Below are positions 1-45,000 of a stretch of DNA of 45,000 nucleotides, one piece after another. A program made the position numbers and the translations under genes. The stretch's first letter is position 1. The number at the start of each line of letters is the position of its first letter. Location of the stretch: assembly GCA_016867035.1 (NCBI GenBank), contig VGKO01000003.1, positions 1 to 45,000 of the forward strand, given 5' to 3'. This stretch comes from Candidatus Pacearchaeota archaeon (lineage in GTDB: Archaea > Nanobdellota > Nanobdellia > Pacearchaeales > GW2011-AR1). The notes beneath the pieces are model-generated. The model did not search any database and was not told the origin of the DNA. It worked only from the letters and a program-made list of their open reading frames with translations.

Positions 1-1
1 C

Positions 2-178
2 GATTATGAAGGGCTTGAGGACCCAAGACTACCCACAATTGCAAGTTTAAGAAAAAGAGATTATAAGCCTGAGACGTTTGCTAAGTTTGCAACAATGCGA
101 GGATTAACAGAAGTGGATAAAGTTATGGCTCAAAAAGATTTGTTTGATGTTTTAGATAGATTGAATAAGGAAGACTAG
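2..178 (+). CDS. gltX: Glutamyl-tRNA synthetase, 3' end (partial; stops right after the catalytic domain)
   Basis: Manual translation of frame 2: DYEGLEDPRLPTIASLRKRDYKPETFAKF...LDRLNKED*. This matches the archaeal/eukaryotic GlxRS GWDDPRLPTxxxLRRRG motif. Confidence 0.85.
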   Translation, partial: DYEGLEDPRLPTIASLRKRDYKPETFAKFATMRGLTEVDKVMAQKDLFDVLDRLNKED

Positions 179-193
179 ATTTTTATATTTGGT

Positions 194-562
194 TTAAATT
201 AGGAGTGCTTGTTCTTGTTGGCATAAAAGGTATTCCTGAGCCTTAGCATCAGTCAGTGCTAAAGGAACACCGGTTTCAAGAGTATCTACAATCGCATCTA
301 AAGATAAAGGATAATTATTAAACAAAAATCTTGCTGCTGCTTCTCTTTCCGGAGCATTGATTTTTTGGTGAGTTCTTCTAGATTGAAATGCTGTTTTTGC
401 ATAATCTGCTATTGCCCCCGGAACCCAGGTATCTCTTAACTCTATCTTTTGTGATAAACTTAATCTTAATTCAAAATATCTTTCAAGTTCAATAACTGCT
501 AAATCAAATACTAATTGTTGATTACACTTTTCTTCAAATAAATCCCCCTCTTTATCAACCAT
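194..562 (-). CDS. Hypothetical protein (orphan)
   Basis: ORF track; the likely ATG at 562 (MVDKEG...) lies immediately after the stop of the upstream gene. Confidence 0.6.
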   Translation of the reverse strand: MVDKEGDLFEEKCNQQLVFDLAVIELERYFELRLSLSQKIELRDTWVPGAIADYAKTAFQSRRTHQKINAPEREAAARFLFNNYPLSLDAIVDTLETGVPLALTDAKAQEYLLCQQEQALLI

Positions 563-563
563 A

Positions 564-878
564 CTATTTAGCAACAAGATTACTTCGCATCTTGTTTATG
601 TTACCTTGGATGTTTTGTTGGACTGAAGGCTGGGAAGGCTTTTTCTTGATTATTGTTTCCGGGTGCTCTAAAAGCTCTTTTCTTTTCTTTGCTTTTTCAA
701 TATCTCTCAAAATTCTTCCAGCCAGAGCCGGACTTCTTACACAGATATTAAGTATATTTAGAGCTTTGTTAATTAGAGAATCTGCGCTCTCTTCTTTATG
801 TTCTTTTAAGTGTTCTATTCTTTCTCTAGTCTTTTCAGATATTTTTATTGTTGTCGTCTTTATTTCTTGTTTTGTCAT
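564..878 (-). CDS. Small protein with ribbon-helix-helix-like N-terminus
   Basis: MTKQEIKTTTIKISEKTRERIEHLK...ESADSLINKAL resembles RHH/antitoxin-like DNA-binding proteins; TATA-like TTTATATA about 25 nt upstream of ATG 878. Confidence 0.65.
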   Translation of the reverse strand: MTKQEIKTTTIKISEKTRERIEHLKEHKEESADSLINKALNILNICVRSPALAGRILRDIEKAKKRKELLEHPETIIKKKPSQPSVQQNIQGNINKMRSNLVAK

Positions 879-1009
879 GTTTGGTTTACATGGGTTTAAT
901 ATATAAACTTTATGTTTTTGTATTAACTTTGGAGTTATGACAGTATAGAAAAGCTTATAAAGCAATTTAAGCTATTTATTTTAAGTAAATTTTACACCTC
1001 TTTAAAAGA

Positions 1010-1981
1010 ATGAAAGCCAATAAAATATTGGGTTCGTTTGTAGCAATCTTAGTTGCTTTATTTGCAATTAATTTGGCTGTTGCAGGAACATTGAACGTAA
1101 ATGTTCAAGATACTGCTTTAAACGACATCGAATTAGGAACTAGCTCAACAACTGTTGTAGCAGGATATCCTAGTGAAACCATTCCAGTAGTAATTAAGTT
1201 CTTAGCAAAAGAAGATTTGAAAGACTTAAAACTTAAGGTTTGGATTGACGGCTATAAGAATGATATAAGTGCAACTACAGCAAGATTTAATGTTGTTAAT
1301 GGAAGCACCTACATCAAGAGATTGTCTTTAACATTACCAAATGTTAATGATATGGACGATCTTGACGAAAAACTTACATTATATGTAAGAATAGCTGACA
1401 AAAACGATGAAGTTGAAACAAGCTATAAGATTAATATGCAAAGAGAATCTTATTCTCATGAGGTACTAGCTGTAGAAGCTCCATCAAAAGCTGCTGCTGG
1501 CGAAGTTATTGCTTTAGACGTTGTTCTAAAGAATATCGGTACTTATGAATTAGAAGATTCTTTTGTTACTGCAACAATCCCTGAACTAGGAGTTCAAAGA
1601 AGAGTATACTTCGGAGACTTAGCTAGCAGAGACAATTGTAGTGATAATTGCGACTCAGAAGATGCAAGAGAAAGAAGAATATTCATGGTTATACCATCTG
1701 ATGCAAAATCAGGTGACTATACATTAGAAGTTAAAGCTTCTAACTATGACTCTTCTGCAACAGTAAGAAAAGTTATCTCAATAACTGGTTCTGCTGCTGC
1801 CAACAACTCTAGCACTATAGATACAGGTAAAGACAAAGACAACAAGATACCAACATCAGTCATTGTATTGACAGTTGTATTAGTAATTGTATTTGTAGTT
1901 TTACTTATTGTGCTTATAGTATTGCTTACAAAGAAACCTTCTGAAAAATCTGAAGACTTCGGAGAAACAAGCTACTATTAA
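1010..1981 (+). CDS. Secreted, C-terminally anchored Ig-like/S-layer-type surface protein
   Basis: Signal peptide, beta-rich CARDB-like repeats (VVLKNIG), Ser/Thr linker, long C-terminal TM helix and short tail EDFGETSYY. Confidence 0.7.
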   Translation: MKANKILGSFVAILVALFAINLAVAGTLNVNVQDTALNDIELGTSSTTVVAGYPSETIPVVIKFLAKEDLKDLKLKVWIDGYKNDISATTARFNVVNGSTYIKRLSLTLPNVNDMDDLDEKLTLYVRIADKNDEVETSYKINMQRESYSHEVLAVEAPSKAAAGEVIALDVVLKNIGTYELEDSFVTATIPELGVQRRVYFGDLASRDNCSDNCDSEDARERRIFMVIPSDAKSGDYTLEVKASNYDSSATVRKVISITGSAAANNSSTIDTGKDKDNKIPTSVIVLTVVLVIVFVVLLIVLIVLLTKKPSEKSEDFGETSYY

Positions 1982-2008
1982 TTCCTTTTCTTTTTTTTAT
2001 TTTTTTTA
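1982..2008 (+). terminator. Oligo-T archaeal terminator
   Basis: ttccttttcttttttttattttttttt directly after the stop codon. Confidence 0.6.
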
Positions 2009-2071
2009 AATTAGCTTGAATCAATGAAGAAGTTTTATTTTTATTAAATTTAAATTAAAACAAAAATACCT

Positions 2072-2341
2072 ATGATAAAACAATTATCAAGATTAATTTA
2101 CCTTGGAATATTAACAATTATAACTGGGTGTTCTCAACAAAATTATCCAAGAGCCACAGGGGAATTAGTTGATTTCGGGGATTTTCCTAGCCCAAGAACA
2201 AGCTTATTCGATAACTTTGACCCCCTATATAGAAAACAAGAGTTTATACCCCAACCAAATGGTCAAGGTCAAATATGTTTTATCAAACAAGAATCAAGCA
2301 ATACTTATTTTAATGTTTCTCTTCTACCTGAAGAACAATAA
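2072..2341 (+). CDS. Hypothetical lipoprotein-like protein
   Basis: Basic N-terminus, hydrophobic stretch and lipobox-like IITGC. Confidence 0.55.
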   Translation: MIKQLSRLIYLGILTIITGCSQQNYPRATGELVDFGDFPSPRTSLFDNFDPLYRKQEFIPQPNGQGQICFIKQESSNTYFNVSLLPEEQ

Positions 2342-2349
2342 TTTTTGAA

Positions 2350-5211
2350 TTAAACCTCCAAGCTAACTACTTTGCTAATTTTTTCTTGCATGCTAACTCC
2401 ATAAATAACAGGACTTTCGGTTATGAGCGAGTCGTTGTGAGTTATTATGATATATTGTCCTTTGTTCATGTAGCGTTTGAGTAGAGCCGCAAGTCTTTCG
2501 CTATTTCTTCTATCTAAAGCAGCATCTATTTCATCAAAAATATAAAAGGGATAGGGTTTGTATTCTTGAATTGCAAAAATTAAGGATAAGGAGATTAAAC
2601 TTTGTTCTCCTCCTGATAAAGAATGAGTATCAAAATACTTTCCTTTTCCAACCTTAATGAGCATTTCTACTCCTGCTTTAAAGATATCTTCTTTATCTAC
2701 AGGCTCAAGAGTTGCTGTTCCTTTTGTGCTTAGTTGTGAGAAGTTTCTTGAGAATAATTTGTTTAATTCTTCTAGAGTTTGTAAAAATACCTTTTTCTTC
2801 TTTTTATCAATATCCTCAATTACCTTTAGTATCTCGAGTTTTTCTTCTTGTATTTTATTTACTTTTTCTTGAACTTTATCATACTCAATTTTAACATTTT
2901 CATAGACTTCTAGGGCCTTGAGGTTAACAGTACCTATTCTTGCAATAGTATTTTGTAATTCTTCTATTCTTTTTCTTAATTCATCGATACTTGCGCGCAT
3001 TACTCGCGTTTCACCATAACTTTTAGCTTCTAACTCAAAGGTTTCACGCTGAGCATTTAACTGAGCTCGCTCAATTTTTGAATTATTAATTCTTTCTTCA
3101 GCCGCATGCTTATCATTTTGTTTATGCATTAAATCTCTTTCGAAAAAATGCACTCTCTCTTGTAGTTTGTTTTTCTCTTCTAAAGCTTTGCGGTACTTGT
3201 CTTTTAATAATTGATCTTGGTCGGATTTTTCTTCTAGCAAGGTTTGTTTTTCTTCTACAAGTTTAGAGACTTCTTCTAAAGACTGACTTATTTCTTCAAA
3301 CTCCCTTGCTATTTCCTTAAGAATATTTTTATTTCTTTCAACTCCTCTTTGCTTTAGTGTAACTTCTGTTCCAACGTGAGATTCTTCATGCCTTTGTAAT
3401 TCTTGTACCTCAAGTCTTAGATTATCATAATTTGTTTCACTTGTTTTCAAACTAGAAACTTCATCTTCCATTTTATCTTTCTTTTTTTCTAAATCTTGAG
3501 CTTCTTTTTGTAAAATCTTTAGTTCTTCTGTGAATTTTCTCAAAAGCTCTTTTTTCTCGTTAATTAAATCCAATCTCAATAAGTCTTGGCTTCTTTGTTT
3601 AATTTCATTTTCTATTTTAAATATTATTTCAGACTGTCTTTCGTTTAATTCATGAAGTTGTTTAATGCTTTTTTCGGAACTTGAGATTTTATTCTCGCTA
3701 TCTTCAACTAGCTTCTTGGCCCCTGTAATAACATGGTTAATGTGGTCTTGGGTTATTTTTGTTTTACATAAAGGGCAGATATCAAGTTGAGATACCTGAC
3801 TCTGAATTTTCTTTTGATTTTCAATTTCTTTCTCACAAATAGCAATTGTTTTTTCACAATCGTTGCGTTTTTTTGTGTTTTCCGTTAATTCTAATCTAGA
3901 CTTTTCAAGGTTTGTTTTTAAAATTACTATTTTTTCTTTATGAACTTCTGCAGAATCTTTAATAGATATTTCAGATTCCATTTGTTGAATCTTACCATAG
4001 GTATTTTCATAATCATTCTTGATTCTTTGTATCTGCTTTTGTTTTTCATCTATCCTTGAAACTAAATAGCCTAATTGAGATTTTAAGATATAGAGCTTGC
4101 GCCTTTGCTCATCCATTTGGTCGAGTTGTTGCTTCTTCAGATCAAGGTCTTTTTTAACACTCTTGCCTTTGGATTTTGATAATTCTAGTATTTCATGTTC
4201 TGCTGTTTGAATCATTATACCCAACTCGGATTTTCTCTTTTCCATTTCACTAATTTTATTTTCAAAATCGTTTTTCTTAAAATTTAATCCGGCAAGGTCT
4301 GCCCGCAAATCTGCTATCTCGCGATTAATTTGATCTTGTTCTAAACCCGAACTCTTCTGAACATTAGAGGATATATCATTTATCTTTTGATTTAAAATAG
4401 CAATTTCTTGCTCTGTTTTTTCTATAACTTCGCGGATTTTTCTGATAGAGTTTTCTTCTCTCTCTATGCTCTTATTAATTTCTTCAAGTGCTTCATTTTT
4501 TTCAGATAATTGCTTATTAGCAATAGAGGCTTTACAGACAACAACTTCTTCTTGAAGTTTTTTGAATTGAAGTGCTTGGCGACGCTCATCCTCTAGGTTT
4601 TTAAGATAGGCTGTTCTTTCTCGCAGGATTGCATTAGCTTCTTTTAGCCTTTCATCGGTTTTCTCTAGTTCAGCTAAAGACTTCTGTTTTCTCATTTCAT
4701 AAACCCCTATACCTGCAACTTCCTCAATAACCTCACGTCTTTGGTCTGGCGGCATTTTAACAAAACTATCTATTTCCCCCTGTAAAACAATATTAAATCC
4801 ATTAGGATCAATTCCTGCTTGAACTAATAACTCTAGAATTTCCTGGCGAGTTTTAACTTCATCATTAATTTTGTATACTCCTTGGCCGTTTTTTCTGAGA
4901 ACTCTTTCAATTACAACTTCCTCGTTGCTTAAAGAAAAACCCTTATCAGTATTATCAAATACTAGTTTGACCATTGCTTCATGAGCTGGCTTGTATTTCT
5001 CTGTTCCTGCAAATATTAAATTAGATAACTTTTTTGCACGCATGCTTTTAGAGCCAAGTCTTCCAAGCACAAAGCAGATTGCATCAGTAACATTGGACTT
5101 TCCAGAACCATTTGGGCCCACAATTACATTCATTGTATTCTTGAAAGGAATTCGCGTTTCACGAGCAAAACTCTTGAAACCATGTATCACCAACTCTTTT
5201 ATGAAGGGCAT
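2350..5211 (-). CDS. smc: SMC chromosome segregation ATPase with central CPLC zinc hook instead of a hinge
   Basis: GFKSF, Walker A GPNGSGKSN, SMRA loop, signature LSGGEQ, Walker B/D-loop FYIFDEIDAALD, coiled coils, CPLC at aa 479-482. Confidence 0.9.
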   Translation of the reverse strand: MPFIKELVIHGFKSFARETRIPFKNTMNVIVGPNGSGKSNVTDAICFVLGRLGSKSMRAKKLSNLIFAGTEKYKPAHEAMVKLVFDNTDKGFSLSNEEVVIERVLRKNGQGVYKINDEVKTRQEILELLVQAGIDPNGFNIVLQGEIDSFVKMPPDQRREVIEEVAGIGVYEMRKQKSLAELEKTDERLKEANAILRERTAYLKNLEDERRQALQFKKLQEEVVVCKASIANKQLSEKNEALEEINKSIEREENSIRKIREVIEKTEQEIAILNQKINDISSNVQKSSGLEQDQINREIADLRADLAGLNFKKNDFENKISEMEKRKSELGIMIQTAEHEILELSKSKGKSVKKDLDLKKQQLDQMDEQRRKLYILKSQLGYLVSRIDEKQKQIQRIKNDYENTYGKIQQMESEISIKDSAEVHKEKIVILKTNLEKSRLELTENTKKRNDCEKTIAICEKEIENQKKIQSQVSQLDICPLCKTKITQDHINHVITGAKKLVEDSENKISSSEKSIKQLHELNERQSEIIFKIENEIKQRSQDLLRLDLINEKKELLRKFTEELKILQKEAQDLEKKKDKMEDEVSSLKTSETNYDNLRLEVQELQRHEESHVGTEVTLKQRGVERNKNILKEIAREFEEISQSLEEVSKLVEEKQTLLEEKSDQDQLLKDKYRKALEEKNKLQERVHFFERDLMHKQNDKHAAEERINNSKIERAQLNAQRETFELEAKSYGETRVMRASIDELRKRIEELQNTIARIGTVNLKALEVYENVKIEYDKVQEKVNKIQEEKLEILKVIEDIDKKKKKVFLQTLEELNKLFSRNFSQLSTKGTATLEPVDKEDIFKAGVEMLIKVGKGKYFDTHSLSGGEQSLISLSLIFAIQEYKPYPFYIFDEIDAALDRRNSERLAALLKRYMNKGQYIIITHNDSLITESPVIYGVSMQEKISKVVSLEV

Positions 5212-5245
5212 AACAACCTAAGAGAAAGAGGATATTTAAAGATTA

Positions 5246-5970
5246 TTAAGAAACATAACGCTCTATTACTTTAAGATAAGCCTGGTTTAAACCAGCTATA
5301 TCAAAAATTACCACGCGCTTAAAACCTGCTTTTTTACAAACTCGAGATCTTTTTCTAGTAATTCTGGGAGGAGTATTTTTTCAAATCCAAAAATACCGCG
5401 ACTTATTGTTCCAAGCCCTATTGTATAATTTGTTTTGGCTTTAATTCCAAGCAAGTTTTTCCTTATTCTTTTATTAACAATACCTAGAGAAAGACTTGAA
5501 TAATACATGGGACTTTTCTCGGTTTTAATTGGATAGTCTAAACCCAGCCATCCCATTAATTTGAATTTAAAGGGATATTGTGCAGTCATTATTCTTGAAC
5601 TATTTTTTTTCATGAAATTAGAGATTAATCGTTTGTTTTTGTTGAATTTAAATAAATTTTTAAAGAAAAGCACTGGCTTTAGTAAGGGTAGTTCTAAATC
5701 CATTAAAAAAGTTCCCTTGAACCTTGAGAGTTCCTTAAATAAAACCTCGAGCTCATTTGTATCTGAAAAACCGGAAATCCAATAAGAATTTTTTAGTTTG
5801 GGCCAATAACAGCACTCTATTTTTTTATTTATTTTAATAACTTGTTTCTGAAATTTGTGAAATTCTGCTAAAGATTTCGTACCAATAAATACTCGCGATT
5901 TGAAATCTAATAGTTTAAGCTTACCCAAACTCCCTTTTTCTGGAAACTCGGCATAAAAATCAATCCTCAT
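5246..5970 (-). CDS. Hypothetical protein, possibly TIM-barrel-like, with a -1 frameshift near the 3' end
   Basis: The ORF ends at 5308 in frame 0. A -1 shift at A_AAA_AAG (5329-5335) continues as KKAGFKRVVIFDIAGLNQAYLKVIERYVS* to 5246. Confidence 0.6.
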
Positions 5971-6072
5971 AATTAAAAAAAGCCAAGCACCTATTTAAAG
6001 ATTATTAAGGCTATTAGGTTTATTTTTTTTAATGACATAAATACTTAAATAGCTATTATGGCTTGTTAATTT

Positions 6073-6327
6073 ATGTTTGGAAGAAAAAGCCTTTATGAAG
6101 AAGTTGGAAGCTCCCCACAAAGTTATGCTCCTTTAGCAGGACTTATGGCTGAATTAAAACCCATCATGGGAAATACTAGAGGGATATTCGAAGTATTTAG
6201 GAAAAGGTTTCAACAATTTGATACTAAAAGTTTAGAAAGATTTATTGCAAGATATGATGGGCAAGTTAATGTTCCAGAAGCAGTATATATGCTTCAAGCA
6301 GCTAAAGAAGTTTATGCAAAAAGATAA
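6073..6327 (+). CDS. Hypothetical protein (orphan)
   Basis: ORF with TATA-like ACTTAAAT about 25 nt upstream (leaderless arrangement). Confidence 0.6.
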   Translation: MFGRKSLYEEVGSSPQSYAPLAGLMAELKPIMGNTRGIFEVFRKRFQQFDTKSLERFIARYDGQVNVPEAVYMLQAAKEVYAKR

Positions 6328-6335
6328 AGAATATC

Positions 6336-7043
6336 CTAGAGTGTAGTTTGCTTATGTTTTACTTGCTCTTTAACTTGCTTGGCAAGTTTAGCTTCTCGGA
6401 AGGTTGCCCAGCTCTCTCGGAAAAAGCCCTTTAACTTGGGATTATCAACATATTTTTTCAGAAACTCTATTGTTGTTGGGTCGCTTGGATAACCGCTTCC
6501 AAAATCTTCGCCCACTATAGATTTTATTTTTTCTATCTCTGCATCTCTTGTAACCTTTGCTAAAATACTTGCGGCTGAAACAACAGGATAATTAAAATCA
6601 GCCTTATGCTCGCAAATAATTTTTGATGCAAGCTTTTTTTCATTAACATACTCAAGTAATTGTCTTTTCCAACCCTCTGTATTGATTGAAGGACAGTCCA
6701 AGATTATTTTTAATCCTGCTTTCTGAGCTATTGAAAGATTTTCAGTTAATTCATTAATTATACTTGCAGCAGCAAGGGCTTCAACTTGATTTAAATTCAA
6801 GCCTTGCCCGAAACCTGTATCGATTTCCTTGGGGGTTATTATCTTGAACTTAAAGTCTTTTGTTATTTTTTTTATTTCTTCAAGTATTCTTTCGCGTTGT
6901 TGTGGCGATAGAAGTTTGGAATCTTTGGCTCCTGCTAGCTTTAAATCATGCTGTTTTTCTGCAGGAATTAATACTCCTGCAAGCAACATTGGACCCATAA
7001 CAGGACCCCGGCCTGCATCGTCAATACCTATTAGGTATTCCAT
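6336..7043 (-). CDS. rnhB: Ribonuclease HII
   Basis: GIDDAGRGP, KDSKLL, HKAD, VSAASILAKVTRD, GSGYPSDP; C-terminal PIP-like KQTTL. Confidence 0.95.
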   Translation of the reverse strand: MEYLIGIDDAGRGPVMGPMLLAGVLIPAEKQHDLKLAGAKDSKLLSPQQRERILEEIKKITKDFKFKIITPKEIDTGFGQGLNLNQVEALAAASIINELTENLSIAQKAGLKIILDCPSINTEGWKRQLLEYVNEKKLASKIICEHKADFNYPVVSAASILAKVTRDAEIEKIKSIVGEDFGSGYPSDPTTIEFLKKYVDNPKLKGFFRESWATFREAKLAKQVKEQVKHKQTTL

Positions 7044-7093
7044 AATTTTTGTTAGAGAATAATCTTTATATATCTTTTACTCTTCTAGTTTAT

Positions 7094-7804
7094 ATGAAAT
7101 CACTACCCCTCTTATTGGCTTTATTAGTAATTTTAAGCATAGTTGGTCTGGCTTCTTTTGCTTCTGCTAATTCTTATTACCTAGAGTTTAACCAAGTTGG
7201 GGATAAGATTGTGGTTCGCGAGAGTATTAATGGGCTAAATTCTAGTTATGTTGATTCTAATTTACTTGAAGAAACAAAAATAGGCTATCTTTTTTTAAAT
7301 AAAATAATTTTTCCAGAGGATTTTGAAAGCACGATTATTAAACTAAATTTGGACAATGGTTATACTGTTGGAGAAGATGGAGCTTATCCCTTAGGTTATA
7401 GAGTAGAAACAGACGGACAAATAATTAGTCTTGTTTGGCAATTAAATAATGTAAAAGCAAGCGAGCCTATTGCCGTGGTTGTTAATATAAGAGATTTAAG
7501 AAAAGGCTATACTTGGGTTTGGATTCTTTTAGGCATTATAATTTTAATAGTTGTTGCTTATATCTTATTTAAATATCAGAAGAAAAGAAAAACCAAGAAC
7601 CTAGATAAGCATCTTTTAGATATTGAAAGAAAAATGCTCGAGGAGTTAAGGAAAGCAGACAGGCAGGAAATGTGGCAAAGAAACCTGCAGAAGAATCTTG
7701 GGTTATCTAAGGCTAAAACCTCTAGACTTATTAGAAATCTCGAATCTCGAGAACTCGTGGAAAAGATTCCTTTTGGAAATACGAATAAAATTGTGCTGAA
7801 ATAG
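7094..7804 (+). CDS. Membrane-anchored protein with C-terminal winged HTH (COG2512-like)
   Basis: Signal peptide, extracellular domain, TM helix, then wHTH WQRNLQKNLGLSKAKTSRLIRNLE...EKIPFGNTNKI; likely start at ATG 7094. Confidence 0.8.
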   Translation: MKSLPLLLALLVILSIVGLASFASANSYYLEFNQVGDKIVVRESINGLNSSYVDSNLLEETKIGYLFLNKIIFPEDFESTIIKLNLDNGYTVGEDGAYPLGYRVETDGQIISLVWQLNNVKASEPIAVVVNIRDLRKGYTWVWILLGIIILIVVAYILFKYQKKRKTKNLDKHLLDIERKMLEELRKADRQEMWQRNLQKNLGLSKAKTSRLIRNLESRELVEKIPFGNTNKIVLK

Positions 7805-7867
7805 GTTTAAGTTAAATATATTTTTTATTATAAATAAGCTTTTATATTGGGAATTACTTGAAGTTTT

Positions 7868-8230
7868 ATGAGAAGATTATTTGGGGCAGGTTTAGGAATT
7901 TTGCTTGGATTAAGTACGCTTGCCGGAGCTCAAACTAATTCCCTGCCAAGAATTTTGCAAGAATATAATAGACCAAATGTTTCTCATACAATTGTTACAA
8001 CCAATAATCCTGTTAAATTTAATGAAAATGGAAGAGATTATACTCTTGAAGTTTTAAAAGTAAATAGAGAAGCAGAAAGAGCAACAATTAGATTAAGCAC
8101 ACCAGGTTGGAGGGGTCCTTATGTTCAAGAAGTTAAGAAGGGAGAAGATTATACCTCTTCTGGATTAATTTTAAGATTTTTTGAATTTGGAGATAATGGT
8201 GTTGTTTTAATGCGAGCTAAAAGTCGATAG
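7868..8230 (+). CDS. Secreted hypothetical protein
   Basis: Signal peptide MRRLFGAGLGILLGLSTLAGA; beta-rich mature part. Confidence 0.6.
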   Translation: MRRLFGAGLGILLGLSTLAGAQTNSLPRILQEYNRPNVSHTIVTTNNPVKFNENGRDYTLEVLKVNREAERATIRLSTPGWRGPYVQEVKKGEDYTSSGLILRFFEFGDNGVVLMRAKSR

Positions 8231-8310
8231 TTTTTTTATCTTACTTAGAATAATTATCGAATATATTAGCTAGCGGTAAAATATAAATAGCTTTCTTGTC
8301 TTTCTTAATT

Positions 8311-8823
8311 ATGATAAAAAATTATCTTACTCGACTTATTAGCAGTTTGGCTTTAACTTGTTCTATTTTGCAAGCCCAAGAACCCGCTCCCGAACAACCA
8401 TCGGATTTAGAAATATTAACCAACCAAGTAAATTTTTCTTCTGCCGATGTAGACTTAAATAATAGGATAAATTGGCAAGAGTATTATGGTTATTTTGATA
8501 GACAGTATACGAATGGTATCCCTCCGCTGGTTCTAAATAGCCTAAGAAAGGATTTTGATAGGTATGATGCTAATAGAGATAGAGCCGTAACTGATGCAGA
8601 ATATGCTAATGGCAATCTTCCTGAAGATCCAAAAGATATAGAGGACATAAAACAACCCCCTAAACCAAAAAGAGATAGAAGTATAAAACAACTTTATAGT
8701 TGGGGAAAAGGCATAAACTCCAGAATAAATAAAATAAAAGTAGCTTATCAAAAAGCCCTTAAGAAAATAGAGGAAGAAAAAAAGAAAGAGGAAGAAAAAG
8801 CAAAGAAAACATCTAAAAAATAG
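8311..8823 (+). CDS. Secreted EF-hand-like protein
   Basis: Signal peptide; two EF-loop-like motifs DVDLNNRINWQE and DANRDRAVTDAE; Lys/Glu-rich tail. Confidence 0.65.
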   Translation: MIKNYLTRLISSLALTCSILQAQEPAPEQPSDLEILTNQVNFSSADVDLNNRINWQEYYGYFDRQYTNGIPPLVLNSLRKDFDRYDANRDRAVTDAEYANGNLPEDPKDIEDIKQPPKPKRDRSIKQLYSWGKGINSRINKIKVAYQKALKKIEEEKKKEEEKAKKTSKK

Positions 8824-8929
8824 TCGTTTCATCTTGTTTCACGGATATATTAAATACTAATTTTTCTAAGGTTTACTATCCTAGCAATCAAAATATAATG
8901 ATTGAAAGGAGGTTTAACAAAAAACAAAT

Positions 8930-9691
8930 ATGCAAAATAAAACAATGTATGCTGGAATAATTGCTTTGGCAATGATTTTAGCTATAATGCCTTTGGCTTT
9001 AGCTGAGAATACAACCGATAGCTCAGATGCTATTGCGTTATACAATGATACTTCAAACTTGCCGGATGGAATAGTAATATCGCCTGCTCCAACAAACGAA
9101 ATTATTGAAGAAGCAGATGCTGATTTGAATGAGAATGTTAGCTCTTGGAAAATCAATAGAGAAAGAATGAAAAATTGGTTTACCTTTAACCAAGAGAAAA
9201 AAGCTGAAAGAGAACTAAAGATTGCTAAAATGTTATTGATTCAAGCAAAAATTGCTGCAAGAAATAATAATACAGAAGCAATGGAAAAAGCTCTTGAAGC
9301 TCATAATAGAATAATTAATAGAGTTAAGGAAAGAGTGCAAAAAATCAACGGGGCTTCAGATGAAAAGGGTTTGAAAAAAAATGCTGAAAAACTTGTTGGT
9401 TTAGAAAGAGCTATTCAAGTTCATGAAGCAAGAATAACTCGGTTGCAAACAATGCTTACTAACGAAAATCTAACCGAACAGCAAAGACAAGTTATTGAAG
9501 CTAAAATAGCTAGGGCTCAGAATAATACTGCTAATCTTGTTCAAGTTCAACAAAGACAGCAAGAAAGAATTAAGACAAAACTTATGGCTGTTAAAAACTT
9601 GACAGAAGACGAAGCTAATGAACGAGTTGAGCAGATTAGAGACAGAGTAAAAACTCAAGCCAATAAGCTAAACAATAGAGCCAAGAATTAA
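8930..9691 (+). CDS. Secreted coiled-coil protein (DUF5667-like)
   Basis: SD GGAGGT upstream, signal peptide, WFTFNQEKKAERELKIA motif, long helical body, T-rich terminator after. Confidence 0.7.
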   Translation: MQNKTMYAGIIALAMILAIMPLALAENTTDSSDAIALYNDTSNLPDGIVISPAPTNEIIEEADADLNENVSSWKINRERMKNWFTFNQEKKAERELKIAKMLLIQAKIAARNNNTEAMEKALEAHNRIINRVKERVQKINGASDEKGLKKNAEKLVGLERAIQVHEARITRLQTMLTNENLTEQQRQVIEAKIARAQNNTANLVQVQQRQQERIKTKLMAVKNLTEDEANERVEQIRDRVKTQANKLNNRAKN

Positions 9692-9748
9692 TTTTTTATT
9701 TTCTTTTTATTTTTTTCTTGTTTCAGTTTATTATTTTTATTTATTTTA
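9692..9748 (+). terminator. T-rich terminator region
   Basis: Multiple oligo-T runs directly after the stop codon. Confidence 0.5.
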
Positions 9749-9791
9749 GTTAACTTTAAAAGTCTTCTAAACCTCGTAAAAGTGTAAGTAT

Positions 9792-9866
9792 AGCGGGGTA
9801 GAGGAGCCAGGAGTCCTCACAGGGCCCATAACCCTGAGACCGGTGGTTCAAATCCACCTCCCGCTA
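9792..9866 (+). tRNA. tRNA-Met (initiator), anticodon CAT
   Basis: Cloverleaf AGCGGGG/TCCCGCT with A1-U72, three G-C pairs in the anticodon stem (CAGGG/CCCTG), loop CCCATAA, T-loop TTCAAAT; CCA not encoded. Confidence 0.95.
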
Positions 9867-9871
9867 TTTAT

Positions 9872-9954
9872 GCCCGGATCGCATAACGGTATTGCATCGG
9901 ATTGCTAATCCGAGCCCTTCACTGGGCTCCCAGGTTCGACTCCTGGTCCGGGCG
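9872..9954 (+). tRNA. tRNA-Ser, anticodon GCT
   Basis: GCCCGGA/TCCGGGC acceptor stem, TCGGA-TTGCTAA-TCCGA anticodon arm, long variable arm GCCC..GGGC, G73 discriminator. Confidence 0.95.
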
Positions 9955-10014
9955 TTTCTTAATTATATTCTAAAAAAGAAAAATTAATTTAAACCCTGTT
10001 TTATCTTAATATTT

Positions 10015-10731
10015 ATGAAAAAAGCAATTGCTAAAATTGCACTTGGTTTGAGTCTTGCGTTAAGTAGTTTAAATAGTTTTGGAGGCTTAGAACAGACCAA
10101 AACAAATTTAGAAGCCAGAGTTGCATCTCTAACTCAAGACTCTTTTGCGATTAAATCAGAAACAACAGGAGCAATAAGTGCTCCTGTAAACTTGGTGCAG
10201 AGCTTTTCATTACAACCCTTGCTTGTTGGAAAGGCTACAATGGCCTTAGCAAACTCTCCTTATTTTTGTTATAGCAATAATCAGGAAATAATCTTTTATA
10301 CTTCACAGGGTTATACTTCAAGATATCAAATAGTCGCCCATAATTCTAAACCCTGTGGAGAGGGATTTAACCAAATAATACTTATAAAAGGAAACAGAGT
10401 ATTTGGAAAATTTGATTCTTGTATGGATATAGATTTCTCAAGCAATCCGGACAATACCACAAGATATAGAAGTAAGATGTTTATTAAATTGGAGAATGGT
10501 TTTCTTGGAGCTATTTTACGAGGCATACTCCGGGTTCCTTTATTGGGGGATAAATTAAAAAAATCTCTAGAAGAGGAACAAGACAAACTTGTTCAAAGCA
10601 CAAATAAAGTCGTGGAAGATGCTTTGAAAAAGCCAAGAGAGACTCTCGAAAAGTTAGAGGGATATACAAATGGACCCACTTATTTTACCCCCAAAGAACT
10701 CGAATCTATAAGAGAAAAGATTGAAAAATAA
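10015..10731 (+). CDS. Secreted hypothetical protein
   Basis: Signal peptide MKKAIAKIALGLSLALSSLNSFG; no motif recognised. Confidence 0.6.
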   Translation: MKKAIAKIALGLSLALSSLNSFGGLEQTKTNLEARVASLTQDSFAIKSETTGAISAPVNLVQSFSLQPLLVGKATMALANSPYFCYSNNQEIIFYTSQGYTSRYQIVAHNSKPCGEGFNQIILIKGNRVFGKFDSCMDIDFSSNPDNTTRYRSKMFIKLENGFLGAILRGILRVPLLGDKLKKSLEEEQDKLVQSTNKVVEDALKKPRETLEKLEGYTNGPTYFTPKELESIREKIEK

Positions 10732-10765
10732 AAAGATTTATAAAAACCATTATTAATTCTAATTT

Positions 10766-11344
10766 GTGGAAAAGGGGAAAAGCACAATCTTTATAATAGT
10801 CCTAAGTATTATCTTAATTATAACTGGAATTTTATTATTTACAGATATTATAAAAGAAAACAAAACTGAAAACAAAGAAATGCAAAACACAACAAAAGTT
10901 TTACTTGAAACCAATATGGGGGATATAACTTTAGAGCTATATTCTGAACAAACGATAACTTCTGGAAATTTTATCAGCTTAGTTGAGAAAGGAACCTATA
11001 ATGGAGTTATTTTCCATAGGGTTATTGATGGATTTATGATTCAAGGCGGCGATCCGACTGGAACAGGTTACGGAGATCCTAAAATAAAAAATATTCGCGA
11101 TGAATTTAATGGAGAGCAAAAAAATAATAGAGGAACGATTGCAATGGCTAATGCTGGCCCAAATACTGGCTCTAGCCAGTTTTTTATCAATCTAGTCAAT
11201 AATAATTTCTTAGATGGAAGACATCCTGTTTTTGGCCGAGTTGTTTCAGGCATGGATGTTGTAGATGCCATAGCTAAGGTTGAAACAAACTCTGCAGATA
11301 AACCTTTGAAAGAAGTTAAGATAATTACAGCTAAAATATTATAA
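10766..11344 (+). CDS. Cyclophilin-type peptidyl-prolyl cis-trans isomerase with N-terminal membrane anchor
   Basis: FHRVIDGFMIQGGDPTGTG, AMANAGPNTGSSQFFI, LDGRHPVFGRV. Confidence 0.95.
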   Translation: MEKGKSTIFIIVLSIILIITGILLFTDIIKENKTENKEMQNTTKVLLETNMGDITLELYSEQTITSGNFISLVEKGTYNGVIFHRVIDGFMIQGGDPTGTGYGDPKIKNIRDEFNGEQKNNRGTIAMANAGPNTGSSQFFINLVNNNFLDGRHPVFGRVVSGMDVVDAIAKVETNSADKPLKEVKIITAKIL

Positions 11345-11574
11345 TGGCATATCAAGGAAGATTATTACCTGAAGCACTTTTTAGACCGGAAGATTTTAAA
11401 ATTCATTTATCGAGAGGACAATTCGGAGTACATCATCAAGGAGATGTAAGCAATTATGATTCTTCAACAACCGCAATAGTTAGAAGAATTCATGCCCTAG
11501 ATCCACTTGGATTAAAAAGTCATGCATTAGCAACAGAAGTTGAAGGGATGAGTAGAAGGGCAAAAAGTAGTTAA
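11344..11574 (+). CDS. Hypothetical protein (orphan)
   Basis: TAATG stop-start overlap with the cyclophilin gene. Confidence 0.55.
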   Translation: MAYQGRLLPEALFRPEDFKIHLSRGQFGVHHQGDVSNYDSSTTAIVRRIHALDPLGLKSHALATEVEGMSRRAKSS

Positions 11575-11592
11575 TTAATTCTACAAAAAATC

Positions 11593-12366
11593 TTAGAAAT
11601 TACAAATAACGCCTAAAGAAAAAGAATTAAGAGTGCCTGCTTCGCCTGTATTGCTATTGCCTGAATCAAGGCTATAGGTTTCATAAGAAGCTTCTAAACC
11701 AACATTGGTGCCTAAACTTGAATCATTTTTTGACGTATCAAGCCCTATAAAACCTGCTCTAACTCCAAAACCTTTTAAGTTATATTTTTCTGAACCAACT
11801 TCTTCAAAGCTATCATATCGGTGATGCCCCCAGCTTCTTGTAGCTTTTTGAATTGGAATAAAACCATTTACGAAAAATCGCGTTGTATCTGTTTTAAAAG
11901 ATAATCCTACAAAAGGTTGAACTCCGAAAAAATCTCTCTGCAAATAGTCCATTGCAAAAGAACCAGAGCCCTCTGGTCTTGTATCGCCTTGTTGTTGTCT
12001 ATAATCGGGGATTGTTGGGCCATCCTTTGGTTCAACTAAAACGCTATCAAAATTAAGTTCTAAATCAACTCCTGCTGTTAACTCTAATCTCCCTAAATCT
12101 TTTGCTAATTCAACTCCTGGACGAATAGCAAAGGCTTCCCAGCCATTACCTGCTCTAACCCAAGTACTCCCGCTAATAAAACCGGCATCAGCAGGATGAA
12201 CAGGCACTTCTCGAGATTCATTTAAGCTAAGTTGATTGTATCTCGGAGCATAGGCAATTCTACCCCTTAATGATAAACTTTTAGGTAGAAAAGATTCGGC
12301 TCTTGCAGGTAAACTAGCACAACCAGCAGCTAATGCCAAAGCAGCCATCGCTAATAACTTTTTCAT
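11593..12366 (-). CDS. Secreted protein resembling an 8-stranded outer-membrane beta-barrel
   Basis: Likely start MKKLLAMAALALAAGC at 12366; amphipathic strands and C-terminal SFSLGVICNF ending in Phe. Confidence 0.6.
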   Translation of the reverse strand: MKKLLAMAALALAAGCASLPARAESFLPKSLSLRGRIAYAPRYNQLSLNESREVPVHPADAGFISGSTWVRAGNGWEAFAIRPGVELAKDLGRLELTAGVDLELNFDSVLVEPKDGPTIPDYRQQQGDTRPEGSGSFAMDYLQRDFFGVQPFVGLSFKTDTTRFFVNGFIPIQKATRSWGHHRYDSFEEVGSEKYNLKGFGVRAGFIGLDTSKNDSSLGTNVGLEASYETYSLDSGNSNTGEAGTLNSFSLGVICNF

Positions 12367-12430
12367 AAAAAAACAGGGTAATTCGGGCTTAAAAGCATTA
12401 TCAATGTTGAAAATATATCTTAATCTCTCT

Positions 12431-12961
12431 TTATTTTTTCCTTTTAATAACCCTATACGCAAGAATACCAAATATGATTAAAATTAAAACAAGTGCAATG
12501 AAAACAGCTGTTTTATTCTGGAAGTTTTGAACTATACCTTCGAAAACTAAAATTGCTCCTGTTGCTAAGCCTGTTATCTGAATCAGATTTTCTGAAATGA
12601 ATAGACCAATAAGCAACAAAATAAAACCAAGCCCTGCAAAAATATAAAACTTGTTTTGATTATAGGGTTTTTGTGCTTCTTGATAGGCTTGATTACATTT
12701 CTGATAAAAATCACAATAGCCTTGCGGACAAGGTGCTTTTATGCATTGAACCGGTTGTGGAGTCCAGGTTCCATTATATTGCTCACAAACCCCTTTAGTT
12801 ACATTATCATAAGTTTCTAAAGGAATAGACTTGCTGTAGTTACAATAGTTCTCGTAATTTGGCTCGTTCATAAATAAGCTTACTCCAACATTTACTGTTG
12901 AAACTATTATTATCGTGAGAATTATACTGATTATTATACTCAAAGCTAATTTATTTACCAT
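12431..12961 (-). CDS. Membrane protein with Cys-rich extracellular loop
   Basis: One TM helix, a loop with six Cys (CIKAPCPQGYC), then three TM helices. Confidence 0.7.
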   Translation of the reverse strand: MVNKLALSIIISIILTIIIVSTVNVGVSLFMNEPNYENYCNYSKSIPLETYDNVTKGVCEQYNGTWTPQPVQCIKAPCPQGYCDFYQKCNQAYQEAQKPYNQNKFYIFAGLGFILLLIGLFISENLIQITGLATGAILVFEGIVQNFQNKTAVFIALVLILIIFGILAYRVIKRKK

Positions 12962-13041
12962 CTTTTGTTTATAATTTTATTAATACTTGGGCATATTTAA
13001 ATCTTGCTTTGGCACCTTTTAATTTTTTTAGTATAAATCTG

Positions 13042-13130
13042 TTGTAGACAAATTTCTTGTTTTTTGTCTACAAGTTATGTAGGCAAATGTAGACACCAAT
13101 AAAACGAAAGATATATAAATGTAGACACCT
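13042..13130. repeat. Upstream TGTAGACA box cluster, including an 11-bp inverted repeat, overlapping the fic promoter
   Basis: TGTAGACA at 13043, 13088, 13120 (+) and 13065-13072 (-), variant TGTAGGCA at 13078; BRE/TATA CGAAAGATATATAAA at 13105-13119. Confidence 0.85.
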
Positions 13131-13250
13131 ATTATATAGTGGGTGTAAGGACAACATAAGAAGGGAGAGTCTAATTAAACTAACTTAGATGTAGCAACAG
13201 AACATTAATAAAATAAAAAACCCTAAATAAAATAATAACCTAATAAAAAA

Positions 13251-14249
13251 ATGTACTTAGAAAAAAGAAAAACAAAAAAAGGTGAAAAATACTATTTAGC
13301 ACACTCTTTTCGCGAAGGTGGTAAAGTAAACAAGATTAGGGTTTATCTTGGTTCAAATGTTGCTATTCATATTATTCAACAAAGACAGGAGAAAGCTACA
13401 GAGTTATTAAAACAACAACTTAATAGTTTTAAGATAATCAGAAGCCCTATCAATACAAATTTTCTAAGGCGTGAAGAATCACTTATTAAAAAACTGAAAT
13501 TAAAGACTCGATTAAAAGTTATACATCTCTCGGAGAGCGATTGGGAAAGATTTACACAGCTTTTTACTTATAATACTAATGCTATTGAAGGTTCTACTAT
13601 AACCCAAGAAGAAGTTTTTGATATACTCCAAGAAAATAAATGGCCATTTTCAAAACCTAAAGAGGATATTTCAGAAGCTTATGGTGTTGCAGAAGCAATA
13701 AAATATATTAGAAAATCACGAGAACATATTTCGCTTGCTTTAATGCTTAAATTACATGAGATAATCTTTCATAATTCAAAGACTTTTGCAGGTAAGTTTA
13801 GAGAAAAAGGAGTTGAAGTTGGTATTCGCGATGGAACAGGCAACATAGTCCACTTGGGTGCTCCTTCTTCAAGGGTTGCAGGTTTACTTGGTGAATTGGT
13901 TAAATGGTATAATCAAAATAAGAAAAAATATCCCCCTATAGTTCTTGGGGCTGTTATTCATAATCAATTTGAATATATTCACCCCTTTGAAGATGGAAAT
14001 GGGAGAGTCGGAAGGCTTCTGTTAAATAATATATTGATAAAAAATAAGATGCCCCCTGTAAATATATCTATGGAAAGTCGCAAAGAATACTACGAAACCC
14101 TTAGATTATTCCAAAGAACAGGCGATATTAAGCCTACTATTGACTTGATACTTCGAGAGTATCATGAACTGGAGAAAAAATTAAAGAAACAGGAAAAGGA
14201 AAACAAGAAAGGCAAACTAGATAAAAAACCCAGAAAAAAGAAAATTTAA
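13251..14249 (+). CDS. Fic family AMPylase (class II) with N-terminal beta-sheet putative DNA-binding domain
   Basis: HPFEDGNGRVGR catalytic motif; inhibitory TNAIEG motif; N-terminal KYYLAHSFREGGKVNKIRVYLG. Confidence 0.92.
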   Translation: MYLEKRKTKKGEKYYLAHSFREGGKVNKIRVYLGSNVAIHIIQQRQEKATELLKQQLNSFKIIRSPINTNFLRREESLIKKLKLKTRLKVIHLSESDWERFTQLFTYNTNAIEGSTITQEEVFDILQENKWPFSKPKEDISEAYGVAEAIKYIRKSREHISLALMLKLHEIIFHNSKTFAGKFREKGVEVGIRDGTGNIVHLGAPSSRVAGLLGELVKWYNQNKKKYPPIVLGAVIHNQFEYIHPFEDGNGRVGRLLLNNILIKNKMPPVNISMESRKEYYETLRLFQRTGDIKPTIDLILREYHELEKKLKKQEKENKKGKLDKKPRKKKI

Positions 14250-14253
14250 ACAT

Positions 14254-14304
14254 TGTAGACAGATGTAGACACCGAGCCTTTTTTTAATTATTTTGTAGAC
14301 ACCT
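14254..14304 (+). repeat. Downstream TGTAGACA box cluster
   Basis: TGTAGACA at 14254, 14264 and 14294. Confidence 0.85.
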
Positions 14305-14316
14305 AATTTTCGGTTC

Positions 14317-14658
14317 TTACCAGTTTCTTACACTTGTTTCTACTCCGCTAACCCAACCGCGAATTATTACCATTATTTTATCTTTTATTGCATCTTTGTC
14401 TTTTATTGAATATTTATATAAGTAACCTGAAGGCAAATTAAATTGTGATCTTGAGATAATATCTTTTTCAAACAGCTTTTTTACGCTCCTTTGCGTTGTT
14501 GATAAGTCCAATTTTAATTCATGTGCCAATTCCTTGGTTGTTAACCCGCTACCTCTTCTCATTAAAGTAACTAGAATGTTGTAATCTGCCTTACTTAATC
14601 CGAATCCACACCTAATAATTTCTTCTATTTCAAATCTTTTGCATGCGAAATCAATCAT
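14317..14658 (-). CDS. TrmB/MarR-like winged-HTH transcriptional regulator
   Basis: CGFGLSKADYNIL, LTTKELAHELKLDLSTTQRSVKKL, GYLYKY wing. Confidence 0.85.
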   Translation of the reverse strand: MIDFACKRFEIEEIIRCGFGLSKADYNILVTLMRRGSGLTTKELAHELKLDLSTTQRSVKKLFEKDIISRSQFNLPSGYLYKYSIKDKDAIKDKIMVIIRGWVSGVETSVRNW

Positions 14659-14680
14659 TTTTTATTTTTTAAAATTATTT

Positions 14681-15673
14681 TTAGTATTGAGTTAAAGGGG
14701 AGTCTTTATCTCCTTTAGCTTGTACTAGTTCTCTATAAGCTTGACTTGAAGCTATTGCTCCCTGACTAGCTGCAACAACTATTTGCTTGAACTCATTATG
14801 AATAATATCCCCGGCGGCAAAAAATCCTTCTACATTTGTTTTCTGATTTTCATCAGTAAGGATATAGTTATCCTTTGTCTTTACATTTAAAGAAGCGATT
14901 ATTCCCAAATCAGGTAAGCCGCCTGCTTCGATAAAAACACCATTAACATTCAGTATTTTCTTAGAGTTCTTTAATAAAACTCCTTCCACCTTACTTTTAC
15001 CAATAATTTCTGCAAGTTCTTCATTAAAAATAGTCTCTATCTTCTGGTTTTTCTTTATAACATTCAATAATATCTTATCAGGTCTAAAAAACTCTGACTT
15101 TCTATAAATGAGATAAATCTTGCTAGCATGTTCTGCAAGTAAAATTGCAGCAGATATTGCAGAATTGCCTCCGCCTACTACGACTACATTTTTATTCTTA
15201 AAGAAGGGAGCATCACAATTTGCACAGTAACTAACGCCTCTTCCTTTTAGCTCGGATTCACCCTTTATCTCAAGCTTTTTTCTTACTGAACCTGGAGCAA
15301 AAATTACTTTCTTAGCTAAAAAAGATTTAAGATTTGTTTTAATTTCAAAGATTTCTTTTTCTTTAAAAATCCCCTTAATTTCGTCGAATAATACTTCAAC
15401 ACCTATTGACTTTACATGTTCTAAAAACTTTTCAGCCAAATCTTTTCCAGAAATTTCAGAAAATCCTGGATAATTACAAATTTTATGTGCTCCAGCCCAA
15501 TCATCACCGACTTCCCGAGTTATTAATAGAGTTTTTAATCCAAAGCGCTTAGAATAAACTGCAGCACTAACTCCGGCAGGACCCCCGCCAATAATAACTA
15601 TATCATAAAGATTACTTTTACTATTAGATTTATTATGGTTATTGCCAATTTTGTTTTTAGGTAGTTTGGTCAT
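14681..15673 (-). CDS. trxB: Thioredoxin reductase
   Basis: GGGPAG, GVSYCANCD, GGGNSA, TNVEGFFAAGD, KQIVVAASQGAIA. Confidence 0.93.
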   Translation of the reverse strand: MTKLPKNKIGNNHNKSNSKSNLYDIVIIGGGPAGVSAAVYSKRFGLKTLLITREVGDDWAGAHKICNYPGFSEISGKDLAEKFLEHVKSIGVEVLFDEIKGIFKEKEIFEIKTNLKSFLAKKVIFAPGSVRKKLEIKGESELKGRGVSYCANCDAPFFKNKNVVVVGGGNSAISAAILLAEHASKIYLIYRKSEFFRPDKILLNVIKKNQKIETIFNEELAEIIGKSKVEGVLLKNSKKILNVNGVFIEAGGLPDLGIIASLNVKTKDNYILTDENQKTNVEGFFAAGDIIHNEFKQIVVAASQGAIASSQAYRELVQAKGDKDSPLTQY

Positions 15674-15713
15674 TTGTTGTTGGTTTTGATTGGAAATTGC
15701 TTTCCAAAAATTA

Positions 15714-16031
15714 TTAAATTATTGAATCTATCTTTTCTTTTATGGCTTCTTCCGGAGCATAGCCTACTATTCTATCGACTTCTTGTCCTTTTTTTGCTAT
15801 GACTAGTGCAGGAATACCTTGAATATTAAAATCCGAGGCTAATTCTTGATTTTCGTCAACATTTATTTTAACGAATTTTAATTTTCCCTTATATTGGCCG
15901 CTGAGTTTTTCAAATACTGGCGCCATCATTTTACAAGGCATACACCAATCTGCATAAAAATCGATTATTACTGGTGTTTTTGAATCTACAACTTCTTTCT
16001 TAAAATCCCCTGAATTTATGTGTTCTACCAT
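15714..16031 (-). CDS. trxA: Thioredoxin
   Basis: DFYADWCMPCK active site, cis-Pro GIP. Confidence 0.95.
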   Translation of the reverse strand: MVEHINSGDFKKEVVDSKTPVIIDFYADWCMPCKMMAPVFEKLSGQYKGKLKFVKINVDENQELASDFNIQGIPALVIAKKGQEVDRIVGYAPEEAIKEKIDSII

Positions 16032-16036
16032 ATTTT

Positions 16037-16112
16037 AGTACTGATATAAGAAAGCAGTACTTTATAAACGTTTTTAAGAACAGAAAGCGAAGCTTGCAAA
16101 AAGCAGTACTTT
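16037..16112. promoter_or_regulatory. Putative operator (CAGTACT boxes) over the trxA promoter
   Basis: AGTACTG-N11-CAGTACT inverted repeat at 16037-16061; AAAGCAGTACTTT repeated at 16051 and 16100; minus-strand TATA at 16061-16068. Confidence 0.55.
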
Positions 16113-16174
16113 GAATAAAATTTTAAATATGCGAATTTGAAAACCTATTTAAATCATTAAAACCATTAAGTTAC

Positions 16175-16720
16175 ATGAAAAAAGTTGGTGCTATCGTAAA
16201 GATAATTAGTGTTATTTTTTTTATTTTAATGATTTTTTTATTATTATATAGTATATTCAACTATGCAGGCATAAGAGAACTAAGTAGAAACTTGATGTTG
16301 AATTATGGTTTGGGTGTTGTTTTTCTTCTCGCAATTTTTTTAGATGTATTTCCCCAATATCTCTCTGTACATATGCTTCTTATTATGGCTGGTATTGCTA
16401 ATTTAAATATTTGGTTAGTAGGTTCGGTAGTTACCGTAGGTACTTTTTTTGCTTCAATAATAGGGTTTTGGCTTGGAAGATTATTCGAGGATAATTTCTT
16501 TTTTGAAATTTTTGGGGAGAAAAACTACCGTAAAATACATGAGGGTATGAACCGCCACGGAAAATGGTATGTCGCTATATCGGCTATTTCGCCCTTGCCA
16601 TACATACCTATTATATTCGCTGCATTAGGTATGTCTTGGAAGAATTTTATGATCTACGGAGTTTTTCCTAGAATCCTGGGATTTATAGCTACAATAATTT
16701 TTGTTGCGGTGGTGTTTTAG
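16175..16720 (+). CDS. DedA/VTT-family membrane protein
   Basis: Multiple TM helices, GFWLGR, SPLPY..., GMSWKNFMIYGVFPR. Confidence 0.75.
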   Translation: MKKVGAIVKIISVIFFILMIFLLLYSIFNYAGIRELSRNLMLNYGLGVVFLLAIFLDVFPQYLSVHMLLIMAGIANLNIWLVGSVVTVGTFFASIIGFWLGRLFEDNFFFEIFGEKNYRKIHEGMNRHGKWYVAISAISPLPYIPIIFAALGMSWKNFMIYGVFPRILGFIATIIFVAVVF

Positions 16721-16850
16721 TTAAATTGATTAAACTAATCTTATAATTCGTACAAAAGATATATAAATGTAAGATTATTAGATGAAATAAGGTGAAATTT
16801 ATTCTTGCATTGCACTAAATAGATTGAAAGGGGGTCAAAATTAATCAAAA

Positions 16851-17039
16851 ATGGCAAAAAGCGCACTTGATTGGATTGCATTAATCTTGCTTATTATCGG
16901 AGGTCTTAATTGGGGGCTCGTGGGGGTTTTTGAATATGACCTTGTAGCAGCACTATTCGGTGTTGGAGTTGTAGCAAAGACTGTTTATGACTTAGTAGGA
17001 TTAGCTGCATTATACACAATTTATTATTTATTTAAATAA
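16851..17039 (+). CDS. DUF378 small membrane protein
   Basis: LDWIALILLIIGGLNWGLVGVF...LVAALFG...VYDLVGLAALY. Confidence 0.9.
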   Translation: MAKSALDWIALILLIIGGLNWGLVGVFEYDLVAALFGVGVVAKTVYDLVGLAALYTIYYLFK

Positions 17040-17286
17040 AAATAAATAAAATATAAAAATGTGTGTTTAAATAGTCTTTTTATTCTTTTATTTTTCTTTA
17101 ATTTCTTCTTTTTTTTGTATTTCTCTTTAGCTTTATATCGGGAAATGTCCTTATTTCCATAACCGAAAGCTTTTTAAATAGCCCTTGGATTTATTTTATT
17201 ATCACTTAATTGTAATCATGCAAACATTTGCTTTAGCATAGAATTACGGATAAAATTAAGTCAAAAAAATTCGAGAAATAATTAAA

Positions 17287-17499
17287 ATGCCCCATATTCT
17301 ACAACCAAAACACGCTATATTAAAATCTCAAGAGGTAGAAAAGCTTCTCACAAAATACAATATTTCCTTAACTCAATTACCAAAGATACATTTAGAAGAC
17401 CCGGCTTTGCCAAGTGGTGCTTCGGTTGGTGATGTAATTAAAATAGAGAGAAAAGACGATTCAGGGACTCATGAATATTTCAGAGTTGTTGTTATCTAA
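17287..17499 (+). CDS. rpoH: DNA-directed RNA polymerase subunit H (Rpo5)
   Basis: HILQPKH, LPKI..DP, GDVIKIER, YFRVV; located upstream of rpoB. Confidence 0.95.
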   Translation: MPHILQPKHAILKSQEVEKLLTKYNISLTQLPKIHLEDPALPSGASVGDVIKIERKDDSGTHEYFRVVVI

Positions 17500-17564
17500 T
17501 AACCTAAAAATAAAAAATTCAAATCAATTAAAACTATAAACAAAAATTTAAATCAAAAAACAAA

Positions 17565-20500
17565 ATGAAACTCGACACAAAAGATAAATATTTGCTTGTA
17601 AGAAAATATCTTGAAGAACATAGCTTAGTTGAATCAAATATTACTTCTTTTAATAATTTTGTTGAGAAGAGAATGCAAGAAATCGTCGATGAGTTGGGAC
17701 AAAGCTTGCCAAAAGAAGAAGATATTGAAATTAATCTCGGTAAAATAAGGGTTGGGAAGCCATTAATACATGAAGCCGATGGAAGTCCAAACTACATTAC
17801 TCCTGCCGAAGCTAGACTTAGAAACTTAACTTATTCTGCTCCAATATACCTGGAAATAACAGTAAAGCAAGGTGGACAAATTGAAAGTCAAGAAGTAGAA
17901 GTAGGTTATGTTCCTGTAATAGTAAAAAGCAATACTTGTAATATTGCTGGAAAAACAAAAGAAGAACTTATTAAACTTTATATTGATCCTAATGACCCCG
18001 GCGGTTACTTTATTATTAACGGTAATGAAAGAGTTATGGTTATGTCTGAAGATTTGGCAGAAAATCAGCCTTTTATTGAAAGATCAAAAGGAAAAATAAT
18101 GCTTAGACTTTTCTCAAGAAGGGGAAGTTATAGAATTCCAGTATCTGTTACAGATACAACTGAAGGCATTATTGAATTGTCTTTCTCAAGATTCAAAAAT
18201 ATTCCGGCTATTGTTATTCTGAAAGCATTGGGATTAACAAAAGAAGCAGATATTGCTAAATATGTAAGCAAAGAAACCGATGAATTGATTATCAATCTGT
18301 ATGAATTTGCAAATCTATCCACCCCCGAAGATGCTATGATGTATATTGCTGAAAAAACCTCTTTACAGGGAACAAAAAAAGAAATTCTCGATAGAGTTAA
18401 GCAAAGAATTGATTCTTATTTGTTGCCTCATATCGGACTAGAAAAATCCGATAGAACTGAGAAAGCAGTTACTTTGTGTAAAATGATTAAACAATTTTTA
18501 ATTGCTAAAGACACACCAGATAACTTGACCGATAAAGACCATTATGCTAATAAGAGAGTAAGACTTTCTGGAGACTTATTAGCAGATTTATTTAGAGTTA
18601 ATTTAAATATTCTTATAAGAGACATACAACATTCCTTACAGAAAACACAAAAAAGAAAGAAATTTTATTCTTTAAAAACAATAGCCAAATCTACTCTATT
18701 TACACATAGAATCGAAAGTTCTATTGCTACAGGTAATTGGATTGGAGAGAGAACAGGAGTTACCCAGAACATGGATAAAACTAATTACCTTGCTATTCTT
18801 TCTCAATTACAAAGAATTTCCTCGAGTTTACCCGGAGAACAAGAAAATTTCCTTGCAAGAACATTACATCCAACACACTATGGAAGATTCTGCCCAGTAG
18901 AAACCCCTGAAGGTACAGAAATTGGTTTAAGAAAAAATCTTGCTATTTTATCTAAAATATCTACAATGGTTGAACTTGATGATAAAAAGTTTAATGAAGT
19001 TTTGACTACAGCCGGATTAGACAAAGAATTACAGGGTGTTGACGTTTTCTTTAATGGAAGATTTATTGGAGCAGTAAAAGATTCGCCGGCTTTTATAAAA
19101 CAAATAAAAGAGAAGAGAAGAGCACAGATATTGCCTTATCAGATGAGTATACGATATGACAAAAACACAGAATCTATTTTGATTTCCACAGAAATTGGAA
19201 GATCCTTAAGACCTGTTGTTATTGTAGAAAACGAACAATCAAAATTAACAGAGCAGATTATGTCTGAATTAAAAAATGATACTTTAAAATGGAATGATTT
19301 ACTTGCACTGGGAATTATAGAGTATATAGACGCTGCTGAAGAAGAAAATTGCTTGGTTGCTTTATATAAAAAAGATATAACTTCTGAAACAACCCATCAA
19401 GAGATTGATGTTATTGATTTGTTTGGTACAATCACTTCGTTAGTTCCTTATCCAAACTACGATCAGAGTGCAAGACTTATGAGAGGAAGTAAAACTCAAA
19501 AACAGTCTTTAGGATTATATGCTGCTAATTTCTTATGTAGGGTTGATACTGATGTAAGCATTTTACATTACCCACAAAAACCCTTAGTAAGAACTTTTGT
19601 TTACGATACTTTGAATGTTTATCCTTCTGGACAAAATGTAATTGTTGCTATTATGACTCATGAAGGTTATAATATGGAAGATGCAGTTATCTTGAACAAA
19701 GCTTCTGTTGACCGAGGTTTAGCCAGATCAACTTACTTTAGACCTTATACAAGTGTTGAACTTAAATATGCAGGAGGATTGAAAGATCAAGTTGAAATAC
19801 CTGAAAAAGGAACATCAGGATATAGAACCGAAGAAAGTTATAGATATTTAGAAGCGGACGGAGTAGTTTATCCTGAAGCTAAAATGACTTCTGGAGAAGT
19901 TGTTATTGGAAAAACTTCACCACCAAAATTCTTATCTGAATCTCGCGAGATATCAGTTAAAGCAAGAAAAGAAGCTTCAAGTGTGATTAGACAAGAAGAA
20001 TCAGGAGTTGTCGATGGAGTTTTTATTACAGAAAACAGAGATGGTAATAGAATTGTTCAAGTAAGAGTAAGAGATCAAAGAATACCTGAACTCGGAGATA
20101 AATTTGCAACATCACACGGACAGAAAGGAGTTGTAGGAGCTTTAGTTGAAGAAAATGATATGCCTTTTACATCCTCCGGAGTAAGACCTGATATTTTGTT
20201 TAATCCACACGGTATTCCTGGACGTATGACTGTAGGTTATTTAATGGAATTAATTACAGGTAAAATTGGAGCATTATCAGGAAGAGTAATGGATGGAACA
20301 GGATTCCAAGAAACCAGAGTAGAAGACTTGGAAAAACAACTTAAGGAATTAGGATTAAGATACGACGGAAAAGAAACAATGTATAATGGAATTACAGGAA
20401 AAATGATGGAAGTAAAAATTTATGTTGGAACAATGTATTATCAAAAACTTAAATACATGGTTAGCAATAAAATGCATGCGCGAGCATCTGGAAAAGTTAC

Positions 20501-20825
20501 TTTATTAACTCGACAACCTATTGAAGGAAGAGCTAGAGGAGGAGCATTAAGACTTGGAGAAATGGAGCAAGAAGCCTTAGTTGCCCATGGTGCTTCACTT
20601 TTGCTTAAAGAAAGATATGATTCGGATAAAGTTGTGGTACATATCTGCACAAAGTGCGGTTCTGTTGCTGTTGAAGATAATATTCATAAAAAAATCTACT
20701 GTCCTTTATGTGGAAGTCAAGAAGCAGAGCCTGTAGAAATGAGCTATGCTTTTAAATTATTAATTGATGAAATACAAGGCTTACATTTAACAACTAAATT
20801 TGACTTAAAGAATAAATACGAATAA
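17565..20825 (+). CDS. rpoB: DNA-directed RNA polymerase subunit B (Rpo2, unsplit)
   Basis: GGYFIING, CPVETPEG, GYNMEDA, GDKFATSHGQKG, GALRLGEME, C-terminal Zn ribbon. Confidence 0.98.
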   Translation: MKLDTKDKYLLVRKYLEEHSLVESNITSFNNFVEKRMQEIVDELGQSLPKEEDIEINLGKIRVGKPLIHEADGSPNYITPAEARLRNLTYSAPIYLEITVKQGGQIESQEVEVGYVPVIVKSNTCNIAGKTKEELIKLYIDPNDPGGYFIINGNERVMVMSEDLAENQPFIERSKGKIMLRLFSRRGSYRIPVSVTDTTEGIIELSFSRFKNIPAIVILKALGLTKEADIAKYVSKETDELIINLYEFANLSTPEDAMMYIAEKTSLQGTKKEILDRVKQRIDSYLLPHIGLEKSDRTEKAVTLCKMIKQFLIAKDTPDNLTDKDHYANKRVRLSGDLLADLFRVNLNILIRDIQHSLQKTQKRKKFYSLKTIAKSTLFTHRIESSIATGNWIGERTGVTQNMDKTNYLAILSQLQRISSSLPGEQENFLARTLHPTHYGRFCPVETPEGTEIGLRKNLAILSKISTMVELDDKKFNEVLTTAGLDKELQGVDVFFNGRFIGAVKDSPAFIKQIKEKRRAQILPYQMSIRYDKNTESILISTEIGRSLRPVVIVENEQSKLTEQIMSELKNDTLKWNDLLALGIIEYIDAAEEENCLVALYKKDITSETTHQEIDVIDLFGTITSLVPYPNYDQSARLMRGSKTQKQSLGLYAANFLCRVDTDVSILHYPQKPLVRTFVYDTLNVYPSGQNVIVAIMTHEGYNMEDAVILNKASVDRGLARSTYFRPYTSVELKYAGGLKDQVEIPEKGTSGYRTEESYRYLEADGVVYPEAKMTSGEVVIGKTSPPKFLSESREISVKARKEASSVIRQEESGVVDGVFITENRDGNRIVQVRVRDQRIPELGDKFATSHGQKGVVGALVEENDMPFTSSGVRPDILFNPHGIPGRMTVGYLMELITGKIGALSGRVMDGTGFQETRVEDLEKQLKELGLRYDGKETMYNGITGKMMEVKIYVGTMYYQKLKYMVSNKMHARASGKVTLLTRQPIEGRARGGALRLGEMEQEALVAHGASLLLKERYDSDKVVVHICTKCGSVAVEDNIHKKIYCPLCGSQEAEPVEMSYAFKLLIDEIQGLHLTTKFDLKNKYE

Positions 20826-20837
20826 AAAATAAAAACC

Positions 20838-20913
20838 CATAGCTGGTTTCCGCGAAAAACAATGTTTTTCGGGGCCTAGAAAACAGAAATGTTTTCTTGG
20901 TTATGAATCCGGC
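20838..20913 (+). other. Structured intergenic element (two hairpins inside an outer stem)
   Basis: CGAAAAAC-AAT-GTTTTTCG, AGAAAACA-GAAA-TGTTTTCT and outer GCTGG..CCGGC pairing. Confidence 0.6.
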
Positions 20914-20935
20914 AAACACTAAACAATAAAATAAA

Positions 20936-23900
20936 ATGACAAAACCTGTAAAAAAACACATTAATGGACTTTACTTCACATTGTTAAATCCAGAACAAAT
21001 CAAAAAAATAGCTGCAGCAAGAATTGTAACTCCGGAATTATATGATATTGATGGTTATCCTGTTGATGGTGGCTTGATGGACCTTCGTTTGGGAGCAATT
21101 GATCCAGGAGTTAGATGTAGAACTTGCGGAGGAAGATTAAAAGAATGTTTAGGACACCCAGGTATGGTGGAATTATCCAGACCAGTTATACATGTTAAAT
21201 ATATCCCAATAATTGAAATGTGTTTGAGATGTTTCTGTCAACATTGTGGAAAATTCTTATTACCAGAAGAAAAATCCAAAGAATACGTTAGTTTGAAAGA
21301 CAGAATCAAAAAAGCCAAAGATGCAAAAAAATGTCCTCACTGCGGAAATCCTCAAGAAAAAATGAAACTTGAGAAGCCGCTTACTTTCAAAAAAGGCAAG
21401 AAAAGAATATTCCCTGATGAAATAAGAGAGATGCTTGTAAATATACCGAGTGATGATTTAAAATACGTTGGAATACAATCCGATATATTTAGACCAGAAT
21501 GGGGAATTTTAACTGTTCTCTTGGTGCCTCCTGTAACTGTTAGACCTTCGATTACTTTAGAAACTGGCGAGAGAAGTGAAGATGATTTAACTCACAAACT
21601 AGGAGATATTATCAGAGCAGACCAAAGACTTCGTGAAAACTTGAATGCAGGAGCACCAGAAGTTATTATTGATGACTTATGGGACTTATTACAATATCAT
21701 GTTACAACCTTCTATGATAACTCGATGGCAGGAGTTCCACCAGCAAGACACAGAAGCGGACATCCATTGAAAACAATTACAGAAAGAATCAAAGGTAAAG
21801 AAGGAAGAATCAGACACAACCTTGCAGGTAAAAGAGTTAACTTTTCATCTCGTACTGTTATTAGTCCAGATCCTAATTTGAGAATCAATGAAATTGGTGT
21901 TCCAAAAGAAATTGCTACAACCTTGACAGTTAATGAATCAGTAACTAGTCTTAACATAGAATACTTAAAGAATTTAATTAAAAGCGAAGTATATCCTGGA
22001 GCTAATTATATTATAAGACCTGACGGAAAAAGAAAGAAAATTACTAAAGAACTTAGGGACGAAATTATTGCAGAACTCGCACCAGGTTATGTTGTTGAAA
22101 GACATCTTAGAGACGGAGATATTGTTTTATTCAACAGACATCCAAGCCTTCACAAAGCAAGCTTAATGGCACATTTCGTAAAAGTATTACCTTACAAGAC
22201 ATTTAGATTACATCCTGCTGTTGCCTTCCCTTACAATGCTGATTTTGATGGAGATGAAATGAACATCCATGTTCCGCAAACAGAAGAAGCAAGAGCAGAA
22301 GCACAAATCTTACTTGATGTAAATCAAAACTTAATGTCTCCAAAAAATAATACTAATTTAATTGGAAGTATTGCTGATGCTACAACTGGAAATTACTTAT
22401 TACATCTTGCAGAATTGAATAATGCTGATGCAAATCAGATTTTATACGAATCTGGAATGCTCGGGGAAATGTCAAAGAAGAAAGTCGGCGGTTCAGAAGT
22501 ATTCTCTGAAGCCTTGCCGGAAATTGATTTTAGTTATAAAAATAAAAGTTCAGAAGAAGTTCTTAGTATCAAGAAAGGAAAATTAATTTCTGGAGCATTA
22601 GACGATAAAATCTTCGGAGTAGAGTGCGGTGTATTAATTAGAGAATTAGATGCAAAAATAGGAAGACAAAAAACTCTTGATGCAATTAGAAAAGTTTTTG
22701 CATTAGGAACAAAGTATCTTTCAAGACACGGATTTACTATTTCTATCAATGACTTAAAAGTTAATAATAAAGTTCAAGACTTAACAGAAAGAACAATCAA
22801 AGAAGCAGAAGAAAAGACTAACAAAATTATTGCAGACTATTACAGCGGCGATTTAGAAATTATTCCTGGAAAAACAAAAGAAGAAACACGAGAAATCAAG
22901 ATTATCCAAGTTCTTAACGAAGTTCGTACCAAAATCGGACAAACAGTTAAGCAAGAATTCCCAAAAGATAATCCGGTTAATACCATGATTTTATCTGGTT
23001 CTGGCGGAAATGTACTTAATATTACTCAGATGGCATGTTGCGTAGGCCAACAGTCCTTATGGGGTAAGAGAATTTCAATTGGTTATAATAATAGAACTTT
23101 ATCTTTCTTCAAGGAAAATGATTTGTCTCCTAAAGCAAAAGGATTTATTCAAACACCTTACATGAGGGGATTAAAGCCTTATGAATTCTTTTTCGGAGCT
23201 GTAACAGGAAGAGATTCGTTAATGGATACTGCCCTTAGAACTCCAAAATCTGGATACTTATATAGAAGACTTGCAAATGCCTTGCAGGACTTAAAAGTAA
23301 GTTATGATACAACAGTAAGAGATGGAAGCGATAATATTATACAATTCAAGTATGGTGATGATGGCTTAGATATTGCAGGATTACATAAAGAAAAAGATAT
23401 TTCCCCCGGAGAAGCTATTGGAATTGTTACTGCTCAATCATTTGGAGAACCTTCTACTCAGATGGCACTTAATGTATTCCACTTTGCAGGAGTTTCTGAA
23501 ATGCAGATTACACAAGGACTTCCTAGATTAATTGAAATTTTCGATGCTAGAAAAACTCCTTCTACTCCAACTATGGAAATTTATTTAGATAAAGAACATA
23601 ATGATGAAAAACATGCAAGAGTTATTGCAGAAAAGATAAAAGAAACAACATTCGGAGAAGTTATTGAAAAAATAAAGATTAATTTTGGAGATAAAAAGAT
23701 TGAAGCGACAATAAATCCTACTTCTCTTAAATCCGTACACATGTCTATGGAAGATTTATCAGCCAAACTAAAGGAAGAAGGGCATTCTAATAAAGTAAGA
23801 GACAATGTTATGGTATTATCTGAACCAAAATTGGATTTCAAACAATTATACAAACTTAAAGAAAAAATAAAAACAATCCATATCTCAGGTGTAGAAGGAA

Positions 23901-24418
23901 TTAATCAGATACTTGTAGTTAAAAGAGAGAAAGATTTTGTTATCTTAACTTCAGGAACTAACTTAAAAGAAATATTAGAGTTTAAAGGAGTAAATCCTGA
24001 AAGAACTTCAACAAACGATATTGTTGAAATATCGCAAGTATTAGGAATTGAGGCAGCTAGAACTTCTATTATTAATGAAATAAAAAGAACAATTGAAGCC
24101 CAGGGACTTGATATTAACGAAAGACACCTTAAACTTGTTGCAGATGCAATGACTTTTGCGGGCAAAGTTTCAGGAGCAACTCGTATGGGTATTATCTCAC
24201 AAAAATCATCTGTACTTGCTAGAGCAAGTTTCGAAACACCAATTAAACACTTTGTTAATTCAACTCTTAAATTGACAAAAGACGAATTAAGTTCAGTTAT
24301 CGAGAATATTATTATCAATCAACCAATACCTGTAGGAACAGGACTTCCTGGATTGCTTGTCAAGGTTACAGGAAAATTAACTCCCGAAGAACCAAAAAAA
24401 GGCAAAGCCAAGGAATAA
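20936..24418 (+). CDS. rpoA1: DNA-directed RNA polymerase subunit A, fused A'+A'' (Rpo1)
   Basis: NADFDGD active site, N-terminal Zn motifs, bridge helix DTALRTPKSGY, then in-frame A'' motifs PGEAIG, GEPSTQM, GLPRLIE, ARASFE, VGTG. Confidence 0.97.
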   Translation: MTKPVKKHINGLYFTLLNPEQIKKIAAARIVTPELYDIDGYPVDGGLMDLRLGAIDPGVRCRTCGGRLKECLGHPGMVELSRPVIHVKYIPIIEMCLRCFCQHCGKFLLPEEKSKEYVSLKDRIKKAKDAKKCPHCGNPQEKMKLEKPLTFKKGKKRIFPDEIREMLVNIPSDDLKYVGIQSDIFRPEWGILTVLLVPPVTVRPSITLETGERSEDDLTHKLGDIIRADQRLRENLNAGAPEVIIDDLWDLLQYHVTTFYDNSMAGVPPARHRSGHPLKTITERIKGKEGRIRHNLAGKRVNFSSRTVISPDPNLRINEIGVPKEIATTLTVNESVTSLNIEYLKNLIKSEVYPGANYIIRPDGKRKKITKELRDEIIAELAPGYVVERHLRDGDIVLFNRHPSLHKASLMAHFVKVLPYKTFRLHPAVAFPYNADFDGDEMNIHVPQTEEARAEAQILLDVNQNLMSPKNNTNLIGSIADATTGNYLLHLAELNNADANQILYESGMLGEMSKKKVGGSEVFSEALPEIDFSYKNKSSEEVLSIKKGKLISGALDDKIFGVECGVLIRELDAKIGRQKTLDAIRKVFALGTKYLSRHGFTISINDLKVNNKVQDLTERTIKEAEEKTNKIIADYYSGDLEIIPGKTKEETREIKIIQVLNEVRTKIGQTVKQEFPKDNPVNTMILSGSGGNVLNITQMACCVGQQSLWGKRISIGYNNRTLSFFKENDLSPKAKGFIQTPYMRGLKPYEFFFGAVTGRDSLMDTALRTPKSGYLYRRLANALQDLKVSYDTTVRDGSDNIIQFKYGDDGLDIAGLHKEKDISPGEAIGIVTAQSFGEPSTQMALNVFHFAGVSEMQITQGLPRLIEIFDARKTPSTPTMEIYLDKEHNDEKHARVIAEKIKETTFGEVIEKIKINFGDKKIEATINPTSLKSVHMSMEDLSAKLKEEGHSNKVRDNVMVLSEPKLDFKQLYKLKEKIKTIHISGVEGINQILVVKREKDFVILTSGTNLKEILEFKGVNPERTSTNDIVEISQVLGIEAARTSIINEIKRTIEAQGLDINERHLKLVADAMTFAGKVSGATRMGIISQKSSVLARASFETPIKHFVNSTLKLTKDELSSVIENIIINQPIPVGTGLPGLLVKVTGKLTPEEPKKGKAKE

Positions 24419-24425
24419 TTCTAAG

Positions 24426-24857
24426 ATGACAAAAACTTTTGATATGCAATTTATTCGATATATGAACCTTTTCAATAGAGTTACCAGAATTGGTGCAAAA
24501 CATTGTTTTACTTATAATAATACTATTGTATTCGTTGTTCCTCGAGCAAAAGTTAATGAAGCAATAGGAAAAAATAATGAAAATCTCAAGAAATTGAGCT
24601 CAATTCTTTTGAAAAGAATAAGAATAATTGCTGAACCTAAAAGTGAAAAAGATGTAGAAAGTTTTATTTCAGTTTTAATTTCCCCAATACAATATAAAAC
24701 TCTTGAAGTTGTAAACAATAATGGAGCAGAAGAACTAATTATTACAGCAGGTATGGAAAGCAAAGCTATGTTAATAGGTAGAAATAAAACTAGATTAGAA
24801 GAATTGAAGAATATTGTTGAACAATATTTCGGCATAAAAAGCGTAAAGATTCTCTAA
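24426..24857 (+). CDS. nusA: Archaeal NusA (KH domains)
   Basis: AIGKNNEN and LIGRNK KH loops; position after rpoA. Confidence 0.88.
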   Translation: MTKTFDMQFIRYMNLFNRVTRIGAKHCFTYNNTIVFVVPRAKVNEAIGKNNENLKKLSSILLKRIRIIAEPKSEKDVESFISVLISPIQYKTLEVVNNNGAEELIITAGMESKAMLIGRNKTRLEELKNIVEQYFGIKSVKIL

Positions 24858-24938
24858 ATTCCTGAAAAAACTATTTCGGAAGTTTTAAAAACCATACCTA
24901 TATAAAATAAATATAAATCAAACAGAAAAAATAATAAA

Positions 24939-25361
24939 ATGGGATTATTAAGCGCAACAAAGTTACATAAAAATAGAAACAAATTTAGATGGAACGATAA
25001 GAGATACAAGAAGAAAAAACTCGGCTTATTTGCAAAATCTGATCCCCTGGAAGGAAAAAGTCAAGCAAAGGGGCTTGTTACTGCAAAAGTTCAAAAAGAA
25101 GCAAGACAGCCAAACTCAGCTATGAGAAAGTGTTGCAGAGTTCAGTTAATTAAGAACAACAAAATAGTTACTGCTTTTATTCCTGGAAATTTAGCGCAAA
25201 AATTTGTTGACGAACACGATGAAGTTATTATTGAAAGAATTGGTGGAAGAATGAATCGAAGTAAGGGTGATATTCCCGGAGTTAGATTCCAAGTTATTAA
25301 AGTAAATGACCAACCTCTCAGATTGCTTTGGAAAGGCAAGATAGAGAAGGGTAGAAGATAA
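24939..25361 (+). CDS. rps12: 30S ribosomal protein S12 (uS12)
   Basis: [28 protein letters not shown]. Confidence 0.97.
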
Positions 25362-25363
25362 AC

Positions 25364-25957
25364 ATGGCCTTCAAGATATTTGATTTGTATGATACTGAAA
25401 ACGTAGTAGTTAATGATCCTGCTCTAAAAAGAGTTATTAACTTAAAACCAAAACTTGTTCTTAAATCACATGGAAAGATTAGAGGTAATTTTGCTCAAAC
25501 AAAAATAAATATTGTTGAAAGACTTGCAAATCTTATTGGTGTTCCAGGACATAGGAATAAAAAACATATTATTATGACAAGCAATGCTTCTGGAAAATAT
25601 ACTAAGAATATGCAAGTTGTTTTAGAAGCTTTTAAGAAAATTGAAGAAAAAACAAAAGAAAATCCTGTTCAAGTTTTAGTTAAAGCAATAGAGAATGCTT
25701 CCCCAAGAGAAGAAGTTACCACAATTGAATATGGTGGGGCGAAATATCCTCAAGCGGTTGACACAAGCCCTTCAAGAAGAGTTGCATTAACCTTAAGATT
25801 AATTGTTCATGGGGCTTATGATAAGGCTTTCGGAAAAAAGACAAAGATTGAAGATTCTCTAGCAAATGAAATAATTCTTGCTTCTCAAGCAGATAACAAT
25901 AGTGCTGCTGTTTCCAAAAAGAATGAGATGGAAAAGTCTGCTAACTCTGCAAGATAA
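25364..25957 (+). CDS. rps7: 30S ribosomal protein S7 (uS7)
   Basis: NPVQVLVKAIENASPREE, YGG..YPQAVD.SP.RR, LANEII.A. Confidence 0.97.
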   Translation: MAFKIFDLYDTENVVVNDPALKRVINLKPKLVLKSHGKIRGNFAQTKINIVERLANLIGVPGHRNKKHIIMTSNASGKYTKNMQVVLEAFKKIEEKTKENPVQVLVKAIENASPREEVTTIEYGGAKYPQAVDTSPSRRVALTLRLIVHGAYDKAFGKKTKIEDSLANEIILASQADNNSAAVSKKNEMEKSANSAR

Positions 25958-25967
25958 TAATAACGCA

Positions 25968-26342
25968 ATGCATTCAAAACCAACAAGATACGACCTGCAA
26001 ACATCTATGGGTAGATTTGTTACAACAAAACCTCGCGATTCTTATCTAAAAGAAGTAGGTTTTTCAGGAGAATTTGATCGGGTTTTATTTGCTCCTAGAA
26101 TTGAGGATTCTTGGCTTAAATCTACTGCCTTAAGTTTAAATGATCCAGCAATAGCAGTTACTTTAGGACAGGATTATAAAAGACTATATCAGGTTCCAAA
26201 AACAGATAGAGCAAGACTTGCAAAATTTATTGCTGAAAAAATGTTTGGAACTTCAGATGCGGGAAAGATTGCCGACGAACTAGAAGCAGCAGCATTAGCT
26301 GAAGAAGTATATGTTGGTTCTAAACAATTAGTTTTAAGCTAA
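25968..26342 (+). CDS. Hypothetical protein inserted between rps7 and EF-2
   Basis: ATG at 25968, 10 nt after the rps7 stop; no motif recognised. Confidence 0.6.
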   Translation: MHSKPTRYDLQTSMGRFVTTKPRDSYLKEVGFSGEFDRVLFAPRIEDSWLKSTALSLNDPAIAVTLGQDYKRLYQVPKTDRARLAKFIAEKMFGTSDAGKIADELEAAALAEEVYVGSKQLVLS

Positions 26343-26406
26343 CCGGGAAAGGTTTAAAAAGCACTTTTCTATTAAGCATTTATAGTAAAAAATTAAAATA
26401 ACAAAC

Positions 26407-28596
26407 ATGGCTAAAAAAGAAACAAATCTGGAAAAAATACAAAGATTATGCACAGACCAAAAGCATATTAGAAACATAGCTACAAGCGCGCACATTCACC
26501 ACGGAAAAACTGCCTTAACTGATAATTTACTTGCAGCTTCTGGATATATGGCTGCAAAAAATGCAGGCGATTTAGAAGAGGGCATGGCGACTTGGCAGCA
26601 TGGCGATGAACAAGAGAGATTAATGACAGTAGATTCAGCAAATGTATCTATGGTTCATGATTTCCAAGATGAAGAATATTTGATTAATTTGATTGATACA
26701 CCAGGACACGTTGATTTTGGGGGAAATGTTACTCGAGCAATGCGAGCTATTGATGGAACAATCGTTTTGGTTTGCGCTTCAGAAGGAATTATGCCACAAA
26801 CAGAGACAGTTATTAAACAAGCAATTAGAGAAAGAGTTAAACCTGTTTTATTCATAAATAAAGTTGATAGACTTATCAAAGAATTAAAATTAACACCTGA
26901 AGCAATGCAAGCAAGATTAGTAAAAATTATCAATGATTTCAATATTCTTTTATCGCAAATTGCAGAACCAGAATTTAGAAAAATTTGGCAAGTAGATGTT
27001 AATAATGGAAGTGTTGCATTCGGAAGTGCTAGAGATAATTGGGCTTTATCAGTTCCATTTATGCAGAAAAAGGGAATTAGTTTTAAGGATGTTCTTAATA
27101 TTTATAATTTAAATGAGGATGAAAGAAAAGAATGGTGCTGGAAAAATGCACCTTTGTTTGAAGTATTATTAGATATGGTAATTAAACATCTTCCAAGCCC
27201 ACTTGAAGCACAAAAATACAGAATCCCAAAAATCTGGCATGGGGATATAGAAACCGAATTCGGAAAAAATCTTGTTAATTGTAATCCAGAAGGAAAAATG
27301 GCATTTGTTATTACAAGAATTGTTATTGATCCGCGAAGCGGAAAAGAAGTTTGTGCCGGACGTTTATTTTCTGGAAAAGTAAAAAATGGGCAAGAGGTTT
27401 ATTTAAATCTTGCAAAACAAAAACAAAAAGTCCAACAGGTTTTAATTTACAATGGAATTAAACCAGAACAAATGGAAGAATTACCTTGCGGTAATGTTCT
27501 AGCTATTGCAGGAATTACTGGAGAAGCAGGAGAAACAGTTACTATTGAGCCTGAAACTCCATTTGAAGAAATGAAACATATTTTTGAACCAGTTATTACA
27601 AAATCTATTAGTGTTCCAAAACCACAAGACTTGCCAAAATTAATCGATGTATTAAAGAAAGTTGCTAAAGAAGACCCAAGTATCAAAGTTCAAATTAATG
27701 AAGAAACTGGTGAGAACCTGATTAGTGGAATGGGTGAATTACATCTTGAAATTATTGAAAATAGAATTAAAACAGAAAAAGGAGTGGATGTTATTACTTC
27801 TTCGCCAATTGTTGTTTATAGAGAAACAGTTGACAAGCCTTCAGAAGTAGGCGAAGGAAAATCTCCAAACAAACACAACTTGTTCTTTATTAAAATCGAA
27901 CCATTAGAACCTGGAGTTTATGAAGCAATAAAGAACGCAGAGATTAGTGAAGGAAGAATCAAGAAAAAAGATGAGCCGTTATGGAATAAACTTAATGAGC
28001 TAGGAATTTCAAATGAAGAAGCAAGACAATATAGAAGTGTTTACAAAGGTTGTGCTTTCTTAGATAAAACAAAAGGAGAAGTTCATATTCAAGAAGTTAT
28101 TGAGCTAGTTTTAGATGCGTTTGAACAAGTAGTTGATGCTGGCCCAATTGCAAGAGAACCTTGTATTAAATTAAAAGCTTCACTTGTTGATATTAAATTA
28201 CATGAGGATGCTATTCACAGAGGTCCTGCTCAGGTTTATCCTGCTGTTAGAGATTCTGTAAGAGCAGCTATGGCTACAGCTAAACCTGTATTGTATGAAC
28301 CGATGCAAACAATGATGTTTGAAGGACCATTACAATTCATGGGTGAAATGACAAAGCTTATTCAAAGCAAAAGAGGACAATTAATCGATGTTAATCAGAA
28401 TGCTATTGATTGTGTTATCAAAGCCAAACTTCCTGTTGCAGAAATGATTGGACTTGCTAGTGATTTAAGAAGCGCTACTGAAGGAAGAGGAAACTTTAAT
28501 ATGGTTGACCAAGCTTTCGAGAAAATGCCTTCAAGTGTTCAAGAGGGTGTTGTTAGACAAATCAGAACTAGAAAAGGACTTGCTGAGAACGAATAA
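26407..28596 (+). CDS. fusA: Translation elongation factor aEF-2
   Basis: DTPGHVDF, NKVD, GMGELHLE, diphthamide loop HEDAIHRGPAQ; variant G1 AHIHHGKT. Confidence 0.97.
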   Translation: MAKKETNLEKIQRLCTDQKHIRNIATSAHIHHGKTALTDNLLAASGYMAAKNAGDLEEGMATWQHGDEQERLMTVDSANVSMVHDFQDEEYLINLIDTPGHVDFGGNVTRAMRAIDGTIVLVCASEGIMPQTETVIKQAIRERVKPVLFINKVDRLIKELKLTPEAMQARLVKIINDFNILLSQIAEPEFRKIWQVDVNNGSVAFGSARDNWALSVPFMQKKGISFKDVLNIYNLNEDERKEWCWKNAPLFEVLLDMVIKHLPSPLEAQKYRIPKIWHGDIETEFGKNLVNCNPEGKMAFVITRIVIDPRSGKEVCAGRLFSGKVKNGQEVYLNLAKQKQKVQQVLIYNGIKPEQMEELPCGNVLAIAGITGEAGETVTIEPETPFEEMKHIFEPVITKSISVPKPQDLPKLIDVLKKVAKEDPSIKVQINEETGENLISGMGELHLEIIENRIKTEKGVDVITSSPIVVYRETVDKPSEVGEGKSPNKHNLFFIKIEPLEPGVYEAIKNAEISEGRIKKKDEPLWNKLNELGISNEEARQYRSVYKGCAFLDKTKGEVHIQEVIELVLDAFEQVVDAGPIAREPCIKLKASLVDIKLHEDAIHRGPAQVYPAVRDSVRAAMATAKPVLYEPMQTMMFEGPLQFMGEMTKLIQSKRGQLIDVNQNAIDCVIKAKLPVAEMIGLASDLRSATEGRGNFNMVDQAFEKMPSSVQEGVVRQIRTRKGLAENE

Positions 28597-28643
28597 ATAG
28601 CTTTTTTATGATATTTTTCTAGGGAAAAGCAGTGTTGCTTAAA

Positions 28644-29228
28644 ATGAAAGAAACAAAAAAACAAAGATTCAAAGCGCTTGGTTTAGAACTCGAAATTCCT
28701 TTTAACTGGCATTTTCACGATTTGGGCTATCAAAGAAATATGTGGAATTTTTATGAAGAGGTTAATAGCAGACATCACGAGAATACTTGGCCTGCGTGGA
28801 GAAGTTCCCTTGCAAGATTAAATTTTAAAAATGATTTGGGCTTAAGTGTTCCTTTATTCTATAGAGATGAAAAGCGAGGATTCCCACATTTTCAAGTTCA
28901 CAGCTTTATAGGTTATAGAAGACATTACAAAAAAGATGGTGATGTTTTGATAAGAGCACATGAAGAAGCGCATTCTGCAGATGATTTACATGCGCGACCT
29001 GCTTTATTAGGGCAAATTAATTTAAGCTTTCCATTAAATCCCCAAGTTTTTGCAGAAATGCAGAGACTTGGCAGGGAAACTATTGCAGATATTGGAACCG
29101 TATTTGCCTTAAGAAAAAGAAGATTATCGTATGGGGAAATAAGAGATTTATACGCAGAATTAACAGGTCAGGATATTGCTCCTTTCTTACTTGGGTTTTT
29201 TCTAGAAGCAACAGGTGCGAGGTTATAA
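28644..29228 (+). CDS. Hypothetical protein with HExxH zincin-like motif
   Basis: LIRAHEEAH with downstream ETIAD. Confidence 0.55.
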   Translation: MKETKKQRFKALGLELEIPFNWHFHDLGYQRNMWNFYEEVNSRHHENTWPAWRSSLARLNFKNDLGLSVPLFYRDEKRGFPHFQVHSFIGYRRHYKKDGDVLIRAHEEAHSADDLHARPALLGQINLSFPLNPQVFAEMQRLGRETIADIGTVFALRKRRLSYGEIRDLYAELTGQDIAPFLLGFFLEATGARL

Positions 29229-29271
29229 CTCGCCACCTTACCGTCGGAGAATATATAAACTTTAGATACTT

Positions 29272-29730
29272 ATGAAAAAGATGGAAAATGCTACAATTTC
29301 TAAAATAATGACTGGAGAACATAATGCTATAAATTCTCTTCTTGATGAATTGTGGATAAATTTAGACAATGAAAGAGCAAAAGCTATTTTTGGAAAACTC
29401 AAATGGATGCTCGAAAAACATTTTTACTTAGAAGAAAAAGCTATTTTTGATTTGTATACTCCGAAGAATGATAAGGACTTGCTTGAAGTTGCAGAACTTG
29501 TGAAGCAACATGAAGAACTTAAAGCATTGTTTGTTAATATTGGGGAGGCTATCGAGCATAATATTAAACCCGACTTGCGCGTTTTTGAGGAACTTGCTAA
29601 ACGCCACGCTAAATTTGAGGATGAAATATTTTACCCAAAACTTGATTTAGAGTTAGGTGAAGAGCAAAAAGCCAAGATAATCGATAAATCTCGAGAAATA
29701 ATAAATAGTTATTACAAGGCGATTGAGTAA
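29272..29730 (+). CDS. Hemerythrin/HHE cation-binding domain protein
   Basis: EHNAI, KHFYLEEKAIF, QHEEL, RHAKFEDEIFYP. Confidence 0.88.
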   Translation: MKKMENATISKIMTGEHNAINSLLDELWINLDNERAKAIFGKLKWMLEKHFYLEEKAIFDLYTPKNDKDLLEVAELVKQHEELKALFVNIGEAIEHNIKPDLRVFEELAKRHAKFEDEIFYPKLDLELGEEQKAKIIDKSREIINSYYKAIE

Positions 29731-29870
29731 AAAATGATGAAATTAATAATACTATCTTATTAATTTAAATTCGCTTTATTCAGGTCTTGTAGGTTCAGTA
29801 AGTCTCTTATAGGTTTAGATACGATTAAGTTAATCAGAAGATTTTTATAGTTTGTTTTTCTAATAAGTTT

Positions 29871-30098
29871 ATGAAAAAACAGGTTGCACTAAAAACAATA
29901 TTAATCATCTCAATACTTGGAATGCTATTTTCAGGATACTTGAGTTATGGCGAGTTGTTTGCTGGATCTTGCTATGCTACTCAACTCGGAATGGGTTCTT
30001 GCTCTGTTGTTGCTGGAATTCCTGCTTGCGTTTATGGTTTTGTGATGTATCTTGTCGTGTTTGTGATTTCTATAATTGGATTGAGAGGTAAAAAATAA
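29871..30098 (+). CDS. Small two-TM protein resembling the N-terminal half of VKOR
   Basis: TM, SC..CS loop, GIPACVYG, TM. Confidence 0.6.
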   Translation: MKKQVALKTILIISILGMLFSGYLSYGELFAGSCYATQLGMGSCSVVAGIPACVYGFVMYLVVFVISIIGLRGKK

Positions 30099-30133
30099 AG
30101 ATTACAAGAAGAATAAGCGTAGCCAATTAAAAC

Positions 30134-30856
30134 TTAATTAGCACCAAAAACTAAATCTGAACCGCCAGGTATTGGCCAATATCTTTCTCTTAAATCTCGG
30201 AATGCTCGTGTCGCATCTCCCGGATTTCCAAAGCTTGCCAAAAATAAATTTCTTATTTCTCTAGTAGTTGTTCCTCTTTGTATCCAATCATAAAACATTC
30301 TTTCTCCAAGTCCATAACCTTGTTGATGAAAAGCAAATCCCTTTAGGGTTCTAGCTGCCCATTTATTGGCTGTTGCTAATCTTGTTAAATAATCTTGCTC
30401 TTCTTCAAGGGACATCGGAAGAATATCTAAAGTTCCTTGAAAAATATTTTCTCTAGAAGGTTCTAATGTTTTTGAACCAAGAAAACCAAGTGCTTCTATA
30501 ATAATATTAACTGCATTTAAATCTGAAGAATTTTTCCCAGCCAATCTTATTCTAGAATTGACAAGGTGTAAAAAATGAGTTGCTTCTTCGCTTATTGCCT
30601 GTCTTGAAGGTTTAGCAGTAACTAGTGTTTTCTGACTTTTAAGATAAGTTGAAGTCCCGTGATTAAGAACTGCAACTAAAGGCAGATAATACCTTTGTGG
30701 AATACCAAGTTCATTAAAATCAGTATGAACCGTTATTAATCTTACATTAGGATAAAATGGAACAGGTAAATCAAACTCGCCAGCAAGTTCGTCTATAAGA
30801 TCTTCTACTTGTTCTTGAACTCGCTCCTGTCTTTTTTCATACCTCATAATTTTCAT
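30134..30856 (-). CDS. Hypothetical protein with degenerate zincin motif
   Basis: AISEEATHFLH, IIEALG, HQQGYGLG. Confidence 0.55.
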   Translation of the reverse strand: MKIMRYEKRQERVQEQVEDLIDELAGEFDLPVPFYPNVRLITVHTDFNELGIPQRYYLPLVAVLNHGTSTYLKSQKTLVTAKPSRQAISEEATHFLHLVNSRIRLAGKNSSDLNAVNIIIEALGFLGSKTLEPSRENIFQGTLDILPMSLEEEQDYLTRLATANKWAARTLKGFAFHQQGYGLGERMFYDWIQRGTTTREIRNLFLASFGNPGDATRAFRDLRERYWPIPGGSDLVFGAN

Positions 30857-30913
30857 TTGTAAACAAGCTTAAAAAGGATTGTTGCTTTAGAGCATATAAT
30901 AGACTTGGATAAA

Positions 30914-31498
30914 ATGAAAAATAAAGGAGCGTTAAAAAAGAGGATTTGGTTAAAGCTGAAGTATCCCAAGTTTGCTTTGCTTATTCTTCTTTTTGTTCTG
31001 GCTTATTTTATTTTTCAAGGAAGCGACACAATAGGAGTATCGAAAAATATTTCTTCATTAGGTTATTTTGGAGCTTTTATTGCTGGATGCTTGTTTACCT
31101 ATGGATTTACAACACCCTTCGCTATAGTAATCTTCTTAATACTTGGGGAAACAACGCAATTAAATATTTTAGTTATGACGATTTTGGGTGGTTTTGGTGC
31201 TTTGCTTGGAGATTTTCTAATTTTTAAGTTCATAAGAACAAGCTTTAAAGATGAAGTAATAAAGCTCGAGCATGAAAAAATAGTTGAAGAAGCCGAGCAT
31301 GCAATTCCCTTAAAGATTAGGCATTATATTATTCCTGTTCTTGCGGGATTAATAATCGCTTCTCCTTTGCCTGATGAGCTTGGGGTTACAATGCTTTCTG
31401 TAACAAGGCATATTAAGCCCAAGGTTTTTGCAATAATATCTTTTGTAATGAACAGCCTAGGCATTCTTGTTATGCTTTTGCTTGGTAAGGCTATTTGA
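30914..31498 (+). CDS. VTT/DedA-like membrane protein
   Basis: GYFGAFIAG, GALLGDFLIFKF, IIASPLPDELG; about 5 TM helices. Confidence 0.7.
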   Translation: MKNKGALKKRIWLKLKYPKFALLILLFVLAYFIFQGSDTIGVSKNISSLGYFGAFIAGCLFTYGFTTPFAIVIFLILGETTQLNILVMTILGGFGALLGDFLIFKFIRTSFKDEVIKLEHEKIVEEAEHAIPLKIRHYIIPVLAGLIIASPLPDELGVTMLSVTRHIKPKVFAIISFVMNSLGILVMLLLGKAI

Positions 31499-31553
31499 TT
31501 TTGCTTAAAACTACTATAATCATCTTTAAAAATAAGGAGATTATTAATTAAAA

Positions 31554-32324
31554 ATGGAGGTGTGCGCATTAGCTTCGGGTTCGAGCGGAAATTGCTTTTT
31601 TGTTGAGACAAGTAATGGAGATTCTTTACTTATAGATTTGGGAATAAGTTGTAAACAAACCCAAACTAGACTAGAAAATATTGGAAAAAAACCTGAAGAT
31701 ATTGGAGGAATATTTATTACTCATGAGCACACAGACCACATAAGGGGGGTTGATGTGTTTGCTAGAAAGTTTAATATTCCTGTTTTTGCGACTTCCAGAA
31801 CATTTAAAGATAGGTTTGTGGTTTCAGATGACGAGTTAGTGAATGAAATAAGTAATCGCGATATATTAAAGTTTAAAGGAATTCAAATAGAGGTTTTTTC
31901 AAAATCGCATAAAGCTGCAGATCCTGTTTCTTATACTATTGTTGAAAAAAATAAGCGAGTTAGTATTATAACTGATGCTGGTTTTGCTTGTCAAAATGTT
32001 AAAAGTCACATAAAAGATGCGGATTTTCTTTTTCTTGAGTCAAATCACGATGAGAAAATGCTCCTAGAGGGCAAATATCCTTGGCCAACAAAAAAATGGA
32101 TTAAATCAGATTTAGGACATCTCTCAAATAATCAAGCAAGCTTAGCTGTTCTTGAGCATGCTCCAAAAAAACTAGGAAATGTTGTTTTAAGCCACATTAG
32201 CCAGCATAATAATACGCTTGATGTTGCAATGAAAAGTTTTAATGTCTTAAAAGAAAGAAAGGATTTGAAGCCGAAAGTTTTATTGTCAACCCGGGAAACA
32301 CCAACGCCTTTGTTTTTGGTTTAG
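31554..32324 (+). CDS. Metallo-beta-lactamase fold hydrolase (YycJ/WalJ-like)
   Basis: LASGSSGN, THEHTDH, LESNHD, GHLSN, LSHISQHNN. Confidence 0.9.
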   Translation: MEVCALASGSSGNCFFVETSNGDSLLIDLGISCKQTQTRLENIGKKPEDIGGIFITHEHTDHIRGVDVFARKFNIPVFATSRTFKDRFVVSDDELVNEISNRDILKFKGIQIEVFSKSHKAADPVSYTIVEKNKRVSIITDAGFACQNVKSHIKDADFLFLESNHDEKMLLEGKYPWPTKKWIKSDLGHLSNNQASLAVLEHAPKKLGNVVLSHISQHNNTLDVAMKSFNVLKERKDLKPKVLLSTRETPTPLFLV

Positions 32325-32446
32325 AGGTTATTACTTTCCTAGATTGAGCTATTAAACAAATTGAAACTTAATTTAAAGGTTTATCAATTAAGATTTATTT
32401 TAATGAGTAGATAGCTATAAAAACCTATGATATTTTATTTTTTATA

Positions 32447-33172
32447 ATGGAAAAAAGAGCACAAATTACATTATTTGTAATCCTTGGAATAGTAATTGTT
32501 ACGATTATTCTTTTATTTTTTTATTTTAAAAGTAATAATCTTCTTTTTAACGACTCTATACCGCCAGAAGTTCAACCTACCTATGACTTTATAATTGATT
32601 GTATTGAAAAAATAAGCTATCAGGGCTTTTATAATATGGCAAAAGTCGGAGGTAATTATCCCTTAGATACTTTTTTCTCCGAACAAAATATTCCCTTGTA
32701 TTTGGAAAATAATATCTCTCTTGCTCCAAAAATTAAAGATTTAAATTCGGTTTATAATAATTATCTGAATTTTAATTTACAATCTTGTTTAAAGAATTTG
32801 AGAAACACTTCCAACCTAAATATTTCCTATGGGAATTTTTCTTCAAGCCTGTTTATTAAAGAAGAAAAAATATTAATACGTCCAGAATTTCCGATAATGA
32901 TCTTAAGGGACGAACGTATTTTAAAATTAATTATTTCTAAAGAGATTTATCTTACTACTAATTTTGGAAAGCTTTATTATATCTCTCTAAATATAACTGA
33001 AGACTATAAAAATGGGGGCGGATTTAAAATGGATAGCATTATGAACAATTTCAAATCTAGTGGAGTTATAACCTCGATTAATCAATATCCCGATTATACC
33101 CAAGTAAGTCTTATTGATGAAAGGGGAATTAAAAATGAATCTGTTCTAACATATAGCTTCTTACTAAAATGA
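32447..33172 (+). CDS. Class III signal peptide (pilin-like) protein
   Basis: MEKRA|QITLFVILGIVIV prepilin-type cleavage motif. Confidence 0.7.
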   Translation: MEKRAQITLFVILGIVIVTIILLFFYFKSNNLLFNDSIPPEVQPTYDFIIDCIEKISYQGFYNMAKVGGNYPLDTFFSEQNIPLYLENNISLAPKIKDLNSVYNNYLNFNLQSCLKNLRNTSNLNISYGNFSSSLFIKEEKILIRPEFPIMILRDERILKLIISKEIYLTTNFGKLYYISLNITEDYKNGGGFKMDSIMNNFKSSGVITSINQYPDYTQVSLIDERGIKNESVLTYSFLLK

Positions 33173-35274
33173 AATCTAAAAATATAACTCTTTTAATTTT
33201 ATTTATTGTATTTTTTTTAAATATTATAATTTTATCTTATGCCGAAGATAATGAAATTTTAAAAACAAAAGGTATTGAATATTCTGAGAATACTTCAAGA
33301 TATACTTTTACAGAAATGGAAGATTCTTTGAGAATAAATGGTAATGATTATTGGAATATTCAACCCGAAACAGAACAAAGACAGGCTTATATTAAAGTTA
33401 ATTCAGATAAAACTCGAGTAATTGAAGCAGAATTTACAGTTAATGAAAAAGGGGGAACTTATATTTTTGGGAACGATAGGATTTATGTTCCAGCCAATGC
33501 TACATTGAAGTATTCTGAAGGAGTAATAAAGATAATCGTCCCGGATGGGGGCGTTTTAGAAAATTTTCCTAAGTCTTCTGGTGCAAATAATTTGGATTCA
33601 AGTAATTCGTTTTTAGATAATCGCATAGAAATAATCGGGAAAAATATACAATTACCTAATGGAAATATACTTAATGAAGGAGTTATTTATACAGATAATC
33701 TTTCAGAAGGTTTCTTTCATATAACTTCTGGAAGTAAAATTAATAATCTTCAAATTACTGTGCTTGCACCTGAGGGTTCTAGCCTCTTAGAAGGTCATTT
33801 GCCTCCAAACCCCCTTATCTTTTTTGATGGATTATCTCATAAAGATTCGAGTGAAACTTATATTTCTATGAATCCAAATGAGGGGCTTTTGTATTTCTCC
33901 TATAAAGACATATATAGTCATTCCTATAATTTTCTTAAAGGCAATCCTTTTATTAGAGTCGAAGAAAATGATATCTTTACAATTCAACCAAACAATTATT
34001 TCTCAAATTTAGAAATTTCGATAAAGAATCCTCAAAATAAAATACCTTCAGTTCAAATTGAAAATTTTGCTTTTATCGGAGAAGTTGGAGACTATTCTTT
34101 ACCGATTATAATTAATGGTAATCAAATTATTTCAATTCAAAAAGATAATATGGTATTAATTCCTAATAAAAATAATGCTGGGGGAGAATCGAGTCAAGTA
34201 GCGCTTCTTTTAAATTTAGAAAAATCTTCCGAAGATATTTTATTAATGAATAGTTTTGGAGGAGTCTCACTTCATAAACCTGGCAATTTATTAGAACGGT
34301 ATTCTTCATTAGATTATCAATATCCTGAAGGTTCTAAGGCAGAAGCCATATCTTCTCTTAAATCAAACTTTGCGGATATAAGTTTCGGTAGTCTTGAAAG
34401 ACTTTCTACTTCCCAGGTTGATGAACTTAAAGATTATTTGACTTCTATGCCTGCTAGTTTAAGAAATAGTCTTCGAGAAATAGGGATCTCGGAAGTTCTT
34501 GGGGGCAAGGATACTCCTGCAGGTCAAATTACCATTAGAGCAGTTTCAAAGGGCGAAGGTTCAATAGAATTAACTTCAAGTTCCTTGCCTTCGATTATTC
34601 ATGAAGCATCTCACGAAAAAGCAAGAAGAATAATTGAAGAACAAAAAATTGAACGACTTGAAAAGGTGTTACCTGTAATTTGCGAGAATATAAAAAGACA
34701 AACAAGTGTGGCTATAAAGCCCGAAGATATTAGTATTGATCTTAATCGTCCTTCTATGTCGCCTTATGGTGGTTTTTTTATGCTGAAAGATAATGCTGTT
34801 TCTTCACGTTCTTCTCAAAAAATTAATCAAGAATTATTTTTAATTGATAATTTTTTGAATCCTAGTTTGGGTTCTAAAGTTCTTGATCAGATCAAGTCGG
34901 CAGTAGAAACAACTCCCTTTGAAAATGAATGGTACGCAATTCAGCCAAAAACAGATTATGTTCCTCAACAAGCAAATCCTAATTCAATTATTGTTAATTC
35001 TGCAGTAAATTATGGTGTTCATAAATGGGAAGACGGGACCTCCGGTCCAAAGAATGGTTTTTTAAGCCCTTATTCTACTGGTAGTTTATTAGAAGATATG
35101 GCCGAATATACTAAAGCGGCTATTATAGAACCAGAAATATTTATTGATTTAATTAATCCGGAGAGTCCTAGATATTCCCCAAAGTATAGGAATAAATTAG
35201 ACTTATTATATTCTCGAGGAGATATAAGTTTAGAGAGCTATAATCAAATTTTAAATCTTGCGGGTGTTAAATAG
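33169..35274 (+). CDS. Large secreted protein with C-terminal zinc metallopeptidase domain
   Basis: Signal peptide, beta-rich N-terminal region, IIHEASHE and YSTGSLLEDMAEY; ATGA overlap with the upstream gene. Confidence 0.7.
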   Translation: MKSKNITLLILFIVFFLNIIILSYAEDNEILKTKGIEYSENTSRYTFTEMEDSLRINGNDYWNIQPETEQRQAYIKVNSDKTRVIEAEFTVNEKGGTYIFGNDRIYVPANATLKYSEGVIKIIVPDGGVLENFPKSSGANNLDSSNSFLDNRIEIIGKNIQLPNGNILNEGVIYTDNLSEGFFHITSGSKINNLQITVLAPEGSSLLEGHLPPNPLIFFDGLSHKDSSETYISMNPNEGLLYFSYKDIYSHSYNFLKGNPFIRVEENDIFTIQPNNYFSNLEISIKNPQNKIPSVQIENFAFIGEVGDYSLPIIINGNQIISIQKDNMVLIPNKNNAGGESSQVALLLNLEKSSEDILLMNSFGGVSLHKPGNLLERYSSLDYQYPEGSKAEAISSLKSNFADISFGSLERLSTSQVDELKDYLTSMPASLRNSLREIGISEVLGGKDTPAGQITIRAVSKGEGSIELTSSSLPSIIHEASHEKARRIIEEQKIERLEKVLPVICENIKRQTSVAIKPEDISIDLNRPSMSPYGGFFMLKDNAVSSRSSQKINQELFLIDNFLNPSLGSKVLDQIKSAVETTPFENEWYAIQPKTDYVPQQANPNSIIVNSAVNYGVHKWEDGTSGPKNGFLSPYSTGSLLEDMAEYTKAAIIEPEIFIDLINPESPRYSPKYRNKLDLLYSRGDISLESYNQILNLAGVK

Positions 35275-35380
35275 CAAGTTAATATATTTATAAAATTAGA
35301 CTTGAAAAACCTAGAAATAAAAACACATTTTGATCAAAACCTAAACAAAGGTGTTTATTCCCCGAATAGAGTAGAAAAGA

Positions 35381-36112
35381 TTATTTCTTTTTATCTTTTA
35401 TATAAAAGAATCCAGCAACTAAACCAACAATTAGCAAACCTGCTCCAAGAAAAGAAGTTGTTTTAGTTGTTAAATCTGCAATTGCATTTCCCGTTATATT
35501 AGATGAAAGGAAAAATATTCCGCCGAGAACTCCGATGATTGAGGCAGTTGCAGCGACTTTTTCTAAACCCCTTTTTGTAACTCTTTGTTTTTTTTGAATT
35601 CTTTTTATTGAAGAGATTAGATGTTCAATTACCTCTTTCTTTGATTGTTCATCTTCCCCCCAGATTCCTTGTTTATCCGCTCTCCTCAGATATAGCAATG
35701 CCCTATCATAACTAAATCTTGCTCTTTCTAAATTTCCTGCATCTTCATATAATTGTCCAGCTCTTTCAAAACATCCGCCGGCATTAGCTAAAGCTTCTTT
35801 CTGCTTTAAATTCCACTCCCCCGCACCGTATGCATCCTCAGCGGCAGTAGATAAAGTTTCAGGATTATAATCCTGCCAAGAATCGCTAGTCCGCCAAGAT
35901 TTCTTATACTTTCCCTTAGAACTACTAGAAGCATCTTTATATCTGACCTTAATCTCCCTACTTAGCTTTAATCGGTCATAAGGTGTCAGTTCCCTTGGAT
36001 TAATAGATAGTAAATATTCTCTCGCCTTTATTTGGCTATGAGAAAATTTAGTTCTAATATCGCTCAATATTTTTCTTGCTGTAGGGGATAATCTACCTTC
36101 TTTTTTATTCAT
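35381..36112 (-). CDS. TPR/SNAP-like helical protein with C-terminal TM-ITGNAI-TM module
   Basis: AGGCFERAGQLYEDAG...YDRAL helical repeat; RGLEKV, TM, SNITGNAI, TM, KDKKK. Confidence 0.65.
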   Translation of the reverse strand: MNKKEGRLSPTARKILSDIRTKFSHSQIKAREYLLSINPRELTPYDRLKLSREIKVRYKDASSSSKGKYKKSWRTSDSWQDYNPETLSTAAEDAYGAGEWNLKQKEALANAGGCFERAGQLYEDAGNLERARFSYDRALLYLRRADKQGIWGEDEQSKKEVIEHLISSIKRIQKKQRVTKRGLEKVAATASIIGVLGGIFFLSSNITGNAIADLTTKTTSFLGAGLLIVGLVAGFFYIKDKKK

Positions 36113-36213
36113 AATCTTTTATCTCACTCGAACTTTAAAAACCCTTTGCCTTAAGGAATTAAAAAAATTATTGAAACACACGAATTTATAAACCAGGTTT
36201 AGCTGGAAATTAC

Positions 36214-36666
36214 ATGGGAAACTTTAGACAAGATTCAGGTGGATTTGATAGAAGAAACCGCTCTAGTGGTAATCGTGGAAGATTCGGAGGAAATAGGTTT
36301 GGAAGAGGCAATGATGATAGAGAAGGAGATTCTGGGGGCTTTAATAGAGGGGGAAGAGGGGATAGAGGAAGAAGACCAAGTTTTGTAAAACACGAAGTTA
36401 CTTGTGATAAATGCGGAAAATTATGCGATGTTCCATTCAAGCCTACAACAGGAAAACCAATTTATTGTAGAGATTGTTTTGGTTCTGAAAAGTCAAGCCC
36501 CAGTTCTGGTTCTGGTGGAATGTCTAATGAACAATTTGAAAAGCTTAATTCTAAACTTGATAAAATACTTAAAATTCTTGAGAGTGTTGAAATAGAAGAT
36601 GTTGATGGAGAGAACGATGACGGGGATAGTGAAGAAGATTCAGAAGATGAAAGTGAAGAAGAATAA
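36214..36666 (+). CDS. CxxC-x17-CxxC zinc-ribbon protein with RG-rich N-terminus and acidic tail
   Basis: CDKCG..VPFKPTTGKPIYCRDCF; GGF/RG repeats; D/E-rich C-terminus. Confidence 0.85.
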   Translation: MGNFRQDSGGFDRRNRSSGNRGRFGGNRFGRGNDDREGDSGGFNRGGRGDRGRRPSFVKHEVTCDKCGKLCDVPFKPTTGKPIYCRDCFGSEKSSPSSGSGGMSNEQFEKLNSKLDKILKILESVEIEDVDGENDDGDSEEDSEDESEEE

Positions 36667-36809
36667 AATAAAAAATAATAACAAAAATATCGTCGATAGA
36701 TTATTTATTTAATAAATTAAAAATTTAAAAAGGATTTATTTTAAGATATTTTTTTACAAAACAAAACATTTATAAACCCCCTAAATTATAACATTTTATT
36801 AAGATAAAA

Positions 36810-38096
36810 ATGGCAGACAAAAAAATAAACGTTAATGTTGTATTCGTTGGACATGTAGATCATGGAAAATCTACAACTATTGGTAGATTAATGTATGATG
36901 CTGGAATGATTCCAGAACAAGAAATGCAAAAACTTAAAGAAGAAGCTCAAAAAGTAGGAAAAGTTGGTTTTGAATTTGCTTTTGTTATGGATAAGTTTAA
37001 AGAAGAAAGAGAAAGAGGAGTTACAATTGATTTATCTTACAAGAAATTAATAACTAAAAAATATTCTGTTACAATTATTGATGCACCAGGACACAAGGAT
37101 TTTGTTAAAAATATGATTACTGGAGCTAGCCAAGCAGATGCTGCTTTCTTAACTGTTTCAGCTAAAGATGGAGTTCAACCACAAACAAAAGAACACTTAT
37201 GGTTATTGAGAACAATGGGAGTTCAACAAGTTAATGTTAATATCAATAAAATGGATGCTGTTGAGTATAAAGAAGAAGCTTACAAAAAAGCAGTAGCTGA
37301 TGTTTCTGTTATTCTAAAACAAGTTGGAATAAATCCTGAAAAAGTTAAATTCTTAGCTATTTCTGCTTTCCTTGGAGATAATATTGTTAAAAAATCAGAT
37401 AAAATGCCTTGGTACAATGGGCCAACATTAATGGAAATGCTTGACTTACTTGAAGAACCTAAGAAACCTACAAATTTACCAATGAGAATGCCTTTACAAG
37501 ATGTTTATGAAATCACAGGTATCGGAGTTGTTCCTGTTGGAAAAATTGAAACAGGAATTATGAAAGTAGGACAAAAAGTTATAATCATACCCGGAAGATC
37601 TGGAAAAGGAGTTCCTGGTGAAATTAAGACAATTGAAATGCACCATGAAGCTATGCCTGAAGCTGCTGCTGGAGACAATGTTGGAATCAACATCAAAGGT
37701 ATAGGTAAAAAGGATGTAGCTAGAGGAGATGTAGTTTGCGATGCAGGAAAACCTGCTACAATTGCAGAAGAATTCACTGCTCAAATTGCAGTTATCAATC
37801 ACCCAACTGTTATTGCTAAAGGCTATACTCCTGTATTCCATGTACACACAGCACAAGTTCCATGCCAATTCTTAGAAATTGTAAAGAAAATTGATCCTAA
37901 AACAGGACAAGCTTCAACTGAAAAAGTTGATTTCTTGAAAAATGGAGATGTTGCTGTTGTTAGATTAAAACCTATGGGCAACCTAGTTATTGAGAAACAA
38001 ACAGACAACCCAAATATGTCAAGATTTGCTATCAGAGATGCTGGTGCAACTGTTGCTGCTGGAATCTGCATTGACTTAAAAGCAAAGGCAATTTAA
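36810..38096 (+). CDS. tuf: Translation elongation factor aEF-1alpha
   Basis: [43 protein letters not shown]. Confidence 0.98.
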
Positions 38097-38427
38097 TCAA
38101 CTTATACTTGAATAAATAATTCTAAACAAATAAACAAACTTTATGATAAGATGAAATCACCATTAGTATCCATAAAAAATTTCTTTGTCAATCTTAGGAG
38201 ATATAGCCCACATCATTTAGGGGTTATTGTTGCACTCAATCTAATTAGTGCTATACTTTTCCTAAAAAATAGAGTTCGATTCTATTAAAAATCATAGGAA
38301 TAACTTCTTGTAAAAACTCTTGGATTTTTAATTTAAATTGCATTGCTTAAGAAGTAATTAAAAAAATAAAGAAAAAGTAATTTTCGAAGCTTGCGCCACA
38401 TGGGGTCTTGCTTCCGAAATGTTTGAG

Positions 38428-38496
38428 CTATTCTTCCTCGAGAGTATCTTCGTCACCTAAAAAACTATCGAGGTCCTCCGGCTCACCGTCAGACAT
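38428..38496 (-). CDS. Putative 22-aa acidic micropeptide MSDGEPEDLDSFLGDEDTLEEE
   Basis: SD GAGGT 5 nt before the ATG, TATA TTTATAAA at 38538-38545, downstream hairpin and T-tract. Confidence 0.55.
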   Translation of the reverse strand: MSDGEPEDLDSFLGDEDTLEEE

Positions 38497-38604
38497 ATAT
38501 AACCTCATTTTGTATTAATTTTACATTATCACGGGGGTTTATAAACATTTTTATTCTCGAAAAAACACGAAAAGGTTATTAAACATTCAATTGCACAGTA
38601 AAAC

Positions 38605-39315
38605 ATGGAGAAAGAAAAAAATATTATTGAACTGAAAAATGTATTTAGATATTATCAAATGGGCGAAAATATTGTCAAAGCTCTTGATGGAATTAATATA
38701 AAAATACGCGAGGGAGATTTTGTTGCAATAATGGGGCCAAGTGGCTCTGGAAAATCAACAGCTATGAACTTGGTTGGAAGTTTAGACTTGGCTACTCGCG
38801 GAAATATTTATTTGGATAATCTTGACATCGAGCATTTAGAGGAATCAGATTTGGCTAACATAAGAGGAAAGAAAATAGGATTTATTTTTCAAAGCTTTAA
38901 TTTAATTCCAAACCTAACTGCTAAAGAAAATGTTATGCTTCCAATGTTATTTCAAGCTACAGAGGAAGATTTTAGAAGAGAGAGAGCAGAGCAATTGCTT
39001 AAACTTGTGGAACTTGGCGATAGAATGGATCACTATCCAAACCAATTATCAGGGGGACAACAACAAAGAGTTGCAATCGCAAGAGCGCTAGCAAATGATC
39101 CTGAAGTAATCCTTGCAGACGAGCCTACCGGCAATTTAGATACGCGAACAGGCGAATTAGTAATGGGTTTTTTAGAGGATTTTAATAAAAAAGGCAAAAC
39201 CATTATCATGGTTACACATTCGCCTGAATTAGCGCACGAACATGCCCGCACAATTTATTGGGTTAAAGATGGTAAGATTGAAAAGATAACTCGTGGTAAA
39301 AAGAGTAAGAAATAG
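38605..39315 (+). CDS. ABC transporter ATP-binding protein (LolD/MacB-type)
   Basis: GPSGSGKST, LSGGQQQRVAIARAL, ILADEPTGNLD, MVTH. Confidence 0.95.
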   Translation: MEKEKNIIELKNVFRYYQMGENIVKALDGINIKIREGDFVAIMGPSGSGKSTAMNLVGSLDLATRGNIYLDNLDIEHLEESDLANIRGKKIGFIFQSFNLIPNLTAKENVMLPMLFQATEEDFRRERAEQLLKLVELGDRMDHYPNQLSGGQQQRVAIARALANDPEVILADEPTGNLDTRTGELVMGFLEDFNKKGKTIIMVTHSPELAHEHARTIYWVKDGKIEKITRGKKSKK

Positions 39316-39368
39316 GTCTTATTCTCGATAACCCAAAAGTTTTTAAACAGCTTTTTCCGAGTTTATTT

Positions 39369-39617
39369 ATGAAAAACACCTCAAAATATCTAGCTTATGC
39401 TGCATTTGCTTTAGCTGTATCTTCTTCATGTTATAGTCTTTTTCAAACAATTCAAATAGGTACTTTTGAAAGACGAGGAAACGTTACAGAAGCAAGAACT
39501 GCTGAAAGAAAAGCAGTTGGAGGACTAGTTGTTGCTCTTGCTTCAATGCTCTTCGGTTCAAGAAAACTATACAAAAGTATAGCTGGCGAAGAAGTAGTTT
39601 TAAGAGCAGCAGATTAA
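39369..39617 (+). CDS. Small two-TM hypothetical protein
   Basis: Two hydrophobic helices; own TATA TTTTTAAA upstream. Confidence 0.6.
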   Translation: MKNTSKYLAYAAFALAVSSSCYSLFQTIQIGTFERRGNVTEARTAERKAVGGLVVALASMLFGSRKLYKSIAGEEVVLRAAD

Positions 39618-39673
39618 GATAAATCAAGAAACAATAATAATAAATAAAAAAATAAAAACAAGATAAAATTAAA

Positions 39674-39928
39674 ATGGATAGAGAGAAATCAAGTTACCTC
39701 GGAATTTGTGGTACCCTGGTAGGATTATTGCTGGCCGGTTATTCCCTATTTAGGGCAGAACAAGAGTATAACAGAAATCCCGCAGGTGCCTTAATACAAA
39801 CCAATATGGCAGAGACTGAACAAAGAGCCAAAAACTGGGCTAAGTTAGGGCTTGCGGGTTTGGCATTATCATCGGCTGCATCAATCGTAACTTTGGGGGC
39901 TTCAAATCCAGATAATCAGGAAATTTAG
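39674..39928 (+). CDS. Small two-TM hypothetical protein
   Basis: Two hydrophobic helices; same layout as the preceding gene. Confidence 0.6.
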   Translation: MDREKSSYLGICGTLVGLLLAGYSLFRAEQEYNRNPAGALIQTNMAETEQRAKNWAKLGLAGLALSSAASIVTLGASNPDNQEI

Positions 39929-39960
39929 AATAAACAGAATAAAAATAAATAAAAAATAAC

Positions 39961-40845
39961 ATGAAAACAAAAACAATGAATTTCGCAATAACATTTATGC
40001 TGGCAATAGCAATTCTTGCCTCTTTTAATTTAGCTAGTGCAATGATTATTGACAATGTTGACCAAGGCACACTTTATCCGAGCCAAGATACTACTCTTAC
40101 TATAACTGTAAAAAACACACTTAATGATGATGTGGACAAGGTTTCTCTTACATTATTATTTACAGAAGACTCCACAAAAGCCTTGCAATTCTCTCCTGTT
40201 GGAAGTTCAGAGGATAGTGTTGATGAAATTGAGGAAGACGAAGACGAAGATCTTGAATTTAAAATAAAAGCTTCTAATAACTTACAGCCAGGAGATTATA
40301 ATATTCCTTATCAACTTGTATATTACAATCAAACAGGCTCAAAATTTACAAAAACAGGATCTATTGGAGTTCAAGTAAATTCTAAACTTAATTTGGATTT
40401 TATTGCTTCTACTAGCAACCCTGTTTTTGGAGAAAAAGGAAAGATAAACCTTAAGATTGTTAATCAGGGTTTGGGAGAAATAAAATTTCTTTCTGTAGAT
40501 TTAGAACCTAATGGCTATAAACTTTTATCAGAGAAAAAAGTTTACATCGGTTCAATAAGTAGCGATGACTTTCAAACAGCAAGTTTTGATGTAATATTCG
40601 ATAAAACCAATATAAACTTGGTTGCATTAATTCAATACTCAGACTTTGAAAATAATCCAAGAACTCAGACAATAACCTTGCCTATTAAAGTTTATACACA
40701 AAAAGAAGCCATCTCTGCAGGAATCAAGCAACCAAGTAAAGCTTGGGTAATTGTGGTTGTTATTGTTTTATTAATTCTATTCCTACTATACAGAAGAGCT
40801 AAAAAAAGAAAGAAAGCTAAAGAAAAAGCACAGACACTAAATTAA
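39961..40845 (+). CDS. COG1361-like S-layer/Ig domain protein accompanying the ABC transporter
   Basis: Signal peptide, LTITVKN, PGDYNIP, KIVNQG, YIGSISSDD, C-terminal TM. Confidence 0.8.
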   Translation: MKTKTMNFAITFMLAIAILASFNLASAMIIDNVDQGTLYPSQDTTLTITVKNTLNDDVDKVSLTLLFTEDSTKALQFSPVGSSEDSVDEIEEDEDEDLEFKIKASNNLQPGDYNIPYQLVYYNQTGSKFTKTGSIGVQVNSKLNLDFIASTSNPVFGEKGKINLKIVNQGLGEIKFLSVDLEPNGYKLLSEKKVYIGSISSDDFQTASFDVIFDKTNINLVALIQYSDFENNPRTQTITLPIKVYTQKEAISAGIKQPSKAWVIVVVIVLLILFLLYRRAKKRKKAKEKAQTLN

Positions 40846-40899
40846 TAAACGTGCTTTTTGAGTATCATCTAGGGTTTAGAGCCTATTTTAAATAATAAA

Positions 40900-42117
40900 A
40901 TGGTAAAAAAATATTTTTTTCTTGCGTTTAGAAATCTTAAAAGAAGAGGGCTAAGAAGTTGGCTTACTATGCTCGGAATTTTTATAGGGATTGCTGCTGT
41001 AGTATCACTAATATCTTTAGGACAAGGATTACAAACAGCAATAATGGGACAGTTTAATGCTTTAAGTACAGATAGACTTACTATAAGAAATGCAGAAACA
41101 GGCTTTGGTCCTCCGGGCTCAACTGCTATTGAAAAATTAAATCAGCATGATGTAGATATTATAAAAGGAGTTAATGGGGTAGAGGAAGTTATTCCAAGAC
41201 TCCTTAGATCAGTAAGCCTTGAATATAATAAAATAAGGGGTTTTGCTTATTTGGTAAGCATGCCGCCGGATAAAACTCAAATAGATTTAATTTACAATGC
41301 TTTTGATGCTGAGCCAGAAACAGGAAGATTACTTGAGAAAGAAGATAAAGGCAAAGTATTACTCGGGCATGATTTTTCTACAACTGAATTTTATAATAAA
41401 GATATTGTAACAGGAAGCAGAATAGTTTTACAAGGAAAAGAGTTCGAGGTTATAGGAATTTTAAAAGCATCAAGTAGTTTTCAAATTAATTTAGCTATAC
41501 TTATGAATGAAGGAGATATGAATGAACTTCTAGATTTAGAAGATGAATATGATTTAATTGTTGTTCAGATAGCTAAAGGAGCAGACATAGAACAAGTATC
41601 TCTAGCAATTAAAGAAAGAATGCGAAGAGATAGAGGTTTAAAAGAGGGTGAAGAAGATTTTACAGTAGAAACACCGCTAAATACTCTAGCAACAGTTAAT
41701 ACTATTTTACTTGTAATTAATATTGTGGTTATAGGAATTGCACTTGTATCCTTAATTGTTGGGGGTATTGGAATAGCCAATACAATGTACACTAGTGTTC
41801 TAGAAAGAACTCGAGAGATTGGAGTAATGAAAGCAATTGGAGCAAGAAATTCAGATATTCTTTTAATATTTTTATTTGAAGCAGGGCTTTTAGGTTTAAT
41901 TGGCGGTGTTATAGGAGTATTAATAGGTGTTGCTCTTGCTTTCGGAGCTTCTCAAATCGTTAATACAAGTTTAGAAACAGACTTGTTTAAAGTAACTTTT
42001 TCTTATTCGTTAATCTTATTTTCCATAGCTTTTTCATTCATAGTTGGAGTTATTTCAGGAGTTTTCCCAGCACGCCAAGCAAGTAAATTAAAACCAGTTG
42101 ATGCGCTGAGGGGATAA
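40900..42117 (+). CDS. ABC transporter permease (MacB/FtsX family)
   Basis: RSWLTMLGIFIGI, GIANTMYTSVLERTREIG, PARQASKLKPVDALR. Confidence 0.93.
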   Translation: MVKKYFFLAFRNLKRRGLRSWLTMLGIFIGIAAVVSLISLGQGLQTAIMGQFNALSTDRLTIRNAETGFGPPGSTAIEKLNQHDVDIIKGVNGVEEVIPRLLRSVSLEYNKIRGFAYLVSMPPDKTQIDLIYNAFDAEPETGRLLEKEDKGKVLLGHDFSTTEFYNKDIVTGSRIVLQGKEFEVIGILKASSSFQINLAILMNEGDMNELLDLEDEYDLIVVQIAKGADIEQVSLAIKERMRRDRGLKEGEEDFTVETPLNTLATVNTILLVINIVVIGIALVSLIVGGIGIANTMYTSVLERTREIGVMKAIGARNSDILLIFLFEAGLLGLIGGVIGVLIGVALAFGASQIVNTSLETDLFKVTFSYSLILFSIAFSFIVGVISGVFPARQASKLKPVDALRG

Positions 42118-42124
42118 GCTTCAG

Positions 42125-43336
42125 ATGATTAAAGACTATTTTAAAATTGCAATCAAGAACTTGAGGAAAAGACAACTTAGAAGTTGGCTTACTCTTGTGG
42201 GCATATTCATGTCAATAGCAATTATATTTATTCTTGTAAGTCTTTCTTTGGGTTTGCAAGGTGCGGTGGGGGAACAATTTAAGAAATTGGGTTCAGATAA
42301 ATTCTTTGTACAACCTCTTGGAATGTCTGGCGGGCCTGGCTCGAGTGGGGCAGTAACCCTAACTACCAAAGATGCAGAGATTATTGAAAAGGTTTCAGGA
42401 GTAGAAGAAGTAACGTATATGGCTGCAGGCAATTCCAAAGTTGAATATGGTGATAAAACCAGATATTATCCTGTTTATGGAATTCCCGAAGGTGGAATGG
42501 ATTTATTCATTGAATCAGGTTCTATAGAAATTGACGAAGGCAGACTAATACAGAAAGATGGAAATAAAGAAGTTATGCTTGGAAGCGATTTTAAGAAAGG
42601 TAAGTTGTTTGATAAACCCCTCAAGACCGGAAGTACTATCCTTATTGATGGTGTTGAATTTAAGGTAAAAACTATTTTTGAGCCTGTTGGAAACCCACAA
42701 GATGATAAAAATATTATTATCGGTTTTGAAGACTTCAAAAGTTTGTTTTCTTCAGGTGAGAAGGTAGATTATATTATTATTAAAATAAAAGAAGGCGAAA
42801 ACATTACTGAAGTTGCAGATAGAGTTGAAAGAAAACTCATGAATTTCCGAGATGTTACTGAAAAAACCAAAGATTTTGCGATATTAACTCCAGAAGAATT
42901 ATTAAAAAGTTTTCAAACTATCCTTAATATTATTACTTATTTCTTAATAGGTGTTGCTGCAATATCTCTCGTTGTAGGCAGCATAGGAATAGCCAATACA
43001 ATGTACACTAGTGTTCTAGAAAGAACTCGAGAGATTGGAGTAATGAAAGCAATTGGAGCAAGAAATTCAGATATTCTACTCATATTTTTAATTGAATCGG
43101 GTTTAATTGGTGCAACAGGTGGTATTCTTGGTGTTATTTTGGGTTTGATAGTTGCAAAGTCTGTTGAGTTTGTAGCGGCCAATCAATTAGGAACAAACTT
43201 ACTACAGGCAGCCACGCCTCTTTACTTGATTCTTGGTTGCATCGGTTTTGCGTTTATTATTGGTGCATTATCAGGAATATTTCCAGCCCGCCAAGCAAGC
43301 AAAACAAAAACCGTTGATGCGCTGCGTTATGAGTAA
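42125..43336 (+). CDS. ABC transporter permease (MacB/FtsX family), paralog 2
   Basis: Same motifs as paralog 1; ends PARQASKTKTVDALRYE. Confidence 0.93.
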   Translation: MIKDYFKIAIKNLRKRQLRSWLTLVGIFMSIAIIFILVSLSLGLQGAVGEQFKKLGSDKFFVQPLGMSGGPGSSGAVTLTTKDAEIIEKVSGVEEVTYMAAGNSKVEYGDKTRYYPVYGIPEGGMDLFIESGSIEIDEGRLIQKDGNKEVMLGSDFKKGKLFDKPLKTGSTILIDGVEFKVKTIFEPVGNPQDDKNIIIGFEDFKSLFSSGEKVDYIIIKIKEGENITEVADRVERKLMNFRDVTEKTKDFAILTPEELLKSFQTILNIITYFLIGVAAISLVVGSIGIANTMYTSVLERTREIGVMKAIGARNSDILLIFLIESGLIGATGGILGVILGLIVAKSVEFVAANQLGTNLLQAATPLYLILGCIGFAFIIGALSGIFPARQASKTKTVDALRYE

Positions 43337-43347
43337 TAAAAGACAAC

Positions 43348-43412
43348 CTAACGGTTTTCTTTTATGAAACTTTCCCTAGAGTAAGCTAACGGTTTTCTTT
43401 TATGAAACTTTC
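43348..43412 (+). repeat. 27-bp direct repeat (2 copies, 11-bp spacer)
   Basis: CTAACGGTTTTCTTTTATGAAACTTTC at 43348-43374 and 43386-43412. Confidence 0.9.
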
Positions 43413-43505
43413 AAGAAATAATTAAAGATTATGTAAAAGATAGAGAAAAAGAAACATTAAATAAAAAAAATAAAAACAAATTGAGTTAAGCTATATGAAG
43501 CGAAA

Positions 43506-43553
43506 TTACAATTTCTTCTTCTTTCTAGCTGCTTTCTTTTTCTTTTTAGCCAT
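43506..43553 (-). CDS. Putative 15-aa basic micropeptide MAKKKKKAARKKKKL
   Basis: SD GAGAGGA upstream, BRE/TATA CGAAAGGTATTTAAA at 43594-43608, long T-tract terminator downstream. Confidence 0.65.
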   Translation of the reverse strand: MAKKKKKAARKKKKL

Positions 43554-43914
43554 TTTTATTTCCTCTCTTTGTAATAATTAATAGGAAAACTTCTTTAAAT
43601 ACCTTTCGCAAATTTTTTGTTTTTGAAAAAAATTATTTTTTATTGAATTTTTTTCTCGACGATAAAAAATATTTGAATTTTCTTAAAATTTCTTAGAATT
43701 CTAAAAATACGGATAATTTTAACAATTTTTATTTTGATTTTTATTGGGTTCAAGAATATTTTTATATTTTAATACTCTAACATATTTGAAATTATTCAAA
43801 ATTATCTAAAATCCTTTAAAAATTTCTTATTTTTTATCTGTAAATCTTCTCAAAACTTCCTAAAGGGAAGTTTTAAAAACCCCCCTTATTTAGCAATTTT
43901 ATACAATATTAAAA

Positions 43915-44334
43915 ATGGTATTCAAAATAAATGTATCTCATAAAGGAAGAACCTTTAAGGTAGAATCTGATAACGAGAGCCTTATTAGAATGAAAATCGG
44001 AGACAAGATTAATGGTAGTCTTATATCTGGAGAGCTAGATGGCTATCAATTAGAAATTACTGGAACAAGCGATATGGCTGGATTTCCCGGAATAAAAGGA
44101 CAAATTGGCGGACAATTAAGAGGTATGCTTTTATCTAAAAATGATTTAGGCATGAACACCACAAGACCAAAGGGATTAAGATTAAAAAAAACAGTACGAG
44201 GGGAAGAAATAAGCGATAAAACAACGCAAATTAATACCAGAGTTCTTAAAGAAGGCGCGAAGAAATTCGATGAAGTTTGCCCTGCTAAAGTCAAAGAAGA
44301 AAAACCAAAAGCAGAAGCAAAACCGGCTGCTTAA
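43915..44334 (+). CDS. rps6e: 30S ribosomal protein S6e
   Basis: KIGD, GYQLEITGTSDMAGFP, GLRLKKTVRGEEI, QINT. Confidence 0.93.
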   Translation: MVFKINVSHKGRTFKVESDNESLIRMKIGDKINGSLISGELDGYQLEITGTSDMAGFPGIKGQIGGQLRGMLLSKNDLGMNTTRPKGLRLKKTVRGEEISDKTTQINTRVLKEGAKKFDEVCPAKVKEEKPKAEAKPAA

Positions 44335-44381
44335 TTAGTAATTCTAGAATAATTTAAAAACATCTGTATCTTGAGTATTTT

Positions 44382-44759
44382 ATGAAAGTAAGGGAGGTTA
44401 TGAAGAAAGCGGTTGCGATAGAAAATGATGTTAGTTTGAGAGAAGCCGCAAAAATAATGAGTAAGAATAATATTGGAAGTTTAATTGTAGTTCACGAAGA
44501 AACAATCAGAGGAATTGTTACAGAAAAAGACATAACTAAAAATGCAGACAATCTTTCTAAAAGAGTTTCAAGTGTTATGGTAAGAAATACAATTACTATT
44601 GATGCGGAGGATGAAATAAGTAATGCTGCCGAACTGATGGCTAAAAATAAAATAAAACATCTTCCTGTTTTAAAAAACGATAAACTTGTTGGAATAATTA
44701 CTTCAGGAGACTTGCTACAAGAACCCGAGGATATTGATGAAGATTTCGCTTTAGAATAA
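44382..44759 (+). CDS. CBS-pair domain protein
   Basis: Two CBS repeats (IGSLIV..GIVTEKD; IKHLPV..LVGIITSGD). Confidence 0.92.
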   Translation: MKVREVMKKAVAIENDVSLREAAKIMSKNNIGSLIVVHEETIRGIVTEKDITKNADNLSKRVSSVMVRNTITIDAEDEISNAAELMAKNKIKHLPVLKNDKLVGIITSGDLLQEPEDIDEDFALE

Positions 44760-44884
44760 ATTTTTTAAATAGATAATAAAGATTTCTTAGAGTTATATTT
44801 CTATTAGTATTGCAATTACCGCAAGTTTGGTTGCTTAATTAACTCTAACAAAACATATTTAAACTACTGAAAATTAAGTAGAAT

Positions 44885-45000
44885 ATGGGAAAATTACTTA
44901 TAGAGTTTAAGGAATTTATAAAAGAATATAAGGTGATTGGACTTGCTGTTGGAATTATAATTGGACTTGCTTCGACTACTTTTGTAAAGGCACTCGTGGA
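44885..45000 (+). CDS. mscL: Large-conductance mechanosensitive channel MscL (5' partial)
   Basis: Manual translation MGKLLIEFKEFIKEYKVIGLAVGIIIGLASTTFVKALV matches the MscL N-terminus and TM1. Confidence 0.85.
   Translation, partial: MGKLLIEFKEFIKEYKVIGLAVGIIIGLASTTFVKALV

Follow-up and report, generated by a model that had tools for sequence, protein, structure and literature searches.

The smc gene analysed here occupies positions 2350..5211 on the minus strand of the window, by which we mean the whole 45,000-nucleotide stretch under analysis. It is an intact open reading frame with an ATG start and no internal stop, in which 953 codons are followed by a stop codon. The N-terminal half of the ATPase head (about residues 1-167; nt 4711..5211, minus strand) was delimited by motifs in the translation and by the strands and helices of the AF2 model, which extend to about residue 167. 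It carries GFKSF (11-15), GPNGSGKSN (32-40) with the Walker A motif GPNGSGKS (32-39; nt 5095-5118, minus strand), DAICFVLG (43-50), SMRA (56-59) with the arginine R58, and the Q-loop residue Q144, and it is 48% identical over 162 columns to the SMC ATPase 1xex_A. The C-terminal half (about residues 828-953; nt 2353..2730, minus strand), recognized from its motifs, its invariant columns and Foldseek, holds the signature LSGGE (865-869; nt 2605-2619, minus strand), the stretch PYPFYIFDEIDAALD (886-900) with the Walker B and D-loop FYIFDEIDAALD (889-900; nt 2512-2547, minus strand), and the H-loop histidine H925. The Smc-type ABC head is thereby complete, from Walker A through R-loop arginine, Q-loop, LSGGE, Walker B and D-loop to H-loop, and these elements are invariant among 23 aligned sequences, including G32, G35, G37, K38, S39, R58 and Q144 in the N-terminal half.

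Between the two head halves, the AF2 monomer (mean pLDDT 80.1) shows a long antiparallel intramolecular coiled coil made of two arms of about 310 residues. The ascending arm (about residues 168-475; nt 3787..4710, minus strand) is built from helices 168-207, 217-344, 353-414 and 421-475, with breaks at 206-218, 345-352 and 415-420, while the descending arm (about residues 488-827; nt 2731..3750, minus strand) comprises helices 488-606, 614-731, 742-759 and 770-827, with breaks at 607-613, 732-741 and 760-769. The chain reverses at residues 476-487 (nt 3751..3786, minus strand), an apex turn with a putative zinc-hook motif in which CPLC (479-482; nt 3766-3777, minus strand) is followed by K-T-K-I-T-Q-D-H. 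Only six cysteines (46, 226, 452, 459, 479 and 482) are found in the 953 residues. The reading frame, the length of 953 aa, the head motifs and the position of CPLC given in the initial annotation all match the translation exactly.

First, we looked at what stands in place of the hinge. With Pfam, SMC_hinge was not detected in the protein at E<=1, and the same model gave 108.5 bits on the hinge-bearing relative P0147, which served as positive control. Nor was SMC_hinge (PF06470) detected on any contig of the genome, in an assembly that is 94.6% complete, so that the lack of a visible hinge noted from the sequence holds for both protein and genome. Hinge-type relatives are about 200 residues longer than the protein, and the NCBIfam Smc match is split on either side of the missing hinge: residues 3-468 align with positions 1-470 of SMC_prok_B, and in BLAST the colinearity with hinge-type Smc picks up again at about residues 495-502. 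Taken together, a hinge of about 180-200 residues has very probably been replaced by a short apex turn bearing a Rad50-type CPxC zinc hook, although the boundaries of the replacement are approximate since the hook region is forced by MAFFT to align with part of the hinge. MAFFT also opens gaps in the arms relative to hinge-type proteins (39 residues after position 354, 12 after 601 and 13 after 608), which we discounted as a hook-specific trait, the hinge-type relative P0153 being short there as well.

Second, we examined the apex itself. CP[LM]C was found in 120 of the 120 homologues among the matches listed (51-81% identity), displaced in the three that carry an intein. In a more diverse set (35-81% identity, with a mean column identity of 50%), all 23 sequences have C479, P480 and C482. 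With this conservation, CxxC is not a chance feature, and it is kept in every orthologue examined. The size of the protein is also strongly constrained, 93 of the 120 listed homologues measuring 953 or 954 aa and 95 of them having CP.C at position 479. Searching the PDB with the apex of the single sequence (81 aa) returned only unrelated weak matches, the best at E 0.085, so that a profile built from the 23 sequences was needed. When this 71-column profile was compared with 177,635 PDB sequences, two entries of the Pyrococcus furiosus Rad50 hook came first (1l8d_A, E 2.5e-7, 33.8 bits; 6zff_A, E 6.5e-7), with CPlCktkITkEh aligned against CPVCGRELTDEH; the human Rad50 hook 5gox reached only E 9.7. 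The profile also matched the hook segment in 18 of 18 Rad50s of the same order with 27.9-60.8 bits, and no other coiled-coil segment of these 18 proteins scored above 5.9 bits; as the E-values come from a database of 18 sequences, the weight of this comparison lies in the bit scores and in the contrast within each protein.

Pfam gave a more mixed picture. Among the 23 family members, Rad50_zn_hook matched 10 at E<=10, with 5.1e-6 as the best value, and none of the other 13. Its best match across the whole genome was nt 3700-3834 of the window, with 18 bits, below the 24.3-bit cut-off, and there was no match to this protein alone at E<=1. Hence, of the domain content that had been expected from the sequence, SMC_N was found (173 bits) and SMC_hinge was absent as foreseen, while Rad50_zn_hook did not appear when the protein was scanned by itself. 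On the strength of the family profile, the sequence data support the identification of the apex as a Rad50-like CxxC zinc hook.

We then modelled residues 410-550 in two copies with Zn. The median run scored 0.51, compared to 0.27 for the best of three controls; in the calibration of the tool, which excluded ligand, 20 of 30 solved homodimers came up to this mark, as did 1 of 23 single chains, and Rad50 hooks being already solved, the model may recall them. The three runs agreed in at least 90% of contacts, with a pLDDT of 85. In the Zn-bound dimer that the initial annotation had proposed, the CPLC turns of both copies are paired with low expected error, the predicted interface consisting of residues 479-484 of both copies and of arm-to-arm contacts at 450-462 and 542-549, and the arms run parallel in a rod-like arrangement. 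These sequence and model data suggest that the apex binds zinc and dimerizes, and that the ring may be closed through Zn. Alternatively, the CPxC could serve something other than an intermolecular hook, by stabilizing a hairpin within the monomer, forming a disulfide or contacting another partner, with dimerization left to heads and arms only. In line with this, five proteins of the same clade (P0139, P0141, P0142, P0146 and L072) manage without any apex module, having neither hook nor hinge. However, the likeness to Rad50 does not stop at CxxC but takes in the helices on either side and the T-x-E-H motif, the two CPLC turns meet in the predicted dimer, and a tetrahedral Zn site cannot be filled by the two cysteines of one chain alone. 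We therefore regard a non-hook role of the CPxC as unlikely and favour the zinc hook.

Third, we asked to which family the heads and arms belong. The NCBIfam models SMC_prok_B and SMC_prok_A gave 522.6 and 504.4 bits, short of both curated Smc cut-offs (567.35 and 729.4, respectively, for the equivalogs TIGR02168/TIGR02169). Foldseek placed condensin Smc4 (6yvu_B, 7.6e-35) and the Pyrococcus Smc head with joint (5xei, 6.1e-31) as best matches, with TM scores normalized to the target of 0.91 for the ScpA-bound Smc head 4i99_B and 0.88 for 5xns_A; Rad50 first appeared at rank 9. In a head-only tree of 104 rows, 24 hook-type proteins and the five tip-less relatives formed one clade (SH-aLRT 100), nested among hinge-type Smc of the same class and sister to 13 hinge-type proteins with a support of 83, in a quick search with SH-aLRT support only, most rows being representatives and the named ASRPs (ClsN/Sph) not among them. 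The genome's own Rad50 is set apart by a single very long branch, of about 10 changes per column, which forms the root. The ATPase head and both long arms are thus those of an ordinary Smc.

This identity bears on two further readings of the protein. It could be a member of the ASRPs (ClsN/Sph), acting as a coalescin-like factor without kleisin, inasmuch as the accessible text of PMC9389158 presents ASRPs as hook-bearing archaeal SMC-related proteins and the ASRP model NF045487 does give 111.9 bits. But this score is far under the 300-bit cut-off and the Smc scores, and the match spans residues 17-330 and so excludes the hook; moreover, head and arms are colinear with hinge-type Smc, and the genome retains ScpA and ScpB and has no other Smc that we could find. 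Membership in this family is therefore very improbable. Another possibility is a DNA-repair ATPase, a diverged paralogue of Rad50/SbcC with no more than a resemblance to Smc, and the CxxC at a coiled-coil apex, the absent hinge and weak full-length alignments (such as PRK03918 over residues 4-932, 86.6 bits) would fit; this is already contradicted, and hardly credible, as the Smc models score about six times the Rad50 models (which give 49-87 bits where the cut-offs are 700-1087), the heads fall within Smc in the tree, a long way from the Rad50 that this genome encodes, with a fold that matches Smc first, and a mre11-rad50 locus stands elsewhere in the same genome. A grouping of the heads with Rad50 was hence found neither in model scores, nor in fold, nor in the tree.

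For the partners of an ordinary Smc, we searched the remaining contigs. The genome does encode ScpA (355 aa, 54.9 bits) and ScpB (203 aa, 121.4 bits), on contigs other than that of smc, and mre11-rad50 lies on contig C19. The initial annotation was thus right that no scpA or mre11 is present in the window, and all the genes it suggested to look for were located elsewhere in the genome. Across the order, 39 of 41 genomes have ScpA, among them all 11 of high quality. Of 20 relatives, 19 have a separate, hook-bearing Rad50, whose frame runs without interruption for about 685-745 aa in 18 of them. Near smc, no mre11 or metallophosphoesterase gene was found among the open reading frames read. The upstream frame 5308-5970 (minus strand, 220 aa) was considered as a partner; neither Pfam nor a comparison with 63 related loci gave any match to it, and it was set aside as lineage-specific. 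Another SMC_N match, on contig C4, belongs to an ABC transporter and not to an SMC. By profile search, the gene is the only one of Smc type in the genome, although a second Smc is not strictly excluded because the 94.6%-complete assembly consists of 80 contigs. A role in a defence or mobile-element system (Wadjet or Lamassu type), as an accessory SMC-like ATPase and not as the chromosomal condensin, has almost nothing to recommend it: SMC-like ATPases do act in defence systems (accessible text of PMC10586767), but here the Smc-type gene is the only one of its genome and one full-length copy is found in each of the 27 genomes sampled from three families, the neighbourhood is conserved, with RNase HII close to the gene in 46 of 63 related loci, and no JetA/JetB/JetD-like or LmuA-like neighbours occur among the frames read. 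Instead, the protein would bind ScpAB and play a chromosomal role.

We also determined how widely the hook form is distributed. Full-length hook-type matches, one copy each, were found in 25 of 25 genomes of family f1 and in the single genomes of families f3 and f4, so the form is lineage-wide in the 27 sampled genomes of these three families, and it did not occur in any of the 173 genomes sampled from other families of the class. Conversely, SMC_hinge was detected in 0 of these 27 genomes and in 144 of 201 across the class. Because the hook clade is nested among hinge-bearing Smc and the hinge is the norm of the class, the hook-bearing Smc is a derived chimera and not an evolutionary intermediate between SMC and Rad50; the structural link between the two that had been proposed is therefore upheld as a secondary chimera, and falls as an intermediate. 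As for its origin, an ancestor of the order may have recombined the hook segment of a rad50 gene into smc, probably from the rad50 of its own lineage. With the apex profile, Rad50s from within the order reach as much as 60.8 bits, compared to 33.8 bits for P. furiosus Rad50.

Altogether, it is highly likely that the gene is the one housekeeping smc in a DPANN archaeon with a small genome, and that in this Smc the hinge has been swapped for a Rad50-type hook. The central reading of the initial annotation, a condensin-type Smc with a Rad50-like CxxC hook in place of the hinge, is borne out, and nothing that it had named as speaking against this was found. In the mechanism that we propose, two protomers would be joined at their arm tips by one Zn, with C479 and C482 of each as ligands, and the arms would run alongside each other in a rod. 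The heads would engage on ATP and be bridged by the kleisin ScpA with ScpB, and the resulting Smc(Zn-hook)-ScpAB ring would organize and segregate the chromosome like canonical Smc-ScpAB.

More tentatively, the apex dimerization module of Smc might be evolutionarily exchangeable and even dispensable, going from hinge to a hook taken from the lineage's own rad50, and then to loss of the hook in several sub-lineages. In the last step, the hook would have been lost together with part of the arms, leaving an Smc of about 780-800 aa with a helical tip only. Genomes with such a tip-less Smc of about 780-800 aa still retain ScpA. If true, this would constitute a natural series of hinge, then hook, then nothing, and the minimum of Smc-ScpAB would be heads and a phased arm.

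The hinge counts as a defining feature of SMC proteins; DNA binding and ring loading are attributed to it in the accessible sources, PMC12153180 among them. An archaeal order living with a hook-bearing Smc is a natural counterpart of the laboratory swaps, which also work in the reverse direction, a MukB hinge replacing the Rad50 hook in fission yeast (PMC6969161). This suggests that what Smc-ScpAB needs at its apex is stable dimerization of the arm tips and not the hinge fold. The family documents an exchange of modules between two branches of the SMC superfamily, and it offers a small, single-chain-type model for structural study of arm mechanics. It is also a warning for annotation, as hook-bearing proteins could be missed or misfiled by domain-based pipelines in which the hinge defines Smc. 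In the published literature we found no natural hook-bearing Smc, only engineered equivalents; subscription journals and supplementary files lay outside this search, so an earlier description is possible. Judged from titles and the starts of abstracts, none of the papers on SMC, hooks and Nanoarchaeota dealt with Smc architecture. No paper on a zinc hook turned up in the DPANN literature, and a 2026 preprint on Nanobdellota genomes makes no mention of SMC, hinge, hook, condensin or ScpA.

Compared to known systems, the protein is closest to the prokaryotic and archaeal Smc of Smc-ScpAB (TIGR02168/TIGR02169; 5xei, 5xns, 4i99). It shares with them the head motifs, the colinear arms of about 310 residues with joint-like and elbow-like breaks, the presence of ScpA and ScpB in the genome, the single copy and the head phylogeny, and it differs from them in having a CPxC turn of about 12 residues instead of the hinge, which leaves it about 200 residues shorter. 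With Rad50/SbcC (PF04423; 1l8d, 6zff), it has in common the apex CPxC followed by [IL]-T-x-E-H, a profile likeness over about 66 positions and a rod-like dimer with parallel arms, the latter only predicted for the archaeal Smc. The rest of the protein is not Rad50, Mre11 is not adjacent, and the lineage keeps a separate Rad50.

Two groups of natural proteins resemble it in part. The ASRPs (PMC9389158, accessible text) are likewise archaeal members of the SMC superfamily with an apex zinc hook, but they form a separate family, with a model of 593 positions that the present protein matches far below cut-off while being colinear with true Smc. A cluster of hinge-less SMC from marine Actinobacteria is also a natural Smc-family clade that has dispensed with the hinge, yet it is bacterial and, in the accessible text of Sussfeld et al. 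2025 (PMC12153180), the CXXC motif is described as absent; the tip-less relatives (P0139, P0146 and others) come closer to that case than the archaeal hook-bearing Smc does.

The same architecture, an Smc head and arms with a Rad50 hook, has otherwise been made in the laboratory. In Bacillus subtilis, Smc(Zh), whose hinge was exchanged for the zinc hook of P. furiosus Rad50, supported normal growth, and its function still depended on arm length (accessible text of Burmann et al. 2017, PMC5344682). Normal growth with Smc(Zh) indicates that the hook design can work with ScpAB. In contrast to this engineered bacterial protein, the hook-bearing Smc described here is natural and archaeal, fixed throughout its lineage, and constrained in length.

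The smc gene is an uninterrupted, ATG-initiated reading frame of 953 codons (window 2350-5211, minus strand), and the G+C content around it (about 30-33%) is the same as in the remainder of the window. In its translation we found all the head motifs quoted in the initial annotation, that is GFKSF (residues 11-15), GPNGSGKSN (32-40), DAICFVLG (43-50), SMRA (56-59), LSGGE (865-869) and PYPFYIFDEIDAALD (886-900). The CPLC that had been reported within DICPLCKTKIT also lies at the expected place, with C479 and C482 (nt 3766-3777) among a total of six cysteines.

The initial annotation described the heads as condensin-type, and profile scores, structural comparison and a head-only tree all agree with this. 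First, Pfam SMC_N matches residues 3-944 with 173 bits, and the NCBIfam models SMC_prok_B and SMC_prok_A give 522.6 and 504.4 bits, which is under their curated cut-offs (567 and 729, respectively). The best NCBIfam stretch places residues 3-468 on profile positions 1-470, thus spanning the head and the entire ascending arm. By comparison, scores stay at 49-87 bits with Rad50 models and at 111.9 bits with the archaea-specific SMC-related model (ASRP). Second, the AlphaFold2 monomer model, based on an alignment of 23 family members (mean pLDDT 80.1), places, between the two parts of a split ABC head, an ascending set of helices (residues 168-475), a short non-helical turn containing CPLC (476-487) and a descending set (488-827). 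Low-confidence stretches lie on opposite arms (206-218 and 755-768, and 345-352 and 607-614) and resemble the breaks known as joint and elbow in Smc arms. Third, Foldseek against the PDB ranked condensin Smc4 first, followed by the Pyrococcus Smc head with joint and further Smc and cohesin heads. Target-normalised TM-scores were 0.88 for 5xns_A and 0.91 for 4i99_B, an Smc head in complex with ScpA, and Rad50 first appeared at rank 9.

The hinge is missing, as proposed. No SMC_hinge match was found in the protein (Pfam, E<=1) or in the whole source genome (751 kb, 80 contigs, 94.6% complete), and the same model gives 108.5 bits on P0147, the nearest hinge-bearing relative, which served as positive control. 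At the arm tip, CP[LM]C is kept in 120/120 best homologues (51-81% identity), and in a broader alignment (23 sequences, 35-81% identity), in which the arms flanking the hook are poorly conserved, C479, P480 and C482 do not vary. The conservation expected for the CxxC is thus observed at both depths.

The expected Rad50_zn_hook match was only partly recovered: Pfam returned nothing at E<=1 on the hook-Smc sequence alone, but matched 10 of the 23 family members at E<=10 (best 5.1e-6). Likewise, the single apex sequence matched nothing meaningful in the PDB. By running A2, a 71-column apex profile built from the family alignment, against all PDB sequences, we found the P. furiosus Rad50 zinc hook as the top two matches (1l8d, E 2.5e-7; 6zff, E 6.5e-7), aligned over 66 positions that include the post-cysteine motif (CPlCktkITkEh against CPVCGRELTDEH). 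A RING finger came third (E 0.011), and the human Rad50 hook gave only E 9.7. Within the same archaeal order, A2 matched the hook segment of 18/18 Rad50 proteins (27.9-60.8 bits) and scored at most 5.9 bits on their other coiled-coil segments, which provides an internal control for coiled-coil composition. Judged from these profile matches, the hook is genuine and Rad50-like. The best A2 score on a Rad50 of the order is 60.8 bits, compared with 33.8 bits on P. furiosus Rad50, which further suggests that the lineage's own rad50 may have been the hook donor.

The initial annotation also suggested modelling a dimer with zinc, and in this model pairing at the hook was predicted. With two copies of residues 410-550 and one Zn, three runs gave a median score of 0.51 (0.51, 0.50 and 0.52) against 0.27 for the best of three controls; in calibration, the mark was reached by 20 of 30 solved homodimers and by 1 of 23 single chains. 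The runs share at least 90% of their contacts (pLDDT 85) and place the interface at residues 479-484 of both chains, with arm-to-arm contacts at 450-462 and 542-549, in a rod with parallel arms. Because Rad50 hooks are solved structures, the score may stem from resemblance to them and so not count as independent evidence. The predicted dimer supports binding, short of proof.

Neither scpA nor mre11 adjoins smc in the window, as had been noted, and we located scpA, scpB and a separate mre11-rad50 locus on other contigs. Contigs C6 and C30 carry the genes for ScpA (355 aa; 54.9 bits) and ScpB (203 aa; 121.4 bits), and ScpA occurs in 39/41 genomes of the order, including 11/11 high-quality ones. 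Elsewhere in the source genome, SMC_N matches only the rad50 of contig C19 and an ABC transporter, the latter set aside as not an SMC. On C19 (locus L010, 3656-7057), mre11 falls apart into at least three overlapping frames (3656-4099, 4042-4443 and 4439-4876) and rad50 into two (4966-5829 and 5789-7057), which reflects either decay in the source genome or assembly indels. Rad50 is present in 19/20 relatives, 18 of them with an unbroken reading frame (about 685-745 aa) carrying its own hook. Therefore, the hook-Smc is not the Rad50 of this lineage.

Around smc, the conserved neighbour is RNase HII (window 6336-7043, minus strand), found in 46/63 related loci and mostly ending just upstream of smc. 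In the window, the two are separated by a 220-aa reading frame (5308-5970, minus strand) with no Pfam match and no homologue among the 63 related loci; an 84-aa frame on the opposite strand also lies between them. Downstream of smc is a 323-aa protein (1010-1981, plus strand) that begins with a signal-like segment and ends in a membrane anchor; homologues of this protein occur in 37/63 related loci.

The best 150 matches in a representative library separate cleanly into classes. Hook-type proteins measure 946-1023 aa, give a single full-length match and carry CP.C. Most hinge-type proteins measure 1050-1200 aa, and this type combines a split match with a G..G..GG motif; a few forms are short. 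In the class sample (n=201), a hinge was found in 144 genomes, but in none of those of families f1 (0/25), f3 (0/1) and f4 (0/1), which have strong full-length matches to hook-Smc (25/25, 1/1 and 1/1) seen in 0/173 genomes elsewhere. Among 40 relatives of the order, the full-length form occurs in f1, f2, f3, f4, f9 and part of f8. Public records holding it are titled Pacearchaeota, Woesearchaeota, Nanoarchaeota or Nanoarchaeia. Four hinge-negative genomes of this sample were examined: in three of them nothing matched Smc at E<=1e-10, and the fourth had only a 99-residue Smc fragment at a contig end; family f30 has neither a hinge nor a hook-type match (0/19 genomes for each). Some lineages of the class may be without Smc altogether. 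The three genomes belong to other families of the class (G047, G050 and G061), G050 being a single contig, 98% complete.

In the head-only tree (104 rows, 334 columns, IQ-TREE quick mode), 24/24 hook-type proteins and five tip-less proteins form one clade (SH-aLRT 100), whose sister group comprises 13 hinge-type proteins (support 83) and which is nested within hinge-type diversity. The hook clade lies inside Smc, remote from the source genome's Rad50, whose branch measures about 10 changes per column. This nested position indicates that the hook-bearing state derives from a hinge-bearing Smc, a polarity that is well supported but not proven, the tree search being quick and the root lying on one very long branch. 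The tip-less forms, whose genomes keep ScpA, fall within the hook clade, which suggests secondary loss of the hook along with arm shortening. These proteins (P0139, P0141, P0142, P0146 and L072, from genomes G028, G029, G030, G035 and G040 in families f5-f7 of the order) have neither a hinge nor an arm-tip CxxC, the Pfam SMC_hinge check covering P0139 and P0146 only, and are mostly about 780-804 aa, with an open frame of 908 aa for L072.

Other Smc forms were also observed. Some hook-type proteins (P0023, P0028, P0030, P0126 and P0128) reach about 1480 aa through an intein, equipped with a LAGLIDADG endonuclease, that sits in the Walker A GPNGSGKS or right behind it; a similar appearance was noted for several hinge-type relatives (about 1660-1800 aa). 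A separate "mini" Smc clade of about 800-850 aa, including P0207, P0213, P0214, P0222, P0226 and L093, keeps the Gly-rich hinge motif on much shorter arms. Smc proteins of Spirochaetota/Treponema (L083-L089, L091, L092, L094 and L095; frames of 943-1019 aa, matched over about 920 aa) are colinear with hook-Smc at 25-28% identity, without CxxC. In L088, the one scanned, SMC_hinge gave no match at E<=0.01, and they may represent a bacterial hinge-less Smc.

Taking these observations together, the protein is very probably the Smc of a Smc(Zn-hook)-ScpAB condensin, whose proposed mechanism leans on established knowledge of Smc-ScpAB and of Rad50 hooks. A single zinc ion, held by four cysteines, would tie two chains together at their tips, the arms would zip into a rod and ATP would engage the heads. 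ScpA, with ScpB bound to it, would connect one head at its neck with the other at its cap, and the ring would act on the chromosome like canonical Smc-ScpAB. The tight size (953 or 954 aa in 93/120 homologues, hook at position 479 in 95/120) fits a tuned arm. The proposal also draws on a B. subtilis Smc in which the hook of P. furiosus Rad50 takes the place of the hinge: cells with it grow normally, and its function still depends on arm length (PMC5344682). The reverse swap, in Rad50, is likewise described as working (PMC6969161).

The initial observation is thus confirmed and its interpretation upheld, apart from one point: the suggested structural link between SMC and Rad50 holds as a chimera but not as an intermediate, the hook form being derived in the head tree. 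In the openly accessible articles searched, we found no published description of a natural hook-bearing Smc. The hinge-less SMC cluster of marine Actinobacteria lacks CXXC according to its authors (PMC12153180), unlike the conserved CP.C of hook-Smc. With regard to ASRP (ClsN/Sph), hook-Smc scores under the model cut-off. Rad50 has the hook in common with it, but differs in heads and partners. Finally, hook-Smc would work like a canonical Smc but has no hinge and stays below the equivalog cut-offs, and we therefore file it as an Smc variant rather than a plain member, a derived chimera of the Smc family.

Follow-up and report, generated by a model that had tools for sequence, protein, structure and literature searches.

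The Fic gene at 13251-14249, together with the short repeated boxes that lie on both sides of it, is probably a self-contained, self-regulated gene of a Pacearchaeota-like (DPANN) archaeon. We think it reasonably likely that the small basic domain at the N-terminus of its product (the N-domain) binds these boxes and autoregulates the gene, as the Fic protein CccR does in Yersinia pseudotuberculosis. The comparisons below cover the whole 45,000-nucleotide stretch of DNA in which the gene was found (the window), the source genome of 751,174 bp, and related genes in other genomes of the same order and phylum.

Box array around the Fic gene

The features of the locus are as follows:

13042-13073: far-upstream inverted box pair, TTGTAGACAAA (13042-13052) and TTTGTCTACAA (13063-13073), with a 10-nt gap, read from the sequence
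13078-13097 (+): tandem boxes, the variant box TGTAGGCA at 13078 and then TGTAGACACC, one helical turn apart
13106-13119 (+): BRE/TATA-like word GAAAGATATATAAA, between boxes, the presumed promoter core
13120-13129 (+): promoter-proximal box TGTAGACACC, abutting GAAAGATATATAAA and 32 bp past the box at 13088
13130-13250 (+): presumed 5' leader of the Fic gene, about 110-121 nt
13251-14249 (+): Fic (Fido) gene, 332 aa, class II layout
13251-13448 (+): N-terminal domain, aa 1-66, basic, the candidate box-binding domain
14254-14273 (+): 3' tandem boxes, TGTAGACA-GA-TGTAGACACC, beginning 5 nt past the stop codon
14279-14285 (+): run of seven Ts among the 3' boxes, read from the sequence
14294-14303 (+): third 3' box, TGTAGACACC, 30 bp past the second and 13 nt short of the stop of the convergent wHTH gene
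14317-14658 (-): wHTH gene, a MarR/TrmB-like winged helix, convergent, part of a thioredoxin operon
13043 (+), 13065 (-), 13088, 13120, 14254, 14264 and 14294 (+): exact TGTAGACA sites

The word TGTAGACA is present in seven exact copies in the window, all of them within 13043-14301. Since only 0.78 copies are expected and none of 100 shuffles of the window reached seven, clustering by chance is excluded. With the variant TGTAGGCA added, these are the eight boxes of the original prediction, five upstream and three downstream of the gene. Counted genome-wide, as had been proposed, TGTAGACA occurs 12 times in 751,174 bp, with seven of the 12 at the Fic locus, and a reversed control word also occurs 12 times; the 10-mer TGTAGACACC has four copies in the genome, and all four are at the Fic locus, inside 1.26 kb. 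The finer layout is likewise as first described: the 11-bp inverted repeat TTGTAGACAAA/TTTGTCTACAA is perfect, the 20-mers at 13078 and 14254 are identical at 18 of 20 positions, TGTAGACACCT follows the second box by 32 bp upstream of the gene and by 30 bp downstream of it, and the box at 13120 comes directly after the TATA-like word.

We take GAAAGATATATAAA to be a putative BRE/TATA element from its likeness to the archaeal consensus. The boxes at 13088 and 13120 form paired candidate half-sites flanking this element in the gene's own promoter, and the tandem boxes at 13078-13097 look like a distal, operator-like site upstream of it. The run of seven Ts past the gene possibly acts as an archaeal oligo-T termination signal.

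The leader was considered separately. No known RNA family was found in it with Rfam at gathering thresholds, at which the matches were two tRNAs only (9792-9954), and a structured leader was ruled out, as the leader folds no better than its shuffles (z +1.47). The window gene is atypical in having direct rather than inverted boxes and a leader of about 110-121 nt from the proximal box to the ATG; 18 aligned orthologs are leaderless, with the ATG 21-26 nt past the start of the proximal box.

The Fic protein

Class II Fic proteins are defined by an inhibitory motif, (S/T)xxxE(G/N), that lies N-terminal to the active site. The window protein carries TNAIEG (13575-13592, aa 109-114) in the same chain as, and N-terminal to, the catalytic motif HPFEDGNGRVGR (13980-14015, aa 244-255), which fits HPFx[D/E]GN[G/K]R. 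The motifs that the original prediction had called intact, HPFxDGNGRxxR and TNAIEG, are both present, and E113, G114, P245, F246, and R255 are invariant among 65 relatives. The Pfam Fic family (PF02661) matches residues 160-262 (E 2.4e-19), a PDB profile search matches FICD structures over profile positions 75-305 (E 4.8e-65), and PADLOC gives a match to SoFic (E 9.4e-36). The AF2 model of the Fic core is all-helical, with pLDDT >90. By motifs and fold, the window protein is a class II Fic/Fido AMP-transferase, with AMPylation as its predicted activity. A homodimer prediction for the full-length protein scored 0.33 against a mark of 0.42 and is not counted either way.

Conservation of the boxes at orthologous Fic loci

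The original prediction had looked to homologs for flanking repeats, and we searched 27 orthologous Fic loci from other genomes for boxes within 260 nt upstream and within 160 nt past the stop codon. Upstream boxes are present at 24 of the 27 loci (60 boxes), where they bracket a BRE/TATA-like word, and boxes past the stop codon are present at 18 (35 boxes) and missing at nine; the coding regions of all 27 loci hold six boxes in total. Orthologs at 50-80% protein identity retain boxes. Across the 18 ortholog promoters that were aligned, the box cores are invariant, with the proximal core TGT.G.CA found in 18 of 18, and AGAAAGATTTAAATA, the counterpart of GAAAGATATATAAA, is nearly invariant between the boxes, while the DNA upstream of about -55 cannot be aligned. 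Because the boxes are kept throughout this ortholog set while the surrounding DNA diverges, we conclude from the comparison that they are functional and under purifying selection.

Particular arrangements recur as well. The box-N2-box layout of 13078-13097 is found again in L014, L016, and L019, and inverted box pairs are placed at -76/-52, in a layout that lacks 3' boxes, or straddle the stop codon. L059, L065, and L073 likewise have T-rich spacers among their 3' boxes. The 3' boxes are nearly confined to this Fic group, as just 2 of 33 genes in other N-domain groups have them.

The convergent wHTH gene was considered as the source of the box binder and was ruled out. It belongs to a conserved Trx-TrxR-wHTH unit, and the copies of this unit in genomes G002 and G004 are in loci without boxes; there the unit sits elsewhere, without the window's upstream genes alongside, and the loci are rearranged. 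Of the first 11 orthologous loci checked for neighbours (L009-L019), the other 10 likewise have no wHTH gene alongside. No other conserved regulator was found nearby when the neighbours of L009-L019 and the Trx-TrxR-wHTH loci of G002 and G004 were compared.

The N-terminal domain and its fusion partners

In two AF2 models of the N-domain, DSSP assigns strands to residues 2-8, 11-22, and 25-35 and a helix to residues 39-64 (pLDDT 88-96), giving a predicted topology of three long antiparallel strands packed on a long helix. The basic three-strand module claimed for this region is thus recovered in the models, its strands at pLDDT of about 96. No Pfam family was found for the domain at E<=10, no PDB chain was matched that covers profile positions 1-59, and Foldseek gave no match to the domain model at E<=0.001. 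The proposed likeness to integrase arm-binding domains is weak: VIA-align superposes the domain on the arm-type structure 3jtz with Z 5.5 (rmsd 2.1 over 52 residues), and the arm-type structures 3ju0 and 3rmp are among the top Foldseek rows (E ~0.5, prob 0.85), all of these being below significance. The Plasmodium AP2 domain 6sy0 was also aligned below significance (Z 5.6, rmsd 3.6 over 56 residues), and the best VIA-align score was that of a PH domain (Z 6.0). The nearest ESM Atlas clusters consist of unnamed archaeal proteins of 114-145 aa, with scores of 0.87-0.89 that are under the Atlas lead threshold. Altogether, the modelled fold is compatible with DNA binding.

Within the order, 108 of 151 genomes have the N-domain, and across the phylum it occurs in 140 of the 251 genomes sampled, commonly with two to six copies per 0.5-1.3-Mb genome. 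More than 1100 relatives were found in all. Its fusion partners are Fic, an MntA-like nucleotidyltransferase (with HepT), deoxyhypusine synthase (DHS), GlyRS, and ProRS, so the earlier view of the module as specific to Fic did not hold. The source genome has four N-domain genes, which encode two Fic proteins on contigs 3 and 15, DHS on contig 6, and GlyRS on contig 8, and no stand-alone N-domain ORF was found in it. In another genome, G041, a 73-aa open frame encodes the N-domain. MntA proteins with the N-domain are followed by HepT in nine of nine loci (Pfam-confirmed in four of four tested), and, by analogy, an N-domain on MntA antitoxins fits the classical position for an autoregulatory DNA-binding domain. 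In a literature search whose coverage leaves out most subscription journals, we found no published account of such a sheet domain at the N-terminus of archaeal Fic, aaRS, DHS, or MntA proteins.

Repeat pairs and box types at N-domain genes

With a repeat pair defined as at least 10 of 11 matching positions around a TATA-like word, up to 200 nt upstream of the gene, pairs were found at 37 of 73 N-domain genes versus 14 of 649 other genes of the source genome. The remaining 36 N-domain genes fall below the 10/11 match, and six of the 73 are without any pair. Exact 9-mer pairs occur at 25 of 73 N-domain genes versus 12 of 654, and three of those 12 are themselves N-domain genes or a neighbour of one. 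The four N-domain genes of the source genome carry four different box pairs; in the paralogs the pairs are inverted around the TATA, with repeats about 30 bp apart.

The type of box goes with the type of domain. N-domains of the YTEIK..YYYRV type, whether fused to Fic, the nucleotidyltransferase, DHS, or ProRS, are all accompanied by inverted TACGTC[CT]ACA..TGTAGACGTA, and IVKKK..AYLG domains on GlyRS are accompanied by the box GTAGT.CCTAA. A TGTAG core is common to most box groups, and the variable portion of the box differs among paralogs within one genome. Box distances and N-domain distances are correlated, with a Mantel r of 0.55 that was matched by 0 of 2000 permutations, the sequences compared being related; among the 535 pairs whose C-terminal classes differ, the Spearman coefficient is 0.34. 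The part of the gene that encodes the N-domain is just 10-130 nt away from the boxes, and co-inheritance could yield much of the correlation because the two adjoin. From these comparisons across enzyme classes, we conclude that it is the type of N-domain, and not the enzyme, that the box type follows.

Several individual cases were also noted. Unlike half-sites, TACGTCCACA paired with GTGCCCGTA, are present in L057, L058, and L097; two genes of one genome (L089 and L091 in G142) share the same box; and Phe at N-domain position 27 goes with GTGCCCGTA boxes in four cases, which is a lead for a residue-base code.

Another possibility is that a separate regulator acting in trans, be it a general transcription factor or a free-standing relative of the N-domain, uses the boxes as its operators, and that the fused N-domain serves to oligomerise or to bind a partner or RNA. 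We consider this unlikely, although the fold search also returned sheet-plus-helix domains that do not bind DNA, such as the PH domain, and stand-alone forms could be represented by the unnamed ESM Atlas proteins; a candidate also exists in the 73-aa frame of G041. There are at least four box types in the 0.75-Mb source genome, each at an N-domain gene and with no stand-alone copy of the domain, and one separate factor would therefore be needed for each type. Furthermore, the type of box goes with the fused domain whichever enzyme carries it, and the neighbouring wHTH gene is not conserved together with the boxes. The central claim of the original prediction, that the protein would bind its own boxes, finds support at the comparative level (conservation at orthologs, own repeat pairs at N-domain genes, the tracking of box type with domain type, and no other conserved regulator nearby).

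Insertion scars and the question of a mobile cassette

Another reading, raised already in the original prediction, is that the repeats are recombination ends: the matched arrays would be recombination or arm-type sites at the ends of a one-gene mobile cassette, and the N-domain would assemble a host recombinase. Gene neighbourhoods do differ among orthologs, and the folds nearest to that of the N-domain include arm-type integrase domains. Of the 52 family Fic genes that could be evaluated, seven (L018, L023, L029, L038, L062, L069, and L074) have direct repeats on both sides that are specific to the locus and score >=18, compared with five of 350 control genes and none of the 18 N-domain genes that do not encode Fic. 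These repeats are 21-72 bp long and often duplicate the 3' end of the upstream gene, and in L062 the right repeat begins immediately past the last 3' box. The Fic paralog on contig 15 of the source genome has a 13-bp flanking repeat with one copy at the 3' end of the coding sequence for a tyrosine recombinase, within its final codons, and we read it as an insertion at that gene. Judging from these signatures, some family members are inserted cassettes with locus-specific direct repeats.

An unrelated hydrolase gene of the source genome bears the same kind of scar (91 bp), so insertion with target duplication is a general mode here and is not tied to the boxes. Each scarred locus has scars of its own, and these fall beyond the boxes; at the window locus, the best upstream/downstream repeat is the box array itself (score 14), and there is no other flanking repeat. 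Rearrangement around the Trx-TrxR-wHTH unit in G002 and G004 left no clean empty site to compare with the window locus. The boxes are centred on the TATA word of the promoter, equivalent boxes accompany the N-domain at the scar-free, single-copy GlyRS and DHS genes, the end boxes are direct and not inverted, and the 3' boxes are missing in 9 of 27 orthologs. The Fic gene is the sole ORF between the arrays, and no recombinase or transposase was found within the unit. This pattern does not support the boxes as recombination ends, and we regard a cassette bounded by them as highly unlikely.

That the boxes are promoter or terminator elements for the basal machinery (an extended BRE or an initiator), kept by descent and with no dedicated binder, is hardly credible: they abut the BRE/TATA word and the T-run and share the TGTAG core in most groups, but their variable part differs between paralogs of one genome, just 14 of 649 other genes have such exact pairs, whether inverted or direct, at a spacing of about 30 bp, and no copy would be needed past the stop codon.

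Proposed mechanism and significance

Autoregulation through the fused domain is the reading that we favour. The three-stranded sheet of about 35 residues and the helix that follows it would constitute a sequence-specific DNA binder that recognises the 10-bp TGTAGACA(CC). With spacings of one and three helical turns, the boxes would position this binder on both sides of the BRE/TATA word of its own promoter, and the bound protein, probably an oligomer held together via the Fic body, would grip the core of the promoter and impede TBP/TFB or RNA polymerase. A potentially toxic AMP-transferase would in this way keep its own expression down. The 3' array may be an auxiliary operator, through cooperative looping to the promoter boxes 1.1 kb away or as a terminator roadblock facing the convergent thioredoxin operon; that the 3' boxes loop or silence the gene is plausible. 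AMPylation may also be coupled to DNA binding, as the original prediction suggested. In this scheme we infer DNA binding, repression over activation, the oligomeric state, looping, and the catalytic target.

Within the phylum, the domain and its operator probably form a portable module with its own box sequence at each gene. Tentatively, and with slightly less than even confidence, we suggest a self-operator module in which promoter, operator, and DNA-binding 5' end travel together and have been grafted, throughout the Nanoarchaeota-type DPANN phylum, onto toxins (Fic and MntA/HepT) and essential enzymes (GlyRS, ProRS, and DHS), with specificities that have since diverged to let each gene control itself; in the Fic cassettes, contacts between domain and boxes at the two gene ends might also serve looping or mobilisation. 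If this is true, the regulator-poor, reduced genomes of DPANN archaea would steer part of their translation machinery via DNA-binding domains borne by enzymes. To our knowledge, almost nothing is known about regulation in DPANN archaea. Should binding be confirmed, the family would offer a simple regulatory code of domain residue versus box base, a way to predict regulation in these archaea, and a compact set of orthogonal repressors and operators to use with archaeal promoters. Fic genes in DPANN-type genomes appear as compact, self-contained units that are sometimes inserted, and in this they resemble toxin-antitoxin or defence modules.

Comparison with known systems

In CccR, the Yersinia pseudotuberculosis Fic protein, a fused HTH binds an N26-spaced palindrome near the -35/-10 elements and represses its own promoter, according to the published account (PMC9755527). 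As CccR is described there, the likeness lies in a class II-type Fic (S/TxxxEG) and a DNA-binding domain, a candidate one in our case, within one polypeptide, and in a pair of 10-bp half-sites that flank the core promoter elements of the gene itself at a distance of about three helical turns, an arrangement that in CccR gives negative feedback on a toxic enzyme (PMC9755527). CccR differs in that its HTH is C-terminal, its promoter has bacterial -35/-10 elements, and its binding is demonstrated (PMC9755527), whereas the window Fic, known from sequence, has an N-terminal sheet without a named family, an archaeal BRE/TATA, direct boxes, and a second array past the stop codon.

FICD/HYPE (PDB 4u04 and 6i7g, among others) and SoFic (3eqx; a PADLOC single-gene defence model) are alike in the catalytic core, both motifs of which are intact in the window protein. 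FICD differs in its TPR/transmembrane N-terminus and has no N-terminal sheet domain. The sheet domain is likewise lacking in SoFic 3eqx, whose entry is titled 'FIC domain containing transcriptional regulator'. SoFic presumably carries a C-terminal winged helix.

With arm-type integrase domains (3jtz, 3ju0, and 3rmp) and the AP2 domain (6sy0), the small, basic N-domain shares a predicted sheet-then-helix topology, and its candidate sites, of about 10 bp each, form arrays like those of arm-type sites. The similarity to these domains is below significance, there is no sequence family match, and the partner of the N-domain is an enzyme, not a recombinase.

In the trigger enzymes BirA, PutA, and NadR, and in the antitoxins of TA operons, a fused DNA-binding domain represses its own promoter, and the MntA-HepT pairs with an N-domain fit the antitoxin pattern. 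Self-repressing enzymes of this kind are known as single cases (CccR, BirA, and PutA). The present family differs in that one small domain family, with diverging operators, is found on many unrelated enzymes, GlyRS, ProRS, and DHS among them, in one archaeal phylum. This unnamed domain, with its co-varying boxes, is borne by five or more enzyme classes that are unrelated to one another, and over half of the genomes sampled from the phylum, which is uncultivated, contain it.

Box arrays at the window Fic locus

The window belongs to contig 3 of an assembly that totals 751 kb (32.5% G+C, 94.6% complete); archaeal RpoH/RpoB genes lie nearby, and the closest proteins are labelled Pacearchaeota or Nanoarchaeota in their sources. 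The following features are relevant here:

9792–9866 and 9872–9954 (+), two adjacent tRNA genes (Rfam)
10015–10731 and 11593–12471, ORFs near the tRNA pair with signal-peptide-like N-termini and zero Pfam families at E ≤ 0.001
13088 and 13120, boxes around the TATA-like word 13106–13119, in the layout of ortholog promoters
13251–14249 (+), Fic gene
14317–16031 (−), wHTH, thioredoxin reductase and thioredoxin genes, an order kept in the same-genus genomes G002 and G004

The Fic ORF matches Pfam Fic (E 2.4e-19) and FICD structures (E 4.8e-65), and the two motifs described in the original prediction, HPFEDGNGRVGR and TNAIEG, are both intact. Its sequence identifies the ORF as a class II-type Fic protein, with a core like those of FICD and the defence-type SoFic and the inhibitory glutamate retained.

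All eight predicted boxes are present, as seven exact copies of TGTAGACA plus the variant TGTAGGCA, spread over 13043–13127 and 14254–14301. Re-reading the sequence confirmed that the 11-bp inverted repeat at 13042–13073 is perfect; the two 20-mers are indeed 18/20 identical with TGTAGACACCT 30–32 bp after each, and one box adjoins a TATA-like word. The window holds seven copies of TGTAGACA vs. 0.78 expected, and none of 100 shuffles attains seven, so the box clustering is far above chance. Genome-wide, there are 12 copies, seven of them at the window Fic locus; a reversed control word likewise has 12 genomic copies. The longer form TGTAGACACC has four genomic copies, all at this locus. The 5' side carries an inverted box pair far upstream and, contrary to the ortholog promoters, a leader of ~110 nt after the proximal box, for which an Rfam search and folding returned neither a family match nor a structure. 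On the 3' side, a direct box triple follows the stop, with a seven-T run between boxes.

Box conservation at Fic orthologs

The window Fic protein was found in 38 of the 61 related genomes searched. We compared 27 ortholog loci, each from a different genome (50–80% protein identity), using the pattern TGT[AG]GNCA within 260 nt upstream and 160 nt past the stop. The flanking repeats that the original prediction sought at homologs occur upstream at 24 of the 27 loci (60 boxes) and past the stop at 18 (35 boxes), while the 27 coding regions hold six boxes in total. At L010 and L012, the boxes lie ~790 nt upstream in an operon-like arrangement, before a conserved extra ORF, which suggests a two-gene operon; L013 has no box in the 385 nt upstream that its contig offers. 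The extra ORF (L010 903–1490; L012 900–1499) encodes ~195–199 aa and is 74% identical between these two same-genus genomes.

Eighteen ortholog promoters could be aligned, and they share an invariant distal TGTAG.CA, the word AGAAAG.TTTA.A.A, and a proximal TGT.G.CA, with the ATG 21–26 nt past the proximal box start; DNA farther upstream is unalignable. By archaeal promoter consensus, we take the middle word to be the BRE/TATA, and these 18 genes are presumably leaderless. Therefore, the boxes would flank the core promoter directly on both sides, ~30–32 bp or three helical turns apart. As judged by sequence comparison, the boxes are under selection.

Two layouts recur. In the first (six loci), boxes at −51 (+) and −21 (+) are accompanied by a 3' inverted pair, with a minus-strand box at −6 overlapping the stop codon and a plus-strand box at +17. 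In the second (L018, L069, L071, L072, and L074), an inverted pair at −76 (−)/−52 (+) precedes the −21 (+) box, and 3' boxes are absent. Thus, the inverted auxiliary pair is retained but shifts between the 5' and 3' sides, a pattern that fits a distant-acting protein-binding site better than a terminator or recombination end. Promoter-proximal and 3' box variants also tend to co-change per locus: a single variant occupies the two positions in L060 and L061 (TGTAGTCACA), L073 (TGTAGGCACC), and the window, L011, L014, and L059 (TGTAGACACC); L062, L065, and L070 are exceptions.

Distribution of the N-terminal domain

A profile of the Fic N-terminal domain (N-domain, residues 1–66), built from alignment A2, had matches in 108 of the order's 151 genomes; in a phylum-wide sample of well-assembled genomes, it matched 140 of 251. 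Multiple matches within one genome were frequent. The N-domain is not Fic-specific. N-domain ORFs were sorted by size class, and the classes were sampled and then identified:

Classes of N-domain ORFs
Fic, about 300 aa
MntA-like nucleotidyltransferase, about 155 aa
Deoxyhypusine synthase (DHS), about 390–400 aa
Proline-tRNA ligase (ProRS), about 550 aa
Glycine-tRNA ligase (GlyRS), 544–595 aa

In 9/9 N-domain MntA loci from nine genomes (L046–L051, L056–L058), a HepT-like (HEPN) ORF of ~115 aa comes next and overlaps the MntA gene by 4 nt (Pfam-confirmed in all four tested); these are toxin-antitoxin pairs with the N-domain on the antitoxin. The window's own genome has four N-domain genes and no stand-alone N-domain ORF. 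Besides the window Fic gene (box TGTAGACACC), these are:

Contig 15: 5200–6096 (−), L084, second Fic paralog between a tyrosine-recombinase gene and PCNA; box GGTGGACATAA
Contig 6: 14559–15764 (−), L079, DHS, single-copy in the assembly; inverted repeat GTACGTCCACA..TGTGGACGTAC around a TATA-like word, box TGTGGACGTAC
Contig 8: 5213–7000 (+), L080, GlyRS, single-copy in the assembly; inverted repeat GGCACTACA..TGTAGTACC around a TATA-like word, box TGTAGTACC

Correspondence between boxes and N-domains

Paralog promoters are uniform (half-site, AGAAAGATTTATAAATA-like word, half-site, ~10 nt, ATG), and the half-site is specific to the N-domain subgroup:

N-domain subgroups and their half-sites
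YTEIK..YYYRV: inverted TACGTC[CT]ACA..TGTAGACGTA
RIIKRK..YYYLQHSFRK: TACCATTACAA..TTGTAATGGTA
..YFYLEHSFRK: TACCCCTACAT..ATGTAGAGGTA
IVKKK..AYLG: GTAGT.CCTAA, mostly direct
KYYLAHSFREGG (the window's group): direct TGTAGACA(CC)

Repeat pairs matching at 10 or more of 11 positions, direct or inverted, with a 10–30-nt gap containing a TATA-like word and within 200 nt upstream, precede 37 of 73 N-domain genes vs. 14 of 649 other genes of the window's genome; for exact 9-mer pairs, the counts are 25/73 vs. 12/654. Few controls have an operator-like pair; one gene without an N-domain (contig 2: 16325–17233, +) has an exact 9-bp inverted TTAGATACC..GGTATCTAA at −44/−16 around a TATA-like word.

The co-variation of boxes with the N-domain, proposed as support for binding, is borne out: the more alike two N-domains are in sequence identity, the more similar their boxes (Mantel r 0.55, attained by 0 of 2000 permutations), although the correlation was computed on related sequences and linkage contributes to it because boxes adjoin the domain-coding DNA. 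The same trend holds in 535 pairs with different C-terminal enzymes (Spearman 0.34), and the YTEIK-type box is identical across Fic, MntA, DHS, and ProRS. In four genes (L028, L057, L058, and L097), the TATA-proximal, downstream half-site is GTGCCCGTA instead of GTAGACGTA; all four have Phe at about residue 27 (..GKKF.K..), where others have Val or Ile. This Phe is a possible determinant of box specificity; L052, however, has Phe at the same position yet a standard box. In five Fic genes with the start MVYIYKK (L053–L055, L092, and L095), the inverted pair TACCC.TTACA..TGTAGAGGGTA lies entirely upstream, adjoining the TATA word rather than bracketing it.

Structure of the N-domain

Residues 1–66 match no Pfam family at E ≤ 10 and no solved relative by sequence. 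AlphaFold confidently models the domain (pLDDT 88 alone, 91 for the whole Fic) as three long antiparallel strands at 2–8, 11–22, and 25–35 followed by a long helix, and the first 35 residues include 10 Lys/Arg vs. 3 acidic residues. Foldseek gave zero significant matches with the N-domain; integrase arm-type binding domains ranked 4, 5, and 7 at a non-significant E of about 0.5. An all-against-representatives search placed a PH domain first (Z 6.0) and a Plasmodium AP2 domain second (Z 5.6); third came the arm domain of the HPI integrase, with Z 5.5 and an rmsd of 2.1 across 52 residues. The predicted resemblance to integrase arm-binding domains is thus compatible with the model, as arm domains are among the near folds, but is not established, as these Z scores fall within the range of common arrangements.

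Candidate roles of the boxes

The N-domain is the only protein feature that accompanies the boxes in every case. The proposal that the Fic protein binds its own boxes is the best-supported reading given the box/domain correspondence and conservation, and we consider it fairly probable; binding itself is what we infer from these patterns.

The original prediction alternatively read the boxes as recombination ends of a mobile cassette. Fic orthologs do occupy differing gene neighbourhoods, and locus-specific direct repeats (scars; 21–72 bp, score at least 18) bracket 7 of 52 evaluable family Fic genes, often copying the upstream gene's 3' end or a tRNA-like end. Among 350 control genes, five are bracketed in this way, and among 18 N-domain genes other than Fic, none. 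At L084, whose neighbouring recombinase matches Pfam Phage_integrase (E 8e-38), the 13-bp AAAGTCCGCTTGA in the recombinase's last codons recurs directly past the stop codon of the Fic gene and resembles an insertion scar. So Fic-family members were at least sometimes inserted as compact cassettes carrying their own promoter and operator. However, scars fall beyond the boxes and vary from site to site, none is present at the window locus (flanking repeats other than boxes were sought), and the same scar type occurs at an unrelated gene of this genome:

Contig 41: 2867–3485 (−), L085, hydrolase-like gene (205 aa) without N-domain, flanked by a 91-bp direct repeat in which the preceding GatB-domain gene (gatB) has its 3' end duplicated

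Insertion with target-end duplication seems to be a general mode of gene gain here. The boxes are therefore not recombination ends, a reading that is not supported, and they may at most have an arm-site-like helper role.

The neighbouring wHTH (14317–14658) was rejected as the box binder: it belongs to a Trx-TrxR-wHTH unit kept boxless in two relatives, which it probably regulates instead of Fic, and of the first 11 ortholog loci (L009–L019), whose neighbours were checked, the other 10 have no such gene next to them.

Proposed autoregulation and comparison with known systems

If the N-domain binds the boxes, each domain would occupy one 10-bp box, and the occupied sites would abut the BRE and cover the TATA-to-start stretch, blocking recruitment of TBP/TFB or polymerase and giving negative autoregulation. 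Inverted or 3' boxes could act as an auxiliary operator via looping; alternatively, the 3' boxes could form a roadblock beside the T-run, towards the convergent trx operon. Class II aminoacyl-tRNA synthetases, DHS, Fic, and MNT enzymes are known as oligomers, so pairing of these enzyme bodies might bring two N-domains together for a pair of half-sites. Tight self-limitation of a latent toxin would be a sensible purpose of Fic autoregulation.

Our literature search, which covered few subscription journals, found no description of this N-domain/operator system. Its interest lies in breadth: an unnamed sheet domain with diverging cognate operators across a DPANN phylum, on carriers that span toxins and essential translation-related enzymes. 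The system would otherwise be of a known kind, the self-repressing enzyme-DNA-binding domain fusion. Fic-HTH fusions were noted earlier as possible autoregulators (PMC2686095), and the Yersinia Fic protein CccR, using its C-terminal HTH, binds AGATAATCAT-N26-ATGATAATCT near −35/−10 of its own promoter and represses it (PMC9755527). CccR is thus a direct precedent for a Fic protein that represses its own promoter via a fused DNA-binding domain.
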